Positions 1 to 64,000 of a stretch of 64,000 nucleotides of DNA are shown piece after piece (within the stretch, counting starts at the first letter, position 1; every line of letters starts with the position of its first letter). The translations under genes were made by a program, and so were the position numbers. The notes below the pieces were generated by a model. It was not told the origin of the DNA and did not search any database. It saw only the letters and a list, made by a program, of their open reading frames with translations. This stretch comes from Longimicrobiales bacterium (lineage in GTDB: Bacteria > Gemmatimonadota > Gemmatimonadetes > Longimicrobiales > Gaopeijiaceae), in assembly GCA_965248195.1 (NCBI GenBank), contig CBDFIQ010000002.1, forward strand, positions 2,912,001-2,976,000, read 5' to 3'.

Positions 1-818
1 ACGGGGACCCCCGGTTCAGCCTCCCCGAGTGGCATGGGCGGGTCATCGCCACCATACGAAGCATCACCGAGTACAATCGGGAGAGCCCGCCCGCCGAGCG
101 GTTCGACGGCATTCGACACGACATCGAGCCCTACCTCCTACCCGGATTCGCCGGGGTGCGCCACACGCAGATACTGCGGCAGTACCTCTCGATCGTGGCC
201 GCATCTCAAGCGTTGGCGGCCCAGGCCGGTCTCGTGTACGGCGTCGACATCCCAGCCTGGTTCGACGAACGAAACGAGTTCTTCGAGCTGGTGGCGGACG
301 TGGACGGGCGGCCCCTGAGCGAGCTGATCATCGACATCGTGGATAACGTCGGCATCATGGATTACCGAACGCAGGCCTACGGCGCCGATGGGACGATCGC
401 ACATGCGCGGAGCGAGCTGCGGTACGCGGCGGACGTGGGGAAGCAGGTCTTTCTCGGTCTCGAGACCAGCGAGCTACCGGACGAGACCGACTTCGCGTTC
501 AGCTCCCAGGGGTCGGGCGGCTCGCGGGTGGTCGTCCAGCAGATCGACGACGAGCGGGCGCGTGTCAGCTGGATCTCGGAGGAGGCGTGGGACCGGCTCA
601 GCGAACGGCCAAGGACGACGACGGGGACGTTGATCCTGAGGGAATCCCGGGCGACGGCCGTGCCATCGGGCAAGTTGTCGTTCGCGCGGTACGGCAGGAG
701 CGAAATCGAGGCCGTGATCGAACAGACCGCCTTGGAGCTTCAACAATTCGAGAGTTTCTATGGATTCGCCATTCATTCCTATGAGAGTTACCGACCGTGG
801 CTCGAAGGCCCTCGGTGA
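1..818 (+). CDS. 5'-partial hypothetical protein, putative glycoside hydrolase-like TIM-barrel
   Basis: Frame is open from the window start (GDPRFSLPEWHG...ERFDGIRHDIEPYLLP...GIMDYR...GLET...GFAIHSY). The FDGxxxDxEP pattern resembles carbohydrate-active TIM barrels; the family is uncertain. Confidence 0.6.
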   Translation, partial: GDPRFSLPEWHGRVIATIRSITEYNRESPPAERFDGIRHDIEPYLLPGFAGVRHTQILRQYLSIVAASQALAAQAGLVYGVDIPAWFDERNEFFELVADVDGRPLSELIIDIVDNVGIMDYRTQAYGADGTIAHARSELRYAADVGKQVFLGLETSELPDETDFAFSSQGSGGSRVVVQQIDDERARVSWISEEAWDRLSERPRTTTGTLILRESRATAVPSGKLSFARYGRSEIEAVIEQTALELQQFESFYGFAIHSYESYRPWLEGPR

Positions 819-983
819 GCCGCAAAATCCTGTTGGATCTAGCCTCGCACAGAGCCGTCGAGGCTCCTTCTTCGGTAGTAGGAGAGAAAATTTTCCTACG
901 TAAACAACCGCTTCCCCGGTATTTCTGGAGTGGAGGGTTGTTTGTTTATGGAAGATGTATTGGAAGTGCTCGTGTCCGGCCAC

Positions 984-2345
984 ATGGCGAATCGGGGCGT
1001 TAGGCGTGAGAAGGCTTCGCCGAGCGGCCGACGACATCAGGGCCCGGGCACTCGGTCCATCCTCATGCTGCTGGGGGTGCTCGCGCTCACGTCGTGCTTC
1101 GATCAAGTCCTCATTCCGGACGTGGAGGCGGACGGTCGCCTCACGGTAACGAACGACGAGGAGATTCTGAGCGAGCGACTCGAGTACCTCGAGGCTGAGG
1201 TCCCCATCGACCCGGCGAGCCCGGCCCTGCTAGGAGGGGCCGCCGCCGCGCTAGGGGGGGCCGCGGCAGGGCCCACGCGATCAACGGTGAGCCTTACGCT
1301 TGTCGCGCAGCTCGATCCACCTAATGTGGACGGCCAGGTGGTCCAGGCGACCTCGGTCTCTGCGCGGCGGAGGTTCAATTTCTTGATCAGCTACAACACC
1401 CAGGGCAACCCTTTCGTGGGGGCGGTCGACTACGTGATCAACCCCTTCGGGCGAAGCCCCAGACTGATCTCTTTGGTGGCGTTCAGTGACTCCGACGTCA
1501 GCGCGGTCGGGCTCCACGATGAAGACGGCGACGACGATGACGACTGGATCTACGTGGCTGAGGCGACAGCCGCGAGTGGCTTCGCCACACCTGCGGCCAT
1601 CGAGCGCCTAACGGTTGCCCCCTCGGGGATCCTGCTGGAGAACAACGACCGCTTCGATCTCTCGAGTTTTGCCGCCACCAGTGTCCTCTCGGGCGACGAT
1701 GTGATCTACGTCACGACCGGGGACGGCGGACACGTATACGCACTCGACGAATCCGATATGAGCATAGTTGGCCAATTCGCCCTCGACGACGCACGGTGGG
1801 TGGCACACGACGAGGACAATGACCGGATCGTGGTAGTGCAAGGAACGCCCGGACGGATTTCTGTTTTCCAGGAGGGCGACTTCCCGGGTGGATCGATGAC
1901 CCTTCTCAACACCTTCACTTTCCCCGGAGCCGGCGTTGCCGAGTCGAAGTCGACCGTCGAAATCGTCGGTGGCAAGGCCTTCATCGCTGCGGGCCCCGAG
2001 GGCGTGCAGGTGATGTGCCTCGACAACGGTCAGATCGTCGGGTCAGTGCCGCGCCCCGACCCGGCCGCCCTCGGACTGGATGCGTCGGTGGTGGTGACGA
2101 ACGCGGTCACCGTCGACGAAGACCTGATGTTCATCTCGAACGGTGAGGCGGGTGTGTACGTCGCGGCGGGGGCCGCGGATTTCGCTAGCACGCCATGCGA
2201 CGCGCCCCAGACCATCACGATGCTGGGGCACCTACGCTTCGACGACTTGCAGTCCGTCAATCACGTCGATTATGAGAACAAGCGGCTCCTCATCGCCGCT
2301 GGCCTGGGCGGGCTCAAGATCGTGCAAGTCAAAATAAAGCCCTAG
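984..2345 (+). CDS. Lipoprotein with beta-propeller (LVIVD-like) repeats
   Basis: Lipobox-like LALTSC; repeated motifs (AFIAAGPEGVQV, MFISNGEAGVYV, LLIAAGLGGLKIV). Start uncertain (930-1065). Confidence 0.7.
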   Translation: MANRGVRREKASPSGRRHQGPGTRSILMLLGVLALTSCFDQVLIPDVEADGRLTVTNDEEILSERLEYLEAEVPIDPASPALLGGAAAALGGAAAGPTRSTVSLTLVAQLDPPNVDGQVVQATSVSARRRFNFLISYNTQGNPFVGAVDYVINPFGRSPRLISLVAFSDSDVSAVGLHDEDGDDDDDWIYVAEATAASGFATPAAIERLTVAPSGILLENNDRFDLSSFAATSVLSGDDVIYVTTGDGGHVYALDESDMSIVGQFALDDARWVAHDEDNDRIVVVQGTPGRISVFQEGDFPGGSMTLLNTFTFPGAGVAESKSTVEIVGGKAFIAAGPEGVQVMCLDNGQIVGSVPRPDPAALGLDASVVVTNAVTVDEDLMFISNGEAGVYVAAGAADFASTPCDAPQTITMLGHLRFDDLQSVNHVDYENKRLLIAAGLGGLKIVQVKIKP

Positions 2346-2384
2346 GTGGCTACGGGACGCGCCCCTAGGTGGCCACGGGGCGCG
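2340..2384. repeat. 23 bp-period tandem duplication between convergent genes
   Basis: ccctaggtggctacgggacgcg (2340-2361) vs ccctaggtggccacggggcgcg (2363-2384), 20/22 identical; includes the TAG stop of the upstream gene. Confidence 0.85.
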
Positions 2385-2385
2385 A

Positions 2386-4581
2386 TCAAAACACCCAGTT
2401 CGAGCCCAGGATGAAGGCAGTATACCGGTAGCCGGACTCGCCACTCGCGAAGCTCATCAGTCCCGCGGAGGAGTATCCGAAGGAAAGTGAGATCTCACGG
2501 CCAGGCCCGAATCCGTACGCGACGCGCACGTTGGAGCGAGCAGACAGGCCGACGTCACCGTCCTTCCCCACCTGCTGAATCCCGGGAGCGAGCTCGACCA
2601 GAAAGGTCCACGGTACCGGCCGGTACAGCCAATGGCTCGTGATCTCGCCAATACCGTAGAAATCCGGGTCGAAGTATCCGTCGTTCAGATCCTTCTCGAA
2701 CGAGAACCCTCGAAGGCCCGCCCCGAGTGAAAGGAACCGACCGACTCGCCGTGATGTGGAAAGAGATGCGCTTCTCCGGCCGTTGTCTTCCGTTCCCACC
2801 AACTTGCCCACGCCCACCGTACCGTCGACGCGCCATCCCAGCGCTGGAGCCCCCCGCCCACTGATCAAGAGCTCTGTGCTCCGCACCCCTATCTCGGCGA
2901 GCGCCGCGGTCTCGTTCAGACCCGCCGACGCGAAATTCAACGCCGCGCCGATGCGGCTCCGGTCCGGAGTCCTCACGCCCAGCTGATATGCGACGTACGA
3001 GGGGTCATCCGTGCCGTTACTCCGACTTCCACCGAGGCCGCCGGACAAGGTCCAGCCAGGCCGGATTTGGTAGCGACCAGAAACCGTCACGCCTTGTGCG
3101 GTGAGCTCCAGTTGTTCGATCCCGAACCTCTGGTCGAGCTTTTTCAGGTAGCCTTCGCCCCGCACATCGAGTCTCGGAGTCGCGTGCCAACCCGCCGCGA
3201 GCGACGTGGTCACCATCGTATTCCCGTCCGAGTCGTTTTCGTAGACGACCGTAGGCCGAGCGACAGGCGCCAGAGCGAGGTTCAGCGACCGGAGTTGGTC
3301 CCGAACCACTGCGTTCGTGGGTGCGAGCTCAGCCGCCCTCTCGAGGGCTTCCCGGGCGGCTGCGTCCCTTCCCTGCCAGCGATACACCTGCCCGAGCCCG
3401 CCCCACGCATCAGCGCTCGACCGATCGGCCTCGACAGCCTGGAGCGATGCCTGTTCACTCTCCGCGAGGCGACCCGCCCACCCCAGGGTCTTGCCCTTGC
3501 CCGTGAGCGCCCTCATCTCGTTCGGAGCGCGGAGGAGCACCTCATCGTACTGGGCGATCGCGCCGGCGAAGTCCTGCGAGACTGCAAGTGTCCTCGCCAG
3601 GCCAAGCCTCGCTTCGATGTCCTCGGGATCGCGAGCCAGGAGAGCGTCGTAGGCGGACCTGGAGGCCTCGAACCGGGCGGCCCAAGCAAACGCCTGTGCC
3701 CGTTGGAGGTGAGCGCTGTTGCTCCCAGGTGCGATCGCGAGCAGCTCGTCGTAGCTCGCGAGCGATTGGTCGAACTGGCCGGCCCAAGCCTGGAAGAGCG
3801 CGAGCGCCTCCAGGGCCTCCACATTGTCCGGCTGAACCGCGAGCACCTCGGCCACCTCGTCCTGCGCCCCAGGGATGTCTCCCGACCAAGCCCGGACCCG
3901 CGCCCGGGCCAAGCGAGCGTCAAGGCGCCGAGGCTGCTGCTGGATCAGACGATCGAGTAGCTCTACCGCCGCATCGTACTGCTTCTGCCACGCCTGCATG
4001 AGCGCCATCCGTAGCATCGCGGTCCCGTCCTCCGGATCGGCCGCGAGGCGGGCGCTGTACAGGCGCATCGCGAGGGCGGTGTTTCCTCCGCTCCACGCCT
4101 CCCCTGCACGGTCGTCGGGGGTCGCCATGGCTGCGTCCGCCCCGGCGATTCGCTCCAAATACTCGACGGCCGTCGGGTGCCCCGGTTGGAGCTCGAGGAC
4201 CGTGCGGAAGTAGTCGCGGACGGCGTCGACGTCCCCCGAACGCCACCGCGCCAGGCCCAAACCGACCAGCGCGTCGACGTTATTCGGCTCGGCGGTGCCC
4301 ACCACCGTCCAGAGACGCTCGGCCTCCAGTACATTGCCGTCTCTCAGATTGACGTAACCTAGGCCCGTGCGCGCGTACTGATCGTTGTGGCACAGTGCAA
4401 CCGCAGCCTCGAATCGACGCCGCGCCTCCGCGATGTCGTTGTCGGCGTAGGCAGCCCAACCGGCTTCGGCGCCGGGGCCGGACGCGCTCGGGCAAGGATC
4501 CTGCCCCTGTGCTGGTGCGGACAGGGTCAGGAATGCCAGTAAGAGAAGGGTGGGGATCCCAACGGGTCGCACGGGCTTCAT
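2386..4581 (-). CDS. Tetratricopeptide repeat protein with C-terminal outer-membrane beta-barrel
   Basis: Signal peptide, many TPR-like helical repeats, a beta-strand-rich C-terminal part and a terminal aromatic residue (NWVF). Confidence 0.8.
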   Translation of the reverse strand: MKPVRPVGIPTLLLLAFLTLSAPAQGQDPCPSASGPGAEAGWAAYADNDIAEARRRFEAAVALCHNDQYARTGLGYVNLRDGNVLEAERLWTVVGTAEPNNVDALVGLGLARWRSGDVDAVRDYFRTVLELQPGHPTAVEYLERIAGADAAMATPDDRAGEAWSGGNTALAMRLYSARLAADPEDGTAMLRMALMQAWQKQYDAAVELLDRLIQQQPRRLDARLARARVRAWSGDIPGAQDEVAEVLAVQPDNVEALEALALFQAWAGQFDQSLASYDELLAIAPGSNSAHLQRAQAFAWAARFEASRSAYDALLARDPEDIEARLGLARTLAVSQDFAGAIAQYDEVLLRAPNEMRALTGKGKTLGWAGRLAESEQASLQAVEADRSSADAWGGLGQVYRWQGRDAAAREALERAAELAPTNAVVRDQLRSLNLALAPVARPTVVYENDSDGNTMVTTSLAAGWHATPRLDVRGEGYLKKLDQRFGIEQLELTAQGVTVSGRYQIRPGWTLSGGLGGSRSNGTDDPSYVAYQLGVRTPDRSRIGAALNFASAGLNETAALAEIGVRSTELLISGRGAPALGWRVDGTVGVGKLVGTEDNGRRSASLSTSRRVGRFLSLGAGLRGFSFEKDLNDGYFDPDFYGIGEITSHWLYRPVPWTFLVELAPGIQQVGKDGDVGLSARSNVRVAYGFGPGREISLSFGYSSAGLMSFASGESGYRYTAFILGSNWVF

Positions 4582-4753
4582 CCAGCCTCTCCGGGCTCTG
4601 GAGGTCAGAAGGTTTGATCAGCATAGGGCCTTGCTGACAAATTCCTTACTCCCGAGCAGGCGAGGTCAAGGATCTTCTAATTGGTGATGCGGGAGCCACG
4701 CCACTACGGGCTCCATCCCGGCGCTGGACTCTACGCTAGCCCCGATCTCTTCT

Positions 4754-7111
<2,358 letters not shown>

Positions 7112-7395
7112 CTATCCTCGACCTTCGGAAGTAAGGGGCTGAATCGGCGTGTACCGACGGGAACCTACGTACAATCCTTTGACAGGACACACGGCGGTCG
7201 CCCCGTGTTGTAATCGGGCCGACTGCATCCCTGCGCCACACCGGTTGGGCGACGACCACCCCCGGGGCGGCGGACGCGGTCTTCGCCCGCGCCGGACGTC
7301 GCGTGCTGTGACACGAGGTTCTCTCGACGGGAGGGTGGTGAACCCGCTAGCTTTGATTTCGCCTCTCAATGATCCGCTCAACCCGCCATAGACCC

Positions 7396-8007
7396 ATGAG
7401 CGACCCGTCGAAGCCGACTGTAGAGTTCACGAATCTCGCAAAGGACACCGTCCTCCGTTTCATGGAGATGCAGGGGGACGAGAGCCTTGCGGTGCGCGTC
7501 CAGGTTGCCAGCCCAAGCCCGCTCGATCCGCGCTACGAGATCACGATGATCGAGCCCGGTGAAAAATGCGCGGAAGACCAGGTGTTCGACGGCTACGGCT
7601 TCGAGGTCGTGATGGAGCCCGAGAGCGCGAAGCTCCTCGAAGGTGCTCGCATCGACTGGATCGAGACCCTGACCGAGAGCGGGTTCAAGGTCGAGAATCC
7701 CAACCTGGCGCCCATCGGCTCGAAGCCGTTGGAGGGCCCTCTGGCCGACCGAGTTCGACAGGCCATCGACCAATTCGTGAACCCCGGAGTGGCCCAGCAC
7801 GGCGGACACGTGACGCTGGTGGAAGTCAGGGACAAGATCGTCTACCTCCAGATGGGTGGGGGTTGCCAGGGCTGTGGGATGGCCTCGGTGACGTTGAGCC
7901 AGGGAATCGAGCGGATCCTTCAGGAGCAGGTGCCGGAGATTGAGGGCATCGAGGACGTGACGAACCACGGCGACGGCGAGAACCCCTACTTCAGCGCGTC
8001 CAAGTAA
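7396..8007 (+). CDS. nfuA: Fe-S cluster biogenesis protein NfuA-like (degenerate A-type domain plus NifU C-terminal domain)
   Basis: GFKVENPN ends the A-type domain; HGGHV...GGGCQGC (CxxC); C-terminal DVTNH..GENPYF. Confidence 0.85.
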   Translation: MSDPSKPTVEFTNLAKDTVLRFMEMQGDESLAVRVQVASPSPLDPRYEITMIEPGEKCAEDQVFDGYGFEVVMEPESAKLLEGARIDWIETLTESGFKVENPNLAPIGSKPLEGPLADRVRQAIDQFVNPGVAQHGGHVTLVEVRDKIVYLQMGGGCQGCGMASVTLSQGIERILQEQVPEIEGIEDVTNHGDGENPYFSASK

Positions 8008-8061
8008 AATACCCGGGTTTTGGGTATTGTGGGTAACCGGCACTCCGACGGAGGGCCTGTC

Positions 8062-9300
8062 GTGTCGAGGGTCCTTCTCCTCCTTTCACGAACCTCGTAT
8101 CGCGCCGAGGCTTTTGTCCACGCGGCCCGCCGCCTGGAAGTGGACGTCACGGTCGGCTCGAATCACCGGCAGGCCCTCGCCGACCTGACACCTGGCGGAG
8201 CGCTCACTCTCGGCGTCGGGGACATCCACCGATCGGTGGCCAGCATCGTGCGGTTCGCCTCGGACCATCCGCTGACGGCCATCGTGGCGGCGGAAGACGA
8301 TTTCGGGCCGGTGGCCGCGGCAGCATCGGAGGCCCTGGGGCTGACGCACCATCCTTCCGAGGCGGTCCGGTCCGCTCGTAACAAAGCGGTCATGCGGCAG
8401 CGGCTCGAGGCGGCCGGATTCCCGTCACCCTGGTTCCACGTTGCCTCCGTCGATGACGATGCGGAGGCGGCCGCAGCCGGTGCTCGCTATCCCTGTGTTC
8501 TCAAGCCGCTCGCGTTGTCCGCCAGCCGCGGGGTGATCCGCGCAGACACGCCCGAAGAGTTCGGCCGGGCCTGGAGCCGGATTCGGGCGATCCTCGAGCA
8601 GCCCGACGCAGTCACGCGCAGCGGCCACGGCGTGGCCGAGATCCTGATCGAAGCGTACATGCCGGGGGGCGAAGTGGCCGTGGAGGGGATCGTGGTGGGG
8701 GGCGAGCTGCAGACCCTCGCCGTCCTGGACAAGCCGGACCTCATGGAGGGGCCGTTCTTCGAGGAGACCATCCTTGTGACGCCTTCCCGTCTCCCCGAGA
8801 GTGTTCAGCGCGAGATCGTCTCCTCCGTGCAGCGGTCCGTGGCCATCCTCGGCCTCGATGACGGCCCCGTTCACGCCGAGCTCCGCGTGGACGCCGAGCA
8901 GGCCTCACTCCTGGAGATCGCGCCGCGCTCCATCGGTGGCCGTTGCTCCACGATCCTCCGCTTCGAGCCGGCGGCGACCTTGGAGGAGCTCATACTGCAT
9001 CATGCGTTGGGGATGCCGATCCACGAGTACTCCCTAGCGCCTGGAGCCGGCGGTGTCATGATGCTCCCGATTCTCGAAGCCGGCGTTCTGCGCGAGGTGG
9101 GCGGGTCCGAGGCAGCCCTCGAGATTCCGGGCATCGAAAGGCTCGAGATTACGATCCCGGTGGGCCAGAAGGTCGTGCCCCTCCCCGAGGGTAATCGCTA
9201 CTTGGGATTTCTCTTCGCCCGAGCAGCGACGTCCGAGCAGGTCGAAGCCGCGCTCAGGGTCGCGTACGCGAGGCTCGACGTGAAAGTCGAGCCCAGTTGA
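8062..9300 (+). CDS. ATP-grasp domain protein (carboxylate-amine ligase-like)
   Basis: RNKAVMR, YPCVLKP, SASRGV, IEAYMPGGEVAVEG, HAELR and EIAPRSIGG motifs; GTG start after GGAGGG. Confidence 0.85.
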   Translation: MSRVLLLLSRTSYRAEAFVHAARRLEVDVTVGSNHRQALADLTPGGALTLGVGDIHRSVASIVRFASDHPLTAIVAAEDDFGPVAAAASEALGLTHHPSEAVRSARNKAVMRQRLEAAGFPSPWFHVASVDDDAEAAAAGARYPCVLKPLALSASRGVIRADTPEEFGRAWSRIRAILEQPDAVTRSGHGVAEILIEAYMPGGEVAVEGIVVGGELQTLAVLDKPDLMEGPFFEETILVTPSRLPESVQREIVSSVQRSVAILGLDDGPVHAELRVDAEQASLLEIAPRSIGGRCSTILRFEPAATLEELILHHALGMPIHEYSLAPGAGGVMMLPILEAGVLREVGGSEAALEIPGIERLEITIPVGQKVVPLPEGNRYLGFLFARAATSEQVEAALRVAYARLDVKVEPS

Positions 9301-9325
9301 GGGACGAGCGCCGGAAATGTTTGAT

Positions 9326-9814
9326 TCAGAAATCCAGCGCCGAATCGTCATGGCGGGCCGGGTCATCCAACCGACCCAGCAGCTGCATCTGACCGGCCGT
9401 AATCCGGCGCCGACCGGCGTAGCCTCCGCTTATTTCATGCCAATACGCCACCTTGGGCTCATCCGACTGCCAGCAGAGATAGACCCAACGGCCATCTAGA
9501 GTGGTGGGAAAGTCGACCAGCCCGTGCTCGAGACCGCCGACCGGAAAGCGGATGCCCCGGTCAACAAGCCGCTGTTGGATGAGCTCTTCGATGGTCCGGC
9601 GGTACTCCGAGAGAGAATGACGATGCTGCGCGTACTCCTCGTGATCCGGGTTGGCACTTTGGGAGACCAGGTCGCCCCAAAGAGCGTCCAGCACGGCCAG
9701 CTGGTCCATCTTGCTGCGTGCCACGTCGCGAAGGCTTTGAATCTGGTTGAGGGCGGCCCGCACCTCAGAAAGCATCTTGTTTGCCTCGTCGACCGTAAAA
9801 GCATGATGGCCCAT
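9326..9814 (-). CDS. DUF2203 family protein
   Basis: FTVDEAN at the N-terminus; GLVDFP...VYLCW...E..VAYWHE..GYAGRR signature. Confidence 0.85.
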   Translation of the reverse strand: MGHHAFTVDEANKMLSEVRAALNQIQSLRDVARSKMDQLAVLDALWGDLVSQSANPDHEEYAQHRHSLSEYRRTIEELIQQRLVDRGIRFPVGGLEHGLVDFPTTLDGRWVYLCWQSDEPKVAYWHEISGGYAGRRRITAGQMQLLGRLDDPARHDDSALDF

Positions 9815-9818
9815 GACG

Positions 9819-10768
9819 CTAGCTTTCCGATCCTGTCACCGTCGCCACAGAGCCGAACTGACTCTCGGTCGGCTCAGCTCAGCAGAACCACGCTTCAGTC
9901 AGGTGCGGTGATCGGACACTCCGACGGCGGTATCGGGGTTGGGCTACGGTCCACGGGCCAAAAATGGTCGCAACGGCAAGCTCCTTGATTCGGTAGAACG
10001 TCGTTGCCGGGTCTTCACCCGAGTTGGCTGCTTCTTCAGCGACTCGCGAGACCTGCTGTTGTAGCGCGTCCACCTTGGGATCCGAATGCTGCCAGGTGTA
10101 CACGAAGTCCTTCTGAACCAGCCTCCCCAAGGAGGGCTGGATCTCAGGGATATCGAGGAGCCATGAGCCTGGAGGCAGAAGGAGTCTGATGGAGTATTGC
10201 ACTGGATCGAGGTGATAGATCAAATCGTGCTTCTGCACGAACTCGAGCAGCTCCAAATATCCCGACAGCGTCGTCCAAGGCGTGAAAGGCAACAGCGAGG
10301 GGCGAAGGGCTACGTCGGCGAATCGCGTGATCTCCAGGGCAGTGACCACGTCATCTCGGGTGTGACCCTTGTCGAGATACCCGAGAATACGGTCGTCCAC
10401 ACTCTCCACAGCGGACACGACGAATATGCACCCGAGCGCCGCCAGCTCCATGACCGCGTCACGATGCTGGATCAGGTGCTCGATCTTGGCCGTGAAGTTG
10501 AAGCTCAGTTCGGGGTGGCGGTTACGCATCTCCCGAACGACCCCGAGCGAGTGCTTCACACCGTTCAGCGGATCGCCGTGTGCATGGGAGTCGAGATCCC
10601 CACAAAGTCGGCCCGGCGAACCTTGACCTCGTCGATAACCTCGACGGCGAGATCCAGGCATTCCACTTGATGGCGCCCTTCCGCGATCAAGTGTGCGGCA
10701 GCGGACGCTACTCCGAACGGCTGATGGCCGAGCTCATAGCAGGAGATGAGGAGTACGTTCATTGCCAT
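9819..10768 (-). pseudogene. CUAEP-tail radical SAM (seleno)protein gene with internal deletion/frameshift
   Basis: N-terminal frame (MNVLLISCYELGHQPFG...PMHTAIR) stops at 10565-10567. A second frame gives the C-terminal half (..NGVKH..SAVES..ILGYLDKGH..PFTPWT..DPVQYSIRLL..PHLTEAWFC-TGA-AEP...TAG at 9819). No CxxxCxxC motif is present. Confidence 0.8.
9850..9881 (-). promoter_or_regulatory. Putative selenocysteine UGA codon and bacterial SECIS hairpin
   Basis: Minus strand reads TGA GCT GAGCCGA-CCGAGAGTCAGT-TCGGCTC: a 7 bp perfect stem starting 3 nt after the in-frame UGA. Confidence 0.65.
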
Positions 10769-11793
10769 CACCCGCCCCGCGTGTGCATCTCCCGGTGTGG
10801 ATCTTCGCGCAGATCTTCGATCTGATGGAGAGGGCCTCGGGAGCCCAGCGCCTGTCTATCCTCGGCCCCACGGTCGGTACGATTCGTCCACCCCCGGACG
10901 ATCAGCGACCTGATCTCATCTTGGGAGGCCCGCTCTCGGAGAGGCCTCCGAAGGTCGATCCCGTCGGCCGCGTACAGACACAGGAACCACATCCCATCCG
11001 CAGTGAGCCGGCTCCGGTCGCAGGCGCTGCAGAACGGCTCGGTTGTCGAGGCGATGATGCCGAAGGTCGTCCCGTCCGTTAGCCCAAAGCGGTCCGCCGG
11101 AGCCGAGCCATTCTCGCGGAGCGGCTCGATCGCCCCATAGTGCCTCTCCAACAGGCTCAGAATCTCCCTCCTCGAAACGACCCGATCCATCGACCACCGC
11201 GTGGCTCCGCCCACGTCCATGTACTCGATGAACCGGACTTCTGCGCCCCTATCCCTACCGAAGTCGATCATGTCCGTGAGTTCGTCGTCGTTGAACCCGC
11301 GCATGACAACGGTATTGATCTTGAGGGGTTTCAGCCCGCTTTCCGCGGCGGCATCGATACCTTCGAGCACCTGGGCGAGACGGTCGCGGCGCGTCAGTTG
11401 CTTGAACCGCTCCGGCCGTAGCGTATCCAGGCTCACGGTGACGCGGTCTAGTCCTGCGCTCCGGAGTGACTCCGCCTGCTGCGCCAGTAACACCCCGTTG
11501 GTGGTCATGCTCAGGTCACGAAGGTCCGGGTTCGCCGCCAGCCGCTCCACCACATCCGCCGCTTCGCGGCGGAGCAGCGGCTCGCCGCCCGTGAGCCTCA
11601 CCTTGTCCACCCCCAACTCGCTGAAGACATTGACGAGATCGCCGATCTGTTCGACGGTGAGGATGTCTTCGCGGGGCAGCCAGACATACTCCTCCTCGGG
11701 CATACAGTACTGGCAACGCAGGTTGCATTTGTCGATCAGTGAGACCCGGAGGCTCTTAAGAGGCCGGCCGAACGTGTCTGGCACTGTGCGCAT
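10768..11793 (-). CDS. moaA: GTP 3',8-cyclase MoaA
   Basis: DTFGRPLKSLRVSL, CNLRCQYC, RLTGGEP, FCSACDRSRL...LCL, C-terminal MHTRGG; ATG after AAGGA. Confidence 0.95.
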   Translation of the reverse strand: MRTVPDTFGRPLKSLRVSLIDKCNLRCQYCMPEEEYVWLPREDILTVEQIGDLVNVFSELGVDKVRLTGGEPLLRREAADVVERLAANPDLRDLSMTTNGVLLAQQAESLRSAGLDRVTVSLDTLRPERFKQLTRRDRLAQVLEGIDAAAESGLKPLKINTVVMRGFNDDELTDMIDFGRDRGAEVRFIEYMDVGGATRWSMDRVVSRREILSLLERHYGAIEPLRENGSAPADRFGLTDGTTFGIIASTTEPFCSACDRSRLTADGMWFLCLYAADGIDLRRPLRERASQDEIRSLIVRGWTNRTDRGAEDRQALGSRGPLHQIEDLREDPHREMHTRGG

Positions 11794-12029
11794 TTTCCTT
11801 GGTCTCAACTTCCCGAGGGACGGGGCAGGGCTACGTGGGCCGCCGCGATCAGTTTCCTGGGGTCTTAACCTATACATTCAGATACCAACATGTGGCATCG
11901 AGAATCAGCCGCGAGTATCCTGGCCCGCCCATGCCCCCACTGAGGTCACGTTCGGTCTCCGCCCAAGACGTGAGTTCGACTCTGGTCTCTGTCAACATCG
12001 GCAGCGGGGAGTACCGTTAGCTTACAGTC

Positions 12030-12233
12030 ATGGATTTGACGCCTGAGGAGCAACCCGTCGTCCGTCGTGCTGTGGCGGCGTACCACGAGATGAAGAAGCG
12101 GCACAAGGGGCCTTTCAGAGGGACGACTGCCAACGAGATTCTCGAAGAATTGAAGCCGTCCCTAGTTCGTTGGACTGAACTCGCCGCGTTCGTGATCGAA
12201 AGGGCAAAAGGACCCACACTGAGGAATCGCTAA
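12030..12233 (+). CDS. Small hypothetical protein
   Basis: 67 aa ATG-started ORF with protein-like composition filling an intergenic gap; no family recognised. Confidence 0.4.
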   Translation: MDLTPEEQPVVRRAVAAYHEMKKRHKGPFRGTTANEILEELKPSLVRWTELAAFVIERAKGPTLRNR

Positions 12234-12328
12234 CTTGGCGCGCCAGCTCACGCCGCTGGTCGCCATAGTGGTCAGACATGAGAATCGCGATTCGTTGGGT
12301 GCACCCTCTTGGGAATGGGCATGAATCT

Positions 12329-12649
12329 ATGATAAGGATGCCGAGTGCCCGTTTTTCGGTCGGTGACGTAGTGCACCACAAGCTGTTCGATTACCGAGGT
12401 GTAATCGTCGATGTCGATACGCACTTTCAAGGAACCGAAGAATGGTACGAAGCCGTGGCGCGTTCGAGACCACCCAAGCACCGTCCTTGGTATCACGTAT
12501 TGCCTCACGGAGCCCAACATCAAACGTATGTATCCGAACGAAACCTCGAACCAGATCACAGCGGCCTGCCCATTCAAAATCCCTTAGTGGAGCGCTACTT
12601 CACTGATTTCAGCAACGGGCGGTACGTCAATGATGTTCAGTTCCATTAG
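12329..12649 (+). CDS. hspQ: Heat shock protein HspQ (YccV-like)
   Basis: FSVGDVVHHKLFDYRGVIVDVD...PWYHVL...TYVSERNL. Confidence 0.9.
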   Translation: MIRMPSARFSVGDVVHHKLFDYRGVIVDVDTHFQGTEEWYEAVARSRPPKHRPWYHVLPHGAQHQTYVSERNLEPDHSGLPIQNPLVERYFTDFSNGRYVNDVQFH

Positions 12650-12941
12650 GGATCACGCCGTCTTACCGATCCGTCGAGCAGCTCGCGAGTGGATCCCCAA
12701 TACGATGACCCCGGGATTCGTGTGCCGAGGCGCCGAGTTCCACTTCGTGGGCGTGATCTTCGTCGTCCGACAGTTCCGGGAATACCTGCGACTGAGGCCG
12801 GCTCGGTTCATCGGCCAGGACGGAGGGCTGCGGCGGGAGTAGGGTGCCGGGTGAGCCCGACCTCGATCCGCTGGAACTGGTGCCGAGGGTCGACGGTTGG
12901 GAACCTGCAAGAGCTGAACGTACTCGGCTAGCGGGGGACGC

Positions 12942-13625
12942 GTGACCAAAAGATCCAATCCGAGGAACCGGCTGTCGGTCCTCATGGGAATCGCACTGGT
13001 CTCGGGTGCCTGCTCGGATAGCGGCGATGCGCCCACCGGGCCCGTCGCCAGGCAGCCGGAGGCCATCGAGCTCGCCGTCCGTGTGCACCTCGTGCAGTCC
13101 GACCAGCTGGACGCGCTGAACGTTCGCCTGAGCGAGACAGAAGTCGCCCAGCTCATGACCGCCGTGAACGAGACGTGGGCGCAGGCCGGGATCGTCTGGA
13201 GCGTGGAGAGCATCGTCCGGGAGGATGCCCGGAACGAGTTCTTGTTCCGTCGTGCCCTGACAGATCCCACCGTGAGCCCGATCTCCGTCCTCACCTCCGT
13301 CCTCACATCGGAGAACCTGGGGCCCGACATCTGGAACGTCTTTATGATCCGGGATTTCGGGGGCGGAGTTGGAGGCGTGTATCTAGGGATCGAGGGGGTG
13401 GTGGTCTCCACGGAGATCGATCCCGGCGGACTGCGTGACATTGACGGAGGCATGGCGCGCATCCTTGCCCATGAGCTCGGTCACTCCCTGGGCTTGGTTC
13501 ACGTGCCGTGCATGGCCCAAGGCAACCTCATGGCGGCTGGATGCACCCTGGGCTCACGTACGTTCCTCGACGCGACCCAGATCACGGGTGTTCGGCGGCA
13601 GGCGGAGACGGGAAGACCGTTCTAG
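12942..13625 (+). CDS. Lipoprotein zinc metallopeptidase (metzincin-like)
   Basis: Lipobox VSGAC; HELGHSLGLVH zinc motif followed by an NLM Met-turn. Confidence 0.8.
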   Translation: MTKRSNPRNRLSVLMGIALVSGACSDSGDAPTGPVARQPEAIELAVRVHLVQSDQLDALNVRLSETEVAQLMTAVNETWAQAGIVWSVESIVREDARNEFLFRRALTDPTVSPISVLTSVLTSENLGPDIWNVFMIRDFGGGVGGVYLGIEGVVVSTEIDPGGLRDIDGGMARILAHELGHSLGLVHVPCMAQGNLMAAGCTLGSRTFLDATQITGVRRQAETGRPF

Positions 13626-13634
13626 GTCGGAAGC

Positions 13635-14399
13635 CTATCCCTCCCCCGACCCGGCGCTCCGCGCCAGCCACCAAGTGTCGACCACGAACGAGTAGACGAG
13701 GAGGAGCAGGGCCGAGGCCGCGAGCGCGGTGGCGGGCGCCGCCCGGGTCACTGGGGCCAGGCAGATCACGAGCACGATCCCCTGCACCACGCAAACCACC
13801 TTCCGCCGCCGGCTGGGCGGCAGAGCCCCACGGAGCGGTGGCCACAGCAGGCCCCCGAGCACGAAGACGTACCGCAGCCCACCGACGAGCAGGACCCAGG
13901 ATCCCACGCTCCCGCTCCACCAGACCAACACGGACAGCACCAGGAGCAGGAACGCGTCCAGCTCCATGTCGAAGCGGGCCCCGAAGGCGCTCTCCGTGCC
14001 GGTTCGCCGCGCGAGGAGTCCGTCGAGCCCGTCCAGCACCAGCGCCATAGTGGACAGCCCCACCATCCACCAGTAGCTCGCTCCCGTGAACACGCCGGGC
14101 AAAAGAGCCAGCACCGCAAGAGGCAGCACGAGGGCGGCGCGGGCCAGCGTCAGCCGGTTGGCGGGCCCGAGGCCGGGGCCGGGGTGGGAGGGTGGCAGCT
14201 TCGCGAGCAGTAGCGCGCCCAGCGCGGCGTATAGTCCGACGGCGAGAAGCACGTGGCTGGTCGAAAGGGCCAGCATCCAACAAGTTGCGAGGGACACGGC
14301 CAGGAGGGGTAGGAGCCCCAACACCACATCGCGCAGCGGCGACGAGGGTCTCTCCCCGGAAGTGGGAGGCGGAGGTTGCGTCCACGTGGTCTGACTCAT
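13635..14399 (-). CDS. CDP-alcohol phosphatidyltransferase family protein
   Basis: ANRLT and DGLDGLLARRTGTESAFGARFDMELD signature; multiple TM helices. Confidence 0.9.
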   Translation of the reverse strand: MSQTTWTQPPPPTSGERPSSPLRDVVLGLLPLLAVSLATCWMLALSTSHVLLAVGLYAALGALLLAKLPPSHPGPGLGPANRLTLARAALVLPLAVLALLPGVFTGASYWWMVGLSTMALVLDGLDGLLARRTGTESAFGARFDMELDAFLLLVLSVLVWWSGSVGSWVLLVGGLRYVFVLGGLLWPPLRGALPPSRRRKVVCVVQGIVLVICLAPVTRAAPATALAASALLLLVYSFVVDTWWLARSAGSGEG

Positions 14400-14435
14400 G
14401 GGACCGACATTAACTTCGGAGGAACGAGAACGCTC

Positions 14436-15428
14436 GTGCCGAGGACCACTCGCCAGTTCTGGATCCGAGCTCCGGGCCGCGGAGAGATGGTCACGTCCCC
14501 ACTCGGTCCCCGGGGGCCGGACCATGTGCTCGTGCGCGCCCTCTATTCCGGCATCAGCCGAGGCACGGAATCGCTCGTCTTTCGGGGCGAGGTGCCGCCG
14601 TCCCAGCACCAGGTGATGCGGGCGCCGTTCCAGGAGGGCGCCTTTCCCGGACCCGTCAAATATGGCTACAGCAGCGTGGGCGAAGTACTGGAAGCGCCGG
14701 CCCAGCCCGAGCCCTCGCTCGTCGGGCGGCACGTCTTCTGCCTCCACCCTCACCAGGACCTCTATCTGGTGCCGGCTCGGGCCGTGTGCGTCCTGCCGGA
14801 CGGCCTACCCCCCGAGCGCGCCGTCCTCGGCGCGAACATGGAGACCGCGCTCAACGCGGTGTGGGACGCTCGACCGTCGGCTGGTGACCGCATCGTCGTG
14901 ATCGGGGGCGGGGCCGTGGGACTCCTCGTCGCCTGGTTATGCCGGCAGATTCCCGCAGCTCGGGTGAGCCTGGTGGACGTCGACCCCTCCCGAGAGGGTG
15001 TTGCCCGGAGCCTGGGGCTGGAATTCGCCGATAGCGCCCCGGCCGGAGCGGACGCCGATTTCGTCTTCCACGCGAGCGGAAGCCCGGAGGGGCTCGAAGC
15101 CGCCCTGTCGGTGGCGGGCGTCGAGGCCGCGGTGGTCGAGCTGAGTTGGTACGGCACCCAGTCCGTCCCCCTCCCCCTGGGAGAGGCCTTCCACTCCCGC
15201 CGGCTCACCCTCCGGAGCAGCCAGGTGGGCCGCATCCCCGTGGACCGGGCTCCACGCTGGGATCACGCCCGCCGACTCGGCGTCGCGCTCGATCTCCTTT
15301 GCGACGAGCGGCTCGACCTCCTCATCTCGGGAGAGAGCGACTTCGAGACGCTCCCGGAGGTGATGGGCCGCCTCGCCGAAGACGGGCGGGGGGTCCTGTG
15401 TCACCGCATCCGCTACGAACAACGCTGA
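14436..15428 (+). CDS. Zinc-binding alcohol dehydrogenase family protein
   Basis: SGISRGTE, GYSSVG, IGGGAVG Rossmann motif, ELSWYG; GTG after GGAGG. Confidence 0.85.
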   Translation: MPRTTRQFWIRAPGRGEMVTSPLGPRGPDHVLVRALYSGISRGTESLVFRGEVPPSQHQVMRAPFQEGAFPGPVKYGYSSVGEVLEAPAQPEPSLVGRHVFCLHPHQDLYLVPARAVCVLPDGLPPERAVLGANMETALNAVWDARPSAGDRIVVIGGGAVGLLVAWLCRQIPAARVSLVDVDPSREGVARSLGLEFADSAPAGADADFVFHASGSPEGLEAALSVAGVEAAVVELSWYGTQSVPLPLGEAFHSRRLTLRSSQVGRIPVDRAPRWDHARRLGVALDLLCDERLDLLISGESDFETLPEVMGRLAEDGRGVLCHRIRYEQR

Positions 15429-15461
15429 CCGCGGCCCCGAGCCGCCTGGAGACAGCACCTA

Positions 15462-15860
15462 ATGTACAGCCTGAACGTTCGTGATCACTTCATGATCGCC
15501 CACAGCTTCCGGGGCAAGATCTTTGGACCGGCGCAGCGGCTCCACGGAGCTACCTACGTGGTCGACGCCACCTTCCGGCGCGATCCGCTCGACTCCGACG
15601 GCCTGGTCGTCGACATCGGACTCGCCAGCGCGGCCCTGAAGGAGGTCCTCGGGGAGCTCGACTTCCGGAATCTGGACGACGAGGCCGCCTTCACGGGGCA
15701 GAACACAACGACCGAGTTCCTGGCGCGCACCGTTTTCGACCGGCTCGTGGTGGCGATCCGGGACGGTCGCCTCGGCGACGAAGCGCGAGGGCTCCAGGAA
15801 CTGAGCGTGACGCTCCACGAGTCGCACGTGGCCTGGGCGTCGTTCGAAGGGTCGGTTTGA
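15462..15860 (+). CDS. 6-pyruvoyl-tetrahydropterin synthase family protein (atypical COG0720, no catalytic Cys)
   Basis: AHSF...[25 protein letters not shown]-fold PTPS motifs without the QueD CxxxHGH. Confidence 0.85.
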
Positions 15861-16930
15861 GCGAGCGGGAGCTCCATTTCATCGTTCCGGGGCCGCTCGA
15901 CCAGCGGACCGGCGGCTCCCTCTACGACGCCCGGATCGTCGAGGGCCTGACGGCGTTGGGCTGGACGGTGATCGCCCATGGGCTCGACGGCAGCTTCCCT
16001 GAGGGCGACGCGTGCGCGGAGTCCAGCCTCGCCCGCACCCTCGTGGGGATCGCCCAAGGCACCCGGGTGGTCCTGGACGGTCTCGCTATGAGCCCCCTTC
16101 CCAACCCTCTCCGGGCGCACCGAGACCGCCTGCGGCTGACCGCCCTAATTCACCATCCTCTTGCCGACGAGACGGGGTTGGAGGCCGCCGAGCGAGCGCG
16201 CCTCGCCCGATTGGAGAGGGAGTCTCTGGCGCAGTGCACCGGGGCGGTCGTGACGAGCGCGTTCACCGCGCGCCGGCTCGGGGCGTACGGCGTCCCGGCC
16301 TCGCACGTCCGCGTCGTACCGCCCGGGACGGAAAAGGCGCAGGCCGCGGTGGGCCCCGGGGCCGGCGAGCCTCCCCGCCTGCTATGCGTGGGCTCGGTGA
16401 GCCCCCGAAAAGGACAGGACCTGTTGGTGCGCGCCCTCGCCCGCATCCCCACCTTCCCCTGGAGCTGCCTTTGCGCGGGGAGCCTGACGCGAGCGCCGGA
16501 ATTCGCCGACTCGGTGCTGGGGCTGGCGCGAGCGCTGGGTCTGGAGGATCGGATCGACTTCCCCGGCGAGCTCGGCGCCCCGGAGCTCGACACGCTCTAT
16601 CACTCCGCTTCGATCTTCGTGCTTGCGACCCACTACGAGGGCTACGGCATGGTGCTGGCTGAGGCCCTCGCCCGCGGCCTCCCGGTCGTGAGCACGCGCG
16701 GAGGAGCGGTTCCGGATACCGTGCCCCCCGAGGCCTGCGTGCTCGTGCCCCCCGGAGACGAGCGGGCCCTGGCAGCCGCGCTGCGGGAGCTCCTTTCGGG
16801 CTCGGCGGGGGCCGCGCGGCGAGCCCGGCTCGCGGAGGGATCGCTCCGCCACGGCCGCTCCCTCCCCACCTGGGGCGACGCGGCGCTGGCCTTCGAGAGC
16901 GCCGTTCGGGAGCTCTCTCCGGATGGGTGA
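15857..16930 (+). CDS. Glycosyltransferase family 4
   Basis: [35 protein letters not shown]. Confidence 0.9.
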
Positions 16931-17744
16931 GGAGATCTTCACTCTCGACTGGCTGGCCCTGCGCGAGCCGGTGGATCACCGCTCCCGCGCTGCCGATCTC
17001 ATGGCCCCCCTCGCCGAGTGGTGGGGGGGCCGTCCGAGCCAGCGGGTGCTCGACCTGGGCAGTGGTACCGGATCCAACCTCCGCTACCTCGCGCCCCGGC
17101 TCCCGGGAAAGCAGGAGTGGACGTTGGTGGACAGAAACGCCGCTCTGCTCGACCAGGCGACGGGCGCCGCCGTCGCCGTCGCCGGGGTGGCTCGGGTGAA
17201 GTGCGTCCCCGGCGAGCTGGACCGGGCGGGGTTGGGGCTCGTCCCCGAAGCCGACCTCGTGACGGCCTCGGCGCTGCTGGACCTGGTGACCCACGAGTGG
17301 TTGGAGCAGCTCGTCGCGACGTGCCGGGCGGCCGGGAACGCGGCCCTGTTTACGCTCACCTGGGACGGCACGATGACCTGGGATGACCCCGACCCCGACG
17401 ACGCGCTTGTCGCCGAGGCGGTTCGGATCCATCAGCTCCGGGACAAAGGAATGGGGCCGGCGCTCGGACCGGCGGCCGGGCCGGCGGCGGAGCGCGCGTT
17501 CCGAGTGGCCGGATATCACACCTGGCTCCAGCCGAGCCCCTGGCGCCTGGGCGCCGCCGACGGTTCGCTGGCTCGCGCGCTAATCGACGGGTGGGGGGCA
17601 GCTGCTTCGGAGCAGCGCCCCGAGAACGCCCCGCTCATCCGGGGTTGGGCGGAGCGCCGGCGCGCCACGGCCGCCCCGGGGTTCGGGCTCGAGGTGGGAC
17701 ACGTGGACCTGCTGGCCCTCCCCCCGAGCCCAAGCGCTCCGTGA
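16923..17744 (+). CDS. Class I SAM-dependent methyltransferase
   Basis: WLALREPVD, VLDLGSGTGSN, VTASALLDL. Confidence 0.85.
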   Translation: MGEEIFTLDWLALREPVDHRSRAADLMAPLAEWWGGRPSQRVLDLGSGTGSNLRYLAPRLPGKQEWTLVDRNAALLDQATGAAVAVAGVARVKCVPGELDRAGLGLVPEADLVTASALLDLVTHEWLEQLVATCRAAGNAALFTLTWDGTMTWDDPDPDDALVAEAVRIHQLRDKGMGPALGPAAGPAAERAFRVAGYHTWLQPSPWRLGAADGSLARALIDGWGAAASEQRPENAPLIRGWAERRRATAAPGFGLEVGHVDLLALPPSPSAP

Positions 17745-17838
17745 TCCGCGGTCTCCTCCGTACCGGGGTGAGCCACGATCTCGGCCGCATACGGGATCCT
17801 GGTGCTGCCGTCGAACCTTCCGGGAGCCCTTGTCCTGC

Positions 17839-18720
17839 TCAGCTCAGGTCGAGATCGAAGAGGAGGTCGTCTCCCAGGGGTACGTGACGGCACCGAGCGC
17901 GCAGCGACTGGTCCGGGGTCTCAATCGGCGGAAGGGTGATCCCCGGACGGCCCGAGCCCATCAACATAGGCGCGACGGTCAGGTGGAGTCGGTCGAGGAG
18001 GCCGGCCTCGAGGAACCTCGACACCGTGACCCCTCCACCCTCCACCAGCACCCGCCGAAGCCCGCCGGCACGGAGCGCTTCCAGCACGGCCCCCGGCTCG
18101 AAGCCCTCGGGGCCGGAGGCGAGAAGTGTGAGGACTTCCGGCCCATCCCCCGGCGTCCGGACCGGGCCCGCAGGAGCCGCGGTGCGGCGCACCACGAGCG
18201 TCCGGGCCGCTCGGTCCGAGAACACCCGACGGTCCTGACCGAGGCGACCATCCGGATCGAGCACCACGCGGACCGGATTCTCCCCCTCCACCTCCCGCAC
18301 CGTGAGCCCCGGATCGTCCAGCGCCACGGTGCTGGCCCCCACGATCACGGCGTCGACCAGAGCCCGAAGTCGGTGGAGGCGGCGGATGTCCTCCGGTCCG
18401 GTGATGTAGTGGGACTTCCCGCTCACCGTCGCGATGCGGCCGTCCAGGCTCTGGCCGAGCTGCCCGATGACGAAATCGGATCCGCGGGTGAGCGGCAGAT
18501 AGAGGTCAAGCAGATCTCGAGCCGCGGGCGTGGGCGGAGCCGAGGCCTCCCAGGCGCCGGACTCGCTCAGCTCGAGCCAGAGGTCGGGGCGCGAGAGAGA
18601 AGCCACGCGACGAGGCCCGGGCTCGAGCACCGCTCGCGGAACGGCGGCGCGCACCAGCGCCCAGGCCGCGTCTTCGTCGAGCGCCGCGGTTTCGTCGAGC
18701 CGGGCGTCGTCCTCAGCCAA
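17839..18720 (-). CDS. RibD C-terminal (pyrimidine reductase) family protein
   Basis: GQSLDGRIA, HRLRALVDAVIVG, DDPGLTVR, LVEGGG; no deaminase domain. Confidence 0.9.
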   Translation of the reverse strand: MAEDDARLDETAALDEDAAWALVRAAVPRAVLEPGPRRVASLSRPDLWLELSESGAWEASAPPTPAARDLLDLYLPLTRGSDFVIGQLGQSLDGRIATVSGKSHYITGPEDIRRLHRLRALVDAVIVGASTVALDDPGLTVREVEGENPVRVVLDPDGRLGQDRRVFSDRAARTLVVRRTAAPAGPVRTPGDGPEVLTLLASGPEGFEPGAVLEALRAGGLRRVLVEGGGVTVSRFLEAGLLDRLHLTVAPMLMGSGRPGITLPPIETPDQSLRARCRHVPLGDDLLFDLDLS

Positions 18721-18747
18721 CCCGACCCACCGCCTTCGCGGAGCCGC

Positions 18748-19560
18748 TCACGGGCCGTCCGTCTCCAGCCGGTCCAATGGAAACGCCCGTGCGTCCTCGA
18801 TTACCTCCGCCAGGACGGCCCCGTAGTGCGACACGAACCGTGCCCCCAGATCGGCGTCGGCCAGGGTCGCGTCCCCAACGGCTCCGTCGGGGTTTAGATC
18901 GCCTGCAAGCCAAGAGAATGAGGCCGAACCCGTCGGAGCCACCCTGCGTAGGGTCTCCCCAAGCTCCTCGCCGAAGGAGCGGGCCCGAGCCCCTTCGGAC
19001 ATGCGCACCAGATCCGGTCGGAGATGCATCATCATGGCGGTCTCCACCGCCCCGCCGTGGATGCCGTGCCGCCACTCCCCCTCCGGGAGTTCCACGTCTT
19101 CCGGCGGGGGGAAACGGAACCAGCTCGCGTGCACGACCAGCATTCCCAGCTCGTCGCGAAGCCGGAGACCGGCGGTCTCCAGCGCGTGCCTGTTCCCGCC
19201 GTGGCTGTTGCTCAGTACGAGCCGCCGCACCCCGATCTGCGCGAGGGCCTCGCCCGTCGCCTCGATCAGAGCGGAGAGCTGGTCCGGCTCGAGAGAGAGC
19301 GTTCCTGGAAAGCGTGCGTGCTCTCGGCTGCAGCCGATCGCTTGCGGCGGCAGAGCCCAGGCGGGAAAGTCGTCCGGCAGCCGCCGGAACGCCTCCGAGA
19401 GCAAGCCGAGCCCAATCTCCAGGTCGGTGGAGAGGGGCAGGTGAGGTCCGTGCTGCTCGATCGCGGCGACGGGCAGGACGACCACCGGATCGCTCAGCTC
19501 GATCGCATCTGCGTCCACCGTCGTCAGCGTCTGCCACCACCGGACCGCCCCGTCAGCCAT
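18748..19560 (-). CDS. Creatininase family protein (possible formamide hydrolase)
   Basis: EQHGPHLPLSTD, SREH..FPGTLS, NSHGGN, HGGAVET. Confidence 0.9.
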   Translation of the reverse strand: MADGAVRWWQTLTTVDADAIELSDPVVVLPVAAIEQHGPHLPLSTDLEIGLGLLSEAFRRLPDDFPAWALPPQAIGCSREHARFPGTLSLEPDQLSALIEATGEALAQIGVRRLVLSNSHGGNRHALETAGLRLRDELGMLVVHASWFRFPPPEDVELPEGEWRHGIHGGAVETAMMMHLRPDLVRMSEGARARSFGEELGETLRRVAPTGSASFSWLAGDLNPDGAVGDATLADADLGARFVSHYGAVLAEVIEDARAFPLDRLETDGP

Positions 19561-20320
19561 GGTTCGAGGGCTCGGTCAGGCGGGCGTAGACGTCCCCCGA
19601 AGAAACACTCCCCCCGCCGCTCCTCAGCCAGGCGACCATCTCATCGGCCGCGAGCCACCGCTTCGACACGAATCTCCTCTCCTCTCCTTCGACCGCGTTG
19701 AACTCGTACCCACTTAGCGCCTCGAGCCTCCGCACGCACGCCTCGGCGACGTCCAGAGCCCCTGCCACGAACTCGACGGAGAGCGCGGGGATACGGTGAC
19801 TCAACCCCGCCAGCACCTCGGCTTCGTACCCCTCCACGTCGATCTTGCAGAAGCGAGGAAGGCCATATTCCTCGATCAGCGCGTCCAAGGTCGTAACCGG
19901 CACCGTAACCGAGTCGTCCCAGCGCACGCCGCTGAAGACGGGGTTCCGATGGGCCAGGGTGGTGGGCCAGTCCTCGGCCAGGGAGGACATGCTCGGTGTG
20001 CGGCGACTCAAGGCCAAGCGTGCGGTGCCGACCGCGCGCCCCACGGCCTCCGCCCGAACCGAGACGTCCCGGCTGCGCCCCACCAACAGCACGAGCCAGC
20101 GGCGCACGGCGGGCTGGGGCTCCAAGGCCACCACCCGCGCACCCAGCTTCCGAAACGCATAAGTGCGGTCCCCCAGGTGCGCCCCAACGTCGAAGGCCAG
20201 ATCCCCAGCCCCGACGAAGGGGCGGTATAGCTCCCGAAGCCCGCGCTGCCGGCCCGGCCGCCAGTAGATGATCAGCGAGCGGACCAGGCCGAGCCAACGC
20301 TCAACGCTCCGCCACACCAT
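19553..20320 (-). CDS. FkbM family methyltransferase
   Basis: FDVGAHLG, VALEP, TTLD, KIDVEGYE. Confidence 0.9.
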   Translation of the reverse strand: MVWRSVERWLGLVRSLIIYWRPGRQRGLRELYRPFVGAGDLAFDVGAHLGDRTYAFRKLGARVVALEPQPAVRRWLVLLVGRSRDVSVRAEAVGRAVGTARLALSRRTPSMSSLAEDWPTTLAHRNPVFSGVRWDDSVTVPVTTLDALIEEYGLPRFCKIDVEGYEAEVLAGLSHRIPALSVEFVAGALDVAEACVRRLEALSGYEFNAVEGEERRFVSKRWLAADEMVAWLRSGGGSVSSGDVYARLTEPSNHG

Positions 20321-20900
20321 CGGGCCCCTCCCCCGGGTCTTGTTTCGGGGGAGGTTCGGCTCTCCGGCCCCCCAGCGGAGGCCACATCCGCGACAGCGTT
20401 TCGTCCCGCAGCACCAGATGGTGCCGGAGCACCTCTGCCACGTGAACCGCCACCAGGGCCATCAGCAGGAAGGTCGAGAACCGGTGCACGAGCGACGCCC
20501 ACGAGGCGACCTCGGGCATCAGAGGCAGCAGGGTCGGCAGTCCGAGGGCGTCCATCATCTCGATCGGGAAGCCATCCCCGACGACGTGCACGTATCCGCT
20601 CCCCGCGATCACGACCAGGACCGCGTAGATGACCCAGTGCGCCGTGGTCGCGATGCGTCGCTCCAGCTCCGGGATGGCCTCCGACATCGGCGGCGCCGGG
20701 TGCGTCAGCCGCCACAGCACTCGGGCCAGCACGACCACGAGCAGTACGACGCCGAGCCCCTTGTGAAGGACGAAGAGCCGGTCGATCGACCCTTGCTCTA
20801 AGGCGGGCGCGATCATCGCGATCCCCGCCGGGATCTGCACCAGCAGGAGTAGCACGACCAACCAGTGGAAGAGCCGTGCGCCGGCGCCGAAACCGTTCAT
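20301..20900 (-). CDS. Cytochrome b561 family protein
   Basis: RLFHW, LHKGLG, AHWVIY, VH...HHLVLRD..LSRM; ATG overlaps the upstream stop. Confidence 0.85.
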   Translation of the reverse strand: MNGFGAGARLFHWLVVLLLLVQIPAGIAMIAPALEQGSIDRLFVLHKGLGVVLLVVVLARVLWRLTHPAPPMSEAIPELERRIATTAHWVIYAVLVVIAGSGYVHVVGDGFPIEMMDALGLPTLLPLMPEVASWASLVHRFSTFLLMALVAVHVAEVLRHHLVLRDETLSRMWPPLGGRRAEPPPKQDPGEGPDGVAER

Positions 20901-22534
20901 CACCTTCCCTCCTTCGTCAAGAGAGCGGCGGAGGCGGAAGTGCCGCCGCTGAAAGCCCGCACGAACCATTCTCGGAACTCGGCCATTCGAGGAGGCGAGC
21001 CTTCCGGGTCCGGAAAGGCGCCGGGGCTGAACCCCCACTCGAGAAAGGGCTCGAGCAGGGCGGGGTCGCGTGCGATCACATGCACCGGAACGTCGGGGCT
21101 GCTCGCCCCCGTCACCCAGGGAGCCGCCTGGTGGTCCCCGACCACGACCAGGAGGGTCCCATCGTCCAGGAACCGCTCGGCGAACTCCGCCATCGCTTGC
21201 AGCGAGTAGTCGAGCGAGCGAGCGTAGCCCTCGCGCAGAGCCTGGATGTCCCACCAGAGCTCCTCGGGCGGATACCCATCCTCTCGGTAGGGTTCGAAAA
21301 TCGCTCCGTCCCCCACAGAGTCCCAGTCGATGAGGGGCAGGACGGGGGTCCAGGGCGCGTGGCTGCTCACCATCCCCGCCTCGACGAAGAGCGGGGTCGC
21401 CGCCTTCCGGATGACCTCCCCGAGGAACGACCAAGTGAACTGGTCCGGAACGGTGACCCAGTAGAAGGGCGGGCCGGCGTAGGGAATGGAAGGCCTCGAG
21501 TACACGTCGTCGTAGCCGAGTCGGAGAGCCTCGGGCCAGCTCGTGGTGATGGCGGGCATCACGGTCGCGGTGCGGTAGCCGGCCCGACGGAAGTCGTCCA
21601 CCAGCGTCTCTCGCTCGCTCGCGATCAGGAGGTCGTAGCGAAGCTGATTTTCGAGCCAGAGCCCGCTGAGCATGGTCCCGTGCGCGTACCACGACTGCCC
21701 GCCCAGGGTGGGGGAGGCGAGCTCACCGGTCGCGATGTGGAGGCCCGCGCTCTCGATTCGCTGCGCGGTCGTATCCAGGCGCGGCCGGATGGTCGCCGCG
21801 AACTCGGGGTCCTCGAGCGCCGCCATCCCATAGGACTCGATGTACGTCACGACGACGTTGCGCCCCCCCAGGCTGGAGAGCAGACCCGGCAAGTCCGCGA
21901 ATCCGTCCGGCTGTTTCTCCAGCTCGGCTGCGAACGCCACCCGCTCCCTGCGAGTCGCCCGAAACTGCTCCGCCTGCTCGAAGACGAGCCGCACGGCGGG
22001 TGTGGCCAGCCGGTGTCCGACGGCCGGTGCGCTGCGACCGATGAGGCCGAGCGCGAGCGCGGCCACGACGGCCACCCCTCCGAGCCGTGGTACGAGCCGG
22101 GGGAGAGGCCTCTCGCGGTCCGAGGTGGCCGGTGTCAGGAGCCACGCCGTCGCGAACGCCGAGAGGCCGAGCGAAACGGCGATCCCCCCGAACCCGAGCA
22201 GAGTCCGGAGGAAGCCCGTGTTCCCCACCGCGAGGCGGTAGACGGCACTCAGCAGGTAGAGGTCCAGGGAGATGTTGAGCGAGCGGCCCAGGCTCACCCG
22301 GAAGATGAGATCCGCGAGCGAGGCGACGAGGAACAGGATGACTCCCGTGGCCAAGATCCAGGCCAGCCCGCGGCTCCAAGGCCGCCGTGGCAGGAGCGCC
22401 ATCGCGCCCACGATCAGGGCTGCCTCCAGGGAAAGCCAGGCGGGCGCTGGGGCGTCAGTCACGGCGCTCGAGAGCCACGACGGCGTCATGAGCAGCCCAT
22501 TGACAAGCACCCACGCGGACACGAGCCTGATCAT
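20900..22534 (-). CDS. Membrane-anchored sulfatase/alkaline-phosphatase superfamily protein (LtaS/EptA-like architecture)
   Basis: N-terminal TM helices, then IESYG, SPTLGGQSWYAH, SSHAPW and VGDHQ metal-site motifs. Confidence 0.75.
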   Translation of the reverse strand: MIRLVSAWVLVNGLLMTPSWLSSAVTDAPAPAWLSLEAALIVGAMALLPRRPWSRGLAWILATGVILFLVASLADLIFRVSLGRSLNISLDLYLLSAVYRLAVGNTGFLRTLLGFGGIAVSLGLSAFATAWLLTPATSDRERPLPRLVPRLGGVAVVAALALGLIGRSAPAVGHRLATPAVRLVFEQAEQFRATRRERVAFAAELEKQPDGFADLPGLLSSLGGRNVVVTYIESYGMAALEDPEFAATIRPRLDTTAQRIESAGLHIATGELASPTLGGQSWYAHGTMLSGLWLENQLRYDLLIASERETLVDDFRRAGYRTATVMPAITTSWPEALRLGYDDVYSRPSIPYAGPPFYWVTVPDQFTWSFLGEVIRKAATPLFVEAGMVSSHAPWTPVLPLIDWDSVGDGAIFEPYREDGYPPEELWWDIQALREGYARSLDYSLQAMAEFAERFLDDGTLLVVVGDHQAAPWVTGASSPDVPVHVIARDPALLEPFLEWGFSPGAFPDPEGSPPRMAEFREWFVRAFSGGTSASAALLTKEGR

Positions 22535-22688
22535 CTTAAATGAGTACCCTCATCAGCCGGAGTCCCACAGGCGCATCATTCACCCGATGGCCCCGGAACC
22601 GGCTTCTGGGACGAATTTGCGGAGTGGCCAGCCAGCCCCCGACGCCCGTTTCGGGGCATACGCTGGCCCAACGATATCACCTGACCGA

Positions 22689-23816
22689 ATGGCGCACAAA
22701 GCGGAACGAGGACTCTTCGAGCTCAGGCAGGGGCGAGCTCTTTGCGTGACTGATGTGGCTCGGGATGCGTGCGCCCTCGTCGCTGCGGTCGAGTGTCTCG
22801 GCCTGGACAGGCTGGAGCAGCTCCGCTCCCTAGGCGAGCCGCTTCGGCTGGTCGTGACCCACCATCGCGGTAAAGCGATGGGGATTGCTACGCATGAGGA
22901 CGAGGCAAACCTCAGCATCGCGCTCGGCGCGGGCGAGACTCCCGAGACGATCCTGGGACTTGCCACGGCGAGGAGAGTCGCCCAGTCGGGCTCCCCGCTC
23001 CGCTTCAAGACGCGTCGGGCAACCCCCATGGAATCGGCGGGGTTGGCGCTCGCACGATTTGGATGTCTCCTTCCGGCCCTCGTGAGCGTGGATCTGGATC
23101 CTGGCTCCCCTGTGCTCACTCGGTGGATCGAGGACGGGACGATTCTCGACGTCTCGAGCGCGGGAGTCGAACGCGCAGTGGCCCGGTCCGGGATCGAGGT
23201 CACCAGCGTGGCCGAGGCTCAGGTTCCCCTGGCCGACGCCGAGCACTCCCGCTTCATATTCTTCCGCGAAGGCGGGGGCCACCTGGAGCACGTGGCGATC
23301 CTGATCGGTTCCGGCGAAAGCTGGCCCGATCCCGTGCCGGTGCGTCTTCACTCGGCCTGCCTCACAGGAGACCTCTTCGGCAGCTTGCGCTGTGACTGTG
23401 GTGAGCAGCTCCGTGGGAGCTTCCGCCACTTCAAGAATCGGGGGGGAGGCGTGCTGGTGTACCTTGCCCAAGAGGGCCGTGGGATCGGACTGGGCAACAA
23501 GATCCGCGCCTACGCCCTCCAGGAGGAGGGGCTGGACACCATCGACGCCGACGGCGTGCTGGGCTTCGGAGCCGACGAGCGGCGCTACGACGCCGCCGTG
23601 GCGATCCTGCGCCACCTCGAGATCGCACGGGTCGAGCTCCTCACCAACAACCCCGACAAGGTGAGGGCCGTGGAGGAGGGTGGCATCGAAGTCGCGGAGC
23701 GCACGCCCCTCTACGGCGGGATCAACCGCCACAACCTGCGTTACGTCCAGGCCAAGGTGGACCGCTCGGGCCACTGGCTGATGGACATGATCTCGCAGCG
23801 CGCCTCTGGGGATTAG
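22689..23816 (+). CDS. ribA: GTP cyclohydrolase II with degenerate N-terminal RibB-like domain
   Basis: VRLHSACLTGDLFGSLRCDCG, YLAQEGRGIGL, DERRY, LLTNNPDK. Start uncertain (22587/22689). Confidence 0.9.
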   Translation: MAHKAERGLFELRQGRALCVTDVARDACALVAAVECLGLDRLEQLRSLGEPLRLVVTHHRGKAMGIATHEDEANLSIALGAGETPETILGLATARRVAQSGSPLRFKTRRATPMESAGLALARFGCLLPALVSVDLDPGSPVLTRWIEDGTILDVSSAGVERAVARSGIEVTSVAEAQVPLADAEHSRFIFFREGGGHLEHVAILIGSGESWPDPVPVRLHSACLTGDLFGSLRCDCGEQLRGSFRHFKNRGGGVLVYLAQEGRGIGLGNKIRAYALQEEGLDTIDADGVLGFGADERRYDAAVAILRHLEIARVELLTNNPDKVRAVEEGGIEVAERTPLYGGINRHNLRYVQAKVDRSGHWLMDMISQRASGD

Positions 23817-23825
23817 GCGGGCGCT

Positions 23826-26672
23826 TTGGCAATCCTGAAAGGTGCCGGCCCAGGCGCCTCCGCTGGCCGTGCTCGCGTGAATGGCAAGTTCCTAGAGGTC
23901 GACGGGCGTCGTGTCCTGATCAAAGGAGTGGCCTACGGCACCTTCGCTCCAGACAGCGAGGGAGCGCAGTTTCCTTCGGCAGAGCGCATCGCACAAGATT
24001 TTGCGCTGATGGCGGCCGCCGGCATCAACACGGTGCGCACGTACACGCCGCCGTCTCCCGCCCTGCTCGACCAGGCCCGTCGGCACGGTCTCGGGGTGAT
24101 GGTCGGACTGGCGTGGCCGCAACACATCCCTTTTCTCGACGACACGAAGCTCACTCGACGCATCAAGCAAGACGCCGTCACGACCGTGCGCCGGCTCGCC
24201 GAGCACCCCGCGGCGCTCCTCTTCGCTCTGGGCAACGAGATCCCCGCCGGGATCGTCCGTTGGCACGGCCACCGAAGGATCGAGCGGTTCCTGCGCGAGC
24301 TCTACGAAGACGTGAAGGCGGCGGCACCCGAGAGCCTATTGACGTACGTAAACTTTCCACCGACTGAGCACCTCGAGCTCGATGTGTTCGACGTCTTCGC
24401 CTACAACGTCTATCTCCATCGAGAGACCGAGCTCCGTAGCTACCTCGCGCGTTTGCAGCATCTCGCCGGTACCAGACCGCTCCTCCTCGCGGAAGCCGGC
24501 GGGGATAGCCTGCGAGAGGGGCTCGAGGGCCAGGCGTGCATCACGGCGGCACACCTCCGGACGGCTTTTGCCGAAGGCGCCTGTGGTGCGGTGGCATACT
24601 CCTGGACCGACGAGTGGTGGCGTGGAGGTCAGGCGGTCGACGATTGGGCCTTTGGCCTGGTGGATGAGGCGCGACACCGCAAGCCGGCGCTTGCTGCCGT
24701 GCAACAAGTCTTCGCCAGCGCACCGTTCCCATCAAGCGAACGCGCCATGTGGCCGAGAGTGTCGGTGGTGGTGTGCGCGTATAACGCGGCGGACACCATT
24801 GCCGATTGTCTGACGTCGCTCGAAACGCTGACCTACCCCGATATGGAGGTCATCGTCGTCGACGATGGGTCGCGCGATGCGACCGGGGAGATCGCGAGAG
24901 GACATTCCGGCGTCCGCGTCGTCGCGGTGCCGAACGGTGGCCTGAGCGCGGCCCGGAACGCCGGACTCGCCGTCGCGACCGGCGAGATCATCGCGTACAC
25001 CGACGCGGACGTCAGAGTCGACCCCGATTGGCTGACCTACCTGGTCCAGCCGTTGCTCACCTCCGACGTTTCAGGCGTCGGCGGCCCGAACGTCGTGCCG
25101 GCGGACGACCCGTGGGTGTCGCAGTGTGTCGCACGCGCGCCGGGAGGGCCCACCCACGTCATGCTCGACGACCGGATCGCCGAGCACGTGCCGGGCTGCA
25201 ACATGGCGTTCAGAAGGGACGCGCTCCTGGCGGCCGACGGCTTCAATCCGGTCTATGTGCGTGCTGGCGACGACGTGGACATCTGCTGGCGGCTGCAGGC
25301 CAAAAAACTGGACATCGGCTTCGCGCCGTCGGCGCTGGTCTGGCACCATCGCCGGGCGAGCGTGCGATCGTACTGGCGTCAGCAGGTCGGGTATGGCGAG
25401 GGGGAGGCGTGGCTCGACGCGCATCATCCCGAGAAATTCCTCGGCGGGCAAATGGTGTGGCTTGGGCGCATCTACAGCCCGCTCCCCTTCCTGAGCACGG
25501 CGGCCGAGCGGCGCGTCAACACGGGCGTTTGGGGTACCGCAGCGTTTCCCTCGATCTACAGCACGCAAGCCCACCGGTGGCACTACCTACCCCACTCGCC
25601 GGCGTGGATGGCGGCCTCGCTCGTCTTGCTGCTCATCGGCGTCTTCGGACCGCTGGCGGGCATGGACGCCGCATGGCTGCCTCTGATTGCCGGATTCCTC
25701 GGGGGGGCCACCACCGTTGTGCGGAGTGCCCTGTGCGGTTGGCGTTCCAACCTCGACGGTCTGCCCGCCATCGGACGCTGGTCCATGCGACAGAGTCGCT
25801 TTCTGTACCGGGGCCTCATCGCGTGGCTCCACCTGCTCCAGCCGCTGGCGCGATTCAGGGGCCGGCTCCGCGGTCTGTCACGGCCGCAGGCGGTCGCACC
25901 GAAGCACATGACCCGGCATCCGTGGAAGTCGCCGAAACCAACGTTCCGCGATGTCGTCGCATCCGCACGGCTCCTGACCCGCGCCGGAATGGAGCGCTCG
26001 TTCTGGAGCGAGTCCTGGGCACGGCACACGACGCTGTTGACGGAGCTCGTAGGGGTTCTGCGCGCCTCGCGGCCGGCCCCGATCGTCGACGTCGACGAGG
26101 GATGGCGTCCCGACCGGGATCTCAGCTTGGCGATCGGCCGATGGGGCTGGCTGCACGTGCGGACGCTGGTGGAGGAGCACGAGCAGGGAGCTTGTCTCTT
26201 CCGAATCCGGGCACGACTGCGTCCCAGCTTCGTCGGCACGCTTCAGGGTGTGACGTTGGCGGTATTGATGGCGGGCGGCATGAGCGCGTCGATGTTCATC
26301 TACGATCTGTCGGTGACGCTGCTGGTCGCCGCGGCGGCCATCGCCGCGATCGGCGCCCGCGCAGCTTGGCAAGCGATACGTGCCACGGCGGTGCTCGACC
26401 GGGCGGTCACGCGGGTCTGCTCGGCAGCCGGGCTGCTGAGACTTCCGGTCTCGCCCACGCTAGAACCAAAGGCGGAAGCCACGGTTGGACCCACGGTCGA
26501 ACCTGTGACTGAACCTGCGGTCAAAGCCGCGCTAAGACCCGCGCTCGAACCCGCAGCAAGAGCTGCGGTCGATGCTGCGGCCGAGTCCGCCGTAGAATCC
26601 CCCGTACAACCCAGGGTCGCACCCACGCCGCGGCGGTCCGCCAAGACGACGGCGTCCGACTTCATCGGCTGA
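23826..26672 (+). CDS. Glycoside hydrolase (clan A, GH2-like) - glycosyltransferase family 2 fusion with C-terminal TM helices
   Basis: GINTVRTY, GNEIP and LAEAG in the N-terminal part; VSVVVCAYN, VDDGS, YTDAD and GDDVD..WR in the GT2 part. Confidence 0.85.
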   Translation: MAILKGAGPGASAGRARVNGKFLEVDGRRVLIKGVAYGTFAPDSEGAQFPSAERIAQDFALMAAAGINTVRTYTPPSPALLDQARRHGLGVMVGLAWPQHIPFLDDTKLTRRIKQDAVTTVRRLAEHPAALLFALGNEIPAGIVRWHGHRRIERFLRELYEDVKAAAPESLLTYVNFPPTEHLELDVFDVFAYNVYLHRETELRSYLARLQHLAGTRPLLLAEAGGDSLREGLEGQACITAAHLRTAFAEGACGAVAYSWTDEWWRGGQAVDDWAFGLVDEARHRKPALAAVQQVFASAPFPSSERAMWPRVSVVVCAYNAADTIADCLTSLETLTYPDMEVIVVDDGSRDATGEIARGHSGVRVVAVPNGGLSAARNAGLAVATGEIIAYTDADVRVDPDWLTYLVQPLLTSDVSGVGGPNVVPADDPWVSQCVARAPGGPTHVMLDDRIAEHVPGCNMAFRRDALLAADGFNPVYVRAGDDVDICWRLQAKKLDIGFAPSALVWHHRRASVRSYWRQQVGYGEGEAWLDAHHPEKFLGGQMVWLGRIYSPLPFLSTAAERRVNTGVWGTAAFPSIYSTQAHRWHYLPHSPAWMAASLVLLLIGVFGPLAGMDAAWLPLIAGFLGGATTVVRSALCGWRSNLDGLPAIGRWSMRQSRFLYRGLIAWLHLLQPLARFRGRLRGLSRPQAVAPKHMTRHPWKSPKPTFRDVVASARLLTRAGMERSFWSESWARHTTLLTELVGVLRASRPAPIVDVDEGWRPDRDLSLAIGRWGWLHVRTLVEEHEQGACLFRIRARLRPSFVGTLQGVTLAVLMAGGMSASMFIYDLSVTLLVAAAAIAAIGARAAWQAIRATAVLDRAVTRVCSAAGLLRLPVSPTLEPKAEATVGPTVEPVTEPAVKAALRPALEPAARAAVDAAAESAVESPVQPRVAPTPRRSAKTTASDFIG

Positions 26673-26682
26673 TGGTGCTCAG

Positions 26683-28551
26683 GTGAACGTCGTTTCCTGG
26701 ACGCTCGGATTCCTCCGACCGTATCGCAGGCAGGCCGCCGCGATCCTGGCGCTGTCGATCCTGGAGATCGGCCTGGCGGCGCTGGCCCCCTGGCCGCTCA
26801 AAGTGATCGTGGACTACGTGCTGGGCGGTCTTCCGCTCCCCGAGGCGCTTGCGGTCATCACCCCCGCGGCGATCGCCGGGAGCGCTGTGGCCATCCTCGT
26901 GGTCGTCGTCGTGGCGGGCCTCCTCATCCAGGTCGCCAACGAGGTGATCCGCATGACCCACACGCAGATGCAGGTGCGGGTCGCCCAGCGCGTCGTCTAC
27001 TCCCTTCGGGCCAAGCTCCTGGCGCACCTCCAGGCGCTCCCGTTGCGGCACCACGTCTTGACCCCGACGGCCGACTCGGTCTATCGGCTCGATGCCGACG
27101 CGCACTGCGTGGACGACCTGATCATCGGTGGTGTGTTTCCCTTGACCCTCGCGACGCTCAATCTGGGGGTCATGTTCGCCGTCCTCGTCTATGTGGACCC
27201 GACGCTTGCCCTGCTTTCGTTAGCGGTGGCGCCATTTCTCTATGTGTGCCTCCGCTTCTACTCGCGCACCATGCTCGAGCGCGCCGAGCGGGTGAAGGCG
27301 CTGGAGGCGACCTTGATCGAGCGCGCCTTCGAGGTTCTGTCTTCGGTGGCCGCGGTCAAGAGCTTTACACGGGAGCGTCACGAGCTGGCACGCTTCTCGA
27401 GCACGGGCGATGACACCATGCGTGCCCGGCTCACACTGACGTGGCAGGAATCGCTCTTCTCGGTCGCCGTGACGGGGATCACGCTTGCCGGCACGGCTCT
27501 GGTCCTCGTCGTGGGCGGACTCCACGTTCTGAACGGCACGCTGACACTGGGCAGCTTGCTCGTCGTCATCGCGTATCTGGCCGCGGTCTACGACCCGATC
27601 TCGGCGATCGCACACTCGACCGGATCACTGCAGCAGGCCGTCGCGAGCGCTCGCCGTGTTCGAGAAATCTTCGCCCTCACTCCTGAGATTCTCGACGCCC
27701 CTGATGGGATCGACGCGTCCGGCATCGCTGGACACATCCGCTTCGATGAGGTGAGCTTCGCTTACGACGACCAACGCAACGTACTCGACACGATCAGCTT
27801 CGAGGCCCGGCCTGGAGAGCTGGTGGCGCTGGTGGGTCTCACCGGCGCCGGCAAGACGACGATCGCCAGCCTGGTCCCGAGATTCTTCGTGCCCGGCAGC
27901 GGCCGCGTACTCATCGACGACGTCGATGCTGCCCGGTACTCCCTCCAAACCCTTCGCGAGCAGATCGCGTTGGTCCCGCAGCAGCCGGTGCTGTTCACCG
28001 GCACGATCGCCGACAATATCCGCTACGGGCGGCTGGACGCTTCCGACGCCGATGTCGAGGCCGCGGCGAGAGACGCCAACCTTCACGATTTCGTGACCCG
28101 CCTGCCGCAGGGCTACCAGACCCCCGTCCATGAGGCGGGCGCGACACTCTCGGGCGGTGAGCGCCAACGTATCGGTATCGCCCGCGCGCTGCTGAAAGCG
28201 GCTCCGATCCTGATTCTCGACGAGCCCACCTCGGCGGTCGACGCGATCTCCGAGGGGGCGATCTTCGACACCCTGCGGCGGCTCCGCGCCAGCCACACCA
28301 TGCTCGTCATCGCCCACCGCCTCTCCACGATCCGCGACGCCACGCGTATCCTCGTGCTGGACGATGGGCGCCTGGTCGCCCAGGGACCGCACTACGAGTT
28401 GATCAGGACGTGCGAGCTCTACCGGCGGATGTGTGCACGCCTATCCATCGGCCAATCTCTCGATGACAAGGTCACGGTGGACGAGCTCTTGCGACCACCT
28501 CATGAAGATCTCGAGAGACAACTCACGCAGGTCCCTCGAGCCAACTCATGA
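26683..28551 (+). CDS. ABC transporter, fused permease/ATP-binding (MsbA-like exporter)
   Basis: TM domain, GLTGAGKT, LSGGERQR, ILDEPT, IAHRLST. Confidence 0.95.
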   Translation: MNVVSWTLGFLRPYRRQAAAILALSILEIGLAALAPWPLKVIVDYVLGGLPLPEALAVITPAAIAGSAVAILVVVVVAGLLIQVANEVIRMTHTQMQVRVAQRVVYSLRAKLLAHLQALPLRHHVLTPTADSVYRLDADAHCVDDLIIGGVFPLTLATLNLGVMFAVLVYVDPTLALLSLAVAPFLYVCLRFYSRTMLERAERVKALEATLIERAFEVLSSVAAVKSFTRERHELARFSSTGDDTMRARLTLTWQESLFSVAVTGITLAGTALVLVVGGLHVLNGTLTLGSLLVVIAYLAAVYDPISAIAHSTGSLQQAVASARRVREIFALTPEILDAPDGIDASGIAGHIRFDEVSFAYDDQRNVLDTISFEARPGELVALVGLTGAGKTTIASLVPRFFVPGSGRVLIDDVDAARYSLQTLREQIALVPQQPVLFTGTIADNIRYGRLDASDADVEAAARDANLHDFVTRLPQGYQTPVHEAGATLSGGERQRIGIARALLKAAPILILDEPTSAVDAISEGAIFDTLRRLRASHTMLVIAHRLSTIRDATRILVLDDGRLVAQGPHYELIRTCELYRRMCARLSIGQSLDDKVTVDELLRPPHEDLERQLTQVPRANS

Positions 28552-29669
28552 AGATCCTGTTCGCCGGTATCGTCGCTCGGTATCCGTTCGGTGGCGTCAC
28601 CTGGTGTTCACTCATGTATCTCCTCGGCCTGCGGGCGCTGGGGCACGAGATCCTCTACATCGAGGACACCGGCGAGTGTATCTACGACCCGGAGCGCGAC
28701 GAGATCGCGACCGACCCCAGCTACGGCACGCGCTACATCCACGAAGCGCTCGAGCCGTTCGGCCTCGGTGACCACTGGAGCTTCGTCAACTACGACGGGT
28801 CGTATCACGGTCTTTCGAAAGACGCGGTTCGTGCCTACTGCGCCGAGGCTGACCTCTTCGTGAATCTTTCCGGCGGCTCCTGGTTTTGGCGTGACGAGTA
28901 CGCCGCCATCCCGCGCCGAGTGTTCGTCGACTCGGACCCGGTGTTCACGCAGCTCGCGATCGCGAAAGGCGAGCCATGGTATGTCGAGTTCTTTCAGCAG
29001 TTCGACTGTTTGTTCACTTTCGGAGCGAACATCGGCACGCCGGCCAGCGACGTTCCGACGAGCGACCTCGACTGGCACCCGACCCGGCAACCGATCGTGA
29101 CCGAGCTCTGGCACACCGACGAGCCGCCGGCCGGTGACCGCTTCACCACCGTGATGACTTGGAAGACCGAAAGCTTCACGGACGTCGATGGGGACAAGGA
29201 TCGGGAGTTCCTGCGGTTCATCGAGCTACCGGCTCTTACCCCCTCACAATTCGAGATCGCGGTGAACGGTCCGATCGAGCTGCTCCAGGAGCACGGCTGG
29301 TCGCCGATCGAAGCGATGAGCGTCTCGAGATCGCTCTGGGACTACCGCGCCTTCATCCGTGACTCGAAGGCGGAGTTTGGCGTCGCCAAGCACGCCTATG
29401 TGGCTCGGCGTTCGGGTTGGTTCAGCGACCGGACGGCGTGCTACCTGGCGGCCGGGCGACCGGCACTCGTGCAGGACACCGGGTGGAGCACCCACCTCCC
29501 CTCGGGCACCGGTCTGATCGGTTTTTCGACCCTCGACGAGGCGCTCGACGGCCTCGAACGGTTGGAAAGCGACTATGCCCTCCATGCGAGCCGCGCCACT
29601 GAGATCGCGCGGGAATGTTTTGACGCGGCTCGCGTTCTGCCGCCGTTTCTGGAGAAGGCGTGCGGATGA
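28548..29669 (+). CDS. Putative glycosyltransferase (GT-B fold)
   Basis: PFGGVTW, LGLRALGHE, GWFSDRTACYLAAGRP; overlaps its neighbours. Confidence 0.7.
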   Translation: MKILFAGIVARYPFGGVTWCSLMYLLGLRALGHEILYIEDTGECIYDPERDEIATDPSYGTRYIHEALEPFGLGDHWSFVNYDGSYHGLSKDAVRAYCAEADLFVNLSGGSWFWRDEYAAIPRRVFVDSDPVFTQLAIAKGEPWYVEFFQQFDCLFTFGANIGTPASDVPTSDLDWHPTRQPIVTELWHTDEPPAGDRFTTVMTWKTESFTDVDGDKDREFLRFIELPALTPSQFEIAVNGPIELLQEHGWSPIEAMSVSRSLWDYRAFIRDSKAEFGVAKHAYVARRSGWFSDRTACYLAAGRPALVQDTGWSTHLPSGTGLIGFSTLDEALDGLERLESDYALHASRATEIARECFDAARVLPPFLEKACG

Positions 29670-30730
29670 TGCCGCAGCGGGTTGAACCGATGCGTATTGC
29701 AGTGGTCGGCCCGGTCGCCCAGTCGATACCGCCGACCCGGTCCGGATCGGTCGAAACCGTCACGGCGCTGCTCACCGACGGCCTCGTGGCCAGAGGCCAC
29801 GATGTCACCCTCTTCGCGACCGGATCATCGACGACGACGGCCAGACTCCATGCAACCTTTTCACGCGGCTATCACGAGGACACGTCGCTGTGGCCGTGGG
29901 AGCTTTGCGAGCTGTTCAACCTCGCCGCCGCCGTCGAGCGGGCTGCCGAATTCGACGTCATTCACTATCAGGCGGAATACGCTCCGATATCCATGGCGTT
30001 CACCCGGCTTTCGCCCACCCCGTTATTGCTCACCCTGCACCACGCGCCGACACCGCCCGAGGTCGCGCTCTGGTCTCGTTATGCGGAAGCGCCCTTCGTG
30101 GCCGTCTCCGCTGCCCAAGAGCAGCTTCTCGCCGGACTCAACGTCGTCGGGACGATTCATCACGCGGTGGACACGGCCACGTTCGTTCTTCACCCGGAGC
30201 CCGAGGACTACCTCGTCTTTCTCGGTCGTTTCACGGAGGGTAAGGGCGTACTGCAAGCGATCGACGTCGCCCGACGAACCGGCTTACGTCTCGTGCTCGC
30301 CGCGGCGGCGAATGATTACTACCGCAGCGTCATCGCCCCCATGGTCGACGGTCGGCAGGTCGTCTACGCCGGCGAGGTAGACCTCGCCGCGAAGGTGACA
30401 CTCCTCGGCGGGGCGCGGGCCCTGCTCTACCCCGTGCAATCGAGTGAATCCTTTGGTCTCGTCCTCGCGGAGGCCATGGCGTGCGGAACGCCCGTTGCCG
30501 CTCTTCGACGCGGCGCCGTCGACGAGGTGGTGGATGACGGCGTCACCGGCGGAGTCTTCGACTCGCTCGACGCCCTCGTCGACGGGCTCCCACGCGTGCT
30601 GGCGCTCGATCGCAGCATCGTACGGACTCGCGCCGTGGAGCGCTTCGGCCCCGACAGCATGGTCGACGCGCACGTCGAGGCCTACTCGCGACTGGTCACG
30701 AAGCGTCACAGCGCCGAGCGCACCGCCTGA
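29666..30730 (+). CDS. Glycosyltransferase family 4
   Basis: IPP..SGSVE, GHDVTLFA, FLGRF..GKG, ESFGLVLAEAMACGTPV. Confidence 0.9.
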   Translation: MMPQRVEPMRIAVVGPVAQSIPPTRSGSVETVTALLTDGLVARGHDVTLFATGSSTTTARLHATFSRGYHEDTSLWPWELCELFNLAAAVERAAEFDVIHYQAEYAPISMAFTRLSPTPLLLTLHHAPTPPEVALWSRYAEAPFVAVSAAQEQLLAGLNVVGTIHHAVDTATFVLHPEPEDYLVFLGRFTEGKGVLQAIDVARRTGLRLVLAAAANDYYRSVIAPMVDGRQVVYAGEVDLAAKVTLLGGARALLYPVQSSESFGLVLAEAMACGTPVAALRRGAVDEVVDDGVTGGVFDSLDALVDGLPRVLALDRSIVRTRAVERFGPDSMVDAHVEAYSRLVTKRHSAERTA

Positions 30731-30731
30731 C

Positions 30732-31598
30732 ATGCCGACCGCAACGCCTGACACGCCACAGCCACTCGATCCAACTCCACTCGATGATCTGGCCGGGTCT
30801 TCCCTTCTGGCGGTCTTCGCACATCCCGACGACGAGTCCCTGGCGTGCGGCGGCCTGCTCGCGCGGTGCGCCGCATGTGACGTCCGGGTCTCGCTCCTTT
30901 GCCTCACGCATGGCGAACACGGTCCGGGGCGTGACGGCGACCACGGCCCGGGACACGACGACGAGCGGCTTGGTGACATTCGGGCCGGCGAGCTGCAGGA
31001 TGCCGTACGCGTTCTCGGCATACGCGACCTCGTATTGCTCGACCACGAGGACGGCATGCTCCCCTGGATCGACGGCGCGCGGCTCGAAGCGGACATCCTC
31101 GGCGCCATCCGCCGGTTCCAGCCACACGTCGTCGTCACCTTCGACTTGGACGGCCTCTACTGGCATCCCGACCACATCGCGGTACACGAACGAACCACTG
31201 CTGTTGTCGCCGGGCTCGGCACAGACGGTCCGGCACTCCTCTATGTCAGCCTGCCTGCAGGCGCCATGCGCGGCGTCGTGGATGCCGCGTCGAATGACCC
31301 CGCGAGCAGTGATGAGCCTCCGAGACCAATCCTCGGTGTGGCCGATGCGGATGCGTTCGGATCGATGGCCCCCGCGCCGACGCTCGTCGTGGAGGCCGGG
31401 GAGTTTGCGGGCCGCAAGCTTGCCGCGCTACGCTGCCACCGCACGCAGCTCGACGGGAGCGCGCTGGAGTACGTCAGTGAAGCAGACGGGGCCCGGCTCC
31501 TCGCGACCGAGCACTACCGGCGTGCGGAGGTCGGCTCGCGCGGTGACGTCTTCATCGAGCGTTTTGGCACCCCGATCGCGGTAGGCGGCGGCGCATGA
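30732..31598 (+). CDS. PIG-L family deacetylase
   Basis: FAHPDDES, IRAGEL, YWHPDH, ALRCHRTQ. Confidence 0.9.
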   Translation: MPTATPDTPQPLDPTPLDDLAGSSLLAVFAHPDDESLACGGLLARCAACDVRVSLLCLTHGEHGPGRDGDHGPGHDDERLGDIRAGELQDAVRVLGIRDLVLLDHEDGMLPWIDGARLEADILGAIRRFQPHVVVTFDLDGLYWHPDHIAVHERTTAVVAGLGTDGPALLYVSLPAGAMRGVVDAASNDPASSDEPPRPILGVADADAFGSMAPAPTLVVEAGEFAGRKLAALRCHRTQLDGSALEYVSEADGARLLATEHYRRAEVGSRGDVFIERFGTPIAVGGGA

Positions 31599-31655
31599 GA
31601 CTCAGACGTCTCACCGGGGAAGGCCGCCGTGCTGATCTGAGCCACTGACCCTCGC

Positions 31656-32915
31656 ATGCACGCGAGCCTCCTGGACATCCTGCGCTGCCCCTTTTGCGGG
31701 ACCGCGGTCTCGATCGTCGAGAACGACGCGCTGGCTCGCGAGGGCGCCCGCATCGAGGAGGGAGTGCTCGGGTGCGAGTGCTGCGCCTTTCCCGTCGTCG
31801 CTGGTATCCCCGTGATGATGGCCGACGAGACGACGCGGCATGCCCTGCACGCCCTCGAGGCGGGCCGGGGCGACGAGGCGCTCTTCGGCCTCTTGGGCCT
31901 TTCCGACGATAAGGCACGCCAAGAACACTTTCGCACGCTCATGACACGGGACACCGCGAAGTATCGCGGCGCCCTCGAGCTTCTGTGTCACGACGCCGAG
32001 GGTACATACTTTCTTTATCGCTTCACGGACCCGACGTTCGTGACCGCGGAAGCGCTGCTGCAGGCGATCGGCCAGCAGCGCTGGCCCGTGGAAGGCCGCA
32101 CCCTCGATCTCTGCGGCGGCTCGGGTCATCTGACGCGGGTCCTCACCCGTCTCCGCCCCTCCGGGGCGCCTTTGGACCCGGGAACGATTCTCGCCGACTT
32201 GTACTTCTGGAAGCTGTGGCTCGCCAGTCGGTTCACGGCGCCCGACTCCGGGCCGGTCTGCTGCGACGCCAACCACCCGCTACCGTTCGCCCCCGGGACG
32301 TTCTCGACCGTGGTCCTCGCCGACGCGTTTCCGTATATCTGGCACAAGCGACTGCTGGCCGAAGAGATGATGCGGCTTGTGGGCCAGGACGGCGTCGTGG
32401 TGATGCCGCACCTCCACAGCGCACTCGGCAACAACTTCTCAGCAGGAAACACTCTCACGCCGGCCGCATATCGAGCGCTCTTCGAATCAAGCCAGCCGCG
32501 ACTGTTCAGTGATGAGCGGATCTTCAATGATATGATCGAGCACGGTGTCGTCGACCTGACGCGTGACCTGTCGCCCGAGCAGCTCGGCACCGAGCCGGCG
32601 CTGACGCTGGTCGCCAGCACTCGTGCTGATCTGTTCCATCGTTACGAGCTGACGGATGAGCATGAGGTGACGGGAGAGCTGGCAGTCAACCCACTGTATC
32701 GGGTCGAGCGGCGCGGCGAGTCGTCGATCTTGACGCTGACCTTCCCCACGCCCGAATACGAGGAAGAGTTCGCCGAGTGCCGCCGGTACCTGCCGGACCG
32801 CATCACCGTGGAGGCAGATCTTACAGTTCCCATCCTGCGCGAGACCCTCGGGACGCAATACGACGAGCTGCGGGACCGGCGGGTCCTCATCGACACGCCG
32901 GTCGGGTACTGTTAG
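31656..32915 (+). CDS. Methyltransferase with N-terminal Trm112-like Cys domain
   Basis: LLDILRCPFC...GCECCAFPVVAGIP; LDLCGGSGH; CDANHPLPF. Confidence 0.75.
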   Translation: MHASLLDILRCPFCGTAVSIVENDALAREGARIEEGVLGCECCAFPVVAGIPVMMADETTRHALHALEAGRGDEALFGLLGLSDDKARQEHFRTLMTRDTAKYRGALELLCHDAEGTYFLYRFTDPTFVTAEALLQAIGQQRWPVEGRTLDLCGGSGHLTRVLTRLRPSGAPLDPGTILADLYFWKLWLASRFTAPDSGPVCCDANHPLPFAPGTFSTVVLADAFPYIWHKRLLAEEMMRLVGQDGVVVMPHLHSALGNNFSAGNTLTPAAYRALFESSQPRLFSDERIFNDMIEHGVVDLTRDLSPEQLGTEPALTLVASTRADLFHRYELTDEHEVTGELAVNPLYRVERRGESSILTLTFPTPEYEEEFAECRRYLPDRITVEADLTVPILRETLGTQYDELRDRRVLIDTPVGYC

Positions 32916-33020
32916 TCGGGTATGGTTGGTCGGGTATCGTTGGTTGGTTGGCGCATGGTCGGGTCGGTTGGTGGGTGGTCGGTTGGTTGGTTGGTTCGTT
33001 GGTTGGTTGGTCAGTCGGTG
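32915..33020. repeat. Degenerate (GGTT/GGTC)n simple-sequence tract
   Basis: ~105 bp almost entirely G/T on the + strand with 4 bp periodicity, between convergent genes. Confidence 0.9.
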
Positions 33021-33030
33021 ACGACAGGCC

Positions 33031-33948
33031 CTAGCGGATCTCGAGACGCGCCGCTACCGGGTAATGATCGGACGGGTAACGACCTTCGTCGTTGTAAAGG
33101 ACCGTCTCGACAGAACTGACGCCAATCGGACCTCCGACCAAAATCCAGTCGATCCGCTCGGCGTACCCGCTTTCCGGGGGACCGAAGTCGCCGCGAGTCA
33201 TCGCCGGACCCCGCCGCTCGCCCGCCACGACCCAGGCGTCGTCGAGCCCATGGCTCGTGGCGATTTTCCAGAGGTCGCTCTCCTCCCCGACGTTGTTGAA
33301 GTCGCCAAGGACGATGACGGCACTACCCTCCGGCAGCGCGCCGACCCGCTCCAGGATCAAGTTGACCGCGTCGCTCTGCCCCTGCCCTCGCCTCGGCGAG
33401 AGATGGGTATTGAAGACATACACCGCCTGCCCGGTCGCCAGGTGATGAAACCTCGCCCAGGTGACGATGCGACCGCCACCTCGCCGGCGCCGGCCGGTTC
33501 CGCTCCTCGGCGCCGGTGGCACGTCCGGTGTCTCCGTGAGCCAGAAGTTGCCGGATTCGATCGGCGTCAACTCGTCATGCCGGTAGAAGATCGGTGTGGC
33601 CTCACTGAGCCCCTGCCCCCCGTTGAGCCGGCGATCCATTCCCAGCCAGTGGTACTCCGGCAGCGCGGACGCCAGATACTCGATCTGCTCGTCCATGGCC
33701 TCCTGCATGCCGACCACCTGCGGTGCAAGTCGACGGATGGTTTCCGCCACCAGCTCTTTGCGATAGGGCCAGGCGTTATCCCCGTCGGGGATATTCGACG
33801 TTCGGATGTTGAACGTCATGACATCGAGTTGGTTCTGCGCCGCCGCGGACCATGGGGTGGCCGTCACGACAGCCGCCACAACGGTGGCACCCATGAGGTA
33901 ACGGCCAAGTGTTCCCATCGCGATGAGGTAACGGCCGAGTGCTCCCAT
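33031..33948 (-). CDS. Secreted endonuclease/exonuclease/phosphatase family protein
   Basis: MTFNIR, MQEA, NTHL, GDFN, RIDWI, PSDHYP; signal peptide. Start uncertain because of a tandem repeat. Confidence 0.9.
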   Translation of the reverse strand: MGALGRYLIAMGTLGRYLMGATVVAAVVTATPWSAAAQNQLDVMTFNIRTSNIPDGDNAWPYRKELVAETIRRLAPQVVGMQEAMDEQIEYLASALPEYHWLGMDRRLNGGQGLSEATPIFYRHDELTPIESGNFWLTETPDVPPAPRSGTGRRRRGGGRIVTWARFHHLATGQAVYVFNTHLSPRRGQGQSDAVNLILERVGALPEGSAVIVLGDFNNVGEESDLWKIATSHGLDDAWVVAGERRGPAMTRGDFGPPESGYAERIDWILVGGPIGVSSVETVLYNDEGRYPSDHYPVAARLEIR

Positions 33949-33965
33949 TGCGATGGGGTAGCGGC
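33893..33965. repeat. 30 bp tandem repeat (~2.5 copies)
   Basis: atgaggtaacggccaagtgttcccatcgcg / atgaggtaacggccgagtgctcccattgcg / atggggtagcggc. Confidence 0.9.
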
Positions 33966-34046
33966 TCACGAGGGCCACGTTGAGGCGTCTGTGGGATCGG
34001 ACATGGGCGACAAGATGCATCGCAGGAGTGTGGGGCGGCAAGCGAT

Positions 34047-34874
34047 TCACGGCGCAGGTCGGTGCTTGGGGGCGCTTGCCTTGAAGACCCGATACCGATA
34101 AGAGACCAGCCCACGTTTCAAGCACTGGCGCAAGGCGTTGCCCCCCAGGTGGCCTTCGAGTCTCGGACTCATTGCAGAGAAGGGGCGCGTGAGGGCCATG
34201 AGTAGGCCGAGCGCCCGATCACGCGGGCGATCGAGCTCGAGAAGCGGCGTCAGATCCCGGTCCTCCACGAGCTCGAGCCCGTGCTCGACCGCGAGAACGT
34301 CCACGTCCTTCGGGCGCAGAAGCGAGCTCAAACGCCACCCCCGGCGGAACTCGCGCACCCAGCGATCTTCCCCGGCACCCGTGAGAAAGTCATCACACAG
34401 CACCAGGTATCCGTTCGCCGCAACTGCCTTCGCGATGTTGGCGACCAACGCTTCTGCATCCGTCGCTTGGACGAAAGACTCGATCCCGAAAGCGAGGTCC
34501 ACCGGGGCGGGAAGAGGGTCGGAGCAGAAATCGAGCTCGAAGATCGTGGCTCGTCCGCCAAGTCGCCTACGCGCGAGCTCCGCGTGAACGCCGCTATTCG
34601 TGACGCCGAAGCCGGCAACCTCCGTCCCGCGGAGTACGTGTTCCAGGCTCGCGCCGACGCCGCAGCCGAGGTCCAGTATGCGCCGCGCGCCGCTTTCTGC
34701 GATACGAGCCCGCAGAAGATCGTGCACGAAGTGAAAGGCCTCGTCGCGGCCACCAACGCCCTCGCCCCAAACCGCTCGATGAATGATGCCGTGCGCGCCA
34801 CCTTGTCCATGGGCGAGAAAGCTCGCCGTATTCTGGTCGTAGTAGCGCGCCACGTCGGCGCTCTCGAATCTCAC
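34047..34874 (-). CDS. Class I SAM-dependent methyltransferase
   Basis: VARYYD, IHRAVW, ILDLGCGVG, IESFV. Start uncertain. Confidence 0.8.
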   Translation of the reverse strand: MRFESADVARYYDQNTASFLAHGQGGAHGIIHRAVWGEGVGGRDEAFHFVHDLLRARIAESGARRILDLGCGVGASLEHVLRGTEVAGFGVTNSGVHAELARRRLGGRATIFELDFCSDPLPAPVDLAFGIESFVQATDAEALVANIAKAVAANGYLVLCDDFLTGAGEDRWVREFRRGWRLSSLLRPKDVDVLAVEHGLELVEDRDLTPLLELDRPRDRALGLLMALTRPFSAMSPRLEGHLGGNALRQCLKRGLVSYRYRVFKASAPKHRPAP

Positions 34875-35027
34875 GCGGCAGGCGTTACGACTTGAAGGCC
34901 GAGACAAGCCCCTGCCACCCGGCATGGTGACGCGCACAGCCGTCCAAAAAGGTCACGGCCCACTCTCGATCCTCGGTAACAACACCTCCTGACCGCGATC
35001 GACACCCCGAAAGCGCGCTGCCCAACT

Positions 35028-36179
35028 TTACATACCGGCCACCACATACTTCGTGAACGCGGAGCCCGCATCGCTGAGCGAGGACGGTCCCTCGGCCACG
35101 TAGACGTTGCCGTCTTCGTCCACTCCCACGCCCTCACCCGTCACGCCCTGCTGCGGCCGGCTGTCGGACTCCCACGGCGGAATGAAGCCCACGAGCAAGT
35201 CCCGATCGACGGGCCCGATGCGGACGCCGTCCCTCCAGTTGATGTGCCGGATCGGGTTGGACTCGGAGTCGATGGCGTACACCATCTCGTCCTCGGTGAT
35301 GAATAGGTCGCTGATGCGCCCGTACTGATAGCGCGACTCCAGGTAGTTGCCCTGCTGGTCGAAGATCTCGAGGCGGTGGTTGCCCCGGTCTGCAACCCAG
35401 AGCCGGCCCTGGGAGTCGAACTCGAGGGCGTGTGGCGTGCGGAACTGACCGTGATCCGTGCCGATCTCGCCCCACTCCATGATGTAGTCGCCGTCGGGCG
35501 AGTATTTGACGATGCGGCCGGTGAAGCCCGCCGCGCGGGCCTCGGCAATCTGTTGGTCTGTCGTCCGGTTCTGACCGCTGTGGCCGTCCGCGACGAAGAT
35601 GCTACCGTCGGGCGCGACGATCACGTCATTGGGCTGATAGAGATGATCCTGGTCGTTCCCGGGCTGGCCGGCGACACCGAGGCTCAGGAGCAACTCGCCG
35701 GTTGGGCTGAACTTGTGGACCTGGTGACCTTTGGTGCCCGCGTCGTTGCCGGCGAAGTCCGTCACCCAGACGTCGCCCTCGTCGTCCACATAGATGCCGT
35801 GGGGCGTCACGAAGATTCCGGCCCCGAAGTTGGCGAGAATCTCCCCGGTGTTTCGGTCGAACTTGAAGATGGGGTCCACGGGGTTGCTGTCGCAGTTGAC
35901 CCCGGGTCCACCCGCCGAGCCCGATGCGCAGCGCTCGTACCCCCAGACATGGCCGTCCGTCGGGTCGATGTCGAGGCCTGCGGTGGAGCCCCACTGCCGT
36001 CCCTCGGGCAGGGTCGCCCAGTTCGCGATACGTGTCGGGTTCGGGTTCGGGAGCCCCTCACCCGTGATCGGGTTAACTGCCGCCGAGACCATCGCGGCCG
36101 GTGCCTCGGACTCCGCGGCGCACCCCGCGAGAATCGTGGCACCAAAGAGCACGGACATCAGGAGTCGTAACGATGACAT
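35028..36179 (-). CDS. NHL-repeat lipoprotein (peptidylglycine-lyase-like beta-propeller)
   Basis: Lipobox LAGC; repeats such as PHGIYVD..GDVWVTD, PNDVIV..DGSIFVADG and PHALEFD..GRLWVADRGN. Confidence 0.9.
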   Translation of the reverse strand: MSSLRLLMSVLFGATILAGCAAESEAPAAMVSAAVNPITGEGLPNPNPTRIANWATLPEGRQWGSTAGLDIDPTDGHVWGYERCASGSAGGPGVNCDSNPVDPIFKFDRNTGEILANFGAGIFVTPHGIYVDDEGDVWVTDFAGNDAGTKGHQVHKFSPTGELLLSLGVAGQPGNDQDHLYQPNDVIVAPDGSIFVADGHSGQNRTTDQQIAEARAAGFTGRIVKYSPDGDYIMEWGEIGTDHGQFRTPHALEFDSQGRLWVADRGNHRLEIFDQQGNYLESRYQYGRISDLFITEDEMVYAIDSESNPIRHINWRDGVRIGPVDRDLLVGFIPPWESDSRPQQGVTGEGVGVDEDGNVYVAEGPSSLSDAGSAFTKYVVAGM

Positions 36180-36437
36180 AGTCCCCCCCCCAAGCAAATG
36201 TCGATTTCGCCGCGGCGGGGCCGCGAGCGCCGGACTCAGGAACATTGGCGGTCAGCGCGCGGCGCGCAAACCACCAAGAGGCGAGTTGGAGAGTGCCGCG
36301 GCGAGGGCATGTTGCATCCGGTAGCCGTCCCCTTCACTTTCGGGAGGAAGCCGGTGGTGGGCCGCGACCCGGGACCATTGGGTCACGCCGCCGGGCACCG
36401 ACTCCCAACGCATGCCGCACACTCGAGGAGACCGGAC

Positions 36438-37877
36438 ATGACACAACGAGGATCGGACACGTCTCTCCCGGATCAGGGGGCAAGTCGACGGAAATTCTTC
36501 AAGTTTCTGGCCGCCAGTCCGCTGGCGGCCCTGGCCTACTGGGCGTTGCCGTCGAGCTGGCTGGAGCCTGTCGCGGCCGAGGTGCCACCCAGTAGGCCGG
36601 CACCGTTGCCCTGCGTCAACTGCGGCGCCCCGGTGCTCCCGCCCGGCCTCGACGAGACTCGCGTAGTCCCGGCGATCCGTCCCCAGCAGGTCCCTCAGGA
36701 GCTCCCTCCCCAGCAAGCCCAGGAAGAACAGTTGATGGGGAGCCTCATTGCGTCGCCCGACGACGCGACCAACGTCTGGGACTTTGAGCGCGTGACCCAC
36801 GACAACAACCTGGCTCAGCACTGGGACTACCTGCACATGGGCGTCGACGACTACGAGACGCGCGTGGCTAACAGGGAGGGCTACCAGCGTCTGATGCTCC
36901 GTCCCCGCCGGCTCGGCGTGGAGCCCGCGAGCGAATTCAGCACGTCGATCGAGATCCTCGGCCAGCGGTTCGATTCACCCTTGTTCCTTTGCCCCGTGGC
37001 GGCTCTCCAGGCGTACCACACGCAGGGGGAGGTCGGCGCCGGGCGGGCAGCTCGACGTCGGGGCGTGCTGCAGCTCCAGTCGCATGTGAGCTCGAACTCG
37101 TACGAAGAGATCGCCGAGGCGCGGGGCGAGCCGCACTGGTTCCAGATCTACACGAATCCCGACTGGAACCGTAACCAGCGGGTGATCGACCGCGTGGCTC
37201 GTGCCGGCTGCCCGACACTCGTGTGGACGATCGACCTCCTCGGGGGAAGCAACCGGGAGCTGAACCGGCGGTCGCTCGTCGGCGAGGGCAGGGAGTCAGA
37301 GCTCTGCACCCAGTGCCACCAGCACGAAGAAGGCTACCAGCGGCCAATGAACCGCGATCTAGACGGGCCAGAGGGTGAGCGTCCTCCGTACACCTGGGAC
37401 TGGGTCGATCGTCTCAAGAACGCAAGCGACATGAACCTCGTCGTGAAGGGCATCGTCACGGCGGAAGAGGCAGAGTTGGCGATCGAGCACGGCGCCGACG
37501 GGATCTACGTCTCGAACCACGGTGGACGGGCGGTGAACAGTCTCTGGTCGACGATCGATGCGTTGCCCGAAGTAGTCGCGGCAGTGAGAGGACGGGTCCC
37601 CGTGATGATCGACAGTGGGGTCCGGCGTGGCGGCGACGTCTTCAAGGCCCTCGCGCTCGGTGCCGACGCGGTCGGCATCGGTCGGCCCTACGTGTGGGGC
37701 CTCGGAGCGTTCGGCGAGGACGGGGTCGACAAGGTGATCGACGTGATCATGGACGAGTTCCGCATGGTCATGCGTCAGACCCGGACCGACTCGATCGATC
37801 AAATCACTTCGCGCTTCGTGATGGAAGCGAAGAATCCCATCATGACGCGGCGCAACGAGTTCGGGTTCGGGCTGTGA
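36438..37877 (+). CDS. FMN-dependent alpha-hydroxy-acid oxidase with Tat signal
   Basis: SRRKFFK Tat motif; WFQIY, WTID, VKGI, VSNHGGR, DSGVRRGGD, GRP; ATG after GAGGAG. Confidence 0.9.
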   Translation: MTQRGSDTSLPDQGASRRKFFKFLAASPLAALAYWALPSSWLEPVAAEVPPSRPAPLPCVNCGAPVLPPGLDETRVVPAIRPQQVPQELPPQQAQEEQLMGSLIASPDDATNVWDFERVTHDNNLAQHWDYLHMGVDDYETRVANREGYQRLMLRPRRLGVEPASEFSTSIEILGQRFDSPLFLCPVAALQAYHTQGEVGAGRAARRRGVLQLQSHVSSNSYEEIAEARGEPHWFQIYTNPDWNRNQRVIDRVARAGCPTLVWTIDLLGGSNRELNRRSLVGEGRESELCTQCHQHEEGYQRPMNRDLDGPEGERPPYTWDWVDRLKNASDMNLVVKGIVTAEEAELAIEHGADGIYVSNHGGRAVNSLWSTIDALPEVVAAVRGRVPVMIDSGVRRGGDVFKALALGADAVGIGRPYVWGLGAFGEDGVDKVIDVIMDEFRMVMRQTRTDSIDQITSRFVMEAKNPIMTRRNEFGFGL

Positions 37878-38473
37878 GGACGGCGAGTATGGCGGTCGCG
37901 CAGTTGGCTTCTCGGACTGGTCTAGCATGGACCGTGACGGCCGGCATCGTCGGCCTGGCACTGTTGCAGGCGGATCGGGCATCTGCGCAGCGGTCCTCCG
38001 TCGATTTCACGGTATCAGGCACTTCGACGGTACGGGGATGGACGTGTTCGGTGACCGGCTCGGGCCGGGTCACAGTCGGCTCGTCCACCCCGGTGCGTGG
38101 GCTGGCCGATGGAGTCCAGGCGGCCACGCTCACCGTGCCGGTAGAGGAGTTCGACTGTCCTGACGAGGAGATGATCGAACATCTCCTGGAGGCGTTGAGG
38201 GTGGACGAGTTCCCGGAGATCACCTTCCGGCTCGAGGGCTACGAGGCGAATAGCCAGGGCGCCGTCACTACTGGTACGCTCACCATCCTCGATGCCACCG
38301 AAGCGGTGAGCTTCCCCCTCTCGCTGACGCCGTCCGGATCGGGTGTCCAGATTGAAGGAGAGCTGGCCTTGGACATGACCGCCTACGGCGTGGAGCCACC
38401 CGTGGTCATGCTCGGCCTGATGCGCGTCAGGCCACGGATTCGGATCCAGTTTTCGGGCATGATCGCCCCCTAG
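37874..38473 (+). CDS. YceI family protein
   Basis: GTSTVRGW, FPEITF, GTLTI, MTAYGVEPP. Start is GTG 37874 or ATG 37889. Confidence 0.8.
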   Translation: MRTASMAVAQLASRTGLAWTVTAGIVGLALLQADRASAQRSSVDFTVSGTSTVRGWTCSVTGSGRVTVGSSTPVRGLADGVQAATLTVPVEEFDCPDEEMIEHLLEALRVDEFPEITFRLEGYEANSQGAVTTGTLTILDATEAVSFPLSLTPSGSGVQIEGELALDMTAYGVEPPVVMLGLMRVRPRIRIQFSGMIAP

Positions 38474-38508
38474 GCCCACTGACGCTCAGTTACCAGGACC
38501 GGTAGAGG

Positions 38509-40224
38509 ATGGAAGAGCACCATTTACAGATGAATCGCCAGCGTTTCCTCGCTTGCTTCTCCACCGCGGGCGTCGGCTCGACGTTGCTCCCGGGGGCGCT
38601 CGCAGCGATCGCTCAGGACGCCCAAGTGGTCACCATCGAGATGTTGGAGGCCGCAGAGCAGATCGCCGGTATCGCCTTCTCACGCGACGAGAAGGAGAGG
38701 ATCCTCGAGCGGCTGAACGGAGACCGCAGTCCGCTCCCCGCCTTCGACATCCTGAGAGCCGCGGAGCTCGGGAACGACACGCAGCCCGCGATCGTCTTCA
38801 ATCCCTTGCCACCGGGGAAAGTCGCCCCCACCGAACGCAGGCCGTTGAGACGAAGCGAGATCGAGGCGTCGACGCCCGCGACGGAAGAGGACCTCGCGTT
38901 CCTCCCGGTAACCCACCTTTCGAGGCTCATCGAGACACGCCAGATCACATCCACTGAGTTGACCGAGCTCTACCTGGCCCGACTCAAGCGGTACGACCCG
39001 CAGCTGTTCTGCGTGGTCAACCTCACCGAGGATCTCGCCCGTAGACAAGCCAGACGTGCGGACGAGGAAATCGCGGCCGGGACGTACCGCGGCCCGCTGC
39101 ACGGCATCCCCTATGGCCTGAAGGACCTGTTTGCCGTGCGCGGGACCAAGACGACGTGGGGAATGACTCCGTTCAGGGATCGGGTCATCGATGTCGACGC
39201 CACGGTATATGAGAGGCTGACGCAGGCTGGCGCGGTCTTGATCGCGAAGCTCTCGACCGGCGCGCTGGCTGTGAGCGCCCGGTGGTACGGCGGCTTGACC
39301 CGAAACCCGTGGAACACCGAACAAGACGCGTCGGGCTCATCGGCCGGGCCGGGCGCTGCGACAGCCGCCGGTCTCGTGGGATTCTCGATCGGAACGGACA
39401 CGGGGGGCTCGGTCATCGGCCCCTCGACTCGTAATGGAATCACTGGGATGCGCCCGACGTTCGGCAGAGTCAGCCGTTACGGCGGTATGGTGCTAGCCTG
39501 GACGCAGGACACGGTTGGGCCGATGTGCCGTTCAGCAGAGGACTGCGCGCTGGTCTTCGATGCCGTGTACGGCCCCGATGGTCGCGATAACTCGGTCCTC
39601 GACGTGCCGTTCAATTGGGACGCACTCGGCGACGTGTCGCAGCTCAGGGTCGGCTATCTGCGTAGCGAATTCGAAGGTGATATCACGCCTGACCTTCGGG
39701 GCGACGAGCGGCGGCAGCGCCAAAACCGACGGAACGCCGAGGAGGCCCTCCTTCTGATCCGGTCGTTCGGTATCGATGTCGTCCCGTTCGATCTGCCCGA
39801 TGTCGATGTCGAAACGATCGACTTCCTACGATACGTGGAAACCGCAGCCGCGTTCTACGACATCACCATGAGGGGACAACTCACGGAGACCGAGGAGGGC
39901 CCCGAGCAGAGCGAGAGGCCGAACGAGATACGCGCAGCCCACTTCACGCCCGCCGTCGAGTACATCCAGGGCAATCGACAGCGGATGCGCATCATGCAGC
40001 AGATGGATGAGGCGATGGGCGATCTGGACCTGTTCCTCGGGTCCGACCGTCGTCTCACCAACCGCTTGGGCCATCCCCAGGTCAGCCTGCCTAGTGGATT
40101 CCACGAGGGAACGCCGACGGCGCTCCACCTCACAGGGAAGCTGTTCGGTGAACCGGAGGTGCTGCTCCTCGCTCATGCGATCCAGGCGGAGACGCAACAC
40201 CATCTCCAGCGTCCACCGCTCTGA
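38509..40224 (+). CDS. Amidase (amidase signature family)
   Basis: GPLHGIPYGLKD, SGSSAG, GTDTGGS catalytic motifs. Confidence 0.9.
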   Translation: MEEHHLQMNRQRFLACFSTAGVGSTLLPGALAAIAQDAQVVTIEMLEAAEQIAGIAFSRDEKERILERLNGDRSPLPAFDILRAAELGNDTQPAIVFNPLPPGKVAPTERRPLRRSEIEASTPATEEDLAFLPVTHLSRLIETRQITSTELTELYLARLKRYDPQLFCVVNLTEDLARRQARRADEEIAAGTYRGPLHGIPYGLKDLFAVRGTKTTWGMTPFRDRVIDVDATVYERLTQAGAVLIAKLSTGALAVSARWYGGLTRNPWNTEQDASGSSAGPGAATAAGLVGFSIGTDTGGSVIGPSTRNGITGMRPTFGRVSRYGGMVLAWTQDTVGPMCRSAEDCALVFDAVYGPDGRDNSVLDVPFNWDALGDVSQLRVGYLRSEFEGDITPDLRGDERRQRQNRRNAEEALLLIRSFGIDVVPFDLPDVDVETIDFLRYVETAAAFYDITMRGQLTETEEGPEQSERPNEIRAAHFTPAVEYIQGNRQRMRIMQQMDEAMGDLDLFLGSDRRLTNRLGHPQVSLPSGFHEGTPTALHLTGKLFGEPEVLLLAHAIQAETQHHLQRPPL

Positions 40225-40249
40225 CGGGTTTGGACCTGGCCCTCACGTT
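40222..40249 (+). repeat. 28 bp direct repeat, copy 1
   Basis: tgacgggtttggacctggccctcacgtt, identical to 41991-42018. Confidence 0.95.
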
Positions 40250-40416
40250 ACAAGTTCCTATACGTGTGGCTGGACCTAAAGCTCGAAGGTCGGGAGCCCG
40301 CAAAGTATCTCGGATGTCTCTACTGGCTCCCCAACCCCTTCCTGCCCTTCATCTGGTGGAGGGTCGCGCTGCCAAGCGATCACCCCGATGTGCAGGTGGA
40401 ACTGTTGGAGGACTGA
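40249..40416 (+). pseudogene. Possible 5'-truncated gene remnant
   Basis: Stop-free, protein-like frame YKFLYVWLDLKLEGREPAKYLGCLYWLPNPFLPFIWWRVALPSDHPDVQVELLED* begins at the repeat boundary; no ATG. Confidence 0.4.
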
Positions 40417-40499
40417 GTTTCGCCGTTTGCCATCACCCGGTCCAGCGTGACAGATTCCGATACACAAAGCGTCGCTTTTAGCTTCATCAAGGTCACCGC

Positions 40500-41948
40500 A
40501 TGACCGAACCAGATCGTCAGACCCAGTTTCAGGCAGAGTTAGCCTCAGAGTTCGTGATCGTCCGCTCACTGGGTGAGGGTTCCGTGGCGCACGTGTACCT
40601 TGCCCGGGAGAAGGCCCTCGAGCGTTTGGTCGCGATCAAGGTCATGAAGTCGCACGTGGCCGAGGATGAGACCGCCCGGAAGCGATTCGCCCGGGAAGCT
40701 CGATCCGCCGCGAAGATCCACCATCGCAACGTGGCGACCGTGTATCGGGTCGGCTCCCTCGAGGACGAGACGCCTTTCATCGTCATGGAGTACATCGAAG
40801 GGCGCAACCTCGCAGATACGCTCAAGGCAGAGGGAGTCATGACTCTGGAGCAAGCGTCTCATACGCTGGGTCAGCTTGCCTCGGCGTTGGCGGCCGCGCA
40901 CGAGAACGGAATCGTCCACCGCGATGTGAAGCCGGAGAACGTCGTGCGTGAGAAGGACTCGAACCGAATCGTGCTCATGGACTTTGGGCTCGTAGGTATC
41001 CTGGAGACGGGCTCCGACCCGGTTACGCATCTTACACAAGCTGGACAGCTGCTTGGCGATGCCCGGTACCTGAGTCCCGAACAGTTGCTCGGTAACGGGG
41101 TCACGGATGAATCGGATGTGTACGCCCTGGGCGTCATAGGCTATGAGCTTCTTACGCTCAAGACTCCGTATGAGGGGAGCACGAGCGCCCACCTGGTCAT
41201 GGCGCGCCTGAGGGAAGAGCCGGTTCCGCTGGCCCAGCTCCGGCCCGACATGGATCCCGATCTCGCAGAACTGTTGGCACGGTGCCTTTCCAAGAATCCT
41301 CATCATCGGCCTCCGGCATCCGAGGTCGCCAAAGCCTTGGTGCGCATCACGGAAGCGCTCGCAGCAGGCCTGCGTAGGGAGTCCGACTCAACGCCACCGC
41401 CGCGAACGACACGACGACTCTCGGCCATCATGTTCACGGACATGGTAGGCTTTACGGCCCTGATGCAGGACGACGAACATCGGGCAAAGAGCGTTCGCGA
41501 CCGGCATCGTAGCGCCCTCCGCAAGTCGATCGAAACGCACGGCGGCGAGATCGTGCAGTTCTACGGAGACGGGACCCTCAGCATCTTCGGAAGCGCCGTC
41601 GAGGGAGTCTCGTCCGCGGTCGCTGTCCAACAGGTACTCCAGCAGGAGCCTCCGATCCCCGTTCGAATTGGACTCCACATCGGCGACATCAACCGGGACG
41701 AGGACGGCGTCTACGGGGACGGTGTCAACGTTGCCGCTCGCATCCAGGGGCTCTCGGTTCCCGGTGCGGTCATGATCTCGGAGAAAGTCTTCGACGAGAT
41801 CAAGAATCACCCTCGGCTGCCCGTGACCGAACTCGGTGAGTTCGATCTGAAGAACGTGCGCCGGCCGGTCCGGGTTTTCGCGATCACGGCGCCGGGGCTC
41901 GTCGTTCCCGATGCCGAGTCCATGGCCGGCCGGACCGAACTGGCCTAG
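40500..41948 (+). CDS. Hanks-type Ser/Thr kinase fused to class III adenylate/guanylate cyclase
   Basis: VAIK, HRDVKPEN, DFG, YLSPEQ; then MFTDMVGFT, GDG and GDGVNVAARI. Confidence 0.9.
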   Translation: MTEPDRQTQFQAELASEFVIVRSLGEGSVAHVYLAREKALERLVAIKVMKSHVAEDETARKRFAREARSAAKIHHRNVATVYRVGSLEDETPFIVMEYIEGRNLADTLKAEGVMTLEQASHTLGQLASALAAAHENGIVHRDVKPENVVREKDSNRIVLMDFGLVGILETGSDPVTHLTQAGQLLGDARYLSPEQLLGNGVTDESDVYALGVIGYELLTLKTPYEGSTSAHLVMARLREEPVPLAQLRPDMDPDLAELLARCLSKNPHHRPPASEVAKALVRITEALAAGLRRESDSTPPPRTTRRLSAIMFTDMVGFTALMQDDEHRAKSVRDRHRSALRKSIETHGGEIVQFYGDGTLSIFGSAVEGVSSAVAVQQVLQQEPPIPVRIGLHIGDINRDEDGVYGDGVNVAARIQGLSVPGAVMISEKVFDEIKNHPRLPVTELGEFDLKNVRRPVRVFAITAPGLVVPDAESMAGRTELA

Positions 41949-41989
41949 TCCCTCCGCCTCACCCTCCAACCCTGGCGGGCGTCCGCAAA

Positions 41990-42057
41990 TTGACGGGTTT
42001 GGACCTGGCCCTCACGTTGTCCCGACCCGCCAAAGGGCTTTTGGTTTAACTGTCCTT
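41990..42057 (+). repeat. 28 bp direct repeat copy 2, within a ~70 bp intergenic element (putative promoter TTGACG-N17-CACGTT)
   Basis: Exact match to 40222-40249; aligns with 44615-44682. Confidence 0.85.
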
Positions 42058-42120
42058 GGCGTATACTCTCGGCGGACGGGAGGCGAGTTTCGGGTAACCT
42101 AATCTGCGAAGGAGAGACCC

Positions 42121-43359
42121 ATGGCTTCGAAACCACCTGATCGAAGGGTATTCCTAAAACGCGGGGCCGCGTTGGCCGGTGGTTTGACCTTGGGAGCGGT
42201 AGAGCCCGCTATGCGCCAGACACCAGCATCTGGACAGTCTGTCGAGGGACAGTCCCAAGAGGTCCCGGACTATTCAAGTGAGGAGCTGATCGCCTATGGT
42301 CAACGCTCCCGTTTCGTGACGTCGGTACGCATACCGCACGGCGGCAGGCCCTCACCCGATGCCTTTGGTCTCGTCTTTCATACGGCAACTCCGCTTCAGG
42401 ATTCGGTGGGGGTGATCACGCCATCCGCGCTCCACTTCTCAAACACCACGCGCGGCGCGTTCATTCCGGACATCGATCCCCAGACGCATCGTCTCATGGT
42501 CCACGGCATGGTGGACCGTCCGCTGATCTTCACCATGGAGGAGTTGAAGCGTCTCCCTTCCGTGACCCGCCTTCATTTCGTCGAGTGCGCGGGGAACCGC
42601 TCGAACAGCCGGCAGACGACAGTGCAGGAAACGCACGGGGCGACCAGCTGCGCCGAATGGACCGGAGTGCTCCTGTCTACGCTGCTCGAGGAGGCGGGCG
42701 TGCAAGACGGAGCGCCCTGGATCGTGGCGGAAGGGGTGGAGGAAGTGAAAGGGGCGTCGAGCATTCCGATGACGAAGGCTATGGACGACTGTCTCGTGTG
42801 CTACGGCATGAACGGCGAGGCCGTACGTCCCCAGCAAGGCTTCCCGCTGCGGCTGCTGGTTCCCGGCTTCGAAGGAATCTTTAACGTGAAGTGGCTGAGG
42901 CGAATCAAGGTGGTGGACCGGTACTACATGACCTACAACGACTACGGGCATCTTCGTCAGGACCCCGACGACGCTGCGCTGGGTTACCAGATCGGACCGA
43001 AATCGGTCATCACGTTTCCGTCCGGGGGACAACAGCTGCCCGGCCGCGGATTTTACGAGGTCAGCGGCTTGGCCTGGTCCGGTGGGGGGGCCGTTAGCAG
43101 GGTGGAAGTATCCACCGACGGTGGCGACAGCTGGATAGACGCCGAAATTCGCGGGACCCCACATCCCATGGCGCATACCCGGTTCACCTTCAACTGGACT
43201 TGGGACGGAACAGAGGCCGAGCTCCAGTCGCGCTGCACGGACGAGCTGGGCCAAGTTCAACCGGATCGACGGGTGCTGGGCCGTGTGAAAGGCCAGGACA
43301 ATTCCATTCAGCCGTGGAGGATCGCGAGCGACGGGAGCGTGCACAATGCGATTTCTTAG
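42121..43359 (+). CDS. Molybdopterin-dependent sulfite dehydrogenase-like oxidoreductase (SoxC-like), Tat-exported
   Basis: DRRVFLK, TPLQDSVGVITP, ECAGN, GFPLRL..PG, VKWL, GLAWSG. Confidence 0.85.
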   Translation: MASKPPDRRVFLKRGAALAGGLTLGAVEPAMRQTPASGQSVEGQSQEVPDYSSEELIAYGQRSRFVTSVRIPHGGRPSPDAFGLVFHTATPLQDSVGVITPSALHFSNTTRGAFIPDIDPQTHRLMVHGMVDRPLIFTMEELKRLPSVTRLHFVECAGNRSNSRQTTVQETHGATSCAEWTGVLLSTLLEEAGVQDGAPWIVAEGVEEVKGASSIPMTKAMDDCLVCYGMNGEAVRPQQGFPLRLLVPGFEGIFNVKWLRRIKVVDRYYMTYNDYGHLRQDPDDAALGYQIGPKSVITFPSGGQQLPGRGFYEVSGLAWSGGGAVSRVEVSTDGGDSWIDAEIRGTPHPMAHTRFTFNWTWDGTEAELQSRCTDELGQVQPDRRVLGRVKGQDNSIQPWRIASDGSVHNAIS

Positions 43360-43909
43360 GCTTCTCCCGTTTCTGATGCTCCTGGGGAGCTCCGTGCAAG
43401 CGCAGACGTCCACTTATGGTGTGGGAAGGACCCCGAGCGCAGAAGAGATCCGTGCCTGGGATATCTCCATCAGTCCTACGGGAGAGGAACTCCCGCCGGG
43501 GAGCGGAACGGCCGAGGAAGGCGCGCTGGTCTATCAGGTGAAAGCGTGCGCGGCATGCCACGGAGCGACAGGGACAGGGGGGCTCGCTCCCAGGTTGGTA
43601 AAACGCGAAGCGGGACCAGATGTCGACCCATGGGAATTGGGGCGAATACTGCCGATCCGCGCGCCGTACGCGACGACCGTATGGGATTACATCAATCGCG
43701 GCATGCCTCTCAATGGAGAAGGAACCCTCACCGCCGATGAGGTCTACGCGCTGACGGCCTATCTGCTCTCCATAAACGATCTCATCGCGGAGGACGAGGT
43801 AATGGACGCCGAGAGTCTGCCGATGGTGGAGATGCCGAATCGTGATAACTGGGCTCCCCTACCGGATTGGCAGCCCGGAATGCCAAGGCTTGCAGGTTAC
43901 CCCCACTGA
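43346..43909 (+). CDS. Monoheme cytochrome c (SoxD-like)
   Basis: Signal peptide; YGVGR..WDISI.P.G..LPPGSG; CAACH; DYINRGMP; MPNR. Confidence 0.9.
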   Translation: MRFLRLLPFLMLLGSSVQAQTSTYGVGRTPSAEEIRAWDISISPTGEELPPGSGTAEEGALVYQVKACAACHGATGTGGLAPRLVKREAGPDVDPWELGRILPIRAPYATTVWDYINRGMPLNGEGTLTADEVYALTAYLLSINDLIAEDEVMDAESLPMVEMPNRDNWAPLPDWQPGMPRLAGYPH

Positions 43910-43962
43910 GGTACGCGTCGTAACGCTTCTAAGGGCCGAACTGAAACAAGAGCCCACCGCAG

Positions 43963-44415
43963 CTACCTGAGGTTCGAGTAGTTGCTGGAGCTCATCCAGT
44001 AGGCCTCGATGGAGAGCGACACGTCATACTTCGCTCGGAGCGCAGCCCAGTCCGGGTCGGAGGCGAACCCCGCCCAGACTTCGTCCCGATGGGCGCGGTC
44101 GCGATAGGCGAGCATCCAGACCAGCGTGTTCGGATCGTCGAGACGCTGCCACACGGCGATGACATCGGCGCCGTGCTTCTCGAAGATCGCCACCTCTTGC
44201 TCGCGGAAGCGCTGATGCAGCACGTTGATGTCGCCACGCTCGTTGGAAGCCGTGTACATCCGGAGCTCGAAACAGCGCGCGTCGGAGCCCACGTTGGCGG
44301 AGAGCTCCGCCGGCAGCTGGCCGGCCGGGCCGCACGCATCAGGCGGGCCCTGGGCTTGTGCCGTCCCGGCGAAAGTGAAGCCCATGACGACGGCGGTGAG
44401 GATCGCGTTTTTCAT
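43963..44415 (-). CDS. NIPSNAP family protein with signal peptide
   Basis: FELRMY, LHQRF, FEKHG, W..FASDPDW. Confidence 0.85.
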   Translation of the reverse strand: MKNAILTAVVMGFTFAGTAQAQGPPDACGPAGQLPAELSANVGSDARCFELRMYTASNERGDINVLHQRFREQEVAIFEKHGADVIAVWQRLDDPNTLVWMLAYRDRAHRDEVWAGFASDPDWAALRAKYDVSLSIEAYWMSSSNYSNLR

Positions 44416-44508
44416 GCCAATCTCCCTCTGCAATGGTTGGCGGTTCGAGTGTCCAGACGACGGGTCAGGACATGAGCCACATCTCGTTCGTCGCACGGTG
44501 GCGACCGG

Positions 44509-44544
44509 TTCGGGTACACATCAGAGTTCGTGTACACATCAGAG
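44509..44544. repeat. 18 bp tandem direct repeat in divergent intergenic region
   Basis: ttcgggtacacatcagag / ttcgtgtacacatcagag, 1 mismatch. Confidence 0.9.
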
Positions 44545-44614
44545 AGGACATTATAGGGAAGTCGAGGGCGCGCCTGAAAGGGCGAGGCCTTGGTGTCGAG
44601 GCGATTGCCACGAG

Positions 44615-44682
44615 TTGACTGACTCGGCCCTGCCTCTCACGTTGTCCGGATCGCCTGACGGCCGTTGTTTTTCCTATCCTTC
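44615..44682 (+). repeat. Third copy of the ~70 bp intergenic element
   Basis: 26/33 identity to 41990-42022; its last 18 bp (ttgtttttcctatccttc) are identical to 52178-52195. Confidence 0.8.
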
Positions 44683-44719
44683 CTAGCGCCTGGTGTATGG
44701 CCGACAGGGAGCAAGGGAC

Positions 44720-46540
44720 ATGGTACCAGCGAAAAAGCAGCGAATCGTGACTTGGCTTCTCCCTACCGTCGCCATCGTTTTGGCTGGGTGTGGCGCCAAG
44801 GAAGGCGGGCAGGCCGGACCGGCCTCCTGGGAAGACGACCTGGAGCCCATCACCGCCGCCGACTGGGACCGCGGAAAGGCCGCGCATCTTCTGGAAAGGG
44901 CAGGTTTCGGAGGAACGCCCGAGGAGATCGATCGCCTCGCGGCGATGAGTCCGGAGGAGGCGGTCGGGTGGTTCGTGGACTACGCGTCGATTCAAGACGC
45001 TCTTCCCTCGTTCGACGCGTCACCGATCTGGGACGCTGGCATGGACCCCTTCCCAAAGAGTCGGGCCGAGGCGGTGCGGATAGCCCGCGAAACAGGCGAG
45101 GCGATGGGAGTCCCGGTTCTTCCCGAGGGTGAATCAAGAGCACTCCAGCCGGTCGTGAACAAGTTCTTCTTCGGTTTGCGCTCGAACGCCTACGAGACGC
45201 AACGGTTGGCCCTGTGGTGGGGCGAGCGGATGCTGCGTACCCAGCGGCCGCTCGAGGAGAAGCTGACCCTGTTCTGGCATGGTCACTTTGCCACCGGGAA
45301 CAGCAAAGTCCGCGACACGCGGATGATGGAGCGCCAGCACTTGATGCTTCGCGCCAACGCCAGGGGTAACTTCGGGGACCTATTGCGGGGGATCCTGAGG
45401 GATCCAGCGATGCTCGTCTATCTCGACAACGGGGAGAACGTCCGGGACCACCCCAACGAGAACTTTGGCCGGGAGCTGCTGGAGTTGTTCACGATGGGAG
45501 TGGGCAACTACACGGAGCATGACATCCGTGAAGCCTCGCGCGCGTTCACCGGCTGGACCAACGACGTGCTCGAGTTCGAGTTCGATGAGACCCAGCACGA
45601 CATGGGCGTGAAGACCTTCCAGGGTCAGACGGGGCCGTTCGATGGGACCGACATCATTGACATCATCCTCGCCCAAGAGCCGACGGCGGAGTTCATTGCC
45701 GGCAAGCTCTACCGGTACTTCGTGCGAGAGGAGCTGAGTGATCAGACACGCGCGTCCCTTGGGGCGACGTTCCGCGACGCAGGTTACGAACTGGAGCCGC
45801 TGCTGACCCGCATCTTCCTGTCGCGGGATTTCTACAGCCCCACGTCGTACGCGACACAGATAAAGAGCCCGGTGCAGCTGGTCGTCTCGACCTATCGCAA
45901 GCTCGGTCTCGCCCAGATGCCGACGATCCCGGATTTCAACCGGCTGACGTCTCGCCTCGGTCAATCGTTGTTCAACCCGCCAAACGTGGCAGGATGGGCC
46001 GGCGGGCGAACTTGGATCACCCCAGGATCGTTGCTGCAGAGGGGCAATCTGTTCCGCACAATTCTGTTCCCAGACGTCGACTCGTTCCGGGCGCCGGATC
46101 GGGTCCTCCCCGGAATCTATGCGAGCGTCGGGCGCCGAATCGAGGCCGGGATGAGCATCACTGCCGCCACTCAAGAGGGTGACGCAGAATCGAGCATGCT
46201 GGCCGACCGTGACGAGGATTTTAATACGCGCTACGGTGGCTACATGGGGTACGTCATGGCGTTCGAGCGGCTCAGGCTGGTGCCCCGACATACACCCGAC
46301 CTCGACCTCGTCGCCATGGTCGACGAGGCGGGCGCCAGCAGTGCCGCCGACGTCGTCGACTACTTCATCGCACGGTTTTTGCGCCTCGAGTTGCAGCAGA
46401 CCGACCGTGAGGCCCTCGTCGGTTTCCTGCGGGACGAATTAGGCGGAGACCGGATCGGGCGCGCCGACGCGCAGACCGAATCTGCTCTGCGTTCCTTGTT
46501 GTATCTCGTGCTGAGCACACCGGAGTATCAGTTGGCGTAG
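44720..46540 (+). CDS. DUF1800 family lipoprotein
   Basis: LAGC lipobox; AHLLERAGFG, EKLTLFWHGHF, DPAMLVYLDN, NENFGRELLELFTMG, PPNVAGW. Confidence 0.9.
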   Translation: MVPAKKQRIVTWLLPTVAIVLAGCGAKEGGQAGPASWEDDLEPITAADWDRGKAAHLLERAGFGGTPEEIDRLAAMSPEEAVGWFVDYASIQDALPSFDASPIWDAGMDPFPKSRAEAVRIARETGEAMGVPVLPEGESRALQPVVNKFFFGLRSNAYETQRLALWWGERMLRTQRPLEEKLTLFWHGHFATGNSKVRDTRMMERQHLMLRANARGNFGDLLRGILRDPAMLVYLDNGENVRDHPNENFGRELLELFTMGVGNYTEHDIREASRAFTGWTNDVLEFEFDETQHDMGVKTFQGQTGPFDGTDIIDIILAQEPTAEFIAGKLYRYFVREELSDQTRASLGATFRDAGYELEPLLTRIFLSRDFYSPTSYATQIKSPVQLVVSTYRKLGLAQMPTIPDFNRLTSRLGQSLFNPPNVAGWAGGRTWITPGSLLQRGNLFRTILFPDVDSFRAPDRVLPGIYASVGRRIEAGMSITAATQEGDAESSMLADRDEDFNTRYGGYMGYVMAFERLRLVPRHTPDLDLVAMVDEAGASSAADVVDYFIARFLRLELQQTDREALVGFLRDELGGDRIGRADAQTESALRSLLYLVLSTPEYQLA

Positions 46541-46587
46541 CGGAGAGCGAGACACCCTGAATCCTTGGGAGAAACTGGAGCAATCCC

Positions 46588-47838
46588 ATGCTTATCAAGT
46601 GCAACTGCTCGCGGCGTGATTTCATCCGCCGGGGATGGTACGGTCTTGGTCTCAGCGCCGGTCTTCCGGTGATTTTGAACCGGACGACTCAGGCGCTATC
46701 CGCGCAAGCGCTACAAGGCACGAGCATGGAGGCCCACCCCGAACGAATCCTCGTGGTGGTAGAGCTGTCCGGCGGTAACGATGGTCTCAACACCGTCGTG
46801 CCGTTCGGCGATGACGAGTACTATCGCGTTCGCCCGAATCTGGGCATCGCGGAGCACGACGTCATCAAGGTCGCGGATGGGCTCGGCTTCCATCCGGCGC
46901 TCGTCGGGTTCGAGCGGCTCTACAAGGACGGGAACATGGCCGTCGTGCACGGCTGTGGATACGAGAATCCCAGTCTGTCCCACTTTTCGTCGATGGGCTT
47001 CTTGCACACCGGTGTTCCGAACGGGGGTGAGCAACTGGGTTGGATGGGGCGATTGGCCGATGGCGTCTACGACCACGATGCCCAAGGCAACATCATCGTC
47101 AACATTGGGAACCGGCAGTCTCTCGCGGTGCAAAGCCGCGACCACCCGCCGCTCGTGTTCAATGACCCGAATGCACTCAAACGCGATGCCAACGAGGCCG
47201 AGCACGCCGTGTTCGAGACCCTCGACCGCGCCAAGGCGACCGATAACAGAAGCTTGGACTTCCTCTCGGCGACGGCTGAGAACGCTGCGGGTGCGGGCGA
47301 GGTCGTGCGCCGCGCTGCTGCGTCGTATCAGACACCGATCGACTACGGCATCGGTGGTCTATCCGGACCCCTTCGGCGTGTCGCCTCCTTGATCGCGGCG
47401 GAGCTCCCCACGCGGTTGTACTACGTCACCTATGCGGGAAACTCCTTCGACACCCACGTGCACCAGGCCGACCCCCATGCGCGATTGCTGGCTTACACTG
47501 CCGACGCCGTTCGGGGATTCACCGAAGACCTCAAGCGGATTGGTCGGGCCGACGACGTGGCCGTGATGATGTTCACCGAGTTCGGTCGCCGCGTCGAAGA
47601 GAACGCCAGTCTCGGAACCGACCACGGCACGGCCACTCCGATGTTCATCTTCGGCACCGGGGTAGAAGGTGGGATGTACAGTCGCCACCCAAGCCTCACG
47701 GACCTGGACGACGGGAACCTGAAGATGACGACAGACTTCCGTCGCGTGTACGCCACGATGATCGAGGAGTGGCTGGGTTATGCGGACACGGGGTCCATAC
47801 TCAAGGGCGACTTCCAGCCGCTGGGTGTCTTCGGCTGA
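46588..47838 (+). CDS. DUF1501 family protein (Tat signal)
   Basis: SRRDFI, LSGGNDGLN, FDTH, TEFGRR, GTDHG. Confidence 0.9.
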   Translation: MLIKCNCSRRDFIRRGWYGLGLSAGLPVILNRTTQALSAQALQGTSMEAHPERILVVVELSGGNDGLNTVVPFGDDEYYRVRPNLGIAEHDVIKVADGLGFHPALVGFERLYKDGNMAVVHGCGYENPSLSHFSSMGFLHTGVPNGGEQLGWMGRLADGVYDHDAQGNIIVNIGNRQSLAVQSRDHPPLVFNDPNALKRDANEAEHAVFETLDRAKATDNRSLDFLSATAENAAGAGEVVRRAAASYQTPIDYGIGGLSGPLRRVASLIAAELPTRLYYVTYAGNSFDTHVHQADPHARLLAYTADAVRGFTEDLKRIGRADDVAVMMFTEFGRRVEENASLGTDHGTATPMFIFGTGVEGGMYSRHPSLTDLDDGNLKMTTDFRRVYATMIEEWLGYADTGSILKGDFQPLGVFG

Positions 47839-47869
47839 GTCGCAGGCGGTTGTGAGGACGGTGAACGGC

Positions 47870-49375
47870 TCAACCGCACTCTCCCGGACCCGCCAAACTT
47901 CGGAGGGTCCCGAGGTCGTCATCCACGGCGTGCCGCGCTCGGCTCTCGGACCAGTTGAAGCTCCTCCAGTCCGCAGGTCGCTCAGGGCCCCACAGGTCCA
48001 GGAGCCGGCTCGCCACCGAGCACTGTGCCTCATCCGATAGCTCGCTGAGGCGGGCGACCAAGAGCGGAGCCGCGTCGCTCCCGAGCGAGCCGAGGTAGTC
48101 CACGTCCACCCCACCCAACTCGGCGATTCGGTCGAGATTGTGACGGGCGACCAAACCGGCAGGATTGATGAGCTGCAGCGCACCCACCAGGACGAACGCC
48201 GTGACGAGGCCGCCAAACGCGAAGCGGTCGCGACGGCCGCTGAACACAGTCGCCCCGAACCAGACCACGACCACCGTCAACCACACGAGAGCCGCGGTGA
48301 CCACGACACGCAGCTCCGTGAGGCCGTAGGCGGTTTGGTAGACCAGCATACGTTGGATCGCAGAGGCCACGATGGCCAAGAGGAGAAGGAGGTGGACGCC
48401 CGCGAATCCGCCGAACACCGAACGTGCCTTAAGACCGCGGTCACCGAGCAAGGCGTGGGTGGCGAGAAGCCACGGGATGGCCAGCGCCACAGCGGCGACG
48501 AGTTGGAAGAAGCCGGCACGGGCGTAGGCGGCGTAGGTGAGACCCGGGGTAACTTCGACCCAGGCTCCCCCTCCGAAGAGGTAGCGGAATTGGACGATCA
48601 CGAAGCCTAGAAACAGGAGATCCACCAGGCCCAGAGCGGTGGCCACCTCGGCGATCCCAAGAGACGGGCGGGCGGACTGGAGGCGTCGAACCCCCGAAAA
48701 TCTCGTGCCCGACGAAACGCCGACGAGGTAGCCACAGGCAAGCCAGGACAGGACGGCTATGACCACCAAGTGCGACGCGAACGCCTGCAAGTCGATCCTG
48801 ACGAAGTCTCCGATAATCGTGGCAAACACCTCGTCCGCCGAAATGAAGAGCGCTCCGAAAACCACAAGCGGGACGAGCGCGAGGAGCGCCCCGCCGAAGG
48901 CAGTTCGCACCACAGTGCGTGCGGCCCCTCGGGATGTATAAGTTCCGACCTCACCCCAGTTCTCGCGGTTGATCAGTCGAGCGCTTCCGAACGCCGAGTG
49001 AAGCCCGGCCCCCGCCATGGCTTCGAAGAGGTCCAAGATCCCGGACCGCTTGATCCAGGCGCGCCCCGCGTTGAGAGCCGGCAGCGCAAACGCTGTGCAC
49101 GCCGCGACGAAGGTTGCGAAACGAACAAGGCCGGAGCCCCGCCACAGCAGAGCGGCACCACAGAGGAGCCCCACTCTAATCCACGACGACGCCTCCCGAC
49201 TGAGAGGCGATTCACCGCTCTGAGCTACGCTCCACACGGAGACGGCGAGACCCACGAACAACAGGAAGAAGTTGAGGCCGGGGCCCCCGGGCGCCCGAAG
49301 AAGCTGGTCTCCCGCGAACCCCATCCCGACGCCAGCCGCGAGGATGGCGGTCACAGGCAAGCAGCGGTCGGTCAT
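47870..49375 (-). CDS. DUF4153/DUF4173 family membrane protein
   Basis: LFISAD..F, VQFRYLFGG, TYAAYARAGFFQL, YGLT.LR, D..YL.SL..DA, WRSFN. Confidence 0.85.
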   Translation of the reverse strand: MTDRCLPVTAILAAGVGMGFAGDQLLRAPGGPGLNFFLLFVGLAVSVWSVAQSGESPLSREASSWIRVGLLCGAALLWRGSGLVRFATFVAACTAFALPALNAGRAWIKRSGILDLFEAMAGAGLHSAFGSARLINRENWGEVGTYTSRGAARTVVRTAFGGALLALVPLVVFGALFISADEVFATIIGDFVRIDLQAFASHLVVIAVLSWLACGYLVGVSSGTRFSGVRRLQSARPSLGIAEVATALGLVDLLFLGFVIVQFRYLFGGGAWVEVTPGLTYAAYARAGFFQLVAAVALAIPWLLATHALLGDRGLKARSVFGGFAGVHLLLLLAIVASAIQRMLVYQTAYGLTELRVVVTAALVWLTVVVVWFGATVFSGRRDRFAFGGLVTAFVLVGALQLINPAGLVARHNLDRIAELGGVDVDYLGSLGSDAAPLLVARLSELSDEAQCSVASRLLDLWGPERPADWRSFNWSESRARHAVDDDLGTLRSLAGPGECG

Positions 49376-50205
49376 GGTGCGGCCCTCCGTTCGCAGAGTG
49401 AGAATTCCGTAGCTCGGCCCGGTCCTCGAGAGAGTCCTCCGTATCGCCGATCACGAGCCGTAAAAGCCTGAACGGCGGAAGCGAGATCGGCCTCGCTGAA
49501 GTCCGGCCACAGGACGTCGGTGAAGAAGAGCTCAGCGTAGGCCGACTCCCAAAGCAGGAAGTCACTCAATCGCTGTTCTCCGCCCGTGCGGATGAGCAGA
49601 TCCACGTCGCGCGTACCGCACGGCGCGTGGATGGCCTGAGCCAGGTATCGCTCGAAGGCCTGGCGGGTTGGAGGTACCCCTTCGGCGAGACAGCCGGCCG
49701 CCGCCAACAGCGCATCGCGGGCCGAATAATCGATCGCGACCCGGACGTGGAGAGAGGTTCCTTGGCTCGTTCGCTCCTCGACGTGCGCGATCCTGCGTTT
49801 GAGAGAACCCGGGATCCGGTCCCGACGCCCTATGACGCTCAGCCGCACGCCACTGTCCGTCAGGCGGGCGCACTCGGAGTCCAGGTGCTTCTGGAACAGA
49901 AGCATCAAGTGACCCACTTCCCCCCGCGGACGGCGCCAATTGTCCGAGGAAAATGCGTAGAGCGTAAGAGTGGTGATCCCCAACTCCGGGGCGGATTCCA
50001 CCGTTCGCCGGACCGCCTTGGTTCCGGCGACATGGCCCGCCGCCCTGAGTCGACCTCGTTCGTGAGCCCAGCGTCCGTTGCCATCCATGATGATCGCGAC
50101 ATGGAATCGGTCCCGGCCTCCGCCCGTCCGCTCGAAGTTCCCAGGTGAGGCTGGTTCCGGTTGTTCAGGCTCAAGCCATCGCGCGCCCAAAGTACTTCGT
50201 GTCAT
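49372..50205 (-). CDS. uppS: Polyprenyl (undecaprenyl) diphosphate synthase
   Basis: HVAIIMDGNGRWA, YAFSSDNWRRP, DLLIRTGGEQRLSDFLLWE, WPDF. Confidence 0.9.
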   Translation of the reverse strand: MTRSTLGARWLEPEQPEPASPGNFERTGGGRDRFHVAIIMDGNGRWAHERGRLRAAGHVAGTKAVRRTVESAPELGITTLTLYAFSSDNWRRPRGEVGHLMLLFQKHLDSECARLTDSGVRLSVIGRRDRIPGSLKRRIAHVEERTSQGTSLHVRVAIDYSARDALLAAAGCLAEGVPPTRQAFERYLAQAIHAPCGTRDVDLLIRTGGEQRLSDFLLWESAYAELFFTDVLWPDFSEADLASAVQAFTARDRRYGGLSRGPGRATEFSLCERRAAP

Positions 50206-50210
50206 AAAGT
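50190..50210. promoter_or_regulatory. Putative operator (imperfect palindrome) over the uppS start
   Basis: aagtacttcgtgtcataaagt, 18/21 identical to 51261-51281. Confidence 0.55.
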
Positions 50211-50232
50211 TTCTCCGGAAAAAAAACACCGC

Positions 50233-50619
50233 CTACTCTCGTACGAGCTCGATCAATGCCTCCATGTGGTCCAGATATCGCTGGAGCGCCTGTCGGCCGA
50301 TCTCCGTGAGGCGATAGTCCGTCCGCGGAATCCGACCCTTGAAAGACTTTTGTATCTCGACGTAGCCAGCTTCCTCTAGCCGCCTAGCGTGAACGCTGAG
50401 GTTCCCGTCCGAGGTGTCGAGACGCTCCTTGAGTTCGTTGAAGCTGAGAGATTCCTCCACCGCGAGTGCGCTTACGATCCCTAGGCGGACACGCACATGG
50501 ATGATCGGGTCGAGTGCGACAGGATTGGTCTTCCCGGCTTGTACATCGATGCTCACGGTCGATCCCTTGACCGGGGCCAGGTGCGGGGCCTTGCGGCGGG
50601 CCCGTGCTCCCTCAGCCAC
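50233..50619 (-). CDS. Winged-helix transcriptional regulator (ArsR/MarR-like)
   Basis: LDPIIH.RVRLGI, SFNELK, DGNLSVH, LE.AGYV, PRT.Y.LT; GTG after GAGGAGG. Confidence 0.9.
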   Translation of the reverse strand: MAEGARARRKAPHLAPVKGSTVSIDVQAGKTNPVALDPIIHVRVRLGIVSALAVEESLSFNELKERLDTSDGNLSVHARRLEEAGYVEIQKSFKGRIPRTDYRLTEIGRQALQRYLDHMEALIELVRE

Positions 50620-51223
50620 CGTGCCTCCTCGCAATGATCGTCCCGAAGACGATCTGCAGCCCCCCGAATCCCACGGCCATCGAGAGATCACCGGCGGCAG
50701 GCCTCGCGAGAAGCGCAAACACCCCGAGGACCATGAAACAGATCCCCATCACGGGGACGATCTTGACCGAAAAGGTGCCGGCCGTGACGACGGCGGCGCC
50801 GTAGAGGAGAAGCCATGCCCCCGGAAGAAGTGAGTCGGCTCCGGCTTGCCAGAGCGCTACCGTAAGTACCGCTCCAGCGAGAGCAGGAGGAAGGAAGCTC
50901 AGAAAGAACTTGCGACCCGCCCCGGAAAGGACGGGAAGATGGGCCCGGCGCGCCTTCCGGTGGATCGCAACCGCCCCGATCGCCACAGCGAGCAACGCCT
51001 CGAGAGTCCAGACTAGAAGCCATCCCTCAGCAGTCGGCTGGCCTGAAGCGAGCATCGCAGCAGCCAGTGCGGTGACTCCCATTCCGACGCCACCCCATCC
51101 CGGAACCGCCGTGAAGGCGGCACCCCGCTCCATCGTCCGGCGGATGAAGCGCAGATCCTCCTTGGCTCGGTCGCCAAGGGCGATGGGTTCCGGACTCTGA
51201 TCGACTTGAGAGAGTTTCAGCAT
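50612..51223 (-). CDS. Hypothetical membrane protein
   Basis: DLRFIRRTMER..FTAVPG, then several TM helices; overlaps the regulator start. Confidence 0.8.
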   Translation of the reverse strand: MLKLSQVDQSPEPIALGDRAKEDLRFIRRTMERGAAFTAVPGWGGVGMGVTALAAAMLASGQPTAEGWLLVWTLEALLAVAIGAVAIHRKARRAHLPVLSGAGRKFFLSFLPPALAGAVLTVALWQAGADSLLPGAWLLLYGAAVVTAGTFSVKIVPVMGICFMVLGVFALLARPAAGDLSMAVGFGGLQIVFGTIIARRHGG

Positions 51224-51260
51224 GATGAAGACAAATGTGGTCCGCGGCGTTGCGGTCGTC

Positions 51261-51281
51261 AAGTACTTTGTGTTACAAAGT
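51261..51281. promoter_or_regulatory. Putative operator palindrome ACTTTG-N5-CAAAGT
   Basis: Perfect 6 bp inverted repeat (51265-51281), AT-rich, ~40 bp upstream of the operon; overlaps a TTGACT on the minus strand. Confidence 0.65.
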
Positions 51282-51366
51282 CAACGCCCGCCTGCCTCTC
51301 GTCAAAGACGGAGCGGCTGGTTCGCGATCGGCTGCTACTCCCGCGGGACGCGGAGGAGATCGTCGC

Positions 51367-51927
51367 TCAGCGTTCTCCAGTTTCCAGGTATCTCATTCTG
51401 GACATAATCCCGATTCCATTTCCCAGATAATCGGCCGAGCTGACCTCCTCCATCCAGAAGGTGCCGCTTCCCCCGTCGATCCGCAGGCCCTGGTTGATGT
51501 GTCGAGCCCCTTCCGTAGGCGAGGCACCATGCCAGTGCTCCACCCCTGGAAGCGCGAATTCGATGCCACCCCTATGGAGCTCCCGCATTCTTTGTCCGCG
51601 CTGCTGAAAGCGCGCCACTCCTTCCATCACGATGATGTATTGGCCTCCACCGTGGCAGTGCCAGAAGGAGCGGGAGCCCGGACCCCAATAACGGCCCGTG
51701 AGGGGCGCACCATTGGCTACTGCTTCCGGCGAGGGAACCCCCGATTCGCTCGTGCCCGTGACAAAGTTCTGCAACGGGCCCCCAGGGCAAGGAAGATCCT
51801 GCTGCGCACCACTCGCTGCCGGCTCATTTGCTCGTGCGTCAGCCAACCGGGCAAAACCGAGGGAAAGTGGCAACACAAAGATCCACAGCAGCAAGTAGAG
51901 TAGAGTACGACCGGACAGAGCGAACAT
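51367..51927 (-). CDS. Cupin domain protein with signal peptide
   Basis: PGSRSFWHCHGGGQ...PGVEHWHGA; ATG after AAGGAGG. Confidence 0.85.
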   Translation of the reverse strand: MFALSGRTLLYLLLWIFVLPLSLGFARLADARANEPAASGAQQDLPCPGGPLQNFVTGTSESGVPSPEAVANGAPLTGRYWGPGSRSFWHCHGGGQYIIVMEGVARFQQRGQRMRELHRGGIEFALPGVEHWHGASPTEGARHINQGLRIDGGSGTFWMEEVSSADYLGNGIGIMSRMRYLETGER

Positions 51928-52177
51928 TGCGAACCTCCTTCGAGAGAATCAGTGCGGGAGTCTGCACCTCACCTCGGGCGTCGACTTCGACCGTTCTCAA
52001 CGTATTTCGGCGTTCGTTTCTCCGCCACCGTCAGTCAGATTCAGGATCGCAACAGCCCAGTTCACAAGTTTCGGGGAGTTTGGGGTCCCGGTTGGGGTCC
52101 CATACCCGCAGTTACGCTGCGACTAGGGTGTAGGTCAGGCGAGAGACCTTAGCCCGGCGCCTTGCAACGGTAGGTTA

Positions 52178-52195
52178 TTGTTTTTCCTATCCTTC
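52178..52195 (+). repeat. 18 bp exact repeat upstream of ggt
   Basis: ttgtttttcctatccttc, identical to 44665-44682. Confidence 0.85.
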
Positions 52196-52263
52196 TCGTT
52201 CAGGTTGTGGATGAAGCTGTCAGATCGAGCCGCCCACGGTGTGAAAACGAAGACGAGAGAGTT

Positions 52264-54117
52264 ATGAACAACAAGAGTAGATTTCCGTTCCTGACGACCG
52301 GCGTCCTGGTCCTAGGTCTGTCGGCCCCCGTGGCGCTCCTGGCGCAGAATCGCCAGGACCAGGTGGCCCCGGATGCCGCGGGTCCGGCGGCCCAGTCTCT
52401 GGACGTGTACCGGCCCGCTGTCCAATTCGTGCATGGTGCGGTCACTGCTGGTCACCCGCTTGCATCGACGGCAGGACTAAGGATCCTGCTCCAGGGAGGA
52501 AACGCCGCCGACGCGTCGGTGGCCACCTTGTCGACGCTGCATGTCGTGAGACCCCAGAGCTCGGGTACCGGTGGCAACGGGTTCTTCACGATCTACGACA
52601 AGGCGACCGATCGTATCTACTCGCTGGGCGCGACGGGTGCTGCCGCCATGGCGATCGACCCAGCGAAGATGACGCGCGAGTCCCTGAACCAGGGGATTCA
52701 TGCCGGTGTCGTCCCGGGTCTGTTCGGAGGTTGGATTGCGGTTCTCGACCGATTCGGAACCATGAGCCTGTCTGAGGTGCTCGAGCCGGCGATCGATTAC
52801 GCAGAAAACGGCCATCCGATCGAGGAATCCGCTGCCCGCTCGATGGCCAGAGCGCAGGCGCGCTTCGAGCAGTTCCCCACGAGCGCGAGCGTGTTTCTAC
52901 CTGGTGGAGAGGCGCCAGAGCCGGGAGAGACGTTCCGCATGACTGACTTGGCGAACACCTTCAAGAAGGTAGTGGAAGCCGAGCAGGAGGCACTCAGAGC
53001 AGGCAAGAGCCGCTCAGAGGCACTGCAGGCCGCCTTCGACCGCTTCTACAAGGGCGACATCGCCCAAGAGATGGCCCGGTTCTATCAGGAAAACGGAGGA
53101 GACTTCACGCTCGAGGACTTCGCCGCGTACGAGCCGATCTGGGCCGACCCGGTGCACACGACCTTCCGCGGTTACGATATCTACTCGAGCCCTTCGACAT
53201 CCCGAGGGGGGTTCGAGGTCGCCATGCAATTGAACCTGGTGGAAGGCTTCGACCTCAAGGCGCTCGGTCACAACAGCGCAGAGGTGCTCCACCTCCTCGC
53301 GGAGGCGATCAAGGTTGCGAAGTCCGACATCTACCACTATGTGGGAGACCCCGTGTTCACCGATATCCCGGTGGCCGACCTCCTGTCGAAAAAGTATGCC
53401 GCGGAGCGGCGTAACTTGATCAGCCAGCGGACGGCGATGCGCTATCCGGAGGCCGGCCAGCCGGCCGGCGCCAATGCGTCGGCGTCGATTGCCGCGCCTC
53501 GTGGACCGCAGTTCGATGAACTAGCGGAGGTAGGTGGCACGACCAGCTTCTCCGTGGCAGACCAGTTCGGCAACGTGATCAGTGTCACGCCGACCCACGG
53601 TGGAGGCTTCGGTACTGGGGTGGTCGTCGGCAACACCGGACTGCTGTTCAACAACGGGACCCGGATCGGGTCGACATCACCGTATCCGGACGATGTCAAC
53701 TACGTAAGAGGCGGGCAGATTCCGTTGCTGAACAATTCGCCCGTTATCGTCATGAAGGACGGTGAGTTCGTCCTTGCCATCGGATCTCCCGGCGGCGAAA
53801 CCATCGGCCAGACGCAGTTCCAGACCGTGTTGAACGTCCTGGAGTTTGGGATGTCGATTCAGGAGGCGGTAGCGGCGCCTCGGTTCGTCCTGACGGCCGA
53901 GCCGAACTTCTACTTGCCTGGTGCAGAAGTCGTCCTGAACCTCGAGAACCGTATCGATCCGGCGATCGCCGGCGCGCTGATGGACATGGGGCACAACGTC
54001 GAGCTGGCTGCGCCATACAGCTTCGGCAGCAACCAAGGGATCCTTCGGGATGCCGGAACCGGGACGCTGTCCGCCGGAGCGGATCCCAGGCGGGTGGGTT
54101 ATGCGGTGGGCTGGTGA
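52264..54117 (+). CDS. ggt: Gamma-glutamyltransferase
   Basis: Signal peptide; GGNAADA, FYKGDIA, TTSFSVAD (Thr nucleophile), GSPGG, GADPRR. Confidence 0.9.
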   Translation: MNNKSRFPFLTTGVLVLGLSAPVALLAQNRQDQVAPDAAGPAAQSLDVYRPAVQFVHGAVTAGHPLASTAGLRILLQGGNAADASVATLSTLHVVRPQSSGTGGNGFFTIYDKATDRIYSLGATGAAAMAIDPAKMTRESLNQGIHAGVVPGLFGGWIAVLDRFGTMSLSEVLEPAIDYAENGHPIEESAARSMARAQARFEQFPTSASVFLPGGEAPEPGETFRMTDLANTFKKVVEAEQEALRAGKSRSEALQAAFDRFYKGDIAQEMARFYQENGGDFTLEDFAAYEPIWADPVHTTFRGYDIYSSPSTSRGGFEVAMQLNLVEGFDLKALGHNSAEVLHLLAEAIKVAKSDIYHYVGDPVFTDIPVADLLSKKYAAERRNLISQRTAMRYPEAGQPAGANASASIAAPRGPQFDELAEVGGTTSFSVADQFGNVISVTPTHGGGFGTGVVVGNTGLLFNNGTRIGSTSPYPDDVNYVRGGQIPLLNNSPVIVMKDGEFVLAIGSPGGETIGQTQFQTVLNVLEFGMSIQEAVAAPRFVLTAEPNFYLPGAEVVLNLENRIDPAIAGALMDMGHNVELAAPYSFGSNQGILRDAGTGTLSAGADPRRVGYAVGW

Positions 54118-54712
54118 CCGCACCGCCTTGCAGGACGGCCACCTCCGAACGATGAGGGTCGGCGTCTCAGCCTAGAATTCGTTCACTGTCAATCGAATGT
54201 CCTCGTCGGGGCGCCCTACCCCGGCGCCATGCCCTTTTTCATTTGGTTCCAGGCCTGGCGGGCTTCCTCGACCGACCCCTCATCCTCGATCGTCGTGATG
54301 TCGCCCGGGTCCTGGTCGAGAACGACCGCTTTCAACACCCTCCGCATGATCTTGCCGCTGCGGGTCTTGGGTAACATCGATACGAAGTTCAGCTCACCGA
54401 TGACCGCAATCGGTCCGAGCTCGTGCCGGATCGTGTCTACCAGGGCCTGGCGGAGCTCATCGGACGGTGTCTCAGCGTTCTTGAGCAGTACGAACGCCGC
54501 GATCACCTCACCGCGCACCTCGTCCGGTCGTCCGACCACACCGCACTCGGCAACCGCCGGATGCTTGAGACAGGCGCTTTCCACCTCGATCGTTCCCATG
54601 CGGTGGGCGGCGATCTTGATGATCTCGTCGGCACGTCCTCCGAACCAGAGATAGCCGTCCTCGTCGATGTGCACGGAATCGCCGCTGTAGTACACATTGA
54701 ATCGCCCCGGGT

Positions 54713-55648
54713 TCATCGGAGACTGTTTGACTTGAGTGTCAGAGGCTCACCTGGAGCGTCCTGACGCGAATAATACAACTCTTCGTACTCGGCCGGCGGG
54801 ATATGGCCGTGGGGCTCGAAGAGGCGATGGTGATTGAACCACCAGACCCATTCGAGGGTGGCGAGCTCGATGTCTTCGAGGGTGCGCCACGGACCGCGTG
54901 GACGAATGAGCTCGGTCTTGTAGAGTCCGATGATCGTCTCGGCCAGGGCGTTGTCATACGAATCCCCCCGGCTGCCTACGGACGGCTCGATGCCTGCCAA
55001 CGCCAGGCGCTCGGTGTAGCGGATAGACAGGTACTGCCCCCCGCGGTCGCTGTGATGCACCAGGCGCTTGTCTGCGTCGTCCTCGCGTTCACAGATCGCC
55101 TGCTCGAGAGCGTCGAGCGCTAAGTCACTGCGTAATGAGTTCGAGACCCGCCATCCGACGATGCGACGGCTGAACGCATCGATCACGAACGCCACGAAGA
55201 CAAACGCATGGCCCGTCCGCACGTACGTGAGGTCCGAGACCCACAGCTCGTTGGGACGTGCCGCGCTGAAGTCTCGGTTCACGAGGTCCAGCGGGCGCTC
55301 GTCGCCCTCCGCCGTGTGCGTTGTCACCTTGAAGCGCCGCCCTCGCGTAACCCCACAAAGCTCCAGTTCCTTCATGAGCCGAGCCACCGTGCATCGAGCC
55401 ACGGTGATGCCTTCCCGGTTCAGCTGCTTCCACACCTTCTTCGCCCCGTAGACCTGGAAGTTCTGCATCCACACTCGACGGATCTCCGGCTTCAGCATCT
55501 CGTCGCGCTGAGCCCGGACCGATCGTAGCGTCGGATCTGCCTGCATCGCCTTGTGCGTGTAGTAGGTCGACGGAGCGATCGGCAGTACCTCGCAGATCGG
55601 CTCGACTCCGTACGTGGGCCGGTAATCGTCGATGAAGGCCACCATCAC
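54713..55648 (-). CDS. IS3 transposase OrfB (DDE integrase core)
   Basis: [25 protein letters not shown]. Confidence 0.95.
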
Positions 55649-55965
55649 CGAACTCGGCGGTCGAGCTCCGCCTGTGCGAAATACGCCGATGCCTTACGCA
55701 GAATCTCGTTCGCCCGCTTCAGCTCACGATTCTCACGCTCCAGCACCTTCAGTCGCTCACGCTCTTCTGTCTTGAGACCGGGCCGTTGCCCCGTGTCTCG
55801 CTCCGCTCGTCGAACCCATTTACGTAGCGTCTCCGCCGTGCACCCGATCTTCTCCGAGATCGAGCAGATCGCCGCCCACTGTGAGCTGTACTCAGGCTCG
55901 TGCTCGAAAACCATCCGAACGGCTCGCTCCCGTACCTCTGGGGAGTACTGTCCTTTCCTTTTCAT
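55645..55965 (-). CDS. IS3 transposase OrfA (HTH)
   Basis: [13 protein letters not shown]...ETLRKWV...[23 protein letters not shown]. Confidence 0.95.
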
Positions 55966-57629
55966 GACTCCATCCTCTCAACTGATGGAGTCTCCGGCAA
56001 ACCCGGGGTGATTCACATCGGGAATCTTCTGCCAGTAGTCACGGCCGTACCGGCCCGGCTCGCCCCAAAGCGCAGGGGTCAATCCTGGAAACGGTCGTGT
56101 CAGCACCATGATGCCCTGCTCGCCGACGTCACAAGGTGTGCCGTCCGTCCGCACGACCGCCGCTTCGATGCCCGGTAGAGGGATGGCGGCCGACCCCGGC
56201 TTGATCGGGAGCATGCCAAGCCCGTAGGGATTGCCGAACACCGGCCCGCTGGTTTCCGTTTGCCACATGTGGTCGATGACGGGCACCCGCCCCTTCAGAA
56301 TAGTATTCTGCAGCCAGTCCCAGGCCGGCGGGTTGAGCACCTCACCGGCCGAGAACACACGCTCGAGCCGTGAGTGGTCGACGCTTCCCAGCGGGCCGTC
56401 GCCGTATCGCATGAGCGCCCGAACCGCGGTGGGGGACGTGAAAATCCCCGTAGCCCCCAGCTCTTCGACAACGATACGCCAGTTGGCCTCCGGCTCCGGA
56501 TGGTCCAGCGCACCCTCGAAGACAACGGTCGTGCAGCCGGCCAACAACGGGCCGTACACCATGTAGCTGTGTCCCACGATCCAGCCGATGTCGGATGTCG
56601 CCCACCACACATCGGTCGGTCTCAGCCCGAAGCACCAGCGTCCCATCGAGACGACGTGCACCTGGTATCCGCCGTGCGTGTGGATCGCTAGCTTTGGCTT
56701 GGCGGTCGTGCCGGATGTCGCAAGGATAAAAGCAGGCTCGTTGGCTTCCAGCGACACCCAATCCCCCGACTGCCCATCCGCGCCGGCGAGAAAGGCATCC
56801 CACGTGATGTCGCGGCCGGGCGTCATCGACGATGCATCGCCCGAGCGTTGTAATACGACCACCCGCTCGACGGTGTCCCCGAGCGACTGCAAAGCGTCGT
56901 CGAGGAGCGGCTTGAGTGGGAGCTCCTTGCCTTTGCGGTAGGTGATATCGGCAGTGAAGACGACCCGCGAGCCGCTGGCGGAGATCCGATCTGCGAGCGC
57001 CTGTGCGCCAAACCCTGCAAAGATGACCGAGTGAATCGCTCCGATCCTCGTGCATGCCAGCATGAGAACGACCGCCTCGGGGCACGTCGGCATCGAGAGG
57101 GTCACACGATCCCCTTTCTCGACGCCGAGCCCGCGCAGGGCGGCGGCCAGCCGCTTCACCTCATCCAAGAGCTGGGCGTACGTCAACACCACCCTGTCAC
57201 CGCGTTCGTTGAGATAAATCAGGGCAGCGCGGCCACCGTTCCCCTCCGCAACGTGGCGGTCCACCGCATTGTAAGCGAGGTTGGTCTGCGCACCGACGAA
57301 CCAACGAAACGTCGGAGGATCCGCTTCGTAGACACGGTCCCAGGCCCGGAACCACGGTAACTCCTGAGCGGCCCGCTCCCAGAAACCCTCCGGATCCCGG
57401 AGGCCGTCCTCAATCCATTTCGTGACAGTCGGCGAGGCGAGGTTCACCTGGCCCTCCCGGTCCAAGTTGACAATCACCGCAAGGTTCCGCCTCGTCTCCG
57501 GCATTGCAAGCTCGAGGCTTGACCGACAAAATGATCCTCTGCGGCAGCCGAGGGCGCTAGACCTGACGTCACGATCGAAACGGCTCCCTCAGCGGTGAGC
57601 TGAAGCCCAACGACGAGGGAGGTCCATGC

Positions 57630-59204
57630 ATGCTCCACGACACGAAAACTAGAGACCGGCGCAGTCTGTCGGGTGTCGCTGTCCGGGGAGCATTCACCAT
57701 CGTGGCGGTGTTGTTGTCGACTGCCGGATGTTCGGAACCGGCCAACTCCGGGCCTCAGAACGGCCCGACGGCGCTACCGGGCGCCGGTTCTGGTCCGGTG
57801 ACGAGCGACGTCCAGAACGCGTTCCTGCAGTGGCCGCTACCACCCGGGGCGGAGGCGTACGGCGACATCGATGGACGGCATCTCCTCGAGTACGTCGTGG
57901 AGCAGGTCGAGATCTCGCGTCGCTACCGCGACCAGGGACATCCGAAGTATTGGGGCCGGATCATCGGCACCTCGGGCGATGCCGAAAGTGCGGACTGGGT
58001 GGCGGCCAAATTCGACGATATCGGCCTCTCGGACGTCCACATTCAATCCTTCGACCTACAGCCTCAATGGATGCCCCAGTCGTGGGAGGTCTCGGTCACG
58101 GCCGGCGAGACGACCCTGAAGGTGGAAACCGCGCAACCGGTCTATCGGGCGACAGGAACGCCGCCCGGCGGATTGGATCTCGAAGCGGTCTACGTCGGCT
58201 TGGGGAGCGAGGCCGATTTCATCGGGCGTGACGTCGAGGGGAAGGCGGTGTTCGCGCATAGCATGTTCGGCGTGAGGGATGACGGTGCGTTGCCCCGGGC
58301 CGATGCCCGGGGGGCGGCCGCCGTCTTCGACGTCCATATGCTGCCGGGCAACATGCGCTACCAGGCGTACCCGAAGAACACAAGCGTCCCGACCTTTACC
58401 GTGGGTGGGGAGGACGGGATCGCCGTGAGGGATCTAATCGCGGCCGCACCGCCAGGTCAGCCGCTGCGTGTGCACGTGCGAATGGACATCGAGATGGTCC
58501 CTGACTTGCAGACCGCGATCGTCTGGGGCACGCTGCCGGGCGCGACAGATGAGACGATCTACATCATGGCCCATCGGGACGGGTGGTTCGATGCCTCCGG
58601 CGACAACGCGTCGGGCGTAGCCTCCATGATCGGTTTGGCCGAGCACTATGTGAGGATCCCACAGGCCGAGCGACGACGGACGATCATCTTTCTGGGGATC
58701 GATGGGCACCACAACTCGGGCGAGGGATCGGGGGTGGGGCGCCAGTGGATGGCCGACAACCGTGAAGAGCTGTTCGCCAAGACTGCCCTGGTGATCAACG
58801 CCGAGCACCCTTCGACGGTGCAGACCAGCGTCAGGCCTCGTTATCTCCGCCGCGACGAGATCATCTGGGCCAACACCTACACGGCGCAGCAATGGTATGC
58901 GGGCGGTCCCTCGAGGCCGGAGCTCAACGCGATTGCCGTCGCCGCGTTCCGAGAGTTCGGTGTCAGCTTCTACCTTGACCCGAACGCCAGACCACCGGCT
59001 GGCGACTTGGGTCGGCTATATCGGTTCGTGCCCGGTGTGGCAACGAGCGACTTCTATCACTACTTCCACACCGACCTGGAGACCCCGGAAACCGTGCCGT
59101 GGACCGGACTCGAGGCCTCGACTCGGGCGTACGCGCGGATCGTCGATGAGGTGAACAAGCTCGACTTGAGCGTCTTGCAGCGACCTGAAGAACCGACACC
59201 CTGA
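57630..59204 (+). CDS. M28 family peptidase lipoprotein with PA domain
   Basis: TAGC lipobox; MAHRD, DNASG, INAEH, FHT. Confidence 0.8.
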   Translation: MLHDTKTRDRRSLSGVAVRGAFTIVAVLLSTAGCSEPANSGPQNGPTALPGAGSGPVTSDVQNAFLQWPLPPGAEAYGDIDGRHLLEYVVEQVEISRRYRDQGHPKYWGRIIGTSGDAESADWVAAKFDDIGLSDVHIQSFDLQPQWMPQSWEVSVTAGETTLKVETAQPVYRATGTPPGGLDLEAVYVGLGSEADFIGRDVEGKAVFAHSMFGVRDDGALPRADARGAAAVFDVHMLPGNMRYQAYPKNTSVPTFTVGGEDGIAVRDLIAAAPPGQPLRVHVRMDIEMVPDLQTAIVWGTLPGATDETIYIMAHRDGWFDASGDNASGVASMIGLAEHYVRIPQAERRRTIIFLGIDGHHNSGEGSGVGRQWMADNREELFAKTALVINAEHPSTVQTSVRPRYLRRDEIIWANTYTAQQWYAGGPSRPELNAIAVAAFREFGVSFYLDPNARPPAGDLGRLYRFVPGVATSDFYHYFHTDLETPETVPWTGLEASTRAYARIVDEVNKLDLSVLQRPEEPTP

Positions 59205-62082
59205 TCGGCCAACGGAGCCTGAGTCCAGCGGGCCGGTAGGCGCAAGCAGAACCCCAGAATCACGTTCTAAGCGTCTTCGGTACCATAGCCTCACTTTCGC
59301 CCCTACCTGTCCGGAGCTCGGGATTGGGACGGATAGCGGACCCTACATCCCTATCTCAAGGATTCAGCCAGTAATTCAGCTTGATCATGAAGATGTTGTC
59401 CGGAGCGACATCAAAAATGTCCCGTGTATCACGCGTCAGATCGAAAGTCCCCACCCAATCGTCCGTCCCGGTTGCTCCATGGCCGGTCACCGAGTCGATT
59501 CTCCGCTGTTGCCACACGAAAAACAGTGTTGAACCCGGCCGCCACTCCCATCTCAGGACTGCGTTGCCGATCAAGCTTCGGTAGCTGAAGTCTCGGTCTG
59601 AAACCAAGAAGCTCGGCGCGGGGCCCCCGTCGTCGGGGTCGACGCTGAAGTCGCCCTCCGCGGTGCGCACCACGGTGCCCACGTCTTCCCCGTACTCGAG
59701 AAAGTCGAACGTGCCCGGAGTTTGGAACTCCTTCAGCTCGCGGTAATCACCGGTCGAAATGAAGGGCTCCACGTACATCTCGAGAGACAGGGTCGGAGAA
59801 AAGGTGAGATTCACGCGGGTCTCGAGTGAGAGCGTGGACCGCTTCAATGGTGCGAACACGTACCGAGTTCCGAAAGTCTGGTCCGCCAACGGGTCGTCCT
59901 CGCGAGTCACGTACTGCGCCGTCGACTTCGACCAGGAGTAGCGTGGACCAATGTTGATCTGGAGCGTCTCTAATAAGCGCACGTTCACACTCACCTGAAC
60001 GGCACGACTCCATCCACCCGCGGCGTCCGAGCTGAAGTTAAAGGAGCCGCTTCCGACCGCCGCCCTGCGCCCGTCGGAGTTCAAGCGAAGTCTCACCGCG
60101 GTGCCCGATGGAGAGCGTGCGATCGGCCCACCTCGCGTGAGCCGATCGTCGTCGTTCCACGGGTCGTACTGGAAACGAACCGAGGCGCTCCAATAGTTCA
60201 GAAACTCGAGGGAATTCTGCAGGTTGACGTTCGCCATCGTTCGGTCACCCGCGAAGTTCCAAGCCACGTCCGGGCCTCCGAAGAACCTCCACGACCTGAG
60301 AACGTCGCCCGGTTCGGGCTGCGTATACTGGTAGTGCGTATCCATCAGGATGCGGTCGGCGTTGGTGTGGAACCCGAGGTCGTTTACTTCGTAGCCGGGG
60401 CTGATCGCCGCGAAGCCGTTCCTCATCGTGAAGTTCCCGGCCTGTTTGCCCACGTATGCCATCGCATAAAAGCCGCCAAGGGACGTCGCCGTCGGGTCTA
60501 TCTCCACATGGGAAGCGTCGGGTCTGTGAAAGTACCGCTTCGACGACTCCTGGGTCTCTAGAATCGCGTCGACCGCGCCGTTGACGCGGCTCCCCGAGAT
60601 CAGGCCGGTGAAGAGCCAGATCCGATTTTCTGATTCATGTGCGAAGTCGATTCCTCCGGCGTACGCGGAGGTGTGCAAGCTCGCCCCCAGAGGGGTACCC
60701 GCAGCATCTCGATTCACTGCGGAGGCGATCAGGCCGAAGCGGGTCTGTCCCCCACGTATCTGACGCCGCACTCTGCCCACGAAGTAGTTCGCCGCCGGCT
60801 CGACCATTTGCCGGTCGACCACACCCGTCTCATCGACGTACGTGGCAACCTCCTTGGCGGTCACGGCCTCGAGAATCCCAAGTGACCAGCCATCCCCGAT
60901 CCGGCCCGTGACCTTGGCGGCTCCCAGAATCGTCGTAGCGGTCGGGACGTCCGAGTATACCGCGTCGGAAGGGACGCCCCCACTGGGCGGTCCGCCGATT
61001 CGGCGCGAGTAGACGAGCTCGGGTCCCCGACCGACGCTGCCCGTGGGCCCGGCTTCGCCGAAGTTGAAAATGTCGGCCCCTTCGACGAAGAAGGGCCTTC
61101 GCTCGTTGTACTGCGTTTCGAATGCCGTGAGGTTGATGATCGAGGGATCCAGCTCTACCTGCCCAAAGTCGGGGTTCACCGTCCCGTCGAGGGTCACATT
61201 GGACGTGATCCGGTACTTGAGATCCAAGCCCGCACCACGGAAGTAATCCGACCCCGTCTGATAGGGGTTCGCGAAGCTTACGTCCGACCGTTGCTCCAGC
61301 TCCAAGTACTCCCCACGGGCGACGACGTAGGGAAGAAGCTCCAGCCTGCGACCCGTCTGGATTCCCTCGATTCCATCCAAATGAGCAAACCGGGATACAC
61401 CGGCCCTCTCAAGGGTCGGCGTGAACGGGAAGGTCGCGTTCTCCTGGGTCCGGTTGATGTTCCGCTCGAACTGGACGCCCCAGACCTGCAGGTCACTTGG
61501 GCTGAATCGAAGCTGGCTGAACGGAATCCGTATCTCGACTACCCATCCCGAGTCGGTTACGTCGGTGGCCACCTCCCAGACAGGATCCCACGACGAGTCC
61601 CCGCGCCTCAGGTTGTTCCCGGTGAGGATCTCATCACCTTTGACGCCGGACGGATTCGTCCAGAAACGGTAGGCGGTCTCGTGGTCGTGATAGCTGTCGA
61701 GGAGCACCACGAACACGTCCGAGTCACCGAGGCCGGCGTCGCGCCGGGCGAGACGGGTGGTGACCGGACTCCGGTCATCCAGGACCGCTCCTATGTAGAT
61801 CGCGGCATCATCGTAAACCAAACGGACCGTGGTGCGCTCCGAGACGGGCTCCCCTTCCAACGGCAGAGTCTGGAGAAAATCGGTGATCGGGGGGGCGTTC
61901 GACCACGCCATATCATCGAGCGCTCCATCGATCGAGATCGAAGCGTTCACTCGTGCGGCCCGAGCCCGGAGCGCGAAGGCATGTAGGTATTCCGTATCCA
62001 GCTCGACAGGGGTGGCGGGTGGTGCGTCTGCCTCGACGGGGCGCTGACCAACAAGCGCTTGTGTGGTGCAGGGCGCGACGAG

Positions 62083-63458
62083 GGTCAAGTCCCGATTTGT
62101 GTGTAAAAGCGGAGGAAGCTCCTCGCCTTCGGCTAGGCTGCTTGGGCGACCTCCTGTTTCTGGAGGAGTGAGAGGTCGAGGTAACGCCGGTCGCCCCAGA
62201 CGTGTGTGGTCCTGAGTGCGACGGCCGTGATGAGCCTGAGGGCGCTGGCCCGGTCCGGGAAGGCGCCGGCGGCCTTGATCCTGCGTTTGATCTCGCCGTG
62301 CAGCCGCTCGAGGCTGTTGGTGGTACGCAGCCGGGGCCAGTGCGCCTCGGGGAACGCGTAGAACTGCGTCGCTGCCCCGAAGCCCCGCTCCAGGACCTCC
62401 ACGGCCTCGGGCAGCTCCTTCTTCCAGCGTGCGCCGAACTCGCCCAGGAGCTTCTTCGCCTCGGCGAGTCCGGATGTCTGGAAGATCACCGAGACCTCAC
62501 GCGCCACGCGCTTGCGTAGGCGGTGGGGGACCCTCGCCCCCACATTACGCTGCAGATGGACCGTACACCTCTGACGGCGTGCCTCGGGCAGGAAGCGGCG
62601 GACCGCAGCTGCCAGGCCTGCGTGCTCATCGGCGATCACGAGCTCGACACCGCCGAGGCCGCGGTCCTGGAGTTGCTCGAGGAGCTCCGACCAGCTCTGC
62701 TGCGACTCCTCAGCGCCCAGCGTGACGGCCAGGAGCCGTCGGTGACCCTCAGGGCCCACTGCATACGCCACGAGCGCACTCACGTTCTCGACTTTGCGGG
62801 CCCAGCGGGCGTCCAAGAACGTGGCGTCCAGGTACAGATAGGGGTGAGGCCCCTCGATCGGCGCACGGCGCAGCCCTTCCACGGCCTCGTCGAGCCGTTT
62901 TGCCACACGACTCACCGTCGAGCGCCCAACACGCTCGCCCATCAGCGCCTCGGTGACGTCGCCCATCTTGCGCTGTGACACGCCGCTCACATACGCCTCG
63001 ACCATCATCTCGTCGAGCTCGGGGCTCCTGCGCTGGTAGCGGCCGATCACGTCGGCCGGCGAACCGTTGTCCCGGCTCCGGGGCATGGCGACCTCGATCT
63101 GCCCCAGGCTCGTCAGCAGCCGCCTCAGGTATGTGCCGTTCCTATGGTCCTTCCGGCTTCCCACCCGCTCGAAGCGGCGTGCACCTACCATGGCCTTCAG
63201 CTCCTCTTCCAGCACCATCTCGAGCGTCAGCCGGATCGCGCCTTGAAACAGCTCGCGCAAATCATCGCGTAGCTCGTCTTGCGTGGCCCGACCGATCTCC
63301 ACAATCTCTTGCATCGGAAGCTCCTCTCCGGTTCCGAGCCTGCTCTGCAGACCCGGACTCCCGGGTTCATGTGACAGTGAACAACAACAGAGGAGCTTCC
63401 GTTTTTCTTTCCCTCCTGTCCAGCTTATCCGCTTTTACACAAATCTAGGGACACTACC
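62083..63458 (-). mobile_element. IS256 family insertion sequence, 1376 bp
   Basis: 31 bp IRs (62083-62113 and 63428-63458), 24/31 identical; 9 bp TSD CGCGACGAG (62074-62082 and 63459-63467). Confidence 0.95.
62133..63314 (-). CDS. IS256 family transposase
   Basis: RNG, YLDA, IADEHAGL, QRCTVH, RTTNSLER...EIKRR, FP. Confidence 0.95.
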   Translation of the reverse strand: MQEIVEIGRATQDELRDDLRELFQGAIRLTLEMVLEEELKAMVGARRFERVGSRKDHRNGTYLRRLLTSLGQIEVAMPRSRDNGSPADVIGRYQRRSPELDEMMVEAYVSGVSQRKMGDVTEALMGERVGRSTVSRVAKRLDEAVEGLRRAPIEGPHPYLYLDATFLDARWARKVENVSALVAYAVGPEGHRRLLAVTLGAEESQQSWSELLEQLQDRGLGGVELVIADEHAGLAAAVRRFLPEARRQRCTVHLQRNVGARVPHRLRKRVAREVSVIFQTSGLAEAKKLLGEFGARWKKELPEAVEVLERGFGAATQFYAFPEAHWPRLRTTNSLERLHGEIKRRIKAAGAFPDRASALRLITAVALRTTHVWGDRRYLDLSLLQKQEVAQAA

Positions 63459-63746
63459 CGCGACGAGGCATGCGATCAGGAAGCAGAGAACCCTTCTACG
63501 TAGCGATGAGGTGGGAGAATACACTGGGAGGGGGTTGGCGTGGGACGGGTCAGGTTGGCGCTAAAGCTCTCCGGATCCGGGCCGGAATGCAAACGGGGGC
63601 CGCAAGCCTCTCTCGAGCCCGTCGCCTCACGCCCAGACGGGGGGCTGATCTTGGGTTGGACGACCTGTTGATCCCTCGCGAGCTTAGCCGATCGCGCTGG
63701 CGACGGTGCCGGTCCCGGCTTATCGTTTTTCGAACTGGGAGGTAAC

Positions 63747-64000
63747 ATGTCCATGCGAGATCCGTTCGTCATCGTCCTGCTTCTCACCTTCGGGGCCGCT
63801 GGTGAGGGTCGGGCGCAGATCACCGATCCGATCCCGGCGCGGATCGAGAAGCGCGGCCTCATGGTCGAGATCCAGGACGTCGCCCGTCTACCGACGACCC
63901 GCGGGATGCGTCCCCCCGATCAGGACGTGAACCCGGCGGGCTGGGCGCGCGTGAGCTTCGTGCGCGACCTTTCCGACGGTCGCCGTTTCGCCAACGACTC
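63747..64000 (+). CDS. 3'-partial secreted protein, possibly PQQ-dependent sugar dehydrogenase-like beta-propeller
   Basis: GGGAGG RBS, signal peptide, QITDPIP...ARVSFVRDLSDGRRFAND; open to the window end and absent from the ORF track. Confidence 0.65.
   Translation, partial: MSMRDPFVIVLLLTFGAAGEGRAQITDPIPARIEKRGLMVEIQDVARLPTTRGMRPPDQDVNPAGWARVSFVRDLSDGRRFAND

Follow-up and report, generated by a model that had tools for sequence, protein, structure and literature searches.

In the window, which is the whole stretch of 64,000 nucleotides analysed here, an in-frame TGA codon lies on the minus strand close to the end of a broken radical SAM gene, between a DUF2203 gene and moaA. The features of this locus, and of the intact twin of the gene elsewhere in the genome, are as follows.

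7369..8007, plus strand: NfuA-like Fe-S carrier gene, intact at both the window and the twin locus
8020..9300, plus strand: ATP-grasp L-amino-acid-ligase-like gene (ATPgrasp_N, ATP-grasp_4, LAL_C2), a conserved partner
9326..9814, minus strand: DUF2203 gene, intact in the window, with its 3' half deleted at the twin locus
9819..9878, minus strand: 19-residue tail AEPTESQFGSVATVTGSES and its TAG stop (TAG at 9821-9819)
9865-9849, minus strand: likely SECIS, a 6-bp stem AGAGUC/GGCUCU (+14..+19 with +25..+30 after the TGA) with loop AGUUC
9850..9875, minus strand: the 7-bp stem GAGCCGA/TCGGCTC of the earlier note, an alternative fold that is mutually exclusive with the likely SECIS and not conserved
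9881-9879, minus strand: in-frame TGA after the Cys codon TGC (9884-9882), at the selenocysteine position of the C-U-A-E-P motif
9819..10568, minus strand: 3' fragment of the NF040546 radical SAM gene (profile positions 228-467, E 1e-91, 308 bits, no CxxxCxxC)
10568..10569: blunt junction where, compared with the intact twin, 499 bp are deleted and the frame is shifted (L038 10173-10671)
10565..10768, minus strand: 5' fragment of the radical SAM gene (67 codons, profile positions 1-62, 73 bits, B12-binding-like fold)
10768..11877, minus strand: moaA (GTP 3',8-cyclase), absent from the twin locus
C2:435975-437420, same genome: intact twin radical SAM gene (615-621 bits, full profile; 98.6% identical)

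The letters of the window bear out the minus-strand reading TEAWFC-TGA-tail-TAG and the coordinates proposed in the earlier note, as well as its claim that readthrough leaves only 4 bp to the DUF2203 ATG (9814), against 64 bp if translation stops at the TGA. By this reading of the sequence, the window copy has a C-terminal C-U/C-A-E-P tail. Between moaA and hspQ lies a small unannotated segment (11967-12297), which is also present at the twin locus (94%) and partly repeated at C2:1804372-1804554 (89%). The end of the window (near C2:2974080-2975458) bears one of 104 full, near-identical copies of a 1376-bp element (another is at C1:34770-36145); its 433-codon frame resembles a transposase, and the element looks like the product of a recent IS burst.

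The earlier note had placed the gene in the CUAEP/CCAEP-tail radical SAM family, and a match to the NCBIfam profile NF040546 confirms the placement. In the accessible part of 10.1101/2022.07.06.499078, NF040546 (rSAM_CUAEP, CUAEP/CCAEP-tail radical SAM (seleno)protein) is named, along with its CU motif, as an uncharacterised family. A search of the literature, supplements aside, returned no further relevant publication on CUAEP or NF040546; the supplements of the Haft preprint might describe the SECIS of the family. The family and its Sec tail are already catalogued, and to this known family the window gene adds a new but broken member. To describe the TGA site in the family, we surveyed related loci from species genomes and took the best 80 of 577, among which the closest named ones (L045 and L046, both Longimicrobiales) show 91% identity. 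The codon at the site is TGA in 50 of these 80 loci and TGC or TGT in 21; eight loci have no tail in the stretch and one ends early. AEP follows the codon in all 50 TGA loci and in 20 of the 21 Cys loci. Homologs therefore carry both CUAEP and CCAEP tails, as the earlier note had expected, with the UGA aligned to Cys and coding conserved past it. SelA scores above the cut-off in 44 of 49 TGA genomes against 4 of 21 Cys genomes; the genomes being related, incomplete and not independent, a Fisher p value overstates this contrast. The full set of sel genes that the earlier note proposed to look for is found in the genome itself, with selA (525 bits), selB (319) and selD (375) over their cut-offs and a tRNA-Sec (selC) present too, and this selD itself carries a TGA.

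An ArsM-like methyltransferase gene at C2:2500710-2501369 contains one in-frame TGA, found also in many relatives, and is likely a further selenoprotein gene. At C1:1071378-1073597, 17 tRNA genes are packed into 2.2 kb and are partly redundant with the tRNAs of C2; no tRNA-Trp was called in the genome outside this array.

That the TGA is an ordinary stop, with the AEP tail and the hairpin present by chance, would agree with the database proteins (among the best 120 of 8000 scored matches, 86 stop at W[FY]C, 82 of them identified by regex and 4 by eye, 31 run on to CCAEP and 3 diverge earlier) and with the 5 of 49 TGA genomes that have no selA match, but it is rejected by the conservation of AEP, the Cys codons at the same site and the selA association, to which is added a covarying hairpin specific to TGA genes, and we regard it as scarcely credible. 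It is very likely that the TGA in the window is a selenocysteine codon, read via a downstream SECIS hairpin.

The SECIS is probably not the one first proposed. The 7-bp stem pointed out in the earlier note does exist (+4..+10 with +23..+29) and lies within the minimum-energy fold. The fold containing it has z values of -2.3 to -2.6 in stretches of 52-63 nt, -1.9 in 42 nt and -1.4 in 111 nt, and 3-5 of 200 shuffles fold as well as the 52-63 nt stretches. Across 47 distinct TGA sequences, however, this stem is 71.6% paired with a covariation of 0.161, values that 181 and 186 of 500 shuffles equal. Such chance-like behavior leads us to reject the stem as the SECIS, and the likely SECIS is an overlapping, shifted hairpin (+14..+19 with +25..+30). 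In the 47 sequences the shifted hairpin attains 91.8% pairing, 58 double changes and a covariation of 0.578, which none of 500 shuffles equals, and RNAalifold recovers the same helix. Because this hairpin was picked by eye from the sequences on which it was tested and their relatedness inflates the shuffle test, the stronger evidence comes from two controls: the hairpin lies far above slid controls, and in Cys-codon genes the same positions are only 50.8% paired. Moreover, a Gln-position codon CAG or CGG, which gives the G of the loop, is present in 46 of the 47 TGA sequences, whereas of 21 Cys genes only 10 have CAG. No Rfam family matched in positions 9300-12700 of the window.

The shifted hairpin has an energy of -7.1 kcal/mol alone and -9.0 to -9.9 with extension, against -17.5 for the competing fold, and becomes the best fold once +1..+8 are removed. 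A ribosome positioned at the UGA would take out +1..+8 by its footprint. The consensus bacterial SECIS, in the available portion of PMC13188914, has its loop 16-37 nt from the UGA, a G in the first two loop positions and an energy rule of -7.5. The shifted hairpin resembles it in having a 6-bp stem and a loop of 5 nt whose second base is G and which lies 19 nt from the UGA; it differs in that its core energy of -7.1 is marginal to -7.5 kcal/mol and in that a stronger UGA-proximal fold competes in naked RNA. The hairpin of the genome's own selD sits further from the UGA and thus gives no independent support for the 19-nt spacing. Judged from these alignments, the shifted hairpin at 9865-9849 is likely the SECIS of the family. 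We are nearly certain that the hairpin at +14..+30 is what SelB with Sec-tRNA would bind, the UGA-proximal stem meanwhile being melted by the ribosome, and that the tail ...WF-C-U-AEP... would result.

The minus-strand open reading frame described in the earlier note makes up just the 3' half of a gene that is broken. This gene matches NF040546 positions 1-62 in one frame and positions 228-467 in another, positions 63-227 are absent, and the two fragments stay below the curated NF040546 cut-off of 500 bits. The 5' fragment has its start overlapping the moaA stop and ends at a TGA created by the deletion. Compared with the twin, exactly 499 bp are missing, and the two flanking blocks show 14 mismatches in 1158 shared bases. 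The radical SAM CxxxCxxC motif (GCAHRCRHC in the twin) falls inside the deleted 499 bp, and the window copy has no such motif in an open frame. The window copy thus keeps the WFC-U-AEP tail of the family, but because it is frameshifted and lacks the radical SAM motif, it gives no working selenoenzyme as assembled. The claim that the UGA encodes Sec is well supported for the family and for the intact twin, and does not extend to a functional product of the window copy. The twin scores over the cut-off of 500 and has the GCAHRCRHC motif, the CUAEP tail and the same TGA and hairpin. It is likely that the window copy is a dead duplicate and that the twin would supply the enzyme.

The twin locus is itself damaged. 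It spans C2:432650-439560 (L038 6650-13580) in the order sufE-nfuA-ATP-grasp (truncated), convergent with DUF2203 (truncated)-radical SAM-sufB-tenA-tenA. A 755-bp deletion of its own fuses the 5' half of DUF2203 to the ATP-grasp gene, which has lost its 3' third and is intact in the window. The twin locus lacks moaA and has tenA-tenA-sufB, which the window is without. A second sufB at C1:948884-950302 encodes a protein 100% identical to that of the sufB at the twin locus. In L045, moaA, tenA-tenA-sufB and the other genes all lie within one block; in L040, moaA directly precedes the radical SAM gene, which suggests that the absence of tenA-sufB from the window may be old. Identity between the window and the twin locus is 99% in the radical SAM gene and falls to about 89% in nfuA, which suggests recombination or gene conversion. 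Counting both loci, a single radical SAM gene (at the twin locus), a single ligase gene and a single DUF2203 gene (both in the window) are intact in the genome. It is quite probable that the block was duplicated or re-acquired and that gene loss then took a different course in the two copies, so that each of these genes stayed intact once. Elsewhere in the genome, C2:3032757-3042441 and 3340207-3353681 form another duplicated, fragmented block (89-95% identity), possibly a second case of duplicate decay.

It could be argued that the window copy still yields a truncated selenoprotein by re-initiation at GTG 10559 or ATG 10529, serving as a metal binder or in translational coupling to DUF2203. 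In-frame starts are indeed available, one of them just 5 nt past the new stop, the TGA, the hairpin and the 4-bp gap are unaltered, and DUF2203 is intact at the window only. No well-spaced ribosome-binding site was seen by eye, however, the fragment would amount to half a barrel, and the recent origin of the copy (98.6% identity to the twin) already explains why these features are retained. We therefore consider such a product very improbable.

A better-supported objection is that the 499-bp deletion and the 755-bp deletion of the twin locus stem from faulty assembly or polishing of a near-identical repeat, so that the window gene is truly an intact selenoprotein gene. Both junctions are blunt, and the copies are 98.6-99.5% identical around them. 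Common polishers work in 500-bp windows, and 499 bp is near that length. Neither junction was among the matches listed in contigs of 6 of 22 public runs (three related samples, other strains), where only intact forms were found; these runs are not shown to include the source sample, and their intact contigs thus leave the artefact question undecided. On the other hand, 755 bp is no multiple of 500, the reciprocal losses leave one copy of each gene, and the window copy has substitutions of its own. It carries 4 derived amino-acid changes and the twin none, a count too small for significance, and the ligase halves, put through the same polarity test, show no asymmetry (6 vs 5). When 800 kb of two relatives were compared, no in-ORF deletion (ORF of at least 200 codons) was found in 466,623 aligned bases, and the deletions of at least 60 bp of any kind numbered 7, none of 450-550 bp, whereas the same script recovers both deletions on L045. 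The absence of a comparable in-ORF deletion in about 467 kb indicates that such deletions are not an assembly-wide artefact. An artefact is thus improbable, and real decay is in good probability the cause of the 499-bp deletion.

To explore what the intact enzyme might do, we compared the neighbors of the family. Among the best 80 of 577 loci, many of them on short contigs, an ATP-grasp gene is found at 32, NfuA at 29, DUF169 at 19 and YggX at 16, so that NfuA or YggX stands beside 45 of the 80; rarer neighbors are formyltransferase-like genes (11), selD (4), arsB-like genes (4) and weak methyltransferase matches (2). The ATP-grasp ligase also co-occurs genome-wide where it is not adjacent, in 64 of 70 family genomes and 6 of 6 family-positive relatives (two sets that partly overlap) against 3 of 54 negative relatives. 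This co-occurrence, together with reciprocal losses that spare one copy of each gene, points to a two-enzyme pathway. As family-wide partners, moaA, tenA, sufB and DUF2203 were rejected, being limited to certain lineages (moaA 6/80, DUF2203 3/80). ArsM was likewise rejected as a pathway partner, with 47 of 70 family genomes (E<=1e-40) against 40 of 54 family-negative relatives, the background being of one order only. In the Blastocatellia/Acidobacteriota loci L054, L055, L057 and L119, selD adjoins the ligase-radical SAM pair, and some of these loci also have EgtB-like and flavin disulfide reductase genes.

The predicted fold of the intact enzyme combines a B12-binding-like domain with a radical SAM barrel (pLDDT 90). 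Its nearest solved structures, at 14-18% identity, are AprD4, OxsB and TsrM; the matches listed include no ArsL structure, and a PDB sequence search gave weak RimO-like matches only. By profile, the nearest family to the twin is ArsL (NF040542) of arsinothricin biosynthesis; its 321.7 bits lie under the ArsL cut-off of 450 and far above the 61 bits of the next family. The two share the domain layout and 33-36% identity over 410 residues, the cluster motifs are similar (GCAHRCRHC in the twin and GCHHKCLYC in ArsL), and the terminal CC of ArsL aligns with the C-U of the twin. ArsL splits SAM into MTA and an ACP radical, and its tail binds As(III) (10.1101/2024.02.01.577332; likewise in the accessible part of 10.64898/2026.04.29.721666). 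As cited there from Mauger et al., every single Cys-to-Ala change in ArsL abolished activity; in the part available of the review PMC13598754, an 'MCCA' tail variant is given as the most efficient one, on methylarsenic. Unlike ArsL with its RCCLKC (CCxxC) tail, the twin lacks the third Cys, has an insert of ~45 residues before the tail and carries Sec; furthermore, arsM, arsN1 and ars transporters are not regular neighbors of the CUAEP family, and the ligase of ArsL clusters belongs to a different subfamily with 22-28% identity to the ATP-grasp ligase of the family. Two RCCLKC (ArsL-type) clusters on Priestia and Alicyclobacillus plasmids (L126 1738-2961; L127 1433-2665) carry, besides a CMD-family gene, one for an ATP-grasp ligase, a hint that arsinothricin may have peptide forms. 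Among the publications listed by a literature search, none combines ArsL with ATP-grasp, and none matches DUF169, arsenic and radical SAM together.

It is likely that the intact enzyme produces an unusual amino acid that the ligase then uses. By analogy with ArsL, it may cleave SAM at the C-gamma-S bond and transfer the 3-amino-3-carboxypropyl group onto a soft metalloid or metal that the vicinal pair of Cys and Sec would hold, after which the ATP-grasp ligase would couple the resulting amino acid into a dipeptide, with NfuA or YggX keeping up the Fe-S cluster. Taken as a whole, this mechanism is possible, somewhat short of an even chance. Arsenic as the specific target is rather doubtful, given the missing third Cys, the ~45 extra residues, the rarity of ars genes nearby and the lack of ArsM enrichment.

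Nearly as likely as the ArsL-like role is one in which the intact enzyme, a radical SAM/B12-fold enzyme, belongs to an Fe-S or oxidative-stress module and forms no carbon-metalloid bond; the C-U tail would then carry sulfur or selenium or act as a redox arm, and canonical chemistry would modify an amino acid for the ligase. The frequent NfuA and YggX genes, the presence of sufB and sufE in the twin locus and that of selD at four loci, in place of arsenic genes, would fit this role, as would the fold matches to AprD4, OxsB and TsrM and the absence of the third As-binding Cys. Yet Fe-S helper genes are expected next to any radical SAM enzyme, and ArsL is far nearer in sequence than other characterised families and keeps the same terminal CC. 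Considering all of the above, we find it fairly probable that the TGA is a Sec codon in a dead NF040546 duplicate and that the intact twin supplies an enzyme predicted to be ArsL-like.

What is specific to this window is the pseudogene status of the gene, the reciprocal losses between the twin loci and the corrected hairpin. With the SECIS of the NF040546 family now set by covariation, a synthetic construct must keep the hairpin. More tentatively, and rather less likely than not, the twin may be a Sec-armed enzyme, sister to ArsL, that forms a new amino acid with a carbon-metalloid bond; the ligase would turn this amino acid into a dipeptide across many phyla, the module having been duplicated here with complementary losses. 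If so, the genome would be a natural genetic experiment in which one working radical SAM gene and one working ligase gene were kept. The intact twin and its Cys-form homologs are subjects for asking whether the SAM cleavage of ArsL extends to a widespread selenoenzyme family.
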